The notes: generated by a model from the letters alone, not told the origin. Counted from the first letter of the stretch, positions 1 through 64,000 are shown. The stretch is DNA of 64,000 bases from Epithemia pelagica (GCA_946965045.2 OX337242.1:1736001-1800000), one strand, 5' to 3'. Numbers and translations are program-made.

Positions 1-324
1 TCGACTACTCCTACCGAAGCTTCTTCCGTGGCATAGTCTCAATACCTCTAGGTAGGTACAATAGTCCTTTCTTCCCCACTTTTCGTCATACAATAAATGC
101 GCGACCAGTACCCATTCTCTGGAAAAGATCACTGCAGACCAAAAATAAAGGGAGAGGTGTTGGTTGCCTCTCTGTTCATGTGTTGGTGCAACTTATCTTT
201 TTGGTTTTATCGGGTTTCGTATTGTCTCGCTCTGCTCGTGGTACGCACTAGCATCGTTGGTTGGGCTTTGGTTCCGAGGAGTTGTTGTGGCTTTGCATTC
301 TTCCACAACCAACAACACAAGGGC

Positions 325-3291
325 ATGTCCACAACGAGCCATCCTTCTTTGCCAGTGTCTCCCATTCTTCCACCCAACAACTCGAACGAAGTGACACCGT
401 CTGATTCCTCATCTCCCCCACCAACATTGATGGATACGACTGGAGCTGTCAATTGTACGGTTCCCAACACGACGCCCGCGACGACAGCATTCGAGGACCA
501 GATCACCAAGAACAACAACAACAACATGGTTGCGACCAAAGCAACGAGAATACAAGTCCGTAGGGCGGCAGGATCGCAATCGTTGGAGAAATTAAAGGCC
601 GTTCTAGCTACTGGATGGACACGAGAGGATTTAGATAACATGGCTCTCGAACCCAAGGCAAAAGAACAAACGAACGAGGAAGCCACACATTCTACTGCTT
701 CCACGGGGCCACCACCCTTTGCCACGACGATCAATGGCAAGACAGCCTTGCATATGGCCGCCTCGACAGGCCATTTGGACAATTTAAAATATTTGGTACA
801 AGACATGGGATGCAATGTCAATGTCATTGCCACTGGCATACATTCCTATGGCAAGACGGCCCTGTTTTTTGCCTGTACCAAAACTCGACCCCTTCATATG
901 CAGTTCTTGTTGGACCATGGCGCACAGGTCAAGATTGTCAACAACAAGGGGCAGTCTGTACGATCCTTGGCGTACTCGCATTTTGTGTTGAGCGACGATC
1001 AACCATCATCATCATCACTACAAACTGTCCACGATAGTATTGCTACGAGTCCTGACATGACCAAAACAAACATCTTGAACAAGACCATTTGGCAACGCAT
1101 TCAAGAATTAGAAGAGTCAGATCCGACTCCTTGGATCAACTACCGGACAACCCATTCCGATGGCTTGATCTATGGCGATTTGGATCCACGATTTGTGGAT
1201 CCCTCCGTGGTTGGGGTGTCGACATTGGAGAAGACACCCCACTGGCCCTATTCGCTTCATCCCACAACGCGTGAAACTCGTCGTGGGAATTTTGCTCGCA
1301 ACAATCCCAATTATGTGTCAAACGTCGACGCTGACGGTGATAGTACTACGAATAAATCTACCAAGAGCAAGAAACCGAAACCTCCTCCGCGAAGATTGAC
1401 CGAACAAGAACAAACCCAATTGGACGAATGGTGGCAGTCCCTTGCCACAGCTCTTTGCCATCGCAGACAAAACGCATCCGCAACAACCACAACCTTTGCA
1501 CAACTCAACCATCTAGATGCATCCGCTACCACAGAGACTAGCCCCTCTTCTTCTCCGGAAAGTGCGGAGAAACTCTTGCTTGACATTTTGACACTCTGCG
1601 ACCAACAAAACTATTCTTGGTTACCAGAGGTAGTGTCCAAACTGTGCACTCTTTGGACTCGATCCTATGATGACGACAAAAAGCATTCCTGGATACCAGA
1701 GGTATTGTCAAAACTGTGGACTCGACCATGTGAGGACGACGACAACAACAAAGACAATCGTCGATCCACAATCACTACCCAAACCGAAGAATTGATTGCG
1801 TGGCTCAAGACAATTCCGCCACAATCGTGTCGACAGCATGTTTTGCTATATAAATTAACCGAAACAATTTGGAGAATTGCAACCGACCCAGCCGTCGACG
1901 ATGACGACGACGACAACAACAACAACAACACGTCTAACTTATTGGCACCTTTACCAATGCTGAACAAAAAAGACTTTGTGGCGCCTCCATCTACCTCTGC
2001 GCAAGTCAATACCCACAAGGAGAAGAAGCCCAGCATGGCACGTCAATCCTTACAGACAGGCTTGTGGCCTCAAGCCTGTCGTGCAGTTCAAGGATTGTCC
2101 TTTGTCCATTCCCTCTCTCACAAACCGGCACCCGCCATTATCGAACTTCCCGAATGGATGGTTCAACGGCAACGATGGAAGCAAAAAAGGCTTCTACGAA
2201 AGCTGCAACCAAACGAACGACTCGAACAAGAAGCAAGTAACGGTACGAGCATTTCCGCTACTCCACAATCCAACAACTACTCCACCATGGCGTCCACGCC
2301 CGAATCATTGTCCACCACCACCACAACAACAACAACAACGACATCAATTGACACCAAGCAGCAGGAATCCGCCCTTCCTGTGCAAGAACCAGACACCACC
2401 ATCGAGGAGTACCAAACGGTGACACCGACGGGGCGAATCTTGAGTCTCTTGGCTCCACCTATATGGATTGATTCCATTGAGGGATTGGAGCAACTTCGAC
2501 AGACACTCGACTTACCGTCGACCTCTACCAGCACAAACATAAGTACGAATACCGCAAATCAGACCCCCGCCCGAATGATTGTAGCAATGGACACAGAATG
2601 GACCAGTCACACTGAAATACCAAAAGAAGTGTCGGTTTCCACTGTCCAACTCGCCATTGTCAAGCGAACAGCGAACGAAACGGAGGAAACACTTGTATTG
2701 AACCAACAACAACACGACATGCAACGTCCTGTTCTGGAAACATTTGTGGTGGACTTGTTGGTCGCCGAAAAAAACTCGGACTATCGGCGAGTCTGTCGTG
2801 AGTTGTTTTCCTCCTTGTTTGAAACTCATATTGTCTTGGGGTTTTCCTTTGGGAATGACATTCCCAAGTTACAACAAAGTTTGACTCGACCATCCGAAGA
2901 AGACAAGGAATCGCTGACCCTTGCTAAAGAAAATGTGTTGGATTTGCAACGGCTTTGGCCAAAGAAAGAACAACCGGGGTTGGCAAAGTGTGCTGGCTTG
3001 TATTGTAATAGGAACCAGAACGACAGAATCAGCGATGATGAGAACTCTATGACAGAAGAAGAACACAGTCCAACAAAAGACACCGAGGATGTCAATCGCG
3101 AGAAGGACAACGATGGAACGAGTCGCTTGATACGCTTGTCCAAAGACCAGCAGTGCTCTAATTGGAGACGACGACCCTTGCGACCCGAACAGCTGGAATA
3201 TGCTGCCTTGGATGCCGCAGTGCTTTTGGTTATCCTTGCCGAAAAGGCGCGATCAGACTGTGAGGAATCAAATAACAGCAGTATTCCATGA
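325..3291 (+). CDS. Ankyrin-repeat protein with C-terminal DEDDy 3'-5' exonuclease domain (MUT-7/EXD/WRN-exo-like)
   Basis: Ankyrin motifs GKTALHMAASTGHLDNLKYLV and GKTALFFAC...LLDHGAQV. Exonuclease motifs: ExoI IVAMDTEW, ExoII GFSFGND, ExoIII SNWRRRPLRPEQLEYAALDA. The ORF is open from 97; ATG 325 (MSTTSHP) is chosen as the more plausible start. Confidence 0.85.
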   Translation: MSTTSHPSLPVSPILPPNNSNEVTPSDSSSPPPTLMDTTGAVNCTVPNTTPATTAFEDQITKNNNNNMVATKATRIQVRRAAGSQSLEKLKAVLATGWTREDLDNMALEPKAKEQTNEEATHSTASTGPPPFATTINGKTALHMAASTGHLDNLKYLVQDMGCNVNVIATGIHSYGKTALFFACTKTRPLHMQFLLDHGAQVKIVNNKGQSVRSLAYSHFVLSDDQPSSSSLQTVHDSIATSPDMTKTNILNKTIWQRIQELEESDPTPWINYRTTHSDGLIYGDLDPRFVDPSVVGVSTLEKTPHWPYSLHPTTRETRRGNFARNNPNYVSNVDADGDSTTNKSTKSKKPKPPPRRLTEQEQTQLDEWWQSLATALCHRRQNASATTTTFAQLNHLDASATTETSPSSSPESAEKLLLDILTLCDQQNYSWLPEVVSKLCTLWTRSYDDDKKHSWIPEVLSKLWTRPCEDDDNNKDNRRSTITTQTEELIAWLKTIPPQSCRQHVLLYKLTETIWRIATDPAVDDDDDDNNNNNTSNLLAPLPMLNKKDFVAPPSTSAQVNTHKEKKPSMARQSLQTGLWPQACRAVQGLSFVHSLSHKPAPAIIELPEWMVQRQRWKQKRLLRKLQPNERLEQEASNGTSISATPQSNNYSTMASTPESLSTTTTTTTTTTSIDTKQQESALPVQEPDTTIEEYQTVTPTGRILSLLAPPIWIDSIEGLEQLRQTLDLPSTSTSTNISTNTANQTPARMIVAMDTEWTSHTEIPKEVSVSTVQLAIVKRTANETEETLVLNQQQHDMQRPVLETFVVDLLVAEKNSDYRRVCRELFSSLFETHIVLGFSFGNDIPKLQQSLTRPSEEDKESLTLAKENVLDLQRLWPKKEQPGLAKCAGLYCNRNQNDRISDDENSMTEEEHSPTKDTEDVNREKDNDGTSRLIRLSKDQQCSNWRRRPLRPEQLEYAALDAAVLLVILAEKARSDCEESNNSSIP

Positions 3292-3785
3292 ACATCAGAC
3301 AGATATCAAGGAAGTCTGGTGTATGGTGTCTCGTGGCAAGAGGGATAAGGAACATTATGTTCCAATTCAAGAAGAAGTATGGTTCGCTAATAAGGAAAGG
3401 ACTCTGCACGATCAACGCATTCATACAACCTTTGTTCCGTTTGTGATTTGAGGAGCAAAGGATTATGCTTTCTGCGTCCGGGACATCCCCTTAGACCGAG
3501 CGCTGACATTCTCAAGCCGTCAAGAACGGCCGCTCTGAATGTCTGAAATTGGTTTTCATGTGCAAAATACCCATAATTGTCGTGACTCTCACAGGACGAG
3601 ATAAATAAAGCAGGGGTAAAGGAAAATTGCTAGTATGTGATGAAATAGTTAATAGATTAGTGATAAATTAAACATGTAGAGGAATCGCATGAAACACTGG
3701 AAATCGAATCGAAACCAGGACAGATTTCGACGAGCCACTCAAAGACTGGAGATAAGATCATTCTTCGCCTCCTGCGTCATGATCT

Positions 3786-6700
3786 TTATGCCACTTGACG
3801 AATGGCGAAGTTGTCCACAAGCGCATCCATGGCGATCGGGAAGTTTCTAATTTGAATGACGGCTGATACTGGACCGTCCCACGTAGGCGTGGATGGGAGA
3901 GTCAACGTCGATCGGAACGCATTCCATCCCTCCGAATTCCAAGCAGAATTGACGTAGTCTCGAAGATCCTGGTCAACGATTGGCGTGCCATCAATTTTGT
4001 CAATTTTGACGCGGACTGCCGGACAAGCATCCTCGTGAATGGGCGCCAATGGATCGAGGTTGCAGGCCATTTGCTGTCCCGTGGCAGCGTCCAACACTTT
4101 AAATTCAGCCACAATTTCCAACAAAGAACCGGGCACAAGACATCGAGTATCCAAATAGGAAGCAGTAGTGTACCGTGGTCCATGTCCTGACCGCTCTCGA
4201 CCATGGACAAGCATTGCCCCCCATACATCGTCATATCCTGGAGTTGTCCATTCGACAGTTCCAGAACCTACAGGTGCCCAAAACGATGTAATTCCCATTC
4301 GCATATCTCCATTCACCAACATGTTGGTGCCGCATTCTTTGGGCTTGAAATGTACGGACACGGAACTCACATGATATTCAATGTCAGGATTGAGATTTTC
4401 GATCTGCATCGAAAGGTAGTCAGCTTGAGCCTGATCCTGCGTCGCGGTGAAAACACCATAGAGAGTACGACTGGACGATTGCGCATGAGGAGGATTTTCA
4501 AGAATCTGGCCAAAACGTATTCCTCCAACAGTAACCCCATTCTTTACGCGAACCAATTTCGCCACAGGACATTCCAGTCCATTATCGCTACCCATAGGGT
4601 CACAGTACACGATTTGGTCGTTTCGGAATAGGCTGAACTGAATGTGGACATCGTACAGCTCTCCGACCTCAAAACATTTCTTCTTTAAGAATACTCGCCC
4701 AGAAGTACCATTCGAAAGGACCAAGCTCGTTTTGCCTGAGCGACTCGACATCGACATTTCCGCAGCACTTTCGGACCAAAACTTGGCCGTTCCAAACGAA
4801 AAATCTCCATTCTCAACCAGGTTCCCACTACAAACATTATCGACTGGCATGAGAGTCATGGAAACGTCGTCCAGCACCATTGAAACGTCATCGCGGTTCC
4901 GTCTAACAGCAAATTCGACCTTATCACTTCCACTCAGCTCTTCATCCATGGCAAGAACCCCGTGGAGCAAGTGAAAGTCTCCATGCAAAGTCTGGGGCAC
5001 AACGCTTGCCACTGCCGGAAGTGTCCTTGAATCCGTCGAAATTCGAACTTCGGGGCACCCTAGCCCATCCATACCACACCTAATGGGTGATCCTCGTTCA
5101 TCAACTAGTTTCACCCATGCTTGAATCTCGTAGAAGCGGCCATGAGACAATGGCAAACAGCGGGAGTCCAAGAATTGAGATATTGTGTCACGGATAGTTT
5201 GTGCAGGTGCATCAGAAAGCGCAGTAGACCCATCAATTCCCACACCGGATACAAGTGCCAGTCCTCCGGACCTTTCCAACCAACCATCCAAGGATTCCGA
5301 ATTCCCATTCCTGATCAAGTCGTGGCACCCTAACTCGTCGACGGTTGGGATGCCGAGTTGAATATCGCCTTCATTGAAGCCACCCACGCACAAATTTGGT
5401 TGGATGGCTTCGATGACAAACGTGGGCCACACTTCCTGGCCTGATTTCGCATCGACAAAAGAAACATCGTACGATCCTTGGGGGAGATGGGCGTTGTAGA
5501 CACGAAGATTATCGGCGCTTGTGGAATCTGATTCAGGATTGGTGTACCCTTGGATCAGATCGCAAACTGATCCTGTGTTCTGGCACACCTGTAGCATGAA
5601 GTCCTTGGTTGCTGATGGATCAGTTTCAAAACGTATGGTTCGAAAACATGACTCACAGTAAGCAAAACAACCTCCGTTCTGGGACTGGCAACTTAAGGGA
5701 TGGACGAACGTCATCAGCGCCGGGCTGACAAACGAGCCAGGTTCATTGCCATTTGAATTGAAACTGCCGTCTTTGTCGACCATGTACCCCTGAACATTTT
5801 GATTTACCGCAGGGCAGAAATCAAAGATTGCCATCTGGTCAACAATCTGAACTTGCTCAAAAGTCGTGATGTAGTCAAATACGCCCAGTCTCGTCTGGAA
5901 ACACACAATGTGAGAAGACGCAAATTTGCATCGATACTTTATATCAACCATATGGCACTTACATCATCGTCAAGCTTGACATGTGCTACATGGCCACATG
6001 TCCCGTAATCAAAGCCCGCAAATGTGGTATTGGACACAACCGCACCATTTTTCCCGGCCCGACGAACAAAGGTGTGCATTTCAATGCCAACCAATTCATC
6101 CTGGAAGCTACAGACCGACGGTGAACCTTGAAGCGTGACAATATCTCTGTAGAGACTTGTCTGACCAACAATTGTTACATTTTTCAATTCGATGTCATCA
6201 GCTTGGTCCAGATCAATAGCCACCCCATTATCGGCGAAAACACTGTTCACAATATCAATGTTGTCAGTCTGGTGAAAGAACAAGCCTTTGTTGCTGTTTT
6301 TGTACGAAAGAAATCCTATGAAACTCGCTTTCTCGTCTGGAATGAATCCATGTGGATAAGTACGCAGGCCCCTCTGTCAAGGTGGAATTTTGTAAGAAGT
6401 AAACCTCTTTCACCTTTTGCCTGCGATATACAAACTTACATCCCGGTTACTGTGGGCCACATTGTCTTGAAACTGCCCCAACGGCGAAAATTTGGGGTTG
6501 AGATCGGGATACATGCTTGCTTTATTGCCTCTCAAGGACAACTCAAACCAGAAACCTGAGCCCTCGGAACCTGCTGCAACATTTCCCACAAATTTATTCG
6601 TTGGATTTGAAATCCAGAACGTGGCAGGGGTCTGAACAACACAGAAAAAATGATGTGTTGAGTAAAGAGTTAAGCAGCATCACCGAGGCAAAGCAACCAC

Positions 6701-9255
6701 TGAAACATACCGCATCAGACTCCCTTCCATTAAAACCGTTATCGGGAATAACATTCTCGACTGCCCCGGTAGCTGCGCCGAGATTTCTCACGAAGGAATT
6801 ACCAACTTCCATTCCGTCTTCTAGAATGATTCCGTGACCTTTGGTATTGAAAACAACATTCTCTTCAACCAGCACGTTATCCGTTCCGTGAATAACGATA
6901 GCACGTTGGTTTGAATCTCTCACCGTATTTTTGGAAACTATGGAACCAGTGTTGTCACCACAAAAATGGAAGTGGATTGGGTATCGCCCCAGCGTACCTT
7001 GTTGACCGAAATTTTTAACCTCGAGACCCTCAATGACCTGGGAAACCAAGGGTGTGTGTATGAACCAAAAATGGCCTCCATGCAAGGGATTCGAGTCGGG
7101 TCCACCTTCAAACACGACGTTCCTTGATAGAAGTGCAACTTCGACCGCAAATCTAGAGTCGTCGAGAAGTGTTGTTGGACGCGGAATTGCCGAGTCCAGC
7201 TTGAGCTGCACATGATTGGGATTGCTATGTGCCGAGATCCCTTCGATTTTTCGAACCTGGTGTCCGTCCCACTTGGTCGTATGACTCGTAATCAAGACTT
7301 CTGCGCCGGGTGCCCATTTACCCTCAACTGACTTGTCCACGACAAGAACGTTGGGATCGTTTCCAGTCACAACCAAGGAAATATTGTCAACCTCATAGTC
7401 CATTCCCGCAGTTCCACCAAGTTCAACTTGAACCTTACTGACTGAACTTCCGCTAAATCCGGAAGGAAGAATCACGTCACCTGTGCATGTAATCCATTCA
7501 CGGCCTTCAACAGCCACACAGTCAGCTAGAGGTACTGCAATGGCTTCTCCAGATGTTTGTTCAGCTCTCAGACGGGGCATCAGCACAAAAGACCCCGACG
7601 TTATACCAATTGAAAGGCGAACATCAATTGAAAATCTGTTTACGAAAATGAATGAGATTGAAAATCCAAAAAGAAGAGAAAAAAATTTCCGACGTACCGT
7701 AGATTGGCTCCCTCGTTGGTACACCTAGGGTCCAGATCCCATGCAAGACCGCACTTTTCTCTGTCCCTACGACCACGAACTGAGAAGAAATGGTTTCCGG
7801 TCACAACTGGATCTTCCTCAACTGAGGTCAAAAGCCAAGAATGCGTTGGGTAGAACGGAAATGGACTGTAGGTACCATGCTCGGCGTTTGCGGATGGAGC
7901 CACCAAAGAATCGCAACGGTTTTGTTGAGAAGAAGGGTAGAGGTTTTCGGGTGGGAGATAAAGATTCAGTTCTTTTATTTCCATATCTTCATTCAAACCC
8001 AATCCAACAAAGCGAATAATCTGGTAGACATTGGTTTCATCAAGCTGAACAGCAGAAAAAGTAACCTCTGTTGCAATCGTAAGCACGTCGCCATATTTGG
8101 TTCCCAATACATGAGATTCCTTCCACAAAACTGATCTTTGCCGCGTAGAGTCCGCTGTCATGTGTTCATGTTCCACGGCCAAGCAGTTGTCACCACTCGA
8201 GTTACATAAAGTGGGGTTACCAACATCCTGGGCCGATTTCGATACGCCAACTCGAGCTGTCAGTAGATACGTGCGATCAATTTCGATGCAGTGATGAAAG
8301 GCTTTCAAATCCAAACGTGCCCCATGCAAGCGCGAGGTCCTTTCGTAGACTTTGAATCCTGTTGCAGAGCATTCAAACATGGAGCCAGGGTTGCCATCGA
8401 ACTCAGGGCTTTGGCAGCGGTCTTGGTTGAAAATCCTCTCAAAGTACGCACCATCGGCGCTACAGCCGGTGTCCGAAGGCGGCGGGACGTAGGGATTAAA
8501 CTCTGGTCCTGCGAAAAGATTGGAATCAGGAACGTAATCAACATCATGCAACTTCACCCATGAGGGCGTGTCGTCGGGAATTCCCTTAACTAATAATGAG
8601 AGAACAAAATGAGATGTGGCTTCGATCTGGAGTATTCACACAACAAGCATTCCCTCCGACTGTTCGTACCTCTCACCCTGCCTCCAGCGACAACAATAGA
8701 CTTCTTTCCTGCCTTGCAAAGGTCACCGTGGTTACAATTCATGGCATTCTCTTCGATTGGTTCGAAGAATTGATCCGAGTCACCAGTTGTAATAATTTTA
8801 ACGGCTGGTGTACCATCCACAGCCTTTCGGGAACGTACAATAAACTCTCCTTGAACGGCAACCATGGTAGTATTGATGGTTATATCAGTACCATGGTTGA
8901 TCTCCAGTCGACCACGAATGTCGATTCCATCCTGAAGAACAAGTTCAGGGCCTTCAAAGTCCATTTCCACACATTCTCCACAATTCACAATGACTCTATC
9001 TTGGTGGACTGCCTGGGTTCCAAACCTGGTGGACCACTTGGTGCACGGAACCCTTCCAACACCTGCATTGCACGCCAATGGCATAAAGTCCTCCATGTGA
9101 AGCTGTCGCGACACAGACGAGGCATGACGATGGTGATCTCCTGGCAACAAGGGAGCGACGGATGATAATCCACGAAAGGAGGCACAGTGTCCAAACTGCA
9201 TCCCATCCTGCGGAACCAACAGCACCACAAGAGCAGTGGCAATCGAGAGTTTCAT
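3786..9255 (-). CDS. Secreted multi-exon G8-domain / parallel beta-helix protein (TMEM2/CEMIP/fibrocystin-like) with several CBM4/9-like carbohydrate-binding modules
   Basis: Signal peptide MKLSIATALVVLLV. G8 region in exon 1. Motifs GRYPIHFHFCGD, SNQRAIVIHGT, KGHGIILEDG and FWISNPTNKFVGNVAAGSEGSGFWFEL. Repeated C-terminal NL(I/V)xNGD(F/M) modules. Frame-consistent GT-AG introns traced at 8590-8669, 7636-7697 and 6632-6710; further introns lie between ~5950 and 6450. Confidence 0.85.
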
Positions 9256-9799
9256 TTTTTTCTTTCAAAATCAGTTTATCGGCGGTTCTTCAACGATTTG
9301 GAATTTCCCAGCTTTTGATTTTATGAGGAATGTTTCAAACCGATTCATCTTCCGTTGACACAAACAATTCATCAGTTGTGACTTTTCTTACATGTGACTT
9401 TGTTGGCTGGGCCTCATGCCTGCAATGGGATCTCAGTCATTATACGACTCCAATGATCCACATAATCATATGCACCTCCACGCTTGGGACAGGCCCGATA
9501 CTCCGTCTTGGGTGTCTCGGAATGACAGTGTCACTGGTTTCTTTCTCTTTGACAGTGGTCTTGACCGCGGAGAGAAAACGACCTAAGTATCCTTCGGGAT
9601 TATCGGGTTTCGCGAATAAATTGAGAAAACAAAACGGACGCATCCCGGTTGGATCCCAGATTCAATGACTCTGTCAACTCCAAGCGCTATTTTACTACAA
9701 CTGCAGAGCCCTCGGTCGGAGCAGGAGGTTGGTTCCAGTCTGAAGCAAAGAGCAGGGAACTGGAAAACTTGAACGTTCCCAACCAACTTTTGTGTAAGC

Positions 9800-12661
9800 T
9801 CAGGACCATTGTCCCGGGAGTCCTTCGAGTTTGCGTCTCCGTCGTGCCGCTTCGGTTCGGAAAAAGTGTCGGTCCCACAGGGCCTTTTTCCAATACATGA
9901 CGGAGAGCCAGAGTTGGACCCATCGCGATCGACGGGCGTTGGGTTTGGGAACGCCCGTGTGGGTGTAACACAGTCTTCGGTAGGACTCCAACAACGGACG
10001 CGCGGCATCCAGCACATTGTAGGTGGGAAAGGTTTGGCGGGCCAGGCTTTCAATACACAAGACATTGACCACCAAGGTGGCATAATTCGCGTCGATTCGT
10101 ATTTGATACTTTCGAATCAAACCTGGAGAAAGAGAGAAAGAGAAACGAGAAAGCAAACGGAGTGAGCCAAACAGGGGTCTCCTCGAGACGGACATCTCCC
10201 GCAATCGTGACACACACACACACGTACCCAACACTCCGCGAAGGACTTCTCCGACATCGACATTGGTACCATATCCCCGACAGGTGTGTTGAAAGAGGAG
10301 TTGCATGTCGTCGGTAAAGGCTTGTCGGTCGGCGGGAGAAATCCCGTGGTGATTTTCGCGGGAAAACAAGAGGGCAAACTGTGCCGCTTCTCGACCATTT
10401 CCCGATCCCAAACACGACAAGAGTCCAATAAAGACGGAACCTTCTTCGTCCGTCAATTGGGCCACCATTCCGGCATCGACCAAGGTTACCATCATGCCAT
10501 TCTTGCTGGGTCGTCGTCGTCTCCAATGAGGTGGATCCACGACGGCCACGGCCGTTTTACTCGACTCCTTGTTGTGTTGGTGATTGTGATGAAACAAATC
10601 CAACATGATGTTGCCTGATAATCATAGAGAATAACAACAATAATAGTGTCACCACACACAAACTGAGACACGCGTCGTCAACCGTCGTGCTGATCGATTG
10701 TGTTTCCTTGTACGTACCGGGATGCAAATCGGCATGCATGAGATTGTCCACGAGGAGCATTTTCAAGTAAATGCCCACACCGGTCGTGACAATAAAGCGT
10801 GCGACCTCCAAGGGTACCAATTCATGTCCTTGAACATGGGCGGCTGCTTGCGCCATGGCGGCCGTCCATTCGGGCGTCGAATCGTTGGGTTCCTGGACGG
10901 TATAGGCGTCCGGGTCGTCGGGGTGGTGGTCGTCCACTTGCACAATGGTGGGACGACGACTCCAGGGCCAGGATCGTTGTTGTCTTCGTTTTGGATGGGC
11001 CGTGGCGCGTTGTTGCAATTGTTGGGCTTGCACTTGATACTCCTTCAGACACTGGTGACAATGCGTCCCGCTTCAAAGGTTTCAATAATGACCGCGTCCA
11101 AGGCAAAAATGGGATGGGGAAAGTTAACTTGCGGCCAGGCGGCAAAATTGTTATTGAGCAATTCCAAATGATGCGCTTCCACATGCAAATCGGCTTGGGC
11201 AGCCATGGTACTGGAAAATTGATCGACACTTTCCCGCAAGCGCAACCACCGGAGGCCAGGTACCAGACGATCGACCCAGGTGGCCGTCACGGCCATGAGA
11301 CAAAAATCCAATTGCAACAATTCGGCGACGCGGGGATGTCGAATTTTGAGCGCGACCCATTCTTGATTCAACACGGCCCGATGGACTTGGGCAATGGATC
11401 CGGAGGCCAAGGGTTGTGGATCGACCACGTCAAAGACGAGCGGCAAGGTATTGGGGGCCAACTGGAGGGCCTGTTCCAATTCCGATTGGGACCGTTTCCA
11501 GTCATGAGCCGGTGCTTCATTGTGCAATTGACTGAGGGCTTGACAAAAAACGTCGGGAAACATGTCGTTCCGGGTCGATGTCCATTGTCCCCATTTGATA
11601 AAGGCCGCGCCGGAATGGGCCAAACACTGAGTCACCCACGGATACCAACACTGTCGACGAAAGGGTGGACACCAATAGGCCAACCCCACCGTCGACCAGG
11701 CGGGAAAAAATCGCCACGTCAAGGTTACGGCCCGACAGGCCAGTTGCCACACCGACGGCGGTTGCAGACTGCCGGTTTGCCGTTCCTTGTGGAACTGTTG
11801 GGTGAAATTGGAGGAAAAGGGCAAATCTTCCAAATGCAATTGGTCGCGATTGGCCGGAAAGGGATCGTTGGATTTCTTGTTCGGGGAGTGTCTTGTGGGG
11901 GGACTCTCGACTTGTTCCGTGTCGTCGACGGAGGGTTGTGGCACGGCAACGCCATGCGCCGACACGACCGAGGGTTGCTTGTGTTTGTTTTGGCGTTGCA
12001 TCCAGGCGGCGACACGTTTTCCGCGATGTCCCTTGTGCACGTGCTCCAATCGACGGGCCAAAATGTCTTGGACGGCTCGTGCTTGTGCCACGGCTTGCGG
12101 AGACACCGAGGACAACACTGTAGAAGTAGTTGCATCCTGTTGGGTCATGTCGTCATTGTCCTGTTGTCCTCCTCCTCCTCGAAGACCCATTCGTAGAGGG
12201 TGCCGCTGCCATGACAGTGCCTTGTGGTGGTTGTGGTTGTTTGGTGGGAGTGGATGCTGGAGCCGTCTCGCGTCGTGGGTGGACGGAAGGACGGCACCAC
12301 CATCGTTTGGAAAAAGTGAAAGGAGAACTTGTCTGGTTGTGGTACGACACGGCTGGAATACGGACCCTTGCCCTGCAACAAACTCATTCTGGGTTACCAA
12401 CTGTCTCTCCAATGGTCGTTGTTGTGATGGTGGTTCGTTTGTCACTGGTAACGTGGTCCCTCTGAATGTTGCTGTTGTTGTTGTTGCTGTTGTTTGGGTT
12501 CCAAGAGTTGAATCCAGGAGTGTCGTCGTCGTCGTTGCAGTGGCAGCCACCCGCAGATCTACCACCACCAACAGCACACAGACCACCACCCAAACGAGCC
12601 ACTGTCGTTCGCGGGGTGGTGGGAACCGACTACTGCAGCGCTGGATTGTGTGTTGCACCAT
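9800..12661 (-). CDS. ABC1/UbiB (AarF/ADCK) atypical protein kinase, multi-exon, with a 1-nt frameshift at ~11046
   Basis: Motifs AAFIKWGQWTSTRNDMFP, LASGSIAQVHRA, VALKIRHP, MHADLHPG(N) and LVDAGMV are spread over ORFs 11045-12661, 10557-11033 and 9800-10606. The start codon is uncertain. Confidence 0.85.
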
Positions 12662-13161
12662 GTTGCTGCTCTGGTCGTTTGTTGTGTTGGTCTGTTGGCT
12701 CCTTTTTCTCTTTGTCGCAGACCAAAAGCAACGTATTAGGAGTATCTCCTCTATGGATATATTCTAGATCGTCCTCCAAAAGCTGCACGCAGCGAAAGAA
12801 AGTGCCAATGCAAGGAACGTGGATCTTCCGACCCAAACTCCAGCCGCATTGCCATCTGAATACTACTTAGCAGTTTTGGATTCTAAACGGATTAAATATA
12901 TTGGAAGCGTTTATTCGAAAGAAACGTTCAGGATTGTATAATCACAACTCAGAGCGAAAATAAAGATACATTCATAGTATATTATTATGACATTTATATC
13001 AGAACGCTTCGAAGAACCGGCAGTCCAGACCGTGACTGACGTCAGAACTGGATCTTTTTTGGTTTGTGTTGACTCTCTCTCTTTTGTTGTGTTCACAAAA
13101 GAACCATAGACAATTCATCATCTCGTTGGAATCTGGACGTAGTACCTTCTTGTCTGACACC

Positions 13162-13746
13162 ATGAAAGTTTCTCTTGTGTTGGTTTCCTTGGCGTGCTTG
13201 GTGAATGGCTCGGCCGCCTACCAACCGGCCGCTTCTTCGCCAACGACGACTCGTCGTGGGTGGTTCACCCAAGCCGCGGATGCAGCGGCCGTGGTGGGGG
13301 CCACCCTGATTCCAGCTTCGTCAGCTCACGCCCTCGAGGCCTGTCCCAAGAATTCCAAAAATTGCATTCGTACCACCTGGACGCCACCGGCGGACGTCAA
13401 GGACGTGGGTCAATCCCTTGTCAACGTCTTGAATGCCTATCCCCCAGAGGGTCAGGCCGATGTGGACAAGGGTGGTTATACCATTGTGTCCAATTCCTTG
13501 ACCGCCACCAGTGGTTCGGCAACTGTTGAATATAAGAGTGGAATTGGCAATTTTGCCAAATTTTTGAATGGCGGCAAACCCTTTGTCGATGACTTGACGG
13601 TGGAAATTGACGAAACTGGTGTCGTGCAAGTCAAGTCGGCCTCCCGAGTCGGCGATTCGGATTTTGGCGTCAATCAAAAACGATTAACCTACTTGGCCTC
13701 TGCGCTCAAGACCCAAGGATGGACCGTCCCCGATCCAACCTATTAA
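13162..13746 (+). CDS. DUF1499-family protein, probably plastid-targeted
   Basis: CPKNSKNCIRT, FVDDL and VQVKSASRVGDSDFGVNQKRL motifs. Signal peptide followed by SAA-Y (an ASAF-like cleavage motif) and a transit-like segment with TTRRGWF. Confidence 0.8.
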   Translation: MKVSLVLVSLACLVNGSAAYQPAASSPTTTRRGWFTQAADAAAVVGATLIPASSAHALEACPKNSKNCIRTTWTPPADVKDVGQSLVNVLNAYPPEGQADVDKGGYTIVSNSLTATSGSATVEYKSGIGNFAKFLNGGKPFVDDLTVEIDETGVVQVKSASRVGDSDFGVNQKRLTYLASALKTQGWTVPDPTY

Positions 13747-14353
13747 GACACAATCGAACCGTCGTCCCAAACACATACACAGACACACGATACGCAGTTC
13801 CAAGACTCGGGAAGCCCATTGGATCCAACCGATCAGAAACCAAACCAATAAAACCTAGAGGTAGAAAGGAGAATCAACAATTTCCCACAGTGTGTTACTT
13901 TAACTTCATTTGCAATCGTAGAGAGCATGGTTGCATTCCTGCAACTGGTTTTGTAGGCATTGGTGAGACGCCATTCATTGTGTCCGATGTGAGAACATCG
14001 ATAGTCATGGCACAACCCACGCAACACGGCGCAATTCTTGAAGACCCTCCTCTTGGCGAGGCATTCTGCAGCGGTACATCTACAGGAAGCATACATACAC
14101 ATACATGGAACCAAACCAACTTATCACAAGCCGACCACCAGCCGTCTCCTATGGGTGGTGGGCAACAAACCTCTGTCCTTGTATACCGTCTACCTCGAAC
14201 TCTTCTACTCGTTGTTTGCTTCCTTCTCCCATTCTACGGAATGGCCATGACAAGAGAGTACTCGTGACGCAGAATAACGTTTACGCGTTCAAGCTAAGAA
14301 ACGTCTTGACCACAGCATGTATGTATGCCATGGTCGTTGGTGACAGTGGGTGT

Positions 14354-15907
14354 TTAATTGAACACGGGAATGAGAAGTTTGCTGTCCTTGGGAATCTGGA
14401 CACGATGGCCAAAATTGTCTTGGACAAACTCCATCAATTTTCGTCCGGCATGTTCATCACCGTAGTGCGCCAACATGTACTCACGGGGCCGGTACGTGTC
14501 CAGCTGGGCGAGGAAGCTCGTCAAGCTGGGGCGGAAATCGGACATGTTGTGAAAGAATGCACCGGTTTGATTGGTAATGTATTTCCACCCACCCACGATA
14601 TTGTCATTCATCAAGACTGGTACGTTCAACGTCAGGGCTTGCGCGGCAACGCGGGGAGAGGCGTCGTAGATTTGTGGCACGAGGAGGAATCGGCTTTCTC
14701 GCATGTAATCCCATACTTTGGCTTGCGTCAGAAATGGGGTTTGCAGGACACGTCCCTGGCACGACGGTGGAATATCACACGCCTTTCCCGTCTTGGCGTC
14801 CTTGGTCACCAGCAGGACACCTGTCAATTGAAATTCGCCACACAGAACGTCCAACGCGTGGTCCCGAAGAAAGGGCCAGTTTTTGGCATAGGCGCCCCAA
14901 CTGTTGCACGCGCCCGTTTCGGTATTCAAGTCGGACATGGCGTAGACAAAGTCATACTTTTTCAAATGTTTCGCCTCCAAAACCTCCTTTTCGTAGTCAA
15001 TGTCGGGAAGATTAAAGTCCGATTGAGACATGTCCAACACCTTGACATGGTCTGGAAAGTTTGTTTGATTTTCTCGATACATGTTGAGCCATCCGGGGAA
15101 CATGCCAATGTATTTGTCGGGAGAAAACTTGGTCGACCAAGGATTGGGACTGGGATAGGGGAACGCTTCATAACTCATGATACCCAAAAAGAGAATATCA
15201 TTCTTGTATTTCTGGTACAACTGTTCATGGTGCTCGGAATGAAACATGTTGCGAACCAAAATAATGTTGACGTACGTTCCATTCTCATCACTCACGGGTT
15301 GGAAGGGACTCAGTTGGATCAGGTCCTTGTACGCCGGATGAACGTGTTGAGGTTTGCGGTCACAGTGGTTGGTGGTGATATTCCAGCGACACTCTCCGTG
15401 GCACCAAGTCGCCCCGTGACCCATGGGACAGACACTGCAACTCGCCGCCCAATGATTGCCGCAACGGACCGTTTTTCTTGGTTCGCACCGAACACTTGCA
15501 TAATTGAATTGACAATCGACTTCGCCACACGAGGCTGCCATACTACTTGTCGTCGTGCTATTGTCCGGACTGCACTTGTTGCAGCTCGTGGCCGAACGTC
15601 CCCCTCCACAGTGTACCAGGCTCCTGGTAGAAGGAAGGAGCCCTTTGGAAGAGTTGTGGTGAGTGTCGGTATCCAAGAATGTGTGAGAGGATGCATGGCT
15701 GCGAATCCACTCGAGATCTCGGGTCGTCGTTGTCGTCAAAAGGGCGTCGGGTTGCGCGTCGTGCCAGAGGCAAACCGTATTGGACAAGGAGGACAGGGCC
15801 AATACCACAACGAAGCACAACAGGACAGTTCCCTTGTTGACATTATTTTGAAAGCCATGAAGTATATTATTATTTCTCTTGTTGTTGATGGAGAAGTCAC
15901 TCGTCAT
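14354..15907 (-). CDS. Type II membrane putative glycosyltransferase (GT-B-like C-terminus) with two Cys-rich modules
   Basis: N-terminal TM segment VLLCFVVVLALSSL. Cys module CGNHWAASCSVCPMGHGATWCHGECRW. C-terminal SRFLLVPQIYDASPRVAAQALTLNVPVL resembles a GT-B donor-binding region. Confidence 0.6.
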   Translation of the reverse strand: MTSDFSINNKRNNNILHGFQNNVNKGTVLLCFVVVLALSSLSNTVCLWHDAQPDALLTTTTTRDLEWIRSHASSHTFLDTDTHHNSSKGLLPSTRSLVHCGGGRSATSCNKCSPDNSTTTSSMAASCGEVDCQFNYASVRCEPRKTVRCGNHWAASCSVCPMGHGATWCHGECRWNITTNHCDRKPQHVHPAYKDLIQLSPFQPVSDENGTYVNIILVRNMFHSEHHEQLYQKYKNDILFLGIMSYEAFPYPSPNPWSTKFSPDKYIGMFPGWLNMYRENQTNFPDHVKVLDMSQSDFNLPDIDYEKEVLEAKHLKKYDFVYAMSDLNTETGACNSWGAYAKNWPFLRDHALDVLCGEFQLTGVLLVTKDAKTGKACDIPPSCQGRVLQTPFLTQAKVWDYMRESRFLLVPQIYDASPRVAAQALTLNVPVLMNDNIVGGWKYITNQTGAFFHNMSDFRPSLTSFLAQLDTYRPREYMLAHYGDEHAGRKLMEFVQDNFGHRVQIPKDSKLLIPVFN

Positions 15908-16838
15908 GTTTAGGTTGAACTGTCGTCTCATTGTGCTCGATAGAGTGCAAGAAATTCAAAAATGTGAGCACAGTCAGTTGTCGAGTTAGCAATTTGCAAT
16001 CGCCAATCGCCATAATAATAGCGCGTCGACGGGAGACGGGACAAAGACTAAACAAGCTGACAGGCAGACAGGCAGACAGACAGACAGACTCGCCTCGTCC
16101 GCGACCCCCCAACCAGGCGAAACGAAAAGGGGGCAGGGTCTTGAATCACGTGAACGACTGCGCCATGTTGTCGGAGTCGACTCACGGAGCAATTCTCGAT
16201 TATCGCGAGCGTGCATGGCCACATGGGCCTAAGCGAAGCGGTCCACTCAAATTCTCTACGTGACTAAATCTCGTTGTATTTATTGGTGTCTCCGAGCCGT
16301 CCCCACAACGTCGTTCTCAGGCGTAAAAAGCCCACCGACGGTCCCATATGTCCTGTCTCACTTTTTTGGTGGGGCCCTTCCTTTTTTTCGTTGTTGGAGT
16401 TTGTTGCACACATGACGTGTACTTGCCCACAAGATTGAGTTGGTCTCATATCTTGAATTCTTCTCCACACTTTATCAACAGCCAAGAGATCCAGAGCTCG
16501 AATCCCGAACGACGAACTCCAAGGTACGCCAAACGATTCGTCGACGATTGGATGTGTCCAACAGGATGGAGACGAAGCATTTGATTCGTGGAATGAGGCA
16601 TTCCACTCGTACCGATGCTCCTGTTTCGTAAACCTCCAAATCTTTTTGGATGAATGCAGGTGACAAAGAACGAGTTTGAATCCTCATCATTTTTTCATCT
16701 TCTTTCGTTTGTACGAGACAGAGATTCATTGAATCATTTTATCGGTTTGAGACCATGCTGTATCAACACAACAGACGGGCACAAGCCTTGCCACCGAGTG
16801 GTAGTAGTCCTATTCTCCGCACCCCTCGTTGCACTCCC

Positions 16839-18023
16839 ATGACACTGCAGCTTGTGTTGGTCCAACTGCTGTTGTGGGCCACGACTCTTTCGGTCACCAG
16901 TGCCACCACCTGTTTGGCCGGGTCGGGCAATGAAGCGGTCGGTGTCTATGCCTTTAACGATCCCTCGTGTGTCGCTGGTGGAGGAGTGGGATGTTACAGC
17001 AACAGCACAATCTGGTGTCGGTATTGTCAAAGCTTTAATACTTCTCAATCGCAAAATTTTGTGGCTTGTCCGGCCGGCATTGGAACGACTTCCACCACCA
17101 CTCCTCCGCCCACTCCCTCACCCACTCCGGGGAATCCCACGCGAGCTCCCTCCGCAACACCCACCATGGGGCCCACGACAACACCAGCTCCCACGGCGGC
17201 ACCCGCGGCTACCAACAACCCCACTCCGTCTCCGACCAACAGTCCGACGACTCCCGTGGCCACCAACCCGTCCACGACGACCACCTTGTTTTTTGATGAC
17301 TTTTCGCAGGGCTTTGACTTGTCCCAATACAAGCACGAAATTACCATGGCGGGAGGAGGCAATTGGGAATTTCAAATCTACCGCAACAATCGTACCAATT
17401 CCTACGTCAAAAATGGCATCTTACACATTACCCCCACCTTGACGCAAGACTGGGCACCCGGTTTGGGTGCCGTGAATTTGAATGGCTTGACGGCCGAATC
17501 CGATTGTACCTCGGCCTTTGCCTTTGGTTGTTATCGTGCCAATGTCAATCCCATTAGTTCGGCACGAATCAATACGCGATCCTTTAGTTTTACCACGGGA
17601 CGATTGGAAGTTCGGGCCAAATTGCCCCGTGGCGATTGGTTGTGGCCCGCCATTTGGTTGTTGCCCAAATACGAGCAATATGGCATGTGGCCCGTTTCGG
17701 GAGAAATTGACGTGGTGGAGTCCACGGGCAATGCGGCTGGCTATGCGACCAACCGTGGCGTCGATTCCATTCTCAGTGTGTTGCATTGGGGATTGGACTA
17801 TTTTCAAAACAAAAACAACATGACCACTGCGTCCTACACACTCAATGATGGAACCGACTTTTCGCAAGCCTTTCACACCTTTGGGTTGGTCCGGACCGAT
17901 ACCGGCCTGTATACCTATGTGGATCAAGATAGCAATCGGGTCTTGGAGGTGGACTGGTCCAATCAAACCTTTTTTGAATCGTGCTTCTTTTCTCATTGTC
18001 CCAACAGGCAATGGGGTGTTTGA
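16839..18023 (+). CDS. GH16 beta-1,3-glucanase (laminarinase-like) with N-terminal Cys-rich module and Pro/Thr linker; C-terminally truncated
   Basis: Signal peptide MTLQLVLVQLLLWA. Motifs GGGNWEFQIY, ISSARINT, GRLEVRAKLPRGDWLWPAIWLLP and catalytic WPVSGEIDVVES. The expected terminal PFD..F...LNVAVGG strand is absent. Confidence 0.85.
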   Translation: MTLQLVLVQLLLWATTLSVTSATTCLAGSGNEAVGVYAFNDPSCVAGGGVGCYSNSTIWCRYCQSFNTSQSQNFVACPAGIGTTSTTTPPPTPSPTPGNPTRAPSATPTMGPTTTPAPTAAPAATNNPTPSPTNSPTTPVATNPSTTTTLFFDDFSQGFDLSQYKHEITMAGGGNWEFQIYRNNRTNSYVKNGILHITPTLTQDWAPGLGAVNLNGLTAESDCTSAFAFGCYRANVNPISSARINTRSFSFTTGRLEVRAKLPRGDWLWPAIWLLPKYEQYGMWPVSGEIDVVESTGNAAGYATNRGVDSILSVLHWGLDYFQNKNNMTTASYTLNDGTDFSQAFHTFGLVRTDTGLYTYVDQDSNRVLEVDWSNQTFFESCFFSHCPNRQWGV

Positions 18024-19716
18024 TGTGGGAGGTCTCTTTTTCAATATTAATTTACAAAAGTCTTCGTCGTCTACCTCGAGCACCAATGCCTCGTCCATGA
18101 TATCTTATGTGGACATTGCCATTGTGCCCGTACCCTCACATTGCGTGTCACGTCGTTCGTTTGACGACAAGATTGTCGTTACAACACCAACAGCTCACAA
18201 CGATGCACGAGATTGCGATTGGACCAATCATCAGGGTGTTGGATTGCGATCGACCAAAAACATTCAGGGCAACGTTGCGGGAGATGTCTTTTATTGTTGT
18301 TCGCCAGACGCAATGGCAGAAAACTTGTGTCCACCCGAACAAGCCGGACGATTGTTGGTGCATCCCCACTTGTTTAAAGGGGCCACCTTCAATGTCACGC
18401 TTCCTCCCCCTTTGCCGCCCTTGGCCGATGACAATGCGATTGCCAGCTTGTCCGTGAACAAACCATCGAGCGCGGCCATTGCGGAGGAGGGCACCTATGT
18501 GATTATCATGGCCAATTGTTACAATGAAGCCGCACCCAGTCACACGGTGGTCGTGACGGGAAACATTGTCGTGCAATCGTACACGTCAGTGGTGGAAAAC
18601 TTTTTGGATGAAAATGTCCCCTTTTACTTGATCATGACCCTGTGCAATCTCGGATTGTTTCTCTGGTACCTGTCCTTGATGCAAAAATACAAGGAAAGTC
18701 GCATTCCATTGGAAACATGGATCTGCGTCACGATTGGTTTGGGCTTTGCCAATGTCCTGGTTCTCTTTATTCAGAATACCATTTGGGAAGAACAGTTTTA
18801 TCGGAGTGGAGGGGATCTTGATGCCTTGCAAGGTACCGGTGTGGAAGAAGTGGCCTTGAATTTTATTTGGATTATAGGAGCCTTGTTGGGTGCCATGAAA
18901 CATGCATTGAGTCGATATTTGTTGGTTGTCTTGGCTTTGGGATGGGGTGTCGTTCATTCTTCGGTTCATCCCGTCAAACGCGTCGCCAGTGCCACCTTGG
19001 CCATTCTCTACTTTACCGTTTCGGCCATGATTGAAGTCGTCCATCCATTCATGGCCAATTCGGCCTTTTTGCAAGAGTTGACCATCAAATGTTTTTACGT
19101 CAAAGTCGCCACAGAATGTATCTTTTTGATATGGATCCCTGTAGCGCTTTGTCGAACCATGAAGTATCTGACCCGATCGCATCAAACACGCAAATTGGAA
19201 CGATACCGCGCCTTGTTGCGCATCTTGGGATTGGCCGTCCTCTTGACAGTGGGTCTCCTGGTCTTGATCATCTTGGATTACGTGTGGAATGAAGGAGCCA
19301 ATGTTACCGTCTTTAACATTACGCAGGGCAATGAATTGAATTTCTTTTTGATTTTGCTCTGTGTGGCACGTTTGTGGAAACCCAATCCCTTGGCACGCGA
19401 CTATGTCTATGCCGTACAACTCGGCACGGCCGAGGATGATGATGATAATGGAAATACGAATGGATACAGTGACTATCCCGAGGATGAAGGTCCCTTGGGT
19501 ATGGAGGGACGAGAAGGATACTTGACCGATTTGGAATTGTCGGTCCGACAAACGGCACGCAGCAAACAAGAAACCGACAACGACAACAACAACAATCATA
19601 CCATTGAGCCACGAACGCCTTTGGAATTCCAAAACCAAGACAGTGTGGAGGACGACGACGATTATGAGAATGATGGCAAGTATGGTGATTTTGCCATTGG
19701 TTCGGCCAGCGAGTAA
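18008..19716 (+). CDS. Lung seven-transmembrane receptor family protein (TMEM87/GPR107-like); first exon missing
   Basis: Luminal CCSPDAMAENLC motif, seven hydrophobic segments, LALGWGVV motif, LWKPNP and an acidic tail. Preceded by an intron-type acceptor (cttcttttctcattgtcccaacAG, ending 18007). Confidence 0.8.
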
Positions 19717-19810
19717 TAGAAAACGGACGCGGTGAATTCGTTGTACTATAGAACAGGAACACGTTTACGAGTTGGAACGACAAGCGCTATAGTTTGCTAC
19801 CCAGATACAA

Positions 19811-22535
19811 TTATCGTACAATGACTCGTAGTAGCTTTTGAAGCAATTGTAGGTGAAACACCAACGTGGAACAGTCCCCGTATGGAGCATTCTTGTCACC
19901 CATGTGCCACCAAGTGTTGGTTGTGCTGGTGTTCGAAACGTCGATTGGTGGCAGTCCAAACACGGGGATTCGTCGAGGCATCCACCCGTGAGAAGAAGAG
20001 TATGGGTTGTTGCGATCAAGGTGGTTGGTTGGTTCGTGCGATTGCAGCCACAAGGTCCGGTGTGGGTCCATCAACAGTGACGAATTACCGTTTAGACTGG
20101 GGACGTCCTTGTCGTCTTGATATAGATCTCGGAGAAATGTTGGTGTATCCACCCTTTGGAGTTGAAACCGTCCACCACCATTGCCACCAGTCGTGGTTTG
20201 GGTGTTGTTCCACAAGACGGGTCCAGTCGTCAGGGGTGCAGCTGGTTTGTTGCAGAATGGTGTCACAATACTTGGTTCGATGTTCGAGCCATGACTTGCA
20301 CAAGTCGTCGTTGGAATGGGTCACATTCGTGCTTTTCGTAGAAAGCATGGCCAACCATTCTTGGATCCACTCCAACGTGTGGTACAACTGTCGACGTGTC
20401 CAAACGGGACGAGGTTGGACCTTGTGTACCAAGGTTTCGAGTTGGTCTCGTGTCGTGGTGGGTCCCAACCACGGCGCCGCCTGTACTCCCAATCGTGCCG
20501 TGACAAAGGCTTCCAAGACCAGAGTCGGAAACCACGTGACACTGGGAATGTGGTTCCAATCCAAATAGGCAAACAAACTGGGTGGTTCGTCCTCCGTGGG
20601 GGCGGTTTTAAGGGAACCCTCACGATTGGAGTTTTCGTCGTGGTGGTGTTGATTAAATTGTCCTTTTTGTCGTTTTTGTTGTTGCACTAATGACTGTGGT
20701 TGTACATCCACGTCTTCAGATCCTGGTGACAGGAAAGATGATGAGGATGACGACAGGAACCAGGGAGGATGGTGCGTCACTGCCATTGACAGTCCTTCTT
20801 TTTCTTCTTCTTTTCGTTCTTGCAAGAGACTGGCGGGATGAAGAACTTGAAATCCAATGTACAATCCCCAATACTGTGCAGTCCAATGTCGTGGAAGTGG
20901 ATTCAAGGGAACAATCCACTCGTCCCAGTGGTGGGACTGTGGATTGTCCTTATTGTTGTTGTTGGGGAGTGTGGATTCTGATTCTTGTGAGTTGGTGTCA
21001 TGCTGATGAGAAAGAGGATTCCACAGTGGTGGTCGAGGGTTGGTAAGATTGGTGACATTTCCCACCGGACAATGACGCAACAAGTGAATGGTATGAAGAA
21101 AGCGATCCAAATGATGGTCCCAGTGCTCCTCCTCCTCCTCGTCGTCATTTTCAGTATTGCATGTGGAGTCATTGTTCTTTTTGGGTGGTGGTGGTGGTGG
21201 TGGTGGTGGTGGTGGTTGGATCGTCATGTTGCGGTCGTTCTTGGTTTGGTAGCTTCTGTTGTCGGTCGGTACTATAAGCTCGGAGGGAGACTCTGTTGGT
21301 TTCTTTGAGTTTGAGCTGCGTTGGATCGTTTCACAATAGTCTTGAAGGTGTTGCACCAAGACTGCGGGTGGTACTTTGCTGGTTTGTCGTTGTCCTTGTT
21401 GTTGGTGATGGGCCCACGCCCGGTCAAAGACGTGTTGAATGGCTCGTCCCATGGCAATGCCCTTGGGACTGACAATGTAATCGCATCCTGCCAAGGCTGC
21501 CAATTCTGGCCAATAGTCGACATTGTCCGCATTCAACAAATACAAGCTGCTGCTGCTACTGCTGGTCGTCTTGGTGGCAGCACGGCGGTTGTTGCCATGG
21601 TTGACACCATCTTGTGGTTTGGATTGTAGTTGTTGCTCCCCCTCCAAAGGAGGTGATGATGATGACGATTGTGCATGTCGTGATGAGACTGGGTCATGTC
21701 CCACAAGGACATGATTGCGTTGATAAATGGTAAAACGTTGGTTGGTGTAATCGACTTCGGTATAGACACGGTTGGCACCCAAAATTACACAATCTCCATC
21801 GCGACTGACAATGCCATGAATCAAACCTTGTTGTTCCAGATAGACCAATTGCCATTCGGCTTCAAAGGGTGCCACCATGTAGGACTGCGGACGGGTGTGT
21901 TGCAACCACCGAACCAGGTCATTCCACAAGTCTGCGGTGGGTACCGACAAGGTTTTGCAGTGTCGCCAGAGGGTCGTTCGACGTATTCTTTGGAGGTGGT
22001 CTCTCTCGTCCTTGTCGTCGTCGTCGTCGACCATGTCCTCTTCAATTCGTGGAGGATCGGTTCCGTACAAGAGTTGCTGGAGTTCCAGACGTGCCTTGTC
22101 ACGGGCTTGACGACGTTGGACATGAGCGACCGTTTGTTTCATGGGATGATGGGTGATTCCATCCAAGACCAAAAAGGGTTGAATGCCATGCCGTTCCAAT
22201 TGCTCCAATTCCCATTGCAACTGACCAATGACCAAACCGGATGTCCAAGAGGACACGGTCAAGTGCCTTGTAGTGGTGGTGTTCGTGGTAGAAATGGCAA
22301 TCGTTAAAGTGGTATTCTTCCAGATGCTGTGGCACTCTTGATTCCACACCAACCAATCTTGTTTGAGAATCTTGTGGACTGTAATCGACACATCCAATCC
22401 CAAGGTAAGGCCTTTGGCATGATCAAAGGGGACCTTGCAACGATCCTTTAATCCAGCCAATCCTCGACTCCACAAACCATTGACGGAATAATAGAGAACC
22501 ATCCATGAGACCCAACCACCACCACGGCCCATCAT
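19811..22535 (-). CDS. XPG/FEN1/EXO1-family 5' nuclease with long low-complexity C-terminus (probable frameshift near 20200-20260)
   Basis: XPG-N motifs LGLDVS and FLVLDG; XPG-I motifs APFEAEWQL and IVSRDGDCVILG; H3TH motif LAALAGCDY. The main ORF ends at 20085 and the overlapping ORF 19811-20266 looks like its continuation. Confidence 0.78.
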
Positions 22536-23470
22536 GTTGTTGGTCGCCGTCCGTCCTCAGTCACCACAAAATCGCACCAACTTGCTTCGCCTTGTTTTGT
22601 CACTCTCCCATCAATTGCGCCGTTGGAGATCACCTTCCAAGATTCTCCTCGCCGGTTTCATTCCGTTTCCACCATTGTCGTCTTCTCTTTTGTTCTACAG
22701 GAGGGGGAGAGAATCTTTGGCGCATTGTGATTGTGGGCATCTACTGTATCTTATATCCGCGAATAAAAAGCGTCCTATTGTTGTAAGCGATCTAAGTGCG
22801 ATATATCTCTTTCCTGCCATATCGCACCGCCGGGCGCGTCGGTGGGCGCTAATGTTCACTGATGGCTGATGGGCACGAGTACGACGGGCAACGGGCACCA
22901 CATTACCGCCTCGTCACTCGTCGTTGACCGACGCCCAACCTTCATTTTTTCGGTGCATTATATTTTGCTGCTTGCTGCATCTCAATCGGTATCGCGTCAG
23001 TGCTGCATAGATGCAAGCCTCTCTCTGTTTGGACACTGATACCGATGGTTATTGTTGCATCTTTTTACACTGATACCGCGGGTTATGAAAAGTCACAAAA
23101 GTCACAAAGAGTCATGTTCTTCAGTACTCATCAGATATGGAAGAGTGTTTTGAGTGCACCACGAGATTGTTGTTTTCCTTACTAGCGAGTAAAGAAAAGG
23201 ACTCTTGTTGCAAAATTGTGTGTCTACGGTGTTAGCTAGTAACGGGGACGAAAAAGAAACATTAGTAGCTAGTGCATACTTGCAGTTTACGAAACAGTAG
23301 TGATACTGTAAATGATTCGTCTTCTAAGGACTCCATACTATATGGTATTTATTTCAGGGAGATTCATCTGACATTTTCATCATTATTTTGATACAGTAAA
23401 GCGCAACACAAAGGCGCTTCACTATCAATGCATCAAATCGTAACCAATTCCATACCATGTGCGATCATTA

Positions 23471-25621
23471 TTAAGTCATCGTCAACAGCAAAGTCACCAT
23501 GATAGTACCAAGGGTGGCAACATTGCGAATGACGTGAGCATCGGATCCACTTCCAATATCAGGGGGACTTGAAATGCAGTTTTGGCAGTTGAAGAGACCT
23601 TTGGGGTCAACCTTTGCCTTGATCTCTTGCAAGCGCTTGAGCCTCTGGGTGCCATATATAGCTTCTTGTGGAGAAAAACATTTCTCGGCCCTCTCCTCCC
23701 ATGTCCAATTGGCAGGACAAGGTTTGGTCCAATCCGACTTGATTGGCCCCGCGGCAACCGCGCCCAGATGGTTTGAGCCAAAAAGGCCAGGAAAGTCGCC
23801 ACCAACAAAATCCGTTCCACCAAATATCAGCTCAAAATATTTGGGATCCGTATCTTCCGCCCATATCATAAAACCTGCATCACGATGAGGCTGAGAAAGA
23901 GAATTTGCCTGGTCACTAGTACCATCAGCGTGTGCAAAGTACAGTACATCCACAAAAGTAGAGTAATCCAGTGCAGCCAGATCTTCAATAATATCCAGAG
24001 CCTTCTGCTTTGGAATTAGCACAGGCAAATTTTCTCCAATACCCTGGTTCCAGGTAGGTGATGGAATATCCATCCCCAAGCCTGCCAAACGATGACCTTC
24101 AGGATAAAGGATAGCCGTAACATAATCGGCTTGAATAGTGGCCGTAGTCATGTTTGCAGCGGCCCAGTCGACCAGTGCTTCTGGCAGTCCCATTTCATTT
24201 ATCATGACTGAGCGTTGTTCATTGACCCGAGTCGTCCATGCTGACATCACAGCTTCTACAGCATCTCCAAAGCAAAAGAAACCAGCACCCGCAGGTTTTC
24301 CACATTTGAGACCTTGTTCCGCGGTGACACCTGTCACTGAATCAGGATCCAACATGATGTCCAAGAAGAAACGATGCCAGACTGTTGTAAGCTTTGAGAA
24401 TGTTGGCAAGCACGTGGGTTCCGTACTATCGCAAAAATTAAAATCCTCAGTAGAAATTTCAATATACGCAACGGTCCCGGGATAGGTTTGCAACTGGAGA
24501 TGGGTCGAGACAACAATGCCCCATGTTCCGCCTCCTCCACCACGGACTGCAAACCACAAGTCATCAAAATTGATATCGTTGGCGCAAGCCTCCCAGACAT
24601 ATTCCGATTCATCATCAGTGAAAGGGTTGCTGTTACACACACCGCTAACTTTGGTTGTCTTGGGGTACCTGAATCCATCTGCGTCTTCCCATTCGGTGGG
24701 ACCAAACTTGACATGAGAACCATCCGCCAAAACCATTTCAAGTTGGAGGACTTGATCGACACCAAAACCGAATGTACGACCCATTTGGGTTCCACCCAAA
24801 CCTCCTTGCCAAGTCCATCCCATTGGAGTGACAGTCGCGGCCCCACCTCCAACAGGATGATACTTATAAACGCCAGCGTTATCATTGAAGGTCTTCACAG
24901 CTGTGTAAAACTCACCAAAGTTCTCCCCGCCTCCAACACGAATAGTGGCGGGGCAATTTCGAGCTAAGGCCAGCTTACACGCCTGATTGTCCAGATCAGC
25001 GCTAATGTCCCCATCTTCCGGGGTACATTCTTCCAAGCTGGTTGCAGAAAACTTGGGCAAGGAGGGAGTATGAATCAAGATAGTGTCTTTCTTGGTAGAA
25101 GCGCCTGCGTAACTATGACCACTGTTCTTAACAGAAAGTTCCACGCCGTTCTCGGCCGCAAAATTCACCGCTTCCACAATGTCAGAAACGGTCACTGGCT
25201 GCACTACCTTGAAAGGGAGATTGAAACGATAGTTGTTTGGATCCAGGAGTACGTCTATTGCTTCTTGTGGCGCTGGTTGACGGGGAATTCCATTGAACTC
25301 AAGAAATTCGCCATAGGTAGTTGCATTAGAGGGACTACACATTTTGTATCCACAGACTGCAAAGTGCATGCATAGTCCTGATGGTTTGGCAACGAGATCA
25401 TGTTGCGAAAGTTCCCCAATGGGAGTGTTGAGAAAGGTTTCGGTACACTCTTCAATGTATTTTGCAGTGGATGCATCCACAAGGGCACTGGAAGAACTGA
25501 GCTTTGAAGCAAGACCATCCCAGTCCAGATCCGACAGGCTGGCTTGAGCCTGGAAAATGGACGCTGACATTACAATCAGAAGGAAGGTCTTTGAAGACGA
25601 AAAAGAAATCGGGTTCAACAT
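23471..25621 (-). CDS. Secreted FAD-linked oxidoreductase, berberine-bridge-enzyme (BBE)/VAO family
   Basis: VQPVTVSDIVEAVNFA, KNSGHSYAGAS (covalent FAD His), FGVDQVLQLEMVLADG, DLWFAVRGGGGGTWGIV and BBE tail YGTQRLKRLQEIKAKVDPKGLF. Has a signal peptide and a hydrophobic C-terminus. Confidence 0.9.
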   Translation of the reverse strand: MLNPISFSSSKTFLLIVMSASIFQAQASLSDLDWDGLASKLSSSSALVDASTAKYIEECTETFLNTPIGELSQHDLVAKPSGLCMHFAVCGYKMCSPSNATTYGEFLEFNGIPRQPAPQEAIDVLLDPNNYRFNLPFKVVQPVTVSDIVEAVNFAAENGVELSVKNSGHSYAGASTKKDTILIHTPSLPKFSATSLEECTPEDGDISADLDNQACKLALARNCPATIRVGGGENFGEFYTAVKTFNDNAGVYKYHPVGGGAATVTPMGWTWQGGLGGTQMGRTFGFGVDQVLQLEMVLADGSHVKFGPTEWEDADGFRYPKTTKVSGVCNSNPFTDDESEYVWEACANDINFDDLWFAVRGGGGGTWGIVVSTHLQLQTYPGTVAYIEISTEDFNFCDSTEPTCLPTFSKLTTVWHRFFLDIMLDPDSVTGVTAEQGLKCGKPAGAGFFCFGDAVEAVMSAWTTRVNEQRSVMINEMGLPEALVDWAAANMTTATIQADYVTAILYPEGHRLAGLGMDIPSPTWNQGIGENLPVLIPKQKALDIIEDLAALDYSTFVDVLYFAHADGTSDQANSLSQPHRDAGFMIWAEDTDPKYFELIFGGTDFVGGDFPGLFGSNHLGAVAAGPIKSDWTKPCPANWTWEERAEKCFSPQEAIYGTQRLKRLQEIKAKVDPKGLFNCQNCISSPPDIGSGSDAHVIRNVATLGTIMVTLLLTMT

Positions 25622-26288
25622 GGTCCGGTGAAGAATGCTAGTATGTTTCTGAGAATTTTAGAAGACTTTCAAAGGTTAGCTTGGGTATTTTCAACTTTCA
25701 AGATAACAAAGAAGCCTCCCACAAATTGTTTGTAACAAGAGCAAATGAAAGCTCGATATTGTGCAACAATTCTGCGTACCTTTCGAGACTCCCAATCCAG
25801 CAAGCAATCGGCCAGAAAGAAGAAGCGAAGATTTGCTTGTTTCAACGCTTTGTTTGAAAGATTTTTGAGATCATCAATGATTGCGATGTGTCTTTGAAGA
25901 TTGCACAAAATGACCGAGTGCGATCGCAGTTTGTGTCGTTCGGGCGAGAGAGCATTACCAGTTTCATGGCCGGCAACCAAGGCAATCCCATTCAACTCAC
26001 CAGTGATTCGGCTACCGATTGGATCTTTTCCGCGACACAATTTCCGCAATCTCTCGGCCGTCGACCGGACCGAACCGTGGTACCCATGCGATCATTTTTC
26101 ATTTTGGCTTCGGGAGAACAATGCAACCACGCATCTCCATCCGTTTCGAGATAGTTCAATCCCTCTGGTCCTGTGGGTTTCAGCCCTCGCACATCAACAT
26201 TAACGGATTTACTTCTTTTCATCATCGTCGTCATCATCGTCAGGAATGAGTTTGTCCGGATCTTCATCCAAAAGTTCGGCCAATTCTT

Positions 26289-26357
26289 CCCGGGTACGGC
26301 CCGGAAACTGGAATGCACCAAGGTTTCATCCAAATCCAAGACCAAACACTTTTTGGT
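26289..26357 (-). pseudogene. Isolated 23-codon fragment of a CTD small phosphatase (SCP/NIF, HAD family)
   Basis: Reads TKKCLVLDLDETLVHSSFRAVPG (DxDxT motif I), is preceded by ttctAG, and has no downstream continuation of the family sequence. Confidence 0.75.
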
Positions 26358-26515
26358 CTAGAATATCCGAAGTCAACTCGAGCGCTTTTTGCTTCTTCTT
26401 TTTTTCTCCTTCTTTTTTCCCCTCTTCTTCTGCCAGATCCCCCTATATTTTCATTCCGACAATTGAGCCGATCCGGATACTCACGGAGCTCTCGCCATCG
26501 AAGATTTTGCCACAG

Positions 26516-26628
26516 CAAGAAAGGCGACTGATATTAAGCGAGTTTTGGGCGAGTAGCTAACCCATGAGGGACGCGTAGCTTAATGCTCACTATTCTAGTT
26601 TTTCACTTGGTATCACACGCGTAATTTG
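26516..26628 (+). repeat. 5' LTR of copia element 1 (113 bp)
   Basis: Base-for-base identical to 32628-32740; begins CAAGAAAGG and ends GTAATTTG. Confidence 0.97.
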
Positions 26629-26642
26629 GTTTATCAGACCCA
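26629..26642 (+). promoter_or_regulatory. Putative primer-binding site complementary to a tRNA anticodon arm (anticodon GAU)
   Basis: GTTTATCAGACCCA directly follows the 5' LTR. Its reverse complement UGGGU-CUGAUAA-AC forms an anticodon stem, a 7-nt loop and positions 39-40. Confidence 0.6.
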
Positions 26643-27060
26643 TCTGCATTAACCGATGAAGGAGATGTCACACCACCATGGCCTGGGAAGGTCGCGAAAT
26701 ATCTAGATCATTCGCTTGGAAGAATGACTGCCCTAGGTTGGATACCTGTACTCCCTTTCATCTCACTAATATCTCGCCTGCAACGGGGCTCGAGATGGAT
26801 GATTGTGGTGTGTGGTCAGCGTATGCGCACACACCGGGCAATGGCGGACGCGCCGCACATCCTGCCGTTGAAGGATGCCGCTATACGGACATGTCCATTA
26901 CTTAAATGGCGTGCGCCGTCCTAGCACCTTACGCAAGCACTCCAACTCCGATTCTACCGCTCGCTCGCAAGTAGAATACAGACCATGAAGTGAAAATTCC
27001 CCCAAAACTAATGAAGCTCACTTCGCTGGAAAGTCCGAACAAGTCCGAAAAAGAAGAACA

Positions 27061-28476
27061 ATGGCAGCACCGAATCCTATGCAACTACTGAACATGTATT
27101 TGGATGTCGTCCTGCAGATTAACGATCCAGCAGTTCGTACTGCTCTCAATGGTCAAGGCCTAACCTCCGTCTACGACTTTGAAGCCCTCAGCGAGGCAGA
27201 CGTCGCCGAAATTTGTACCAACGCTCGTAAACCTGGTGGCCTCATCCCCAACCCTGATCCGGCTGGAGTGCCAGCAATGATAGCTAATCCAGGAGTCCTC
27301 ATCGGGCACCTGGTTGAAAAGAAACTCAAGATGCTCCGTTACTACATCGTTCACATTGGGAAAATCAATCGCACTTTCGCTGCAGTTCCACCTACGATGA
27401 ATGACTTGACCCTGTTGTATCGGTTCAAAGAAGCTGAAGACGAGTATGACAACGAAGTTGAACTACCTGGGAAACTCAGCAGTGTTGATAATATTCGAGT
27501 CGTTCTTGAAGATTTGGATAACTATTTGGAACGCAAGCGTGGAGCAACTGGAATTCCCCTTGCTGCCTATGTGAGAGAAAACCCCGACGTCCAACCGGAA
27601 ACGACAGATCCAAATGGGTTTGGCACCCCAACCATTTTAGCTGAAATGATTCGGCGCGCATCGCACCAAGGCCCTACAGCAACCACCGACATGGTTGCCG
27701 TATGGGAAGTAATTCGACATATTACTCATGACGGTCCTGGCTGGGGATGGGTGATGTCCTTCGCCCGCACCCGCAATGGACGTGCTGCATACTTGGCCCT
27801 TAAGACGCACTACCTAGGTGACGCCTTTCAGTCTCGTCTCCGAGCCAAAGCCGATCAGATCTTGGAAAGCACCTACTTCGACGGTTCCAAACGCAACTTC
27901 ACATATGAACGATATATCGAAACATTGCAACGTGCCTTTACGGATCTCGAATCCACAGGCGAAAACGTCAGTGAGGAAAGAAAAGTTAGAATCTTGATGA
28001 CTGGTACCTCAGATTCTCGGCTTGAAAGCGCTAAGAATCAAATCTTGGCGACGCCATTCTTGCGTTCAACCTTCGAGAACGCATCTAATTTCCTTGCAGA
28101 AGTATTGGACAGCAAGGTATCCTACAGCGCAGCAAGTAGGAAACAAGCAAGAATCTCTGGAGTATCGACTTCTAAACCGAATAAAGGAAGTGGAAAGAAG
28201 AATGAAAATAAGAAAGAGAGAGAAGTCACTGATCGCTATTATAAACCCAATGAATGGGCTAAGTTAAGCGGAGAAGAGCGTCAAAGGGTACGAGACGCAA
28301 GAGAAAAGCGTGACAAGAGGCGTGGAGTTGGAGCAATCTCAAGCAAATCCAACAAGAACCCGCGTACCAATGGAGACGAAACACCCAACATTTCGGATGA
28401 ATCGTCTGATGGTCATGATAACGACACAAAGGGTGTCGGCGCTATCATGAGCCAACGTAAGAAGAGAAGCGTTTGA
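27061..28476 (+). CDS. gag: Gag of copia element 1
   Basis: 471-aa ORF after the LTR/PBS with CoDi-type motifs (GIPLAAYVRE, RTRNGRAAYLALKTHYLG, YFDG..RNFTYERYI). Confidence 0.9.
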   Translation: MAAPNPMQLLNMYLDVVLQINDPAVRTALNGQGLTSVYDFEALSEADVAEICTNARKPGGLIPNPDPAGVPAMIANPGVLIGHLVEKKLKMLRYYIVHIGKINRTFAAVPPTMNDLTLLYRFKEAEDEYDNEVELPGKLSSVDNIRVVLEDLDNYLERKRGATGIPLAAYVRENPDVQPETTDPNGFGTPTILAEMIRRASHQGPTATTDMVAVWEVIRHITHDGPGWGWVMSFARTRNGRAAYLALKTHYLGDAFQSRLRAKADQILESTYFDGSKRNFTYERYIETLQRAFTDLESTGENVSEERKVRILMTGTSDSRLESAKNQILATPFLRSTFENASNFLAEVLDSKVSYSAASRKQARISGVSTSKPNKGSGKKNENKKEREVTDRYYKPNEWAKLSGEERQRVRDAREKRDKRRGVGAISSKSNKNPRTNGDETPNISDESSDGHDNDTKGVGAIMSQRKKRSV

Positions 28477-31400
28477 CACAATGTGATGTCTGCAACAACT
28501 TCTCGTGAGATTTCGGTTCCCCTAATCCGGTGTGAACTCGACAGTCATGCCGACACTTGCTGTCTGGGCAACTGTTACGTTCTGTATCAGACCGATACGG
28601 CAGACGTCAGTGGTTTTGTTGAGAGTCTGGGAAAGATTAAAGAGGCCAGCGTCATTACTGGTGTTTTAGCATATGATGATCCAGAGACTGGCCAAACGTT
28701 CCTCCTTTATTTCCACCAAGCTCTACACTTGCCGCAATTAAAAGACAAGTGCCTTCTTAATCCGAATCAAATGCGGGAGGCGGGGATTGAAGTCAATGAT
28801 ATCCCTTTGAAGTACTTGAAACCAGGGGACCGAAATGAAAGATCCCACAGCATCATTGCAAGGGATACAGAAATGGAAGAATTGCGAATCCCTCTCGACC
28901 TAATCGGCGTCTTAAGCCAATTTCGCACACGTAAGCCCACGAAGGAGGAGATTGATTCAATCGATCCTTCCTTTCGTATTGACATGACGAATGAACGACC
29001 CGAGTGGCAACCGAATGACTCAACACCAGATGTTGATGAAAGAACACTCAGGGAATCGATACAGACGAACGTAGTAAATGCAACACGTGAGCGGACGATC
29101 AATCTCGCAATGACCAAGACTCTCCAAGTCAACAATCGCGCCATCCATGTCCACGTCTCAGACATTGGACATAGGCGAAAGGGGACAGTACGTCCGAATG
29201 AATTGGCACAACGATGGAATATTGGACTCCCCAGTGCAGAACGGACGTTCAATCAGACGACACAACTTGGTGTCCGTGAATTCACCGATCGAGGCGGCAG
29301 TCGACGTTTGAAACATACCGCATACCAATTGCGACATCGTCGATTACGAGCAGACGTGTACACTGACACTCTGTTCTCAGAGACCAAGTCTCTTGATCAA
29401 AATACATGCGGGCAAATATTCGCTACGGACTTTGGTTGGGTGCATTTTATCCCTATGAGAAAGAAAAGTGAAGCACCGACAACATTGCCAGCTGTCTTTG
29501 ACAGCTATGGCATCTTCAACCACATTATTCCAGACAATGCACCAGAACTAACCTCGCAAGAATTTCGGAAGGTAGCCCACAAGTACGGGTGCCGGATAAA
29601 ACCAGTGGAAGCATGGACGCCCAACCAAAACCTGGCTGAGGCCAATATTAGAGAATCAAAGCGTCTCTACCGCAGAGAAATGAGACGCAGCAATGCGCCA
29701 TCAGTACTCTGGGACCACTGTCTCATGCTGATGGCGGAGCGACGCTCCCATACGAGCTTTGGAAGTAATGTCAACGGTCCGCCCATTCAGCAACTCACTG
29801 GAGATACTCCGGACATTTCCCACTTGGTGGAGCATCGATGGTTCGATTTTGTGTGGTATAGTAACCCTGGTTTTGAGGGACGTAAACTCGGACGCTGGTT
29901 GGGTCCAAGTCATACGGTGGGTCAGGCAATGTGCGCAAAAAGGGCAAGATCGTGCATCGCACCTCTGTCTGGCCAATCAACAGAGATCTACAAATGGATG
30001 ATGCTCACAAAGCACAACAAACCACATATATGGAAAATTTACAAGCGGCCCTTGGTGACAGAATGGCGGGTATTCTGATTGATGCAGATGATGAACATGA
30101 TGCGGATACTCCCACGTTCGAAGCTTATGAAGACGACGAGCAGCCGGATGTTCGCATGCCGGAAGCAGATGATTATGCACCAGATGCATACGATAAACTC
30201 ATCTCTGCAAAAGTCATGTTGCCCCTAGGTGATGATCAACGAAAGGGGACTGTTCGGAGACGGAAACGAGACGCAGAAGGTCGAGTCCTCGGACACGCAT
30301 CGTCCAATCCATACTTGGACACAACACTTTACGAAGTCGAATTCGATGATGGCCATGTGCAATCCTATGCTGCCAACATTATAGCTGAAAATATTTACGA
30401 ACAGCTCGATGATGAGGGCAATCTATATCGAATGGTTGAAGAGATTACTGATCACAAGTCTGATAAAACGGCTGTTCCTCTCTCAGAGGGAGAATTCGAA
30501 TTGAACGGTCGCAAGCATAAGAAGAAGACCACTAGAGGATGGTCCTTATGCGTGCAATGGAAAGATGGCTCTTCAAGTTGGGAAGCCTTGAAGGATCTCA
30601 AGGAGTCGTATCCAATTGAAGTCGCTGAGTATGCGGTTGCGAACAAGATCGAGAAACAACCTGCATTCGCATGGTGGGTACCATTCACCCTCCGAAGGAG
30701 AACGAGGCTGATCAAAGCCGCCAAGATGACAAGATATATGCGTCAATCCCAAAAATACGGCATTGAGGTCCCCAAAACAGTAGAACGAGCACTCCAAATT
30801 GATCGTGAAACTGGCACGGACTATTGGCGAAAAGCTCTGAAACTGGAGATGTCGAAGATTTTTCCTGCTGTCAATATCTTGGACGACGGCGTAAATGAAC
30901 CAGTGGGGTATCAGGTAATCCCTTGTCACATCGTCTTTGATGTCAAGATGGATTTCACCCGAAAGGCCAGATATGTGGCCGGAGGACACAAAACTGAAGA
31001 GCCTGAGGCGCCCACATACGCAAGCGTCGTCAGTCGTGAAAGTGTGCGTATTGGATTTATGCTAGCGGCACTCAATGGATTGGAGATTCAAGCGGCTGAT
31101 ATTGCTGGTGCATACCTTAATGCTCCATGCCTTGAAAAGGTTTGCACACGGTGTGGTTTAGAATTCGGCACCGAGTACCAAGGTCGGATTGCGATTATAA
31201 CAAAGGCACTCTACGGCCTAAAGACTAGCGCCTACGCCTGGCGTGATCTCCTGTCCACAACCCTACAAGAAGACTTGGGCTATTTCCCATGCCGTGCTGA
31301 TCCTGACTGCTATTTGAGGAAAGCGACGAAAGGCAATGGAGAGCGTTATTACGAAATGCTATTCGTCTATACCGACGATATATTGATCATCTCTCACAAA

Positions 31401-32447
31401 CCAAAGGAGTCGCTCACAATGCTGGATCACCATTACTTACTGAAACCGGATTCGATTGGCGTTCCAAAGTATTATTTGGGATCCCAGGTACAAACATTTG
31501 ATATCAATAACGACGCTTCACAGCGATGTTGGGCGTTGAGTTCAGAGAAATATGCGAAAGCTGCCATAACGAATGTTGTATCATGGCTGGAAGACCGAGA
31601 TCGTAAACTGAAAACACGAGCTCCAAGTGTCTTGCCCAGTGGATATCGTCCTGAGTTGGACACAACCCCATATTGTGATCCTGAATTAATGTCGTTCTAC
31701 CAGCAGCAGATGGGCGTACTCCGTTGGCTAGTTGAATTGGGACGTATTGACATCGCTGCAGAGGTTTCAATGTTGGCTGGATTCTTAGCCGGCCCCAGAG
31801 AAGGTCATGTGGAGGCAATGCTGCACCTCTTTGCATACCTCAAGCTACATGAGCGTTCACAGCTGATCATGGACCCGTTGTATATTGAACTTGGTGATGA
31901 ACCGACAAGCGACTGGTCAGGTTTCTATCCAGGAGCCACGGAAGAAATACCTCCAGATGCACCCGAACCTTTAGGCAAGGCTGTCCAGATGACGGTCTTT
32001 GTCGACTCTGACCATGCAGGTGACCTCTTGACACGACGGTCCAGAACAGGAGTGCTTATCTATTTGAATAGAGCACCGATCTCATGGTACAGCAAGAAGC
32101 AAACCAGTGTCGAAACTTCGACTTTTGGTTCCGAATTTATGGCTCTCAAGGTTGGTGTGGAGATGCTGAAAGGATTACGGTACAAATTGAGAATGATGGG
32201 CATTCCTTTGGATGGACATGCACACGTGAGAGTAGACAACATGTCGGTCGTCTACAACAGTTCCTTACCAGAATCGACATTGCGCAAGAAGTCCAATTCA
32301 GTTGCGTATCACTTTGTACGAGAGAACGTTGCCAATGGGACATGCAAGATTGCGTTTGAGCCTTCCAAGACGAATCTAGCGGACTTGCTTACTAAGATTC
32401 AGACTGGTCCGGAACGAACAAGGTTGGCACAATTGATTCTGTTCTAA
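28477..32447 (+). CDS. pol: Pol (PR-IN-RT-RNase H) of copia element 1, in frame with gag beyond a TGA; frameshift at ~29937-29941
   Basis: PR ELDSHADTCC; IN VYTDTLF, PDNAPEL and QNLAEANIRE; RT ADIAGAYLNA, LYGLKTSA and YTDDIL; RH VDSDHAG, EFMAL, DNMSV and NLADLLTK. Confidence 0.92.
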
Positions 32448-32627
32448 TGCAACCCCGGAGTACGTTTCCCGCCCGACAAAGGGGACTGGGTACGTCCTGC
32501 ACGCCATACAGGGGCGCTCAAAAGCAGGTGTGGAGGAGATGGAAGAAGATATATGTTGATGTGATATTATGAAGTTGGCAAAATGTGACTATATCGTGAT
32601 GGTCCGACATAGCAATTGTGAGGGGAC

Positions 32628-32740
32628 CAAGAAAGGCGACTGATATTAAGCGAGTTTTGGGCGAGTAGCTAACCCATGAGGGACGCGTAGCTTAATGCTC
32701 ACTATTCTAGTTTTTCACTTGGTATCACACGCGTAATTTG
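32628..32740 (+). repeat. 3' LTR of copia element 1 (113 bp)
   Basis: Identical to the 5' LTR, preceded by the PPT and followed by TSD ACAG. Confidence 0.97.
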
Positions 32741-32900
32741 ACAGTCTTGCCAAATGGCAAGAAGATCTTGCGTTTGGGCATCGGTAAGATGTTCTTGTTG
32801 ATTAATCAACTCTTGTAGATCCGTAGGACAAAAAGGGTGAAACTCTTTTGGCCTTGCAATGGAAAAAGCCAAGAAATTGAAGATTCGGTGAACCAACTCT
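32741..32900 (-). pseudogene. Gypsy-like pol relic (pre-RT linker) interrupted by copia element 1; continues at 26515 leftwards
   Basis: Removing the element and one TSD copy restores PTDLQELINQQEHLTDAQTQDLLAIWQDC|GKIFDGE. This resembles the HL..Q...L..LL......FDG segment that I recall preceding RT in diatom gypsy elements. Confidence 0.5.
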
Positions 32901-32966
32901 TTCGTCGATGTGAAAACGACAAAAATGAGAGTCTTAAATGGGTGAATGAAGGACTATAGAAAGTAG

Positions 32967-33179
32967 TATTATTGTTATTGTTATTGTTATTGTTGTTGTT
33001 GTTGTTGTTGTTATTGTTATTGTTATTGTTAATCATTGTTATTGTTATTGTTATTGTTATTGTTATTGTTATTGTTATTGTTATTGTTATTGTTATTGTT
33101 GTTATTGTTGTTATTGTTGTTATTGTTGTTATTGTTGTTATTGTTGTTATTGTTATTGTTATTGTTATTGTTATTGTTG
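32967..33179. repeat. Compound microsatellite (ATTGTT)n / (GTT)n, ~210 bp
   Basis: Directly visible tandem array. Confidence 0.97.
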
Positions 33180-33204
33180 CTGTGTGTTTTTTGGGGCGTT
33201 GGGG

Positions 33205-33677
33205 CCGGGTGACCGTTTAGACAGTCTAAAATATTTCGGGTCTAAAATAAATCTAAAAGTACTTTTAGACTGTATAAAATGTCTAAAACAGGGTCTAAAA
33301 TCTCACCGTGGTTTTGTATGGCGAAGTAATAACCCTAACCCTAGACAGACAGCTACCAGGAGCGAGCATTGTCTATGACAACACATCCAGAGGACCTCAT
33401 AGCTTCATCATCTAAGTTATTGGATGGTATGTATGACATTGTTGTTGCACTCTCTAAGCATGAGAGAGGATAACTGAGACCTTACTTTGTTCATTGAGAT
33501 GTCATTGAGATGAATGAGGCAGAACGGTCTCGTACTCACGCAGTGGTGGCGGCGCTACTGAAGGGTTAAGGTTAGGAGTCTAAAAATTTTATTTTAGACT
33601 CGACCTCTGTCTAAAATAATTATACCCTTTTAGACCGGGTCTAAAAGTGAGGGTATAATTAGACTCCGGTCACCCTG
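33205..33677. mobile_element. Putative ~470-bp MITE (hAT-like TIR CAGGGTGACCG) with subterminal TTTTAGAC/GTCTAAAA arrays
   Basis: Left end CCGGGTGACCG and right end CGGTCACCCTG (10/11 inverted match). Many GTCTAAAA/TTTTAGAC motifs at both ends and no ORF. The TSD is only partial (GTTGG on both sides). Confidence 0.65.
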
Positions 33678-34040
33678 GTTGGATACGAGCGACCAGGTGC
33701 GAGTGGAGGGGGTCTAGACTACACCAGGCCGGCGCGTTAGCGAACGGAAAGTAGAATACTTCCCGAAACCTAGGATGATAGATGAAAACTAAACTAGCCT
33801 TCACACTCTTTGCTGTTTCGGTTTTCTGATACACACCTACTAAGCCGTGTCTTTACCATCTGGTTCCGATTCCACCAAGGTTGCATCCGGAAGCTTTTTG
33901 AAATTTCGCCGCCAAGACGACGAGAATCGAAAAGCCGAAAGATCGAAAGATCTGGTGATCCTCCTCTTCCCTTCCCCCGCGGTAGCCTACAAGTCCAAGC
34001 CCAACAGCGAGTCCTTGTCCCTATTGCCCAATAGTTGAAG

Positions 34041-36270
34041 ATGAAGCTCTCCACCTTGTCCATCGCACCTCCTGTTGAAGACGTAGCCGAAGCGGGTACG
34101 ACCGGATCCGGCCAAGAGACGAATAACAACGACCTTAATCGCAGGGAGGAAAAACTGCGATTGCTGGTACAAAGCTTGGCCGAAGAAGTCTCGGAAAGGT
34201 TCGTGCCTGCCCCAACTGCAGACGAACGCACTGTTGATGCTATCAACGGCATCGGTGATTTCAAGACCCGTTGCCGATGGGCCGAGTTCTGGAGAAACGA
34301 TCACAAGGATCGAGTGGAAACGGAGCAAGCCGTCTGGGCGAGCTACTACCACAACAATCCAACACTTCTCTCAGACGCCCAATGGGACCGCTCCCTCATG
34401 GACCCAGAGTGGCAGTGGCCCGACCCCTTCTCGAAGAAGAACTACGAAGAAGAACTTGAAGAAGAAGAAAAGAACTTATTCACATCTGGTTTTATGAGCG
34501 GCGTGAAACCTGAACACAAAAAGAAGAGCGCCCCCATCGGTTCAAACGAACTCGAATGCTTCCTAAAGCAAGTTGAAGAGGCTATCATAGCTGAATCCTT
34601 AGCCAACAAGAAGAATCGAAACGAGAACAAACTCTCACTCGAGTTCAAGGACTTGCTAACCCAACTGAAAGAGCACGACATGGTCGTAATTCCAACGGAC
34701 AAAACCAACTCCTTTACAATTATGTCTACACGTCAATACGCAAAAGAGATCAAGATCCACCTCTCCAAAAGCGCCGTCAAAATCCCAAAATCCAAACTCA
34801 GCGAAATCGTTGAAAACTGCTACGCATTCCTGACCGAACTCGACCCCTACCTCTCCACCAACGAACGGAACTTCCTTAAGGAGAAAATCGAGTCGAAAGC
34901 AGTTCCCAATCCGAAAATCCTCGTTAAGAACCACAAAAAACAAAACGCCGATGGCACATTCCCAACCCGCCTAGTTGTCCCAGCAACGAATTTCACGGCC
35001 GGCTTCCCCAAAATTGGTTACCTTGGAATCAAACACCTCCTCGACAAACACGAAGTCGAGTATGGTTCCAAAAACATAATCCAATCATCCGATCTGAAAC
35101 AGAAACTGGAATCCCTCTCCTTCAACATGTCCAACTCCACAATTGTGTCGGTAGACGCCGAAGCTATGTACCCGTCCATAAAATTCCAACTAATTTATGA
35201 CGCGGTTCAATACTACGCTGAGGCTCTACCACCCGAGACACACAGGACAATCAACCTTTGTTTGGATCTAATCTTCTTTGGCATGACCAACACGATTATT
35301 GCATTCAAAGATGAATACTTCCTATACGACGGTGATCTAAAACCGGAGGAAAGGGGGCTCACGATTGGAGGGTACGAGTCAGCCTGGCTAGCCGACCTCG
35401 TTATTTCGTTCCTACTCGAAGCAACCTATGACGCCATGTTCGACCCGATGCACTACTTCGGGATCTACCGAGATGACGGTCTAGCCGTATTCAAAGGGAA
35501 ACAATCGACTGAAGGAGTTCAAAAGTGGATCGAAGCTTTTCAACAAGACATCAACGACATCGCTGGCAATGATTTCTTGAAATTCACCGCCACCATTTGG
35601 GATCCATTGAACGAACACAACCTGGACTCCATCACCAACAAATCAGTGTCAATTGAGAAAACACCAGCCTTTCCCTTCTTGGATATGGAAATGTTTTGGC
35701 ACAACAACGGAAAATTGGCCTACAAAGTCCATCTGAAACCGAACCAACAACTCAAATACCTCAACAGAGGTAGCGCTCACACCCCGGGATGCTTCAAAGC
35801 AATCCCAAACGGGGTGATGAAACGCCTGACGAAACTAACCTCGGTGGACGAAAGCAACCACGACTCCAGACTGGACGAACTCTACCCCGTCCATTTTGCA
35901 GCCCTGGAACACTCCAAGCTTGTCAAACCAAACTCAACCCCCACCCTAGGCGAACTAGCCAAGAAAATGGAATCGGAAAAACTGGACACGGCCTCACAAG
36001 CTCTCAAAAAACGACGCGAGAGAGACCGCAAACGAGCGATTTATTTTAAGATTGGGTATTCTGATTTTTGGAAGAAACCAATCCACAAGACGCTCAAGGA
36101 AATTAAAAGCCGGTTCCCGTCGTTGTCCTGGTTGAGGATCTCGATGTCCTATCACCGCTTCACCAACATCCGGGAGCACTTCCAGGGGGATCTCAACTCC
36201 AAGTTGAATGACGGCCTACGATCCTTGGACTTTGAGGATCTTGACTGTAACTGTCGGAACCGTGAAGATA
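34041..36270 (+). mobile_element. Penelope-like element (PLE) reverse transcriptase ORF, 3'-truncated before the GIY-YIG endonuclease
   Basis: PLE-RT motifs IPTDKTNSF, FPTRLVVP, SVDAEAMYPSI, GLTIGGYESAWLADL, YRDDGL, FPFLDMEM and KPNQQLKYLNRGSAH. The ORF runs into the copia-2 LTR just after CNCR. Confidence 0.9.
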
Positions 36271-36518
36271 TCGCTGCCTCTAAGTATCCTCTGATTCACT
36301 TAGGGCCATGGACCGTTATTACAATGGTCATGGGATCCCGTCCATAAGAAAGACAATCGTTACATAGGCATCGTCGCCTGGATCCATCGTTCGTCGTTTT
36401 GCATTTTGTGAAAGGCGGTTCGATGATGCGTTGGGCCTAATGGAGTCATGAGGTTTGCGTCTGCGGTCCCCCAAGGTCCCCATCGGTTACATATGCCCGC
36501 ATGTACAATATTCGAACA
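36267..36518 (-). repeat. 3' LTR (partial) of copia element 2
   Basis: Matches 42150-42401 at 250/252 positions. Confidence 0.93.
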
Positions 36519-36544
36519 CTCCCTCACGCAGCGTGAAAGTCTGA

Positions 36545-39500
36545 CTACCAGCTCATAATACGCGTGCGATTCCGCTTGAAGGTCTCTTTATCCAGTGCTT
36601 TGGTTAAAATATCCGCGGTCTGCAACTCCGTATCGCAAGGGAGGATCGTAATCTCTTTCTTCTCTACGTAGGACTTGAAATGAAATAGCTTGGTACAGAG
36701 GTATCGGGTGCGTGGTCGATACTTATAGACCGTAACCAATTCGTAAGCTCCGTTATTGTCTTCAAAAGCTCGACAATGTACTCTGGGTTGTGTCGACAGC
36801 ACAGGGAAGCCGAGCGATTTCATCTCCTTCGTAATGTTCATAAGTGGGATGACTGTACGCAATGAAGTAGAGAGACTGATAATTTCCGCTTCCGTTGTGG
36901 ACAGTGCAATCTCGGACTGTAACTTTGATGCCCACACTATGGGACAGCCTCCATAAAAGATGACATATCCGGAACGGGATCGGGCCATGTCTGATCGTGG
37001 TGTATCTGTCTTGTTGAAGTCGCCACAAAAATCGGCATCGGCATAAACGTCAAAATTTTCTTTGTCCGGTGGTTTGAGCACTAGTCCTCGTGATCGTGTA
37101 CCAGCGAGGTAGCGCCCAATCTGCTTTAATGCTCGTCCGTGTACCTGCTTTGGATTCGCGGAAAAGCGTGCACATTGATGTACTGCGTAGGATATATCAG
37201 GTCGTGTACTTTTCTCGAGGAAATTCAGTTTCCCGATGACCGAGCGATAGTTGAAGTGTCCATCAAAGGGGTCCCCATCATCATCGGCGCGCATCTTCAC
37301 TGTGGTTGCTGCCGGCACGTCGCGAGTATTCGTGTCCGCTGGTAACCGCAGGTCATCAAGGATAGCGTCGATCAGGCAAGTCTGGGAGAGGTGAAGATGT
37401 CCGGTCTCTTGTTTTGTAATGTTGACCCCAAGAAAATCTTCTACCCTGTCTTCATACGTAATCTTAAGCCCAATGTCCTGCATCTGAGTGATGATGTCGT
37501 CGAGTTCTTGTGGATCAGGCCCTGTCAAGATGGAGTCGTCTGTGTACAAGATATAGAGGCTGCGTCCTTTGTAGAAGACACATTCATCATGATCACTCTG
37601 TTTGAATCCCACTTGCTCCAATTGCTGTACCAGGTGTTTATTCCAGAGATCAGGCCCTGTCAAGATGGAGTCGTCTGTGTACAAGATATAGAGGCTGCGT
37701 CCTTTGTAGAAGACACATTCATCATGATCACTCTGTTTGAATCCCACTTGCTCCAATTGCTGTACCAGGTGTTTATTCCAGACACGCGCAGCCTGTTTCT
37801 GGCCGTAGTAATTCCGCTTAATCTTGAGAACAAAATCTTTGGCTCGTTGTTCTCCGGTCGTGTCGAATGTAAACCCTCTAGGTGCCTCCACGTACATATT
37901 AGTTTCTGCCACGGCTTGAGTATAGGCGAGGACATAGTCTATCTGCTTCATTGCCCATCCTTGCGAAATAGCCGTTGTTAAGACATAGCGGACCACAGGC
38001 CATTGGACCACGGGAGCATAAGTCTCCCAATAGTTCACTCCTTTGGTCTGTCTTGATCCATCAAATGCCAAGCGTGACTTCCATTTATAGATTTCACCCG
38101 TCTGCAGTTTCCGCTTCCGGACACAACTCCATACTGCTCTAGTCACATAGCTACCCGGTGGTATATCTTGTCGTCGGACCACTTCCCAGAGACCGTTTGC
38201 GGTGTGATCCTGGACCTCCTTTTGGGCAGCCTTGATAAATTCCAATCGATCTGGTTGTCGCATGGCTTCGTGCCAATACATGACATCTGGATTTGCTTGG
38301 GCCTGTGCGGTCATGGAGATCAACCCAGGTAACGTCACTGCCAGCTCACCTAGAGGATCTAGGTCGTCGCCCAAAGAATCCATATAGTCTTGATATCGCA
38401 TAGTTGGTTTGGGTTGTCGTTGTGACCTGCGGATTCCAAAGGCTCCCTCATTTGTCGGCTGGATTAGCTCTTCATTGTCGACTGGTAACGGAACTATAGG
38501 TGGCTCCTCTAGGGTAGAATTGTGATCTACCTCCCTCATTTGTGAGGGTAGTGAGGGTAGTTGAGAGTCACGTGCGTCGGTAGTGTGGTGATCTGGTTGG
38601 GACTGATCCATGGTTTTACCCTTTCGGAACCCGGCCTTCTGCTGCCAATAGGAGACAGGTTGTGCTTCCCCGAAACTACGTCGCATAGTCTCAAAACGGT
38701 CATCGTACTGAACGTGAAATTGTGGGGAAGATAAACCGGAGGACAATGAGAGCATAAGCCCCACGGTTCTTGAGTGTTGGGCAGAGTATCCCAAGAAGAT
38801 ACCAACCCGAGAGCGTTCCGACCATTTGGGAATCCCTTTTCCTGATTGTAGGGCATTGTCTAGGACATAACTTGGACATCCAAATGTGTGCGCATGTCGC
38901 AGGTTGAATCGTGCTGGGGAACCAGAGAAGAGTTCCAAAGGCGTCGTATTCTTATGTTTCGCCATAGGTGCAGAGTTGAAGATATCCGATGCATAGCGTA
39001 CTGCATAGGGCCAGAGGTTCGGAGTAATAGCAGAGGGCCATCGACGATGTGCATGGAGTAGCATCGTCCGTGCTGAATCTTGTAGGTCCCTTATGCGCCT
39101 CTCAGCCATACCGCTCTGAAAATGCGCGTTGACTCCGCTGAACGTCAAGCGTGTCCTTTGTCTCTTACTGCTTTGCGGAATTGGTTGTCAGCAAAAATGC
39201 CGTTGTCTGCATGATAGTGCATGATTGCGACCCCGTGCGTATCCGCCCATGCTTCAAATCGCTCCTTTGCTTCGATGGTATCCGCAGCCGACGTTGATCG
39301 TTGTAGGTGGACGTACCCTATACCAGAGTAGTGGTCCACGAAAACAGTCGCTACCCGATATCTATCGCGTGTTGGAATACCTCGTAAGTGGGCAATATAT
39401 CCTGGTGTTGTCGATATGAGTTGGTCGACCGATACACATTGACCTGGACGAGTCATAACGTCCAGTGTACCCCTTGTACCTTTCACTCGCCATGGTTTCT

Positions 39501-40686
39501 TCGTCGCTTTCCCGTACATACAGGCTGTACATGCTGGAACAGCGCATGAACCGAGTCGCTTGGGCAATTCACCTCGTCGTGCCATTTCTTGAATCTTAGC
39601 AAATGACAGATGGCCGAGACGATGATGAACGCGTAGGAGTTCGACCGTCGGGTTTTCGATTCCCACTTCTTCTTCATTTGGGATCACATGTACCACTTTT
39701 TCATCTTCGAAGAGAAAATCCGTGGTGATGGGCTGATCCCGTTGCGGAAAATACTGTTCATTGTGCTCGTCATCCATGTCAAGTTCTACATCGTTGGATT
39801 CTTGTTCTATCTGGGCGCTTGGTGAGTTCTCGTTGATGCTTTCGTCATCCTCGATCAGATTTGCATGGCTAACGATCGGTGGATTCTCATCTTCTTCCTC
39901 CGGTGTTGCATGTACTTTGCAGCAGAAAGCATGGAACTTGAGCATACCAGTTGCAGTGTACAGCTGTCCCACATTCGTTCCTCTTCGATTGAGCGGGATG
40001 CTTCTCGTGTATTCGCGTTGGTTCCATTCGAGAATTATGTTGTCAGCTGTGGTGATGCAGCGAGTGCCGTCTGGATTTGGCTTGTGGTCTTTGGCTACTT
40101 GTGCCCAGTGTTGGGGGGAGAAAAGTCTGTTGGAGGTCGATGGTATGTAGAATGATCGAGGCAGGACGAGTGTATGGATGGCACCGTTGTCGTCTTCGAA
40201 GTGCCACTTGATCGTCGTGGAGTAGATTTCCGTTTTGAACAATCCTGCAATGCCCTTGATCTTTCTTCTTACGGGCTGGATTGCTGTTATGCAGTCGGTG
40301 ATATCGTTTGTGATGGACGATGTTGCACAGTTGTCAACAAACACGGGCTGGCTATCGGAGTCGAACTTGACTTGATGTGCTGCGGCTGGTTTACCTGTTA
40401 TCGGAGCTGCGAGTATTGTTGCCATGCATAACATTCGCATTGTTTGTCTATTCCATCTTGGTTTCCTTGTTTGTCGTCGTATACTGTTGCTATTGCATGT
40501 TGGTGTTAGAAACCATAGCTTAGGCCACAGACTCGTCTTGTCATCTTGGGAAGGGTTAGCCGACCTAGCATCATCATCACTATATACTAGGACAGACATG
40601 TAGAGGATTGTTGTCACTAGTAATATATAGATGAGCTGCTCGACCGTCTTGTAGAACAGCCCGAGGAATGACCTCGGGTCTCGTTG
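36545..40686 (-). CDS. pol: Pol of copia element 2, in frame with gag beyond a TGA; 1-nt frameshift at ~39152; 135-bp internal duplication in RT
   Basis: PR VFVDNCATSSI; IN zinc-binding HHRLGHLSF...CTAC, VSVDQL, HADNGIF and GMAERRIR; RT IDYVLAYTQA, YYGQKQAA and YTDD (twice); RH YADADF, EAEIISL, EDNNGA and QTADILTK. Confidence 0.92.
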
Positions 40687-41706
40687 TCACTCCTCGTCAG
40701 AAGATTCTTCTTGAGCCGGTAGATCAGCTAGAGCACTCGCGAGGCGAAGGGCAGGAGTCGTACCATCATTGTTCTTCTCGGCATGAGCTACATCATAGGC
40801 CTTCTTTTTCTCTCCGGTTAGGCCCCGTCCGTTGCACGTGTCGGAAGTGTGTTTCTTGTTGAGTGACCATTTTTCATGCCACTTACACCAATAATACATT
40901 TTTCCGTTGACCTCTTTTACTTCTGGGCCTCCCTCATGTGGCCCAATGGTGAGCCACGATTCTTTTGCTGATTCTTTGGTCTTTTGCTCGCCCTGTTTGG
41001 ATCCCTTGGTCGTGGACAGCGGGGCTGTTTTTCCTTTCTCCATCTTCTTGACTTTGGCCTCAAGGGCAATAATCTTCTGGTCACGTTCGGACAGAGCCTG
41101 CCATTTCTTCGCTTCTACCAGGCCTTGGTACTTGAGACGGGCCCAATCCATGAGTTGCGTCGCCGAGAGATTCGGAGAATCTCCTTCTTTGTATGCGTTC
41201 TTTCGACGACGGATCATCTCCAAGAAGTTCTCATCACTCACAGTCTCATAGGCTTTGAAAAGGTTCGGGAGTAAGTCCAGCGTTCGTTCACCGCGGGCAT
41301 GCAAACCTTGAAGAGTAGCCTTCACATATGAGTTGAACTTGATGATGTCACCGTTGAAGTCTGCAATATGAATATGCAGATCGGACAAGCACTGGCGAAG
41401 TACCATCACGGTCGCCTCGGTATCCACATACGCGAGGGAAATGATCACTTTGAGAAGGAGTGGACTACTGCCAACGTCGTCGATATTAAAGTCTTCGCGT
41501 CGTAGATTTACTTGCGCCTTCGCATCTTCGTTGAGCGACGCCATCAAACACATGTAGGACATAAAGGAATTCTGAGAAATCCTGTTCTGCCCGATGAAAC
41601 TATCGACGTAGGTGCGAACCTGGGCAAGCGAGACACGACCGTAGGCTTGAGTCAACAGATGCGTAGGTGCTGGTGGCGGTGCTAGTCCAGCCACCGGAGG
41701 AACCAC
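40687..41706 (-). CDS. gag: Gag of copia element 2
   Basis: 339-aa ORF with LLTQAYGRVSL, GSSPLLLKVII, LFKAY and the C-terminal zinc-knuckle-like YWCKWHEKWSLNKKHTSDTC. The start may lie slightly upstream. Confidence 0.88.
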   Translation of the reverse strand: MVPPVAGLAPPPAPTHLLTQAYGRVSLAQVRTYVDSFIGQNRISQNSFMSYMCLMASLNEDAKAQVNLRREDFNIDDVGSSPLLLKVIISLAYVDTEATVMVLRQCLSDLHIHIADFNGDIIKFNSYVKATLQGLHARGERTLDLLPNLFKAYETVSDENFLEMIRRRKNAYKEGDSPNLSATQLMDWARLKYQGLVEAKKWQALSERDQKIIALEAKVKKMEKGKTAPLSTTKGSKQGEQKTKESAKESWLTIGPHEGGPEVKEVNGKMYYWCKWHEKWSLNKKHTSDTCNGRGLTGEKKKAYDVAHAEKNNDGTTPALRLASALADLPAQEESSDEE

Positions 41707-42119
41707 AATGTGTTCGGGAATGGAAAAGGTGCTGGTCCAAGACTGTTCGACGATCCGATCTTGGAATGAGTCGAGAAAAGTCTTCAGCCCTTCCGCGTGG
41801 AGATCGTAGAGATCACCACCGTCAAAGAGTCCAGTCGTTGCCTGCTTGTAGAGCTTTGCTCCAGAGGTTTGCTAAGTTCACGACGTTGTTCGCGTTTGCG
41901 TTAGCGGGAGAGATTGCGAAAGCCATGGCAGACGATGGACGTGTGCTGTCTAAAGCGCAGAGGAAGCGTGTTGTTTTCCTTACTAGCGAGTAAAGAAAAG
42001 GACTCTTGTTGCAAAATTGTGTGTCTACGGTGTTAGGTTCTACGTCTCCGTCCCCAACTGTCGTCGATGCGTTGAATCGTTGATGGAGACGTTGTGTCAC
42101 CAATTTGGGCGACAAGATT

Positions 42120-42401
42120 TGTTATGGACGGGCCTGCCGCCGTTCGTGGGATATTGCTGCCTCTAAGTATCCTCTGATTCACTTAGGGCCATGGACCGTT
42201 ATTACAATGGTCATGGGATCCCGTCCATAAGAAAGACAATCGTTACATAGGCATCGTCGCCTGGATCCATCGTTCGTCATTTTGCATTTTGTGAAAGGCG
42301 GTTCGATGATGCGTTGGGCCTAATGGAGTCATGAGGTTTGCGTCTGCGGTCCCCCAAGGTCCCCATCGGTTACATATGCCCGCATGTACAATATTCGAAC
42401 A
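42120..42401 (-). repeat. 5' LTR of copia element 2 (TGTT...AACA; 3' boundary may instead be 42106)
   Basis: Shares 252 bp with the left copy. A TGTT/AACA terminal inverted repeat is obtained if the LTR ends at 42120. Confidence 0.8.
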
Positions 42402-43113
42402 CGAGATGGGTCACGACTCACACGACGAGAGAAGAAGCAACTTTGCTCCATCACAGCTCTCTGGAACACCACCGATATCTGCAACCAAGGTTCATTTTTC
42501 GGGTCAGCCCCAATCCCGATCAGGGTTGTGAAGTACGCACACTAGCACCAACTACTTGCAGTCTATACTTTAAGTATGGTTCAACCTGTACAATGTACTT
42601 GCTTACTACTACTTTAAGTACATCTAATCAGTGGCTGTACTTCATTTCATATACTTATTCAGTTTTACGTCACTCCAGATTAATGTATGTACTTTACTTT
42701 TGATTAGTACATGTTTCATTAGAGCTCTACTTACTTGACTTAGCCTAAGTACATCTACCAGACACATGTCAGGTACTTACATTACCGTAAGTACATTTGC
42801 ACGATACCATTCACCTTCCTTACTTTCTCTACAAGTCAAGTACCCTTATACATCACGTCTATGTACTTAGAGACAATCATAAGTACATACTTTTAAGTAC
42901 CCAAGTACATACTTTAAGTCGTTACTTTCCACTTACCAGTAGGTATCATATCATAATCCCCATCACTCTAAGAGCACACATTTAGCTAGTAGACCAGTAA
43001 CACCAATCCAACCTAACGCTCACTCACACCATACAGCATACAGCCGGTCATCACAAAGCAGCACTCACTATTCATCATTCTCCCTTTTTGTTGTTGAAGA
43101 AGAAATCAACACC

Positions 43114-44750
43114 ATGTCGATCATCCAACACGAAGGTGACAGTGACAACTCCATTCTTCACTTTACCTCGACCTGTGGCATACAGTCCTCCCTGATCTGC
43201 TGTCAGTCCTACGCTTATTTCATCGCAGACTGTCTGACATCGTGCATATTATCACCACCCAAAGAGCAATTACAATCCATTCTTACCGCCACAGCTTCCT
43301 GGTTGATCCGCCAACAGCGATGGATTGATGTTTCTTCTTCAATCCAATATGAAAATAATCATCCGTGTATCATTTTTCAATACACCTTCGAAGAAGTCCT
43401 TCATCAAGTCGGTTCTCATATGCTTCAGTGGCTGAATGGAGAAGACGATGAAAACCTTGTATCCATTTCAGAAAGCATGGACCCGCTAACATCATACTTG
43501 AATTGAAATGCATACCTCAGTTTGCCGTTTGTGAATGCAAAGGTTGTTTGGAATGCACATCGTTCGTTGTTGGAGAGACAAATGATTTTCCCGAAGGCTC
43601 CATTACCGACCTGATTCTCTTTTGGATCCAACGCAACCAAGCTCATTTTCTTGTAACGGACAACAATTCTGGTAAATCAATGGAGCCTAAGTCACGGGAG
43701 AGTATATTTCCACTTCTATCCCAATATATTGGACGGCAAATCGATACCACAAGGGTATCTCAAGACGCAAGAACCTCCACGGCTTCCAACAACAAGTTCA
43801 GTCGCCACTCCAGTCCGTCTCGACATAAATATCAAACTCGACAACAAAATCATCTTCTATCTCAGGACATTTTACTGAGTTCCAAATCACGGACAAAGCC
43901 ACACTACGATGACGGTCGTCGTTTCAAACACGGAGACCCATTCAAAATATCCCCATGCAGAATTTCCTGTCCCAATCTACCTCTACGTCCTAGTGATTCA
44001 ATCATTGCTGAAAGAGTGACTCTCATTGAAGATCTGAAACAATTCCACGAGATAGCAAAGATGTCTGGGCTACATTCTCCAAGGGACGCTTGGGAGGACT
44101 GGATGGATTGTGGGGCAACAGACAAGCTTGCCGACAAAGCTTTTATGTGTCTCATTATAATTCTTATGAGCTCCAGCACCACCGACAGTCAATTGGCGGC
44201 ATTCATTCCACAAATGTTTTCCAGTGGACTTACATCAGCGGACGGTGTAATAGAGGTATCACAGCGGATTGGAATGGATGCCTTTTGTGCCCTCATCTCT
44301 CCAGTTGGTCGATTCCACCAAAATGCAGAAAGAATTGTACATGCGGCATCTTATTTTGTTGTCAAACACAAAGGCCGCATTCCATCTGATATATCCATCC
44401 GAGAACTCACCTCTTTATTCGGAATTGGATACAAGACAGCACAGATCATTGTCTCAAGTGCATTCGGTCGAATGGACGGAATTCCTTCGGATGTCCACGT
44501 CATTCGCTGGTGTGAGGCACTCAAATGGGTGCCACCACTTGCAAATGACGGTCTCCTTTGTTCCAAGTGCATTGAACAATGGCTGCCTAAATCCAAATGG
44601 CATCTTATCAATCCACTTTTTGGGGCGTTTGGTCAGCTCATTCAAAATCCTGATACACGGCCACCTCTCTTGAGCCTATTGGAGGAGAAGGCTTCGGATC
44701 TGTTGAAATCTGTCTTTCTCAAAATGCTGAAGGCATATGGCAAAAACTAA
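43114..44750 (+). CDS. HhH-GPD DNA glycosylase/AP lyase, endonuclease III (Nth)-like, lacking the C-terminal 4Fe-4S motif; transposon cargo; 1-nt frameshift at ~43503
   Basis: LIIILMSSSTTDSQL (cf. Nth LIAVLLSAQATD), GRFHQNAERI, HhH motif LTSLFGIGYKTAQII with catalytic Lys (44433), IPSDVHVIRW with catalytic Asp (44490), and LPKSKWHLINPLFGAFGQ. The upstream ORF 43114-43506 begins at caccATG and joins in frame if one T is added at aat-tga. Confidence 0.87.
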
Positions 44751-45016
44751 TTCTTCTAATATATAGATTTTTACGGTACTTCGTACACTACCCTTCACAA
44801 TTTCATTCACTCGCTGAATCTTTGGCCTCATCTTCTTCCCTATTGTCGTTATCGCCCGTGTCATCCCTCTCGCCTTCGTTACTATACTCTGCGTCTGAAT
44901 CATTTTCCTCACTGTGGCTATCACCGACGACTTTATTCAACATATGCTCCAAGTTACTTGCCACATTTTCCTCTGTGTCAGAGCCGGCCTCTGAATCTTG
45001 AACCCGTACCGCCGAC

Positions 45017-48000
45017 TCAGGAGTTGCACCTTTCTTCTTCTTTGCCCTGGGTGAGCGTCGGACTTTGCTGTGATTCTCTATCCTCTTTGGACTTTATCCG
45101 GGATGATGGTTTTTTCTTAGACCCGCTTTTGGAACCTGTGGACTTGAGTTTGGTTTGTTTTGCTTTCTTTTGGACAGGTGGTGTCTCATTCGCTTTTCTC
45201 TTCTTTGAACCACTCCCACTTGTTCCAGTAGTCGGCTCAGCATTCGTGCCTTTGTCTTTGTCTTTGCTTGCCGCTCTTTTCTTCTTTTCTTCCGCTGCCA
45301 GTTTTCTTGATTTCTCTAAGCAATCGAGCCGTTTGATTTCTTCTCGTAGATGAAAAGTTATGGCCTCGTCGTTGTCAATATCTTCATCTTCGACAACGGA
45401 TTTGTCCTCCTCATTGTCACTTACATCCGACAAGTCAATCTTCACCACTTGAATGTCGTCAGCTGTCATGGGAACTTCGGCTTCCCCTTCTCCGTCGCCC
45501 AGATCAGGGAAATATTCATAGGTTGGATCGGGAGAGTTCGTTGCAAGAGGGTCTTGTTCAGACGACTTCTTCGCTTTGGAGTTGAAGTCGTCCAAAGCCT
45601 CGGTGGCTTTCATTAGCAACATGTTGCGAAGATACTCGGCTTGCTCCGTGTCTTCGAACAAATGCGGAGTCTTCTTCTTCTCATTACCGATTGCTGTTGC
45701 ATGTGACGGATCAGTATCCTGTGTATTGGACGGTGTATCATCAGTGTTTCCGACCTCGCTTGCCTGGACCTCGGTTGCCTGTTTCGCCACATTGCCTGTA
45801 TCCGTGGACGTTCCCCCAGTGCTGGTTGCAGTCTCTGCAGTCTTCTCCACCGCCTCGTCGTCATCATCATCGTCGATGGCGATCACTTCTGCTTCCCGTT
45901 TCTTATTCTCAATAGCAATCTCTCGTTGGACAATCTCGAGGCGAATCTTTCTGGTTAATTTCTCCATCGCCCTCATCTCGAAATTCTTGGCTGTTGTTTT
46001 GGATTGAAGTTTGTCTTGTTGAAACCAGGAACCGAGTGAAAATACTCGTTCCTGAAAAGCATTAGTGACAGGCTTTGTAAGCCAAATCACAGCCGATGGG
46101 AACACGTGGGGAAAATTGTCCTTGTTGTGATCCCACCACGCCATTACATCAAAATACTTGCCAACCACTAAGAAGTCTCGGTCCTGACAAGCCAACAGGA
46201 ACCTGGATTTGTCAGCCGGTTTCCACTTTTTATAGTCGTTCGTGTAGGCTTCTGTTGGGTATTTGGCAATGACCTCGTTCCATTTAGTGTCAATGTCCCG
46301 CTTGCAAGCCCGACGAAAATCGCGCAAACTATCTTCACAAGTCTGTTTCAGCACTTTGGCTATTCGAGATTCTTCATCGGCAAGCGAGGCCTTTCCCGTT
46401 ATACTCAACAATGCACGTTCATTGAGTTCTTGGGACTCCCTGAACGCACGGAATGGGTTGAATTTTTGGAACGGCATATTCGTTGTGGTGGAAGTATTGG
46501 TGTTTTGTTCAGGTGGAGACGTTGTGGTGGTCGAGTGAGACGTCGTAGTGCCCGTCGTAGTGCTGGTAGTTTGTTGGGCTTGTTTTGATAACAAGGAACC
46601 GATTGTTGAATAAGCCTTGTTGCTGAACTTTTTGACCATGTCCTTCAAGAAAAGGTCCTTTACTCGATTGGCATCATTTTGGTCATACACACCCAGCGAC
46701 TGGAAGAATTTCCCAAACATATTTGTTGTCAACGGGTGTGCCATCAAGGCCTTTTCAGAATCATCGTTGAGAGAGCCACCATCGTCTCTTTTGCGTCGAC
46801 CTTCCACCAAAAGTGTCTTGAATTCCGCGAGAATCCGACAGATAAGTTTGCGTGGTCCACTTTTCAAGTCCTTGAAAGACATTCCCACTCTTTCCAATTG
46901 GGGAATAGTTTTGTCCCCATTCCATCTCTTGTCTCTTGGTGTTGTAAGCGTCACAGGGAGACATCCAATTGCTTCTTTCGTAGTTTGCATCCGGTGTGTG
47001 TGAGCACGGGCAAGATAGATCTGCATTAGGGCCGCAGACGACGAACCTGGTTCGTCCGATTGGATAGAGATAGAAGCCTCTTGCAAAACAACAAGAATGG
47101 CCTCGTACTGTGCGAGTAATTCCCATTTGTCTTGATCGGGATAGTTGTCCTTGAAATCCGGATCAGTACCGAAGTTTCGATTGACATAGTCATCGAAACA
47201 CCATTTGTTCCGTAGTAGATACTGTATTGTCAACACGCATCCACTCACTCGAGTCTCGTTGGGTAATGGGATTTGAACTACGGACTGGTTCATGCGTTCC
47301 ATGTCCTCTCGCACATTGTCAAAGCGATGGTTGGCTTTTTTGGACATCAACCAGGCGGCAAACTTTTTGAATTCGGTGTACAGTTCCACAAAGCTCTTGT
47401 TGTCGTCAATAATTTCCTTGTTCTTGGTCCTTACCACTAACCCCGTGGCATGCTTTAAGACCAATTCGGCCTTATGCATGTCGCATTTGCCCACAGCCGA
47501 AGAACTCGTAATGTATTTCCCCGCCAACACTGCCGAAGCAGTGTTGTCGTTGACCGAGGAACATAGGTCAGTTTTGTGAAACCCCACCGTCTGGAGCAAC
47601 GAGTGGGTTAGCTTGGCGACTTGTACAGCAGTATGGCCTTTGGTTTGTGCCAACCCAATCGGGATCCGGTATATGGCGCAATTCCGAGGGTCGCAAAACA
47701 TTACCGTGACTCCAAGGACATCATATTGTTTTGCCTGCCACACATCGTGACATACCGTTGCGAACGGTATTTCTTGTCGACAAATCTTTTTATAGTGTTG
47801 ACGAACACGGAAAGAGAGCTTCGATATAGTTCGGATAAACTCTTGGTACGATGTGACTCGCATAGACGTCACTTCCCGTCGACTGAGTTTTTCCGGTTGG
47901 GATTTGCGAAGAAGGTTGGCGTTTTTGATTGCGAAATCAATCATCTTCCGAAACTCTGGTTTCTCCACAATGGAGGCGGGTAGACAGCAATCGTTGACAC

Positions 48001-48655
48001 ATTGGTAAATGTGTTGTTGCATTTGTTGTCGAATGGTTTTCTTCGTAATCATGCCCGAACCATCACGGAACATGGTCATCTTTGTCTGGGTGGTGCCTTG
48101 TTCCGGTTCACTTTGTGCTTGTGCATCTTCTTTCGTACCAGGAATGACGAAGTCCTTATGATTACTGTCTGTATGTTGCTTGATGTTGGAGGGCCTGCTA
48201 CGACTTAGCATGATGATAGCGTTGCTCAAAGGAGTGTCTGGGTTTTGTAGGCAGAGAGGACATAGAACACATCTCTTAGTGACGACGGAAAAAGGAAGTA
48301 GCTTCTCAGTTTTGTTGGGAGAGGACTTCTTCGCAAGTTGCTCCTGTTCTTCTTGTGCGGCCTTGAACGTGTCATTGATGCGTTGGAATCCTTTGTACAT
48401 TTCAAGGTTTTGTGGGTCATGTGAGGAAATAAAATTTGAGAATTGGGGCCAGTCGATGTGCACAGCAAATTTCCAAAGGGGTGACAAGTTTTGGTGACCA
48501 AAATGATCGGGCGGCGGCTGTTGGAACTTAGGAACAATGTCCTTTTCGCTTTGGAGGAAAGAGCGGTGGGCTTTCTGCTTTTCGGCATGAACCTTCTCGG
48601 ATTGCTTCTTCTCAGCGGCACGGGTTGCTTTGGATTTTTTCTGACGAGGGGCCAT
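45017..48655 (-). CDS. hAT transposase (~1212 aa), uninterrupted
   Basis: BED-like zinc finger CVLCPLC...SNIKQHTDSNH; LPASIVEKPEF; catalytic D (CHDVW), D (VNDNT) and E (AFQERVFS); CxxH motif (CDMH); ETRVSG; dimerisation region DVMAWWDHNKDNFP. Confidence 0.93.
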   Translation of the reverse strand: MAPRQKKSKATRAAEKKQSEKVHAEKQKAHRSFLQSEKDIVPKFQQPPPDHFGHQNLSPLWKFAVHIDWPQFSNFISSHDPQNLEMYKGFQRINDTFKAAQEEQEQLAKKSSPNKTEKLLPFSVVTKRCVLCPLCLQNPDTPLSNAIIMLSRSRPSNIKQHTDSNHKDFVIPGTKEDAQAQSEPEQGTTQTKMTMFRDGSGMITKKTIRQQMQQHIYQCVNDCCLPASIVEKPEFRKMIDFAIKNANLLRKSQPEKLSRREVTSMRVTSYQEFIRTISKLSFRVRQHYKKICRQEIPFATVCHDVWQAKQYDVLGVTVMFCDPRNCAIYRIPIGLAQTKGHTAVQVAKLTHSLLQTVGFHKTDLCSSVNDNTASAVLAGKYITSSSAVGKCDMHKAELVLKHATGLVVRTKNKEIIDDNKSFVELYTEFKKFAAWLMSKKANHRFDNVREDMERMNQSVVQIPLPNETRVSGCVLTIQYLLRNKWCFDDYVNRNFGTDPDFKDNYPDQDKWELLAQYEAILVVLQEASISIQSDEPGSSSAALMQIYLARAHTHRMQTTKEAIGCLPVTLTTPRDKRWNGDKTIPQLERVGMSFKDLKSGPRKLICRILAEFKTLLVEGRRKRDDGGSLNDDSEKALMAHPLTTNMFGKFFQSLGVYDQNDANRVKDLFLKDMVKKFSNKAYSTIGSLLSKQAQQTTSTTTGTTTSHSTTTTSPPEQNTNTSTTTNMPFQKFNPFRAFRESQELNERALLSITGKASLADEESRIAKVLKQTCEDSLRDFRRACKRDIDTKWNEVIAKYPTEAYTNDYKKWKPADKSRFLLACQDRDFLVVGKYFDVMAWWDHNKDNFPHVFPSAVIWLTKPVTNAFQERVFSLGSWFQQDKLQSKTTAKNFEMRAMEKLTRKIRLEIVQREIAIENKKREAEVIAIDDDDDDEAVEKTAETATSTGGTSTDTGNVAKQATEVQASEVGNTDDTPSNTQDTDPSHATAIGNEKKKTPHLFEDTEQAEYLRNMLLMKATEALDDFNSKAKKSSEQDPLATNSPDPTYEYFPDLGDGEGEAEVPMTADDIQVVKIDLSDVSDNEEDKSVVEDEDIDNDEAITFHLREEIKRLDCLEKSRKLAAEEKKKRAASKDKDKGTNAEPTTGTSGSGSKKRKANETPPVQKKAKQTKLKSTGSKSGSKKKPSSRIKSKEDRESQQSPTLTQGKEEERCNS

Positions 48656-49256
48656 GGTGAACTGAATCGATTGGACTGGTTGGCTGTTGGATGTTGGCTG
48701 TTGGCTGCTGTCGAAAATTATGAGACTCACAACAGAGAGCGATGGATGAAGATGCAACAGAGGTGAATGTGAATGTGTGTATGTATATGAGGCAATGGCG
48801 ATGATCACTCATGTGCTGTCAAAAAGATTTACGTGCCTGCGAAGCGTGAGAGAAGAATGAGAGAATGTGGGTACTTCGAGGATTCAGAGACGTACCTATG
48901 GACTTAGAAGTAGTAGAATACCATTAAGAGTACTTACTTCTGGTGCTTTAAGTAACACAGGGGGGTGGGTAGTACTTGATACGGTTACTTAAAGTATCAG
49001 AAAAATTAGCAAGTACTTGCGATGGGTACTTACAAGGAAGCGATAAGATGAGCGGTACTTGCGGTGGGGTACTTAAGGTGGTACAGGAAAATATAGGTAC
49101 TTTTTGGTGAGGACATAGGGAAAGGAAAGTACATGGCGAAGAGAAGAGGGACTTGGACCAAGGAAAGTCATAAAGTACGCGAAAAGTAGTACTTTTGGAA
49201 AAAATAGGTACTTGGTACTTCACAACCCTGATCCCGATGCGTAAAATGGCTTCAAC

Positions 49257-49890
49257 GCATCTCGTCACGCCGGCATAATCACTATAAATCACTATCGTAA
49301 ATTTTGTAGGATACGGTTGTATGTACGTTATTCTAGTCTTGAATAAGCTTATGTATTCGAACATCCACAAGACTATTTAAGAATGAGAAAAATCTAGCGA
49401 GCGAGCCTGCGTCGTGGTTTTTGTATCCATCGGATACAAAATATGTATAAAATGTATCCAATGGATACATGGGTACAACTGGGGACAAAGGGGGTACAGT
49501 TCGTTCAAAAGGGTACATAGTTCATCCTTCGCCTAATGTACCCCTGTATCCGTTTTGTACAAAAGGATACGTATTTTATCATATTTGGTAAATATGGACC
49601 TAACGGATGACTGACAGGTTCATATTTTGGGTTGCATCTCGTCACGCCGGCAAAATCACTGAAACTCACTGTAAATATTGTAGGACTATTTAAAATCTAG
49701 CGAGCGAGCCTGCGTCGTGGTTTTTGTATCCATCGGATACAAAATATGTATAAAATGTATCCAATGGATACATGGGGACAACTGGGGACAAAGGGGGTAC
49801 AGTTCGTTCAAAAGGGTACGAGTACATAGTTCATCCTTCGCCGAATGTACCCCAGATTTGGTCCTGTATCCGTTTTGTACAAAAGGATAC
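49257..49890. repeat. Two imperfect direct copies (~300 bp) rich in short palindromes
   Basis: The core AAAATCTAGCGAGCGAGCC...AAAAGGGTAC at 49388-49514 is repeated at 49692-49819. Each copy contains TGTATCCATCGGATACA, TGTATCCAATGGATACA and GTATCC...GGATAC palindromes. Confidence 0.9.
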
Positions 49891-50532
49891 ATCTTTTATC
49901 AAATTTGTTAAATAAGGGCCTAGTAGCCGGTGACTCACACGTGTCCTTGTTGATTACTTAGCCGTCATGTATTAAATGCGATTTCTATTTAGTCTTGCAG
50001 GTCGCGAACATGTTTTCTACCGGACTGCTGTCGCGCGACCAGTTCTTTCGTCACCTAGCACCTAGCCCACAGACGATTTTTGTTCCTACTCCTAAGATAC
50101 AAATATCGGTGGTCATTCGCAGATTTCACTCAGCATTCCCAGTTTTCAGATGCCGGTTGGTATCAATCTTCACTTCGGACGACTGCCGCTGTCGGAGCTC
50201 CGCAATTCGGTGCATATCATGAATCCTACAACTCTCGTCGATCGGCAAGTCGATGATGGGTTTATGCTGGTCATGTCCTATCATTCGGTACTGGAAACAG
50301 CATGGCGCCTCCTACTGGTTCCGAACATGGTCAACAATGTTGGTTTCTCCCGTGGCATACTGCCGTCTGTCAAGAACTTGGAGGATCAACTCTCTCCAAA
50401 CACACAAACTTGGATGGTCTCATAAAATCTGATTCGACAAGTTTGCCGAGCATCGAGCAAGCTACATCAGATTTTGAGTGAGATAATACCGGCCGAATAT
50501 AGAATCAGAAAACCACGTTTGTTTCAAGCACC

Positions 50533-53500
50533 ATGAAGTTGTCAACTGCCGTCGTCTTTCTTGCTGCGACCATCCACAAGAAGGCCGCCGTGGAAGGTAC
50601 TACGCACATGGTGTTTCCTGCTCCCGAATCGGATCCAAGCTACCAGGTAAGTACAGTCCGCAAACGTTGTGTCACCACACTTTGACCTTTGAACAGGTGA
50701 AACTAATCATCAAGTGCACAGAAATGTGGTCTCGACTATCCAGCAGACCATCATATCGCCTGCCAAAATCCCGACTATCCGAATTGCGAAGGTTCGAAAC
50801 ACGGAGTTTCGTGGGGAAGGTGCTTTGCACGGCCTCCTCTCGAGACACTTGCGGTCGATCCTCGGTACCACCGATGCGGACAGGACTTTGGGAACGCCAA
50901 CTTTGGGAATGAATGTCAGGATCCTGACTACCCTGACTGCGTTCGGGGCTTTTGCTATGCAAGGTCCACGAATCCCATGCCTCTAGATCCTGAAGCTCCC
51001 CGACCGGACCCCAGTGGACAGACCTGTCATACGGACCACACCGGTCAGGACAACGTTCATCACTGTCAAGACCCCAACTATCCTGTTTGCGAAGGTCACA
51101 TCTTTGGGAAGCAGTGGGGCAAGTGCTTGTCCAAGTCCACGGATGGAATTAAACTCTTGGATGACCCCCCAGTGAAAGCAGGTGTCGTGTACGAGCAAGA
51201 AATGATCCTTTCCCATAATGACAGCGATCCAAAACTTACGGTCCATGAAGGTGATGAAATCGCTGGCGTGCAGACTTGGAGTGATGCCTTTCACTTTTGT
51301 TTGGCAAAGGGCCGAAGGCTCCCATACCGCTACGAGTGATGCAATGGAAAATGGGATCGGTATGTTGGCAGTGATGTTTGGGGAGGGCTTGTGCCAGGAC
51401 CCGAGCACAAGTGGACTGCCGTTGCGGACAACTTCAATCTAGGCACGCTGCTTCAGCTTGCAGACGCTGTTTCTGCGAGCGGCGTTAGCGAAGTCTGCAA
51501 GACGTATCTTCCCGGCCCGGCTGCCTACCCAGAGAAAAAGGTCTTTGATCCGTTCTGTAAGAAACCGGATAGTTGCGAGGGCAAGGAATGCTCGTTGGAA
51601 TGTCCAGCCACTGCGAAGGTGGGCTTCTACCCTGATCCCAATGACTGCCAAGCCGTTTGCTACTGTTCTGGATCTGAGAGTGGTTCGTTTTGGGAAAAGG
51701 TAACAGAAGATGAGACAGAAGTTTGGGATCCATGGTGCGAAGGTTCCAGGCCTCTTGACGGAGACAATGTGCCTTTGGGGTAGGTGTGAGAGTATACAGT
51801 GTCGTGGTCGTTTTGTGAACCTTCTTCTAACTCATTTTTTATTTGTACACCACCAGAGGTATGAACGGAGGTTGCAAGAACAAAGAGTTCTATGTGAATG
51901 ATAAGAGCTACTGCAATGGCAATACCAACGATCAGAGGAAGCTTTCGCCGTTGCGTGATGAAAATCTCATTGACCCAGGCTATCAGCCATCCATTGATAC
52001 CGTCATGTGTGTGAAATCCGCAAAATTTGATCCATCTCAACTGAACCCCACCTGTGCGGCTGCTTGGGGTGATCCACGTAAGTTCACGTGTGCTGGCTTG
52101 AAGTGTAGCAGTCAAAGCACGACAGGAGAAGGATATTTTCATGTCGGCGAATTGGTCATCTTACCTGCTCGTTTTGTTTCAGATATTGTCACCTACGATG
52201 GGCTTCGTTACAGCTGCCAAGGACAGGGCGATCATATCCTTGCAAAATCTCTTGACTCGGGCTTTGAATTCAAGGAAAGTTCAAGAAGCCTCGCGACAAT
52301 TCAATCAAAGGCGTGACGCTTATGACTGGATTCCATTTGAGAACTGGAAATCCCAATGAACCCGATGTTGAGTTTGATATCAGTACCTTACACCGTAAAT
52401 GGTGGATTGGCGGACAGTCGGTAAGTCACCTCCTAAACGAAGCCTGCTTGACAGTAAACAAAATCCAGGCAGTGTTCCTAACTTTTTTGTTCCATTCTTT
52501 TCCATCAAAGAACGACGGGATTGATCGGAACTATGGTCAACTTGGCACCCAGACTACTGGTACACCACATCTCCAGTACTTTGCCTCTCGCGGTGTTCGC
52601 ATGTTCTACTATCCAGAGTCCCGGATTCAGCTGAAGGTAACCTACAACTTCCATAGCCGCGATAGACTTGGATACTACATCAACATTGAATTGTGTCTCC
52701 CAGATGAACTCAAGGAACAGCGTATCATTGGGTTGTTTGGTTCTCCGGACGCCATTATCGAGAATGATTGGATGGACATGACCGCAGCTGCACTTCCCAT
52801 CACCGATACAAAGTGGGAGGAAGCATTCAACTACTGTAAGGAAAATTGGTGTATCGAAGATGAAAGCCAAAACAGATTCCACAACAAGTTCACCTGCGAC
52901 GATGAGTATGACCCTACTCTTGAGAACTTAGTCAACAATTTGGACCAATCCTCTCCATTGTATGGCATTTGTGGAAGTGATCCAGAATGTATCATGGACG
53001 GACTGGCAGGTGGTCTGGAAGTTGCAGCGCAGACCAAGCGACAGCAGAGTGCGATGAACATACCTGAAACGCCGGTGGAGCCACCGGCGGAACCAGAAGA
53101 GGAGAAGATGGAGGAGGAGGAACAGAAAAGGAGTCGGGAGGAGGAAGAACAGAAACTAGAGCCTACGAGCAACAAAGGAAGTGGCAGTGGTGATCCCCAT
53201 TTCAAGACGGTAAGCTGATATATGTGTCCTCATTGCATCTCTGCTGGCTCTGGCACAGCCCTGACAAACTTCCTTTTCTTGTACTGTAACGAGTCCAGTG
53301 GACGGGTGACAAATTCGACTATCACGGGGAGTGTGATCTTGTATTAGTCGATAACCCTCTTTCAACAATGGACAAGGAATGAAGCTTCACATCCGCACAA
53401 CGCGTGTTCGATATTTTTCGTTTATCGAGAAGATTGCTCTTCAGATTGGCACTGATGTCTTGGAGTTTGCCAACGATGCGGAGAAGTTTTTCATCAATGG

Positions 53501-54062
53501 GGAAATGGCTGAATCCAACAAGAAACACCACAAAACCATGCTTGGTGGTTTTGTGGTGCGCCGTGATCCTAATGCTCTTTCGGTTCGCCTCCGGGACGGA
53601 AGTGGCCCGCATAAACGTATGGGCGCTGCCAAGATCGACTTTCATACTCGCAAAAATGGTTTCCCTGCTGTAGTCGTAGATGGAGGAAGCAGTGACATAT
53701 TCCAGGGCAGCTTGGGTCTTTTGGGTGAATGGAGTACAGGCAAGAAAGTTGGCCGAGACGGCAAGACAGAGTTTATTGTCGACGGCCCCGCCGACGAAGA
53801 CGGTGCCACTGCATTTGCCTTGGAATGGCAGGTTCGTGAGAACGAGCCCATGTTGTTCCACGATTCTCGCTTTCCTCAGTTCCCATACACTTGCACTCCC
53901 CCTGCGAAGCGATCAGGACGATTGGGAGACTCTGCGCTCCGCAAGGAAGCCGAGGAAGCCTGCTCTCACTGGAAGGAGGATAAGGATGATTGTATCTTTG
54001 ATGTGATTGCAACCCGAGATGTGTTGGTTGCGGGAGAAGGGCATATTGTGCATGTGGAATGA
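50533..54062 (+). CDS. Secreted multi-exon protein with Cys-rich CQxPxYPxC repeats, a lectin-like segment and two von Willebrand factor type D (VWD) domains; in-frame TGA at 51337 and 1-nt frameshift at ~52271
   Basis: Signal peptide MKLSTAVVFLAA. Frame-consistent introns at 50647-50721 and 51780-51856. VWD motifs GEGYFH...TYDGLRYSCQGQGDHIL, IIGLFGSPD...NDWMD, GSGDPHFKT, YHGECDLVL and GSLGLLGEW. Confidence 0.8.
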
Positions 54063-54390
54063 GGGAATGAGGCAATGTGAGAGATGAACGGATGAGATCA
54101 CCTTCGAATTGACCTTCTTTCTGCATTAGAGACCCCAAGTACATGTTGACTCTTGAATTTGTTTGAATTTAGCTGAGTTTCTTTTTGTAGCTTAGCATTC
54201 AACGACATTTTCACTCACAATGCGAAACGAGTTGTCTCGACAGTTCGGTTGGGCCAATGACTGAGCCTCCCTGAATACCCCTGTTCATGAGACTTACAAT
54301 AAATCAAATAGAGAATTGTGTGTCTACAAACCCGTTTGAAGCCATATCCATAAATTACCTGTCTCGACCGCGTCGTGATAACGGGGTATA

Positions 54391-57300
54391 TCACTTCATA
54401 TTCTTATATTCATGGTCCGTAGTCAGTAGCTGCATGAGTTCTTCTTCCGAGGCAAATCCTCCATCCACTCCACCTGCTCGAATGGTCGGTTTGGTCGACT
54501 GGCTGTCTTCCACAATGGTATGGTCTGTCGCGGCACACGATGTCCGCCAGGCATCAATTTTGACTTCGACAGTGTCTTCAACCACATAGCGATGGACCGT
54601 TGTTTGATGAGTTTGTCCAATTCGTGACACGCGATTAATGGCTTGCAGATCCAATGCGTGATTCAACAATGGTTCCAACAAAAAGACATGACGGGCTTCC
54701 AAAATGGTCAAGCCTTCCGCACCATGTTTGACGTTGAGCATGAGAACGGTACAGTCGTCATTGGAACGAAACACAGTACAAGCTTCTCCAATTTTGGCCT
54801 TGGAGGAGGCTCGTACCAGTGATATCGAGTTCATGGCAAGGGCTTGCGCAACAATGTCCAACATGTCTTCCCATTGCGAAAACAAAATGGCCTTTTCCCC
54901 AACATCCCGTACATCCAACAAATCTGCCACGACTCGCGTCACTTTGGTCCCCCAACTTCCCTTGACATCTTGCCGTTGCACACGGCTGCCATCGTTACGG
55001 GGTTTGTCCGACGCAATGAGTACTTGGTCCACCGACGTTGGAATGCGACACCGGATGGGACACGAAATCATGGAAGTACGAGAATTCAATCGCTCGAGAC
55101 ATGCCGCATGAAAGGAATGACCACACCGCAAGACGGCTCGGTCGGCCGATCCAAACGAACACAAACACACGGCACACGTGTCGACTGATTCTTCGGATTT
55201 CTGGTTGGTTTGTGGGCAAGACTCGTTCTGACCTTGTTGTTGTTGTTGTTGTTGTTCTTGCTCTTGTTGTTGATTGCGAAGGTATCGCAGGGTTTCTTTG
55301 GACCGTCGTAAATCACCATGAGCCATGGCTTGCTTGGCGGCATGGTCATGATACTGGGACAGTACATCGCAAGGTAAGACTACCGCATTTTGTTGTTCTC
55401 GTGTCAATTGAGTCCAATCTTCGCCCTCCTCACACAAACGAATGGATTCCTTGCATTGATTCAATTCATCCAAATCATTCAAGAGATCCAAATGCGTCCG
55501 CCATTGTCTCCAACCCAAGACCTTTTCCTTTTCCTTTTTCTGTGCCTCGAGGACTTCGAAAAAGGCCTTGGCACGATCCAGCCAATTCGGAACCTCACCC
55601 GTTTCTTCTCCAACCCGTTTCACAATCGCAGCACCAATGGGACCACGCAGCACAGTGTGCAATGTATTCACTAGCAACAAGGTCACACGGTCGGGCTCCA
55701 ACTCATTGAGTTGATCTCCAATACTACAATGTCGACATTTTGGGCCTTGTTGATTCCAGTCGGCTTTGCAGACCCGACAATGACTATTTTCATATAGTTC
55801 TTGGTGACTGGGGGACGAGGACAAGCGTGCAATCTTGTCCATACATTTGCCATGTCTTCCCGGGGGACAATGGTATCGGTCCTTGCGGATTTGAAACGTC
55901 CCGTCCTCCATGGTATTCACCCAGGATGTGGCCTTGCCAATACCCGAGTTCCGAATCGCTTGAAGTCGCGATTGGAGGGCCATTTGCAAACCGTGAATGT
56001 CACGAAAGGTGGGAAATTTGACAATACCACTCTCGGCACTGGCTTTGGTGGTTTGAATATGATCCAATTCTTCTTGCACTCGGACACAGACACCATGAAC
56101 CTGGGACTCCTCCCCATATAAATGACAGGCGACCAGAAATTCGTCCCACCATCCAGCATCCCAGCAGTCGCTTCGACTCTTGTTTGACAACGAAGGAACG
56201 AGCTCATGAATCGATCCTTCGGCCTTTTTCCTTGCATCCGAAGCTTGAACAAGACGGTGATTACAGGCTCTATGCAATGACTTTGCTGCCTGCATGTACA
56301 GGGATTCAATGTGCTCTGCCCTTGTTTTCATTTCTGTCATTTTCTTTCTCATGGATGGAATATCAAACAACCCAACTTCGTCCGTCTTCTTCTCTTTGTC
56401 GGATTTGACGTCAACTTTCTGGTTCCCTGTTTTCTTGTCGTCATTGTCTGCAGTTTGACGCGATTGAATCAAAGATGAAAAAGAGATCGAGGCATTGTGA
56501 AGGGCATGCAGTGTCTGCAAGGAATCACTCGCAATGTCTGCTTCTTCCAAAATCAACTCGAGTCCTACATAGTATCCCATGGGAAAAGTTCTTTGTTCCA
56601 GTCGTTTGTGGCAACTCTCAATCACAATTCGCCAATTCTTGGACTTGTGTGTGTGAAACCCCTCCAGGGGCAACACCCAGCCCTCCGTGGCACTCTCGTT
56701 TGTGTTGCTGCTCGTAGCGTCGAGAGGGCACTCCAGTTTGGTCACGGGAACAAATTCGCCACCCAAAGAGGGGCTGGCCACTTCCAAGGCACACAGTTTG
56801 GGCAACAAGATGGCCCAGTCAAAATCCTTGGATACTTCGTTTTGCAGAAAGGAGGGTACCTGTCGTACAGGGCGCAATTTGAAGCGGATGATACGTCGTG
56901 CGGGACCCTCAAAATCGACACGCGCCCAAAACGAATGTTGCTCTGGTCGACGACTGTTGGCGCTCTGTGCCATTTTCCAATCCAGACGAATGACTTTGCT
57001 GGAGTGCACTTGACTGTGTGGGGTACGGAATCCCTTGCTTCCGCTGAGGAAGGAATTGGCCAATACGGGTATTGGTTGTGAATTGGATTCCGCCAAGTCC
57101 AAGGATTCCAGGTAGAGTTTACAACTCTTTTCTAACAATACATCGTCACTTGTTTTAGGAAACCCTTCTCCTCGTTCTCTCGCTTCAACCTGGAGGCGTG
57201 AAAGGGCCGCCATACCATTGGTATGCATGCTAACCAATCGCTGCGATTCTTCGCATTTCAATCGAGCGTCGTCAATCAAACGCACCAAGATTTCTTCCAT

Positions 57301-60300
57301 TGTCAAAACATTGGAGACACCGGAATCAGGTGCTGACTCCATTGTCGCGGATGGGGATGCATCTGCACCACTCCCGGCGCCACCGCGTTTTGTCGCCTTG
57401 GACCTTCTTTTTTTCTTATTGTGGGAAGGACCGTGGCTGGTTATGCCACCAGCTCCGACTTGTGGATGGCAGCAGGCAGCGCGAAGTCGATGCAAATGTT
57501 CCGCCAGCATGGTCAAGTGTTGTGCCTTGTCTTGTTTGCCCTTGCGACGACGTTCACAAAAGTCCCCGGCGGTTGCCAGGGTTGCTTCCAATTGGCGTTC
57601 ATAAAAATGACGTTCAATGGAGGAGAATTTCAGCAACTGTTTCACCTCTGTCTGTTCGGGAACACCCATTTGTTCTCGAACCAATGGATGGGCTTTTGTC
57701 GATCTCCAGAATATATTGGCCAAGAGTGTTTGGATACGATGGCACATGGAAACAGGATGCGATGTTGACTCCAGGGACTTGGCAAAAAATGACTTTTGGG
57801 AAAAGGGTGGGACACGTAGAAAAACCAGAAGGCCATATAAATCCTGTAACTGTCCTCGCCCAATGGGCGTCCCAGTCACACACCAGCGATGGTGAGCGTG
57901 CAATTTCAGAGCCATTCGAGCTGATGTGGCTGTAGGACGTTCCACGCGCTGAGCTTCGTCCAAACACACTCGCCAAAAGTCAATTGATGATAGGGGAGAT
58001 GGGACAACACGGTAACGCTTTCGTTTTCGCAACCACCCGTTGTTCCCATTTTCATCTTGGGCAACAAACTTGTTTTCATCTGCGGCATGTCCAAAGTCTG
58101 ACAAGAGTGCATCGAACGTGACCAAGACGACATCATGATCGGCCAAGAAGTAGGGGTGGAGCAATTTCATTTCGTTGCGAGTTTCCTTGAAGCCACGTTT
58201 GGGTCGTGATTTCGTTATTCTGTCTACTCCATGATAAATCGCCACATTCAACGGCCGTTGGGTGCTGGGATGTTGCGTGTGTCGCTCAATTTCTCGTTCC
58301 CATTGAGTCAGAATTGCCGGCGGTGTCACGATCAGCGTCGCTCGACTGGGTATCAGCTGCGTAGTTGTTTCGTTTCCACCTTTTGGTGAGGTTTTGGCCG
58401 TGGCTGCTATGGTTGCACAACAACAAGGACAAAATCGTTCGTGAAGTGGATGTGGTGTTTCATAACAGATCCAAGATTGATCCGAGAACATTTTTCGGTA
58501 CATAATGGGTGTGGTCTTGGCTTTTAATTCCGACAAGGTATCAAACCCAGCACAATCCATGTGCAGTGGTTCCTGGCATTGACAACACAGTACAATAGGT
58601 CGCTGTTCCGTTGATTCTTGTACATGTATCACTTCACCACACAAGCAGGATCCCAGCAGTGTTTCTCCTTCGTCTAACCAACGATGTGGAACGTCTGGGT
58701 CAGCCGCACTGTCTTCCTCGTGCGTCATGGACTTGTCCGGTGTTACTGGAACCGCCGCCACCTTGGAGCGACGACTTGTCAGGGGCAATCGACGACGCGG
58801 AGATGTCACAAGGTCCCTGGATGTTGATGATACAGCATTATCTTGCTCGTTCTGAACAGTCACGTTTTCATGTGTTTCCTGGACTGTGGACTCTTCATCA
58901 GAAGATTTGTCGCCTGTATCCATCTTGTCTTGGCTTTGTTGAGCTATCGTGGCCAAAGACAACTTGTCATTGGAAGCCGTAACATCCACCACGTCTCCGA
59001 CTGGTAATGGTCTCGAATGTGCCAAGATACAAGCCAGCACTTCGACAGTTTTCCCCAAACCCATGCTTTCCGCCAAAATACCACCTTTTATGACCACCTC
59101 GCTATGACTATGACCGGTTCCATCGGCGTACTCTTTTTCGTTCTCCACCTCAAGACCCAAGCTCATGCTTCGAGCATCTCTGATTGAGCTGGCCAACCAG
59201 CCAATCACAGGACAATAAAGTAACAAGGACGCCCCATCCGTGTCTTTTTGGTTGTCCCGATGTTGTTCTTCCCACGTGGTTAATGGAATTCCTCCTCTCG
59301 GAAAAGAAGGAGGACTGCATGTCGTCGTCGTCGTCGTCGCCTCGGCAGGATTCCATGACGGTCCTCCACCGCCCTGTGCGAGGACAACCCAAGCCAATTT
59401 CCACTCTTCACAAGGCACGGGATGTTGCTCGCGTTGCAACATCCATTGTACCGCCATGGCTTGATAGGGTCGTAAGGTCGGAAGGAGACCTGGAATTCTG
59501 TTTGGTGGAACCGAGGCATCGGGTCGTTGCTGTTCTTCTGGATTCTGCTGCTCCAAGACTCGTTTCAACTGAACATTGTCGGTCCATTTATAAATGGTAT
59601 GCGCCGTCACTGTCGTACTGCCATGGGGGATGGACGACGCCATGTCAAGTGTCCGTGTGGTGTTGGTCATGGTCATGATATGGTCCAAGGCTTGATGAAT
59701 CCATCGGGCATATTGGTATTTGCGTGCCACAAAGGTTCGTGTGACTCGATTCACTGGCAAGGTTTGGGGTTGACAGGGGTCCAATGCCTGGGGTAGCAAA
59801 TAAACGTGCATGTTCCAGAGTCTCCTGGATTGGATGTTGGTGGGTGGTGATGACGGAGGAGCAGCAGTAGTGGTTGTGGACTTGTGTTGTTGTTGTTGTT
59901 GGTCGTCCAGTGGGTGGTTGCTCGTCTGCAGTCGCACGGCCATGTATCCTAGTTCGACACAGGCGGCCAATGGTCGCCACCGTGTTGTCGATTCCACTTT
60001 TGTCGTCGTCTTCGAAGCGTCACCTGTATCCAAGCAGTTTCCCAAACAGACCAGGCTTTTTCCTGCCACCAAGACAAGATCCGTGTCGTCCTCGGCGTTG
60101 TGGTGGTGTCGGTCCTTGGACTCGGGTATCACAATTTGAATCCAAGAGCTTGGTTGTGTATCCTGTTCCCGTTGCTGATCGTGCAGGAGGGGAATACATC
60201 CGAGATAAAAGGAGGACGGACCATTGAGTTGAGATTGCACGTGGTGTCGCTGGTCGTGTTGCTTCCAATTGTGTCGTCCCACAAAGGTCAAGACGGGATC

Positions 60301-61512
60301 CTGGGAACCACCAGCAGGGTTTGCCTCCGGGTGTGTGCAAGTGGTGCGTTGGCTTGGCTGCGTTTTTCCTTGGGGGGCCGGCCTTGACGGGGGACTGGAC
60401 GAGGATGCCCGAACCAATTCCACGGGTTGTTGACACTGCTCGTGAAACATGGCTTGGACCGTTTGGAACGAGGGGTTTGATGAACGTGGTCGCTTGGTAC
60501 CAAGAAGGAGGCGTCCCGACGTGTCGGGGAATGGCGTCTTTATGTGGGACTGTTTGGATTTCTTTGGTTTGCATTTGGTTGTGGCCTGTTTTGGTGTTGC
60601 CGAGTCGGTTTCGTCGTCGTTGTCGTCACTGTCGTTCCAGACTTCCTCGTTGTCGTCGCCATGGTTATTCTTGGTGCGGCGACGCTTGGCTCGTGGTTTG
60701 GATGCCCTACTCCGTGCTTCAATCCTTGCGCTTGTGTGCGGCTTGTCCTTGTCGTCGTCCTTGTCGTCATCATCACTATCCTGTAAAATGTACCGTCCCG
60801 CCAATCGTCGACTCCGTCGTGGTCGAGTGCCGGGTCGACTCCTTGGACGGGGTTGGTGGGTCTTGGATTCCTTCTCCTCCTTAAGCGAATGGTCGTTATC
60901 GTCGTCGTCGTTGTTCGTCTCCTGTGGTTCCACGGCAAATCGAATCCTACGACGTGTGGGTGGTGGTTGTCGTTCTTGTTTCAACAAAGAGGAGGTCTTT
61001 GGTACCTCCTTGGTGGCGTCATCGTCGTCGTCCTCCAAAATGGCTCGGATTCCTCGACATTGACGTTTGCCAGCTGGTGATTGTGTGGTCTGTTTCGCCT
61101 CCTTTTCCTTCGGGTCGCTGTGGTGGTCGGCAGCAGCAGTCTGTGGGAGTTGGGCAAATTGCGATACCAGCACTGGTTGCTGGTCGTTGTTGTTGTTGTT
61201 GTTGTTTCGTTGTTGGTGGTGCTGTACTTGTTCCAAGAGCCATCCCAGTCGACCCAAGACATGGGGTGTTGCCGTAGCATTCGAATGGCCGGTGGCATCC
61301 TGGTCCCATGCTTGTCGTCGTTGGCGACGTCGTGCCAAGAATCGACCTTGTCGTTGGATCCGACGTTCTTGTCGGTCATCCAATAAGTCTTGAGGATGTT
61401 GTTGTTGTGGTGGTGGTGGTGGTTCTCCATGGTCCACCCCATGGTCGTTGGAGGAACCACTCCCCGTTCCACCCACGATACGAATCGGATGACGTTGTTT
61501 CGATCGACCCAT
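54391..61512 (-). CDS. SHPRH: SHPRH-like SNF2 helicase / PHD / RING E3 ubiquitin ligase
   Basis: GGILAESMGLGKT, PHD finger CLCGE...CCQCQEPLHMDC...CPCC, ATLIVTPPAILTQWEREI, VCLDEAQ, WCVTGTPI, RING CAVC...CGHSFHAAC...CPIRC, WGTKV, AILFSQW and QAINRVSRIGQ. ATG 61512 is chosen over the longer ORF start. Confidence 0.9.
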   Translation of the reverse strand: MGRSKQRHPIRIVGGTGSGSSNDHGVDHGEPPPPPQQQHPQDLLDDRQERRIQRQGRFLARRRQRRQAWDQDATGHSNATATPHVLGRLGWLLEQVQHHQQRNNNNNNNDQQPVLVSQFAQLPQTAAADHHSDPKEKEAKQTTQSPAGKRQCRGIRAILEDDDDDATKEVPKTSSLLKQERQPPPTRRRIRFAVEPQETNNDDDDNDHSLKEEKESKTHQPRPRSRPGTRPRRSRRLAGRYILQDSDDDDKDDDKDKPHTSARIEARSRASKPRAKRRRTKNNHGDDNEEVWNDSDDNDDETDSATPKQATTKCKPKKSKQSHIKTPFPDTSGRLLLGTKRPRSSNPSFQTVQAMFHEQCQQPVELVRASSSSPPSRPAPQGKTQPSQRTTCTHPEANPAGGSQDPVLTFVGRHNWKQHDQRHHVQSQLNGPSSFYLGCIPLLHDQQREQDTQPSSWIQIVIPESKDRHHHNAEDDTDLVLVAGKSLVCLGNCLDTGDASKTTTKVESTTRWRPLAACVELGYMAVRLQTSNHPLDDQQQQQHKSTTTTAAPPSSPPTNIQSRRLWNMHVYLLPQALDPCQPQTLPVNRVTRTFVARKYQYARWIHQALDHIMTMTNTTRTLDMASSIPHGSTTVTAHTIYKWTDNVQLKRVLEQQNPEEQQRPDASVPPNRIPGLLPTLRPYQAMAVQWMLQREQHPVPCEEWKLAWVVLAQGGGGPSWNPAEATTTTTTCSPPSFPRGGIPLTTWEEQHRDNQKDTDGASLLLYCPVIGWLASSIRDARSMSLGLEVENEKEYADGTGHSHSEVVIKGGILAESMGLGKTVEVLACILAHSRPLPVGDVVDVTASNDKLSLATIAQQSQDKMDTGDKSSDEESTVQETHENVTVQNEQDNAVSSTSRDLVTSPRRRLPLTSRRSKVAAVPVTPDKSMTHEEDSAADPDVPHRWLDEGETLLGSCLCGEVIHVQESTEQRPIVLCCQCQEPLHMDCAGFDTLSELKAKTTPIMYRKMFSDQSWICYETPHPLHERFCPCCCATIAATAKTSPKGGNETTTQLIPSRATLIVTPPAILTQWEREIERHTQHPSTQRPLNVAIYHGVDRITKSRPKRGFKETRNEMKLLHPYFLADHDVVLVTFDALLSDFGHAADENKFVAQDENGNNGWLRKRKRYRVVPSPLSSIDFWRVCLDEAQRVERPTATSARMALKLHAHHRWCVTGTPIGRGQLQDLYGLLVFLRVPPFSQKSFFAKSLESTSHPVSMCHRIQTLLANIFWRSTKAHPLVREQMGVPEQTEVKQLLKFSSIERHFYERQLEATLATAGDFCERRRKGKQDKAQHLTMLAEHLHRLRAACCHPQVGAGGITSHGPSHNKKKRRSKATKRGGAGSGADASPSATMESAPDSGVSNVLTMEEILVRLIDDARLKCEESQRLVSMHTNGMAALSRLQVEARERGEGFPKTSDDVLLEKSCKLYLESLDLAESNSQPIPVLANSFLSGSKGFRTPHSQVHSSKVIRLDWKMAQSANSRRPEQHSFWARVDFEGPARRIIRFKLRPVRQVPSFLQNEVSKDFDWAILLPKLCALEVASPSLGGEFVPVTKLECPLDATSSNTNESATEGWVLPLEGFHTHKSKNWRIVIESCHKRLEQRTFPMGYYVGLELILEEADIASDSLQTLHALHNASISFSSLIQSRQTADNDDKKTGNQKVDVKSDKEKKTDEVGLFDIPSMRKKMTEMKTRAEHIESLYMQAAKSLHRACNHRLVQASDARKKAEGSIHELVPSLSNKSRSDCWDAGWWDEFLVACHLYGEESQVHGVCVRVQEELDHIQTTKASAESGIVKFPTFRDIHGLQMALQSRLQAIRNSGIGKATSWVNTMEDGTFQIRKDRYHCPPGRHGKCMDKIARLSSSPSHQELYENSHCRVCKADWNQQGPKCRHCSIGDQLNELEPDRVTLLLVNTLHTVLRGPIGAAIVKRVGEETGEVPNWLDRAKAFFEVLEAQKKEKEKVLGWRQWRTHLDLLNDLDELNQCKESIRLCEEGEDWTQLTREQQNAVVLPCDVLSQYHDHAAKQAMAHGDLRRSKETLRYLRNQQQEQEQQQQQQQGQNESCPQTNQKSEESVDTCAVCLCSFGSADRAVLRCGHSFHAACLERLNSRTSMISCPIRCRIPTSVDQVLIASDKPRNDGSRVQRQDVKGSWGTKVTRVVADLLDVRDVGEKAILFSQWEDMLDIVAQALAMNSISLVRASSKAKIGEACTVFRSNDDCTVLMLNVKHGAEGLTILEARHVFLLEPLLNHALDLQAINRVSRIGQTHQTTVHRYVVEDTVEVKIDAWRTSCAATDHTIVEDSQSTKPTIRAGGVDGGFASEEELMQLLTTDHEYKNMK

Positions 61513-62197
61513 GGCAGTATGACACACGTTTGGCGCCAAGAAAACGTTCGTGTTGCCCCTTGGTGGTGAGCCTCGTCTACTGCTGCTACTGGAGCGTCTT
61601 CTGGCGTGAGACCAACCACACACGGACACAGAGATAGAGAGATAGAGAGAGATGCAACACCACAAATAGTGGGTTGTTGCCTTTCTCCAGAACGAAAAAG
61701 TGTTTGGACGAAGTGTGTGTTGGCGAAGTTTTGTTCGCTTCTTTCAGAGCGACCTTTATGCGATCTTATGCAGTCACCTTACAGTCGCTGAAAATGAATG
61801 GTACTAGTAGAGAGACGGTCAATAGGTAGCGTCTCGATATATATATAGTTGGAGGAAAAGCCGGAGTTTGGAATGGACGGGTGAGGAAACACACAAAACA
61901 GTTCTACAATACACCACAAGTATTATTAGAATAGAAAAGGATAATAGAATACGGAGGACACTAACACCGACACGGAGAGATTTGTCTTCTTCTCTCGCTT
62001 TGCCGGCAAGGAACAAAAAGGGAGAGAGAAAGTAATAGGAATGATTCCATCCAGAAGGATACGACCGTGTCTCCGTCCAATGACAATTAAGTTGAGGGGG
62101 GAATATATGATTGATTCGCTTGGGACTCGGCAATTCCATTCACTGGAACCACCAAGAGAGAAGGAACCGACGCATATGGTTGTCCTGGTTTTTGTGT

Positions 62198-63421
62198 TTA
62201 CCAAAAGGTTAATAGATTTTTGCGTTGGGGTTTTTCCACTGGTACCAGTTGCTGATTGCTTTCATTGGAATGACGACCACCCCCCTTGGAGGAGGATCCA
62301 TTGGTCAAGGCCAAGGTGGTCTGGTTGGATTTTTTGGACTTGTGGTGGCTCGCCGGACTAGTGGTGAGTTGCAATCGTTGGGCTTCGGATTGTTGTGTAC
62401 CATTGGTCAATCGTTTCGTTTTCGAATTGCCATTTTGTTTTTGGGCCCAATTCGGACGCTTGTCGGCACGATCCGAAACGCAGACAGTTTCCATGGATCC
62501 ATCGGGTCGTTCCATTCTGGTTTCGGTAATGGTTTCCACGGTCCCATCGGCATGGCGAATCTGACGTTCCGTCGTGGACATGGTCAGGGGACGATTGTCT
62601 CCCTCCCGACCCCGACTCGGAACCAAGGCCTTGCTGGAAGAAGCAGAGGAATGTTGTGGTTTGGACGAGGACTTGTTGTTGCTGTCGCGTTTGGTCAGGG
62701 CGTGACTGGAACTCTTGCTGTGGTTCTTGTGGTGATCACGCTGGACGACCAGGTCCGTACTGGGACGCACCGATTCGCGAGAGGACGGGGACGAAGAGGA
62801 ATAGGGTTGACTGGATCGTTGCGTCGGTGACGAAGGCGAGGACGACGAGGATGAGGAGTAGGGTGTGGATCGCGAGTGATTGTGGTTGTTGCTGTGGTTA
62901 TTGCTGCTGCTTTTGATATTGTGATTGCTGCTGCTTTTGTGATTGCTACTGGAACCAGTGTGGCGACGATCACCCGATTCCAATCGTTTTTGTTTGGATT
63001 TGGAAGACGACGACGACGACGGAGGATGGTGAGTGTTGCCGGCAGTAGCACCGGTAAAGTCATAGTGCGATCCGGGGTAGGGAAATCCCATGCGTTCTTC
63101 AAAGTCTCGTTTAAAGACTTCATAGGGGGAATGAAAACACACATGGACGTTGCGACGATCATACCCTTGTGCCGTACCGGTCCGTTGGTGTTGCAATCGT
63201 TGCAAGGAATTGTATTCGCGGCGTTGCTCGGGATCCCTCAAGAGTTCGTAGGCATTGGAAAGTTTGGCAAACGTGGACACGGCCGCTTCTCGTTCGGCCG
63301 GTGTCGTTTTGCGATCTGGATGTTCCTTTAGGGCCAACTTGCGATAGGCAGTCTTAATGTCGGTGTCCGAGGCTGACGAGGACACGCCCAAGATGCGGTA
63401 CGGATCGTCTCCCTGTTCCAT
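62198..63421 (-). CDS. DnaJ (J-domain) protein with long Ser/His-rich low-complexity region
   Basis: DPYRILGV...IKTAYRKLALKEHPDR...FAKLSNAYELLRDPEQRREY (HPD motif). The start could be further upstream (ORF open to 63652). Confidence 0.88.
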   Translation of the reverse strand: MEQGDDPYRILGVSSSASDTDIKTAYRKLALKEHPDRKTTPAEREAAVSTFAKLSNAYELLRDPEQRREYNSLQRLQHQRTGTAQGYDRRNVHVCFHSPYEVFKRDFEERMGFPYPGSHYDFTGATAGNTHHPPSSSSSSKSKQKRLESGDRRHTGSSSNHKSSSNHNIKSSSNNHSNNHNHSRSTPYSSSSSSSPSSPTQRSSQPYSSSSPSSRESVRPSTDLVVQRDHHKNHSKSSSHALTKRDSNNKSSSKPQHSSASSSKALVPSRGREGDNRPLTMSTTERQIRHADGTVETITETRMERPDGSMETVCVSDRADKRPNWAQKQNGNSKTKRLTNGTQQSEAQRLQLTTSPASHHKSKKSNQTTLALTNGSSSKGGGRHSNESNQQLVPVEKPQRKNLLTFW

Positions 63422-64000
63422 TCTTTCAAGTCTGTGCGGCTGCTGGAGTGAGGAGGATGGTGGTTTTGGGGAGGAAGGTCGTTGTGGAAACCAACGAATG
63501 CTGCTGCTGCAAAAGGCTTTTCCTTTACGACACGACAATAACGACAACAACAACAACCACAACAACAACAGACCAAAGACTGGTTGGCTCTTGTGTTGGC
63601 TCGGTTGATCGTAATCTCGTTGATTTGTGACAATGGTACGAAGCCAACACACAACACATACAAAGTATCACATTCCTCGCGCCGGCATGTGGTTGGGGGG
63701 ATTCATTTAAGTTTGGTTGGGCCTAAATCGTGTGTTCCCAACCCGTTCTTATGGACTGCTCTCTTTTAGTCGCGTATTTAGTTCGTGACTTGCCCATGTA
63801 ACTTATGAGTGACGATCCATCCGAGATTGAAGTCTCATCAAAGGCATCTCATATCTCATCGTTGGGTGCAGTTCAGGACAACAGATAAAACTCCATCACA
63901 CTCGACCATCATGGCAGCACGATCGGGAACGAGTCCAAATGGCAGCTCCCAACCGGAGAAACCGTCGGCGGTGGCGGCAAAGAGTTCTCGTCACTCGGTA

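What the first reader, a model, noticed from the sequence alone, without database searches (positions are those of the whole stretch)
42521..49230. hAT transposon carrying its own endonuclease III / HhH-GPD DNA glycosylase gene
Seen: one element bounded by perfect 16-bp TIRs and a perfect 8-bp TSD contains an intact hAT transposase (minus strand) and a convergent second gene (plus strand) with an HhH-GPD fold. That gene retains the Nth catalytic Lys and Asp. Known: autonomous hAT elements typically encode only a transposase; HhH-GPD enzymes include Nth, MutY, MIG/MBD4 and the plant 5mC demethylases DEMETER/ROS1; other transposons carry anti-silencing cargo (VANC in VANDAL elements; TET/JBP genes associated with KDZ transposons); diatom TEs are CG-methylated. 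Inference: this may be a transposon-encoded base-excision module that removes 5mC or T:G mismatches from the element (anti-silencing), or that helps resolve lesions or hairpins at excision sites. I know of no described hAT-glycosylase family.
Basis: partly seen in the sequence, partly recalled or inferred. Interest (0 to 1): 0.92.

Follow-up and report, generated by a model that had tools for sequence, protein, structure and literature searches.

The report
Jumping gene carrying a DNA-repair enzyme
A cut-and-paste transposon of a probable diatom has carried its own endonuclease III-like DNA base-excision enzyme through long evolution, which suggests the element edits or repairs its own DNA, perhaps to escape silencing; the copy in this window is slightly broken.

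Summary
Window 42521-49230 is a hAT transposon with perfect 16-bp inverted ends and an 8-bp target duplication (ATCCCGAT). It carries a hAT transposase on the minus strand and a convergent gene for an NTH1/endonuclease III-like glycosylase with the catalytic Lys and Asp.

This copy is not intact. Compared with 97%-identical sister copies, a 1-nt deletion at 43481 splits the ~545-aa glycosylase ORF into 130 + 415 aa. A 1-nt insertion near 45064 shifts the frame of the transposase tail.

The cargo is not a one-off. I found the same two-gene layout in six more complete elements of the same assembly, each with its own 8-bp duplication. It also appears in one complete and three partial elements from environmental contigs. 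About 41 representative clusters at 50% identity exist.

- Lys and Asp are invariant across the family.
- The Fe-S cluster motif is absent in all members.
- dN/dS is about 0.1-0.25.
- The glycosylase and transposase trees are compatible.
- A duplicated N-terminal module of unknown fold is also conserved.

No paper describing a hAT-glycosylase family was found. The biochemical role (anti-silencing, lesion repair or transposition cofactor) is untested, and no RNA evidence was obtained.

The scan had already noted this family about 45 times elsewhere in this genome. One earlier follow-up reached the same conclusion.

The parts
42513..42520 (.). Left copy of the 8-bp target-site duplication, ATCCCGAT
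   Evidence: identical to 49231-49238.
42521..42536 (+). Left terminal inverted repeat, CAGGGTTGTGAAGTAC
   Evidence: 0 mismatches. The same TIR bounds L001, L002 and L004a.
42521..43113 (+). Left subterminal region with clustered AAGTAC/GTACTT hexamers. Presumed transposase-binding sites, and the promoter and 5' leader of the glycosylase gene.
   Evidence: 27 of the element's 28 AAGTAC/GTACTT hexamers lie in the two subterminal regions (1168 of 6710 nt). The promoter role is inferred.
43114..44750 (+). Accessory gene: tandem N-terminal module, basic linker and clusterless NTH1-like glycosylase/AP lyase. In this copy the frame is broken at 43481 (ORFs 43114-43506 and 43503-44750).
   Evidence: Intact sisters are single ORFs of 543 aa (P0001; L001 8700-10331).
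43147..43750 (+). N-terminal domain: two homologous ~100-aa alpha/beta modules, each with an invariant Trp. The fold has no significant solved match. The best weak likeness is the diatom domain DUF6824 and winged-helix-like domains. Coordinates are approximate.
   Evidence: AF2 pLDDT 89, pTM 0.74. hhalign of the two halves gives probability 93-95%, E 4e-8. Fold searches.
43989..44747 (+). HhH-GPD (NTH1/endonuclease III-like) catalytic domain. Catalytic Lys codon at 44433-44435 (GIGYKTA) and Asp codon at 44490-44492 (PSDVHV). No Cys4 Fe-S motif.
44751..45016 (-). Short spacer between the convergent genes, followed by the out-of-frame remnant of the transposase C-terminal tail. In intact copies the two stop codons are 52 nt apart.
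45017..48655 (-). hAT transposase ORF as it stands (1212 aa from the ATG at 48655). Sister copies are 1282-1284 aa. The frameshift is near 45064.
   Evidence: Motif positions: BED-like finger 48158-48271; D 47738-47752; D 47534-47551; CxxH 47474-47485; E 46037-46054; the PF05699 match covers residues 833-875.
48656..49214 (-). Right subterminal region with AAGTAC/GTACTT hexamers. Presumed promoter and leader of the transposase gene. Contains the single AGTAGAAT (48912-48919) that is the duplicated target of a nested insertion in locus L004.
49215..49230 (-). Right terminal inverted repeat
49231..49238 (.). Right copy of the target-site duplication, ATCCCGAT

Best explanation
Shown (about 0.95): this is one copy, with two frameshifts, of a multi-copy two-gene hAT DNA transposon family of a probable diatom.
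- Each element is 6.1-7.1 kb, with short CAG-type inverted ends, an 8-bp target duplication and AAGTAC subterminal repeats.
- The transposase is read inward from one end.
- A ~545-600-aa accessory protein is read inward from the other end. It consists of a duplicated ~100-aa N-terminal module, a basic linker and an NTH1-like HhH-GPD glycosylase/AP lyase. That domain keeps the Schiff-base Lys and the catalytic Asp but has lost the Fe-S cluster.
- The accessory gene is an old, selected component of the element, not a recent pick-up.

Inferred (about 0.4, the most likely of several mechanisms): the enzyme performs base excision on the element's own DNA to keep it active. It would remove 5-methylcytosine, or an oxidised or deaminated derivative, from the ends and promoters, so that host base-excision repair restores unmodified C. 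This would be an anti-silencing function.

More speculative: the tandem N-terminal module supplies the targeting, for example to the subterminal repeats or to the transposase.
For: Anatomy.

Linkage:
- The glycosylase is convergent with a 1227-1300-aa hAT transposase in L001-L005. This gives six further complete elements with TSDs ATATGGAC, GTTACCAG, CTTGTGAT, CTCATGAC, AGTAGAAT and CCCGATAG.
- The same layout occurs in environmental contigs L006 (complete, TSD ACTTAAGT), L007, L012 and the P0084 contig.
- The window and L001 hold the unoccupied target of the nested element in L004.

Selection:
- dN/dS is about 0.11 between subfamilies that are 62% identical.
- Within the window's subfamily it is 0.21-0.28 (p = 0.001), the same as the transposase (0.24).
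- By region it is about 0.18 for the N-domain and about 0.09 for the catalytic domain.
- About 50 of about 60 listed gene copies are full length.

Catalysis: Lys and Asp are invariant in 16 sequences that share only 31-64% identity with the first (P0001).

Fold: the best structural matches are human NTHL1 and EndoIII-DNA complexes.

Co-descent:
- The two gene trees share all well-supported groups.
- The glycosylase data do not reject the transposase topology (AU p = 0.072).
- The TE glycosylases form one clade (SH-aLRT 99), apart from canonical Nth/NTH1.

Analogy: fungal DNA transposons, hAT among them, carry TET/JBP dioxygenases that are proposed to remove silencing marks (PMC12730594).
Against: - No substrate, expression or methylation data were obtained. 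The runs found were collapsed DNA contigs.
- By profile the enzyme is nearest to NTH1, an oxidised-pyrimidine glycosylase. DEMETER/ROS1, MBD4 and MutY are not retrieved at E <= 0.01.
- CpG observed/expected in the elements is 0.69-0.86, against 0.75-0.97 in the flanks. This neither shows nor excludes methylation-driven decay.
- The targeting role of the N-domain rests on weak fold likeness only (Z < 5).
- The host is taken to be a diatom from a feature-based match of one neighbouring gene, not from a marker gene.
Confidence: 0.45

Rival explanations
1. Transposition cofactor. The glycosylase/AP lyase, or just its DNA-binding surface, works with the transposase at the donor or target. It could process or nick DNA at the ends, help repair the hairpinned donor flanks or the 8-nt gaps, or tether the transpososome. 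On this view it is needed for movement, not for escaping silencing.
For: - Strict one-to-one linkage and compatible trees of the two genes.
- Similar strength of selection on both genes.
- All glycosylase-linked transposases are unusually long (1208-1365 aa), with a ~400-aa charged tail. A related 905-aa hAT has no glycosylase nearby.
Against: - Studied hAT elements (Ac, Hermes, Tol2) transpose with the transposase alone (general knowledge).
- A relative of the transposase exists without the gene (L011).
- No interaction evidence was obtained.
Confidence: 0.25
2. Self-repair against mutational decay. The enzyme removes oxidised or deaminated pyrimidines (thymine glycol, 5-OH-C, U:G or T:G from 5mC deamination) from element DNA. 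This would slow the C-to-T erosion that methylated repeats suffer.
For: - The nearest relatives are NTH1/EndoIII, whose known substrates are oxidised pyrimidines.
- A bifunctional Lys/Asp active site is conserved.
- About 80% of copies keep full-length ORFs despite within-cluster divergence.
Against: - A diffusible repair enzyme benefits the whole genome, so selection at the level of the element is hard to explain unless the enzyme is targeted.
- The elements are slightly more CpG-depleted than most of their flanks, not less.
- Transitions still dominate the differences between copies.
Confidence: 0.2
3. Non-catalytic regulator. The protein acts mainly as a DNA-binding or chromatin-recruiting factor for the element, like VANC or MURB-type accessory proteins, and glycosylase chemistry is dispensable.
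For: - The conserved, duplicated N-terminal module and basic linker are under selection (dN/dS about 0.18-0.3).
- The Fe-S cluster loop, which helps Nth bind DNA, is lost.
Against: - The catalytic Lys and Asp and most of the active-site signature are invariant across members that share only 31-64% identity with the first (P0001).
- The catalytic domain is the most constrained part of the protein (dN/dS about 0.09).
Confidence: 0.05
4. Neutral passenger or artefact. On this view the gene is a recently captured host NTH1 fragment decaying inside one element, or the host's own NTH1 that an assembly error has placed between chance inverted repeats.
For: The window copy itself carries two frameshifts.
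Against: - Eight complete elements have eight different TSDs.
- There are dozens of full-length copies in at least 13 clusters at 90% identity.
- Purifying selection is clear.
- The TE glycosylases form a clade separate from canonical NTH1.
- The layout is present in independent metagenomes.
Confidence: 0.02

Closest known systems
hAT superfamily DNA transposons (Ac, Hermes, Tol2, hobo)
   Same: - 8-bp TSD and short TIRs starting with CAG.
- Subterminal hexamer repeats.
- A transposase with a BED-like finger, DDE and CxxH motifs, and the PF05699 C-terminal dimerisation domain.
   Different: - A second, conserved, convergently transcribed gene for a DNA glycosylase.
- A transposase about twice the usual length, with a ~400-aa charged C-terminal tail.
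Endonuclease III / NTH1 (E. coli Nth, human NTHL1; PDB 2abk, 1p59, 7rds)
   Same: - HhH-GPD fold.
- The Lys in the helix-hairpin-helix and the Asp about 19 residues on.
- The eukaryotic NTH1-like signature up to the ...W..IN.L..FGQ motif.
   Different: - No C-x6-C-x2-C-x5-C [4Fe-4S] motif in any member.
- MLSSQT becomes MSSSTxD (Gln to Ser).
- A family-specific RDxWExW helix in front of the domain, a basic linker and a ~200-aa duplicated N-terminal domain.
- Encoded by a transposon, in dozens of copies.
DEMETER/ROS1 5-methylcytosine glycosylases of plants
   Same: Bifunctional HhH-GPD enzymes descended from Nth-like ancestors. This is the functional model for demethylation by base excision.
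   Different: - Those enzymes keep the Fe-S cluster, have a split catalytic domain and have extra C-terminal domains.
- None of these features was found here, and they are not retrieved by the family profile.
- They are host genes, not TE cargo.
TET/JBP dioxygenase genes carried by fungal DNA transposons (KDZ, hAT, Helitron and others; PMC12730594), and VANC of Arabidopsis VANDAL21
   Same: A DNA transposon that carries, beside its transposase, a gene plausibly directed at DNA methylation. The gene is inherited with the element.
   Different: An unrelated protein fold and chemistry (base excision, against oxidation or sequence-specific hypomethylation). The host lineage also differs (a probable diatom).
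MuDR of maize (mudrA and mudrB, convergent, each driven from a TIR)
   Same: A two-gene DNA transposon with convergent genes read inward from the two ends.
   Different: A different superfamily. MURB is not an enzyme of known chemistry.

Membership tests
hAT superfamily transposon | 8-bp target-site duplication | tested here: met
   Window: ATCCCGAT on both sides. Seven further complete elements each have their own perfect 8-bp TSD.
hAT superfamily transposon | Short terminal inverted repeats (typically 10-25 bp, often starting with CAG or TAG) | tested here: met
   A 16-bp perfect TIR, CAGGGTTGTGAAGTAC. Sister subfamilies have CAGGGTGTGGAAGT and CAGAGTTGGGTAGTAC. The metagenomic element L006 starts with GAG.
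hAT superfamily transposon | Transposase with the hAT C-terminal dimerisation domain (PF05699) | tested here: met
   28.3 bits against a gathering score of 21.4 in the window. Sister copies score 25.8-28.8 bits. There is a weak match to Hermes over the same stretch.
hAT superfamily transposon | DDE catalytic residues in the D..W, DN(A/T)xS and ..ER.FS contexts, a CxxH motif and an N-terminal BED-type zinc finger | tested here: met
   Read directly in the translation: CHDVW, NDNTAS, CDMH, QERVFS and CVLC...HTDSNH. Assigning these motifs to catalytic roles rests on general knowledge of hAT transposases. It was not tested on a structural alignment.
Endonuclease III / NTH1 (HhH-GPD) | HhH-GPD fold | tested here: met
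   Foldseek's best hits are 7rds, 7rdt, 1orn and 1p59, with TM by target 0.44-0.75. phmmer against NTHL1 gives E 1e-17 and the family profile gives 8e-22. Pfam PF00730 is above its cut-off in P0011 and below it in this copy.
Endonuclease III / NTH1 (HhH-GPD) | Catalytic Lys in the HhH motif and catalytic Asp (bifunctional glycosylase/AP lyase) | tested here: met
   K439 and D458 (P0001 numbering) are invariant in 16 diverse members and align to the Lys and Asp of NTHL1.
Endonuclease III / NTH1 (HhH-GPD) | C-terminal [4Fe-4S] cluster ligated by C-x6-C-x2-C-x5-C | tested here: not met
   No family member has the motif. 44 of the 98 Nth-like outgroup sequences placed in the domain tree do.
Endonuclease III / NTH1 (HhH-GPD) | Excision of oxidised pyrimidines, with beta-elimination | not testable with these tools
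   This needs an enzyme assay.
DEMETER/ROS1 5mC glycosylases | Fe-S cluster, a bipartite glycosylase domain with a long insert, and conserved C-terminal domains | tested here: not met
   There is no Cys4 motif. The catalytic domain is contiguous in the model. No DME or ROS1 chain is retrieved by the profile at E <= 0.01.
DEMETER/ROS1 5mC glycosylases | 5-methylcytosine excision activity | not testable with these tools
   This needs an enzyme assay or a methylome.
MBD4 / MIG-type mismatch glycosylases | Monofunctional: no catalytic Lys in the HhH motif. MBD4 has an MBD domain and MIG has an Fe-S cluster. | tested here: not met
   The Lys is invariant. Pfam finds no MBD domain. There is no Fe-S motif.

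The most novel reading that the evidence does not exclude
A transposon-encoded, clusterless NTH1-derived glycosylase acts as a self-targeted DNA demethylase. Its duplicated DUF6824-like N-terminal module would guide it to the element's AAGTAC subterminal repeats, where it excises 5mC (or a derivative) and keeps both inward-facing promoters active. This would be an independent invention of DEMETER/ROS1-like demethylation, made by a selfish element in diatoms.
Probability: 0.3. Interest if true: 0.92.

Novelty: new variant of a known kind. Interest (0 to 1): 0.8.

Why it matters
DNA transposons are known to carry anti-silencing cargo of two kinds: VANC in plants and TET/JBP dioxygenases in fungi. 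A base-excision enzyme kept by a hAT lineage through deep divergence would add a third route. It would also be the first in diatoms, whose transposons are reported to be CG-methylated.

The finding gives a concrete, testable handle on the conflict between transposons and host over DNA modification in an ecologically dominant algal group.

It offers a compact NTH1-type enzyme without an Fe-S cluster, and with a new DNA-targeting-like domain, for biochemistry and possibly for epigenome-editing tools.

It also shows that 'endonuclease III' annotations in diatom assemblies and benthic metagenomes can be transposon genes present in dozens of copies.

Tried and rejected
1. An intron joining the 130-aa and 415-aa ORFs. 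Rejected: sister copies have one continuous 543-aa ORF, and the difference is a single-base indel.
2. RNA evidence. Both run searches returned the same three runs of unknown kind. Laid on the element, they were collapsed genomic contigs (longest 509 kb) that carry the family consensus. This gave no transcript information and no verdict on the frameshifts.
3. A scan of metagenome contigs with the family alignment. 116 pattern matches were found, none confirmed.
4. CpG depletion as a proxy for methylation or protection. The differences are small and uninformative.
5. The fold of the N-terminal domain.
   - Foldseek against PDB gave no hit with E < 0.1.
   - VIA-align gave Z < 5, with scattered winged-helix-like domains.
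   - AFDB and the ESM atlas gave only partial DUF6824 likeness.
   - Pfam found nothing.
   - No paper mentions DUF6824.
6. Host NTH1 or assembly artefact. Rejected (see the rival explanations).
7. Membership in DME/ROS1, MBD4/MIG or MutY. Not supported.
8. A second glycosylase-bearing locus type (L013-L016). Its two ~1300-aa neighbours have no Pfam match and no similarity to the hAT transposase or to each other. No TIRs were seen. Left open.
9. A clean empty-site reconstruction for the nested element in L004. It is only partly clean, because a further ~770-bp insertion abuts the left TSD copy.


Full report
**1. The observation**

The stretch 42521-49230 is bounded by CAGGGTTGTGAAGTAC and its exact reverse complement. 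These are the only two matches in the window, even when 3 mismatches are allowed. The eight bases outside each end are both ATCCCGAT.

Of the 28 AAGTAC/GTACTT hexamers in the element, 27 lie in the 1168 nt of the two subterminal regions.

The long minus-strand ORF (45017-48655 from its ATG) reaches Pfam's threshold for the hAT dimerisation domain. Read directly, it shows a BED-like CxxC...HxxxxH finger and the motifs CHDVW, NDNTAS, CDMH and QERVFS, which mark the hAT DDE/CxxH core. Assigning those motifs to catalytic roles rests on general knowledge.

The plus-strand ORF 43503-44750 aligns to human NTHL1 at E 1e-17. Its GIGYKTA Lys and PSDVHV Asp lie on the catalytic Lys and Asp.

**2. A correction: this copy is not intact**

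A second copy, L001, is 97.2% identical over exactly the element and has different flanks.
- Compared with it, the window lacks one C in a C-run at 43481. This splits a continuous ~545-aa ORF (ATG at 43114) into 130 + 415 aa.
- The window also has one extra base near 45064, which shifts the last ~70 codons of the transposase.
- The split ORFs are recorded as such in the public assembly (P0027 and P0028).
- The three public runs that hold the element gave only collapsed contigs with the family consensus. They neither confirm nor refute the two indels, and they give no RNA evidence.

**3. The cargo travels with the element**

A protein search found 26 relatives. An exhaustive profile search found 41 representatives (at 50% identity) with E < 1e-30. 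After these there is a clear gap down to ordinary Nth/NTH1.

Every genomic context with enough flank shows the same layout: the glycosylase gene, then a convergent ~1200-1365-aa hAT transposase.
- L001, L002, L003, L005 and two elements in L004, all from one assembly.
- L006 and L012, from two sediment metagenomes.
- L007, from a JGI metagenome.
- The contig of the divergent member P0084.

Complete elements and their TIR/TSD pairs:

| Element | TSD | Note |
|---|---|---|
| L001 | ATATGGAC | |
| L002 | GTTACCAG | |
| L003 | CTTGTGAT | TIR CAGGGTGTGGAAGT |
| L004a | CTCATGAC | |
| L004b | AGTAGAAT | nested in L004a |
| L005 | CCCGATAG | |
| L006 | ACTTAAGT | |

The window copy and L001 carry a single AGTAGAAT at the site where L004b sits. 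They are therefore the unoccupied target, although an extra ~770-bp insertion abuts it in L004.

Cluster listings show at least 60 gene copies in at least 13 clusters at 90% identity on large contigs. About 50 of them are full length.

A related 905-aa hAT transposase from another assembly is 39% identical and has 205 cluster members. It has no glycosylase within 6 kb. The cargo therefore marks a sublineage, not all relatives.

**4. Selection and co-descent**

- Between the window's subfamily and the 62%-identical one, dN = 0.275 and dS >= 2.4, so omega is about 0.11.
- By region, omega is about 0.18 for the N-domain, below 0.3 for the linker and about 0.09 for the catalytic domain.
- Within the window's subfamily, omega is 0.21-0.28 (binomial p = 0.001). 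The transposase gives the same value, 0.24.
- In an alignment of 16 members that share only 31-64% identity with the first (P0001), the Lys, the Asp and about 55 other positions are invariant.
- Trees of the two genes from eight elements share all well-supported groups. They differ only in the place of one long branch.
- The glycosylase data do not reject the transposase topology (AU p = 0.072). The reverse constraint is rejected (p = 0.0015), so a single old capture followed by co-inheritance is adequate.
- In a tree of the catalytic domain with about 100 nearest outsiders, 27 family representatives form one clade (SH-aLRT 99). It is separate from the canonical Nth/NTH1 clade (87 rows, SH-aLRT 98).

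**5. What the protein is**

The AlphaFold model (pLDDT 79) has three parts: an N-terminal alpha/beta domain (residues 14-209), a disordered basic linker, and a helical domain (241-540).

The catalytic domain:
- Its best structural matches are human NTHL1 and the Geobacillus EndoIII-DNA complexes.
- The family profile hits NTHL1 at 8e-22 and then bacterial EndoIII. No DME/ROS1, MBD4 or MutY chain appears at E <= 0.01.
- No member has the C-x6-C-x2-C-x5-C Fe-S motif. 44 of the 98 outgroup sequences in the domain tree have it.
- It is therefore a clusterless enzyme, presumably bifunctional, derived from NTH1.

The N-terminal domain:
- Modelled alone it is confident (pLDDT 89, pTM 0.74).
- It is a tandem duplication. 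The two halves match profile to profile at 93-95% probability, E 4e-8, and the invariant Trp63 and Trp169 are equivalent.
- No solved structure matches it significantly. The only recurring likeness is to DUF6824, an uncharacterised domain common in diatoms, and weakly to winged-helix-type DNA binders.
- This is a lead, not a result.

**6. Host**

A neighbouring host gene in L002 best matches a cluster in which diatoms are the commonest phylum (score 0.97). The environmental members come from sediment and biofilm samples. 'Diatom' is thus likely but was not proven here.

**7. Mechanism**

Shown:
- a mobile hAT family;
- a conserved, selected, catalytically equipped accessory glycosylase;
- two genes read inward from the two ends, with stop codons about 52 nt apart.

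Inferred: what the enzyme does. I rank the possibilities as follows.

| Mechanism | Probability |
|---|---|
| Anti-silencing by excision of 5mC or a derivative | about 0.4 |
| Cofactor of transposition or of repair at donor and target | about 0.25 |
| Self-repair of oxidised or deaminated bases | about 0.2 |
| Non-catalytic regulator | about 0.05 |
| Passenger or artefact | about 0.02 |

The first is favoured for three reasons. Selection on an element-borne enzyme implies a benefit private to the element. Other transposons carry methylation-directed cargo (PMC12730594; VANC, from general knowledge). DME/ROS1 show that Nth-type enzymes can evolve 5mC excision. The main point against it is that by sequence the enzyme is closest to ordinary NTH1.

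**8. Novelty**

Full-text searches gave no description of a hAT, or any DNA transposon, that encodes an HhH-GPD glycosylase.
- The terms were combinations of hAT, transposon, glycosylase, diatom, 'transposon-encoded', 'DNA glycosylase', 'endonuclease III' and 'second ORF'.
- The combination HhH-GPD + 'DNA transposon' + transposase returned zero papers.
- None of the family members whose sources were listed comes from NCBI, UniRef or MMETSP records.
- The search covers open-access papers only. Repbase reports could not be checked.

The scan itself has flagged this family about 45 times on other DNA of this genome. One earlier follow-up (s1-226339) reached the same conclusion.

**9. Verdict**

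This is a real two-gene hAT family with a new class of cargo, well supported by comparative evidence. The window's own copy is a mildly degraded member, and the function is still open. Novelty: a new variant of a known kind. Interest: 0.8.

Noticed in passing
L013 3835-14445 (also L014, L015, L016): A different clusterless HhH-GPD protein (796 aa, P0096/P0203) recurs with identical sequence in four JGI metagenomes. It lies between a 1338-aa ORF on the same strand and a convergent 1312-aa ORF. Neither neighbour has a Pfam match, or any similarity to the hAT transposase or to the other. No TIRs were seen. This may be a second kind of mobile element with a glycosylase.
   Followed up: partly
window 46172-46174 (from the laid contigs): Contigs of all three runs break off here into foreign sequence: ...GTAGTGTGCAGT on one side and CACTGCACACATC... 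on the other, which are inverted ends. The two break points are 3 bp apart. This looks like a CACTA/EnSpm-type element inserted in another copy of this hAT family in the sequenced strain.
   Followed up: no
L004 2301-16710: Nested insertions. A subfamily-5 element (9467-16392, TSD AGTAGAAT) and an adjacent ~770-bp unidentified insert (8689-~9458) sit in the right subterminal region of a subfamily-1 element. That host element still has its own TIRs and the TSD CTCATGAC.
   Followed up: partly
L011 6001-8718 (assembly ERZ25042306): A related hAT transposase of only 905 aa (39% identical). Its cluster has 205 member sequences and no glycosylase gene lies within 6 kb. It is a possible cargo-free sister lineage in another genome.
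   Followed up: partly
window 49389-49800: Just outside the element, a 109-nt unit repeats at 303-nt spacing (99% identical). It contains paired palindromes, TGTATCCATCGGATACA and TGTATCCAATGGATACA.
   Followed up: no
window 45017-46030 (transposase residues ~876-1212): All glycosylase-linked transposases have a ~400-aa tail after the dimerisation domain, rich in acidic and basic runs. This makes them about twice the usual hAT length. The function is unknown.
   Followed up: no
window 44751-44802 and L001 10332-10383: In intact copies the two convergent genes stop only about 52 nt apart. Their 3' ends probably overlap, which could yield double-stranded RNA.
   Followed up: no
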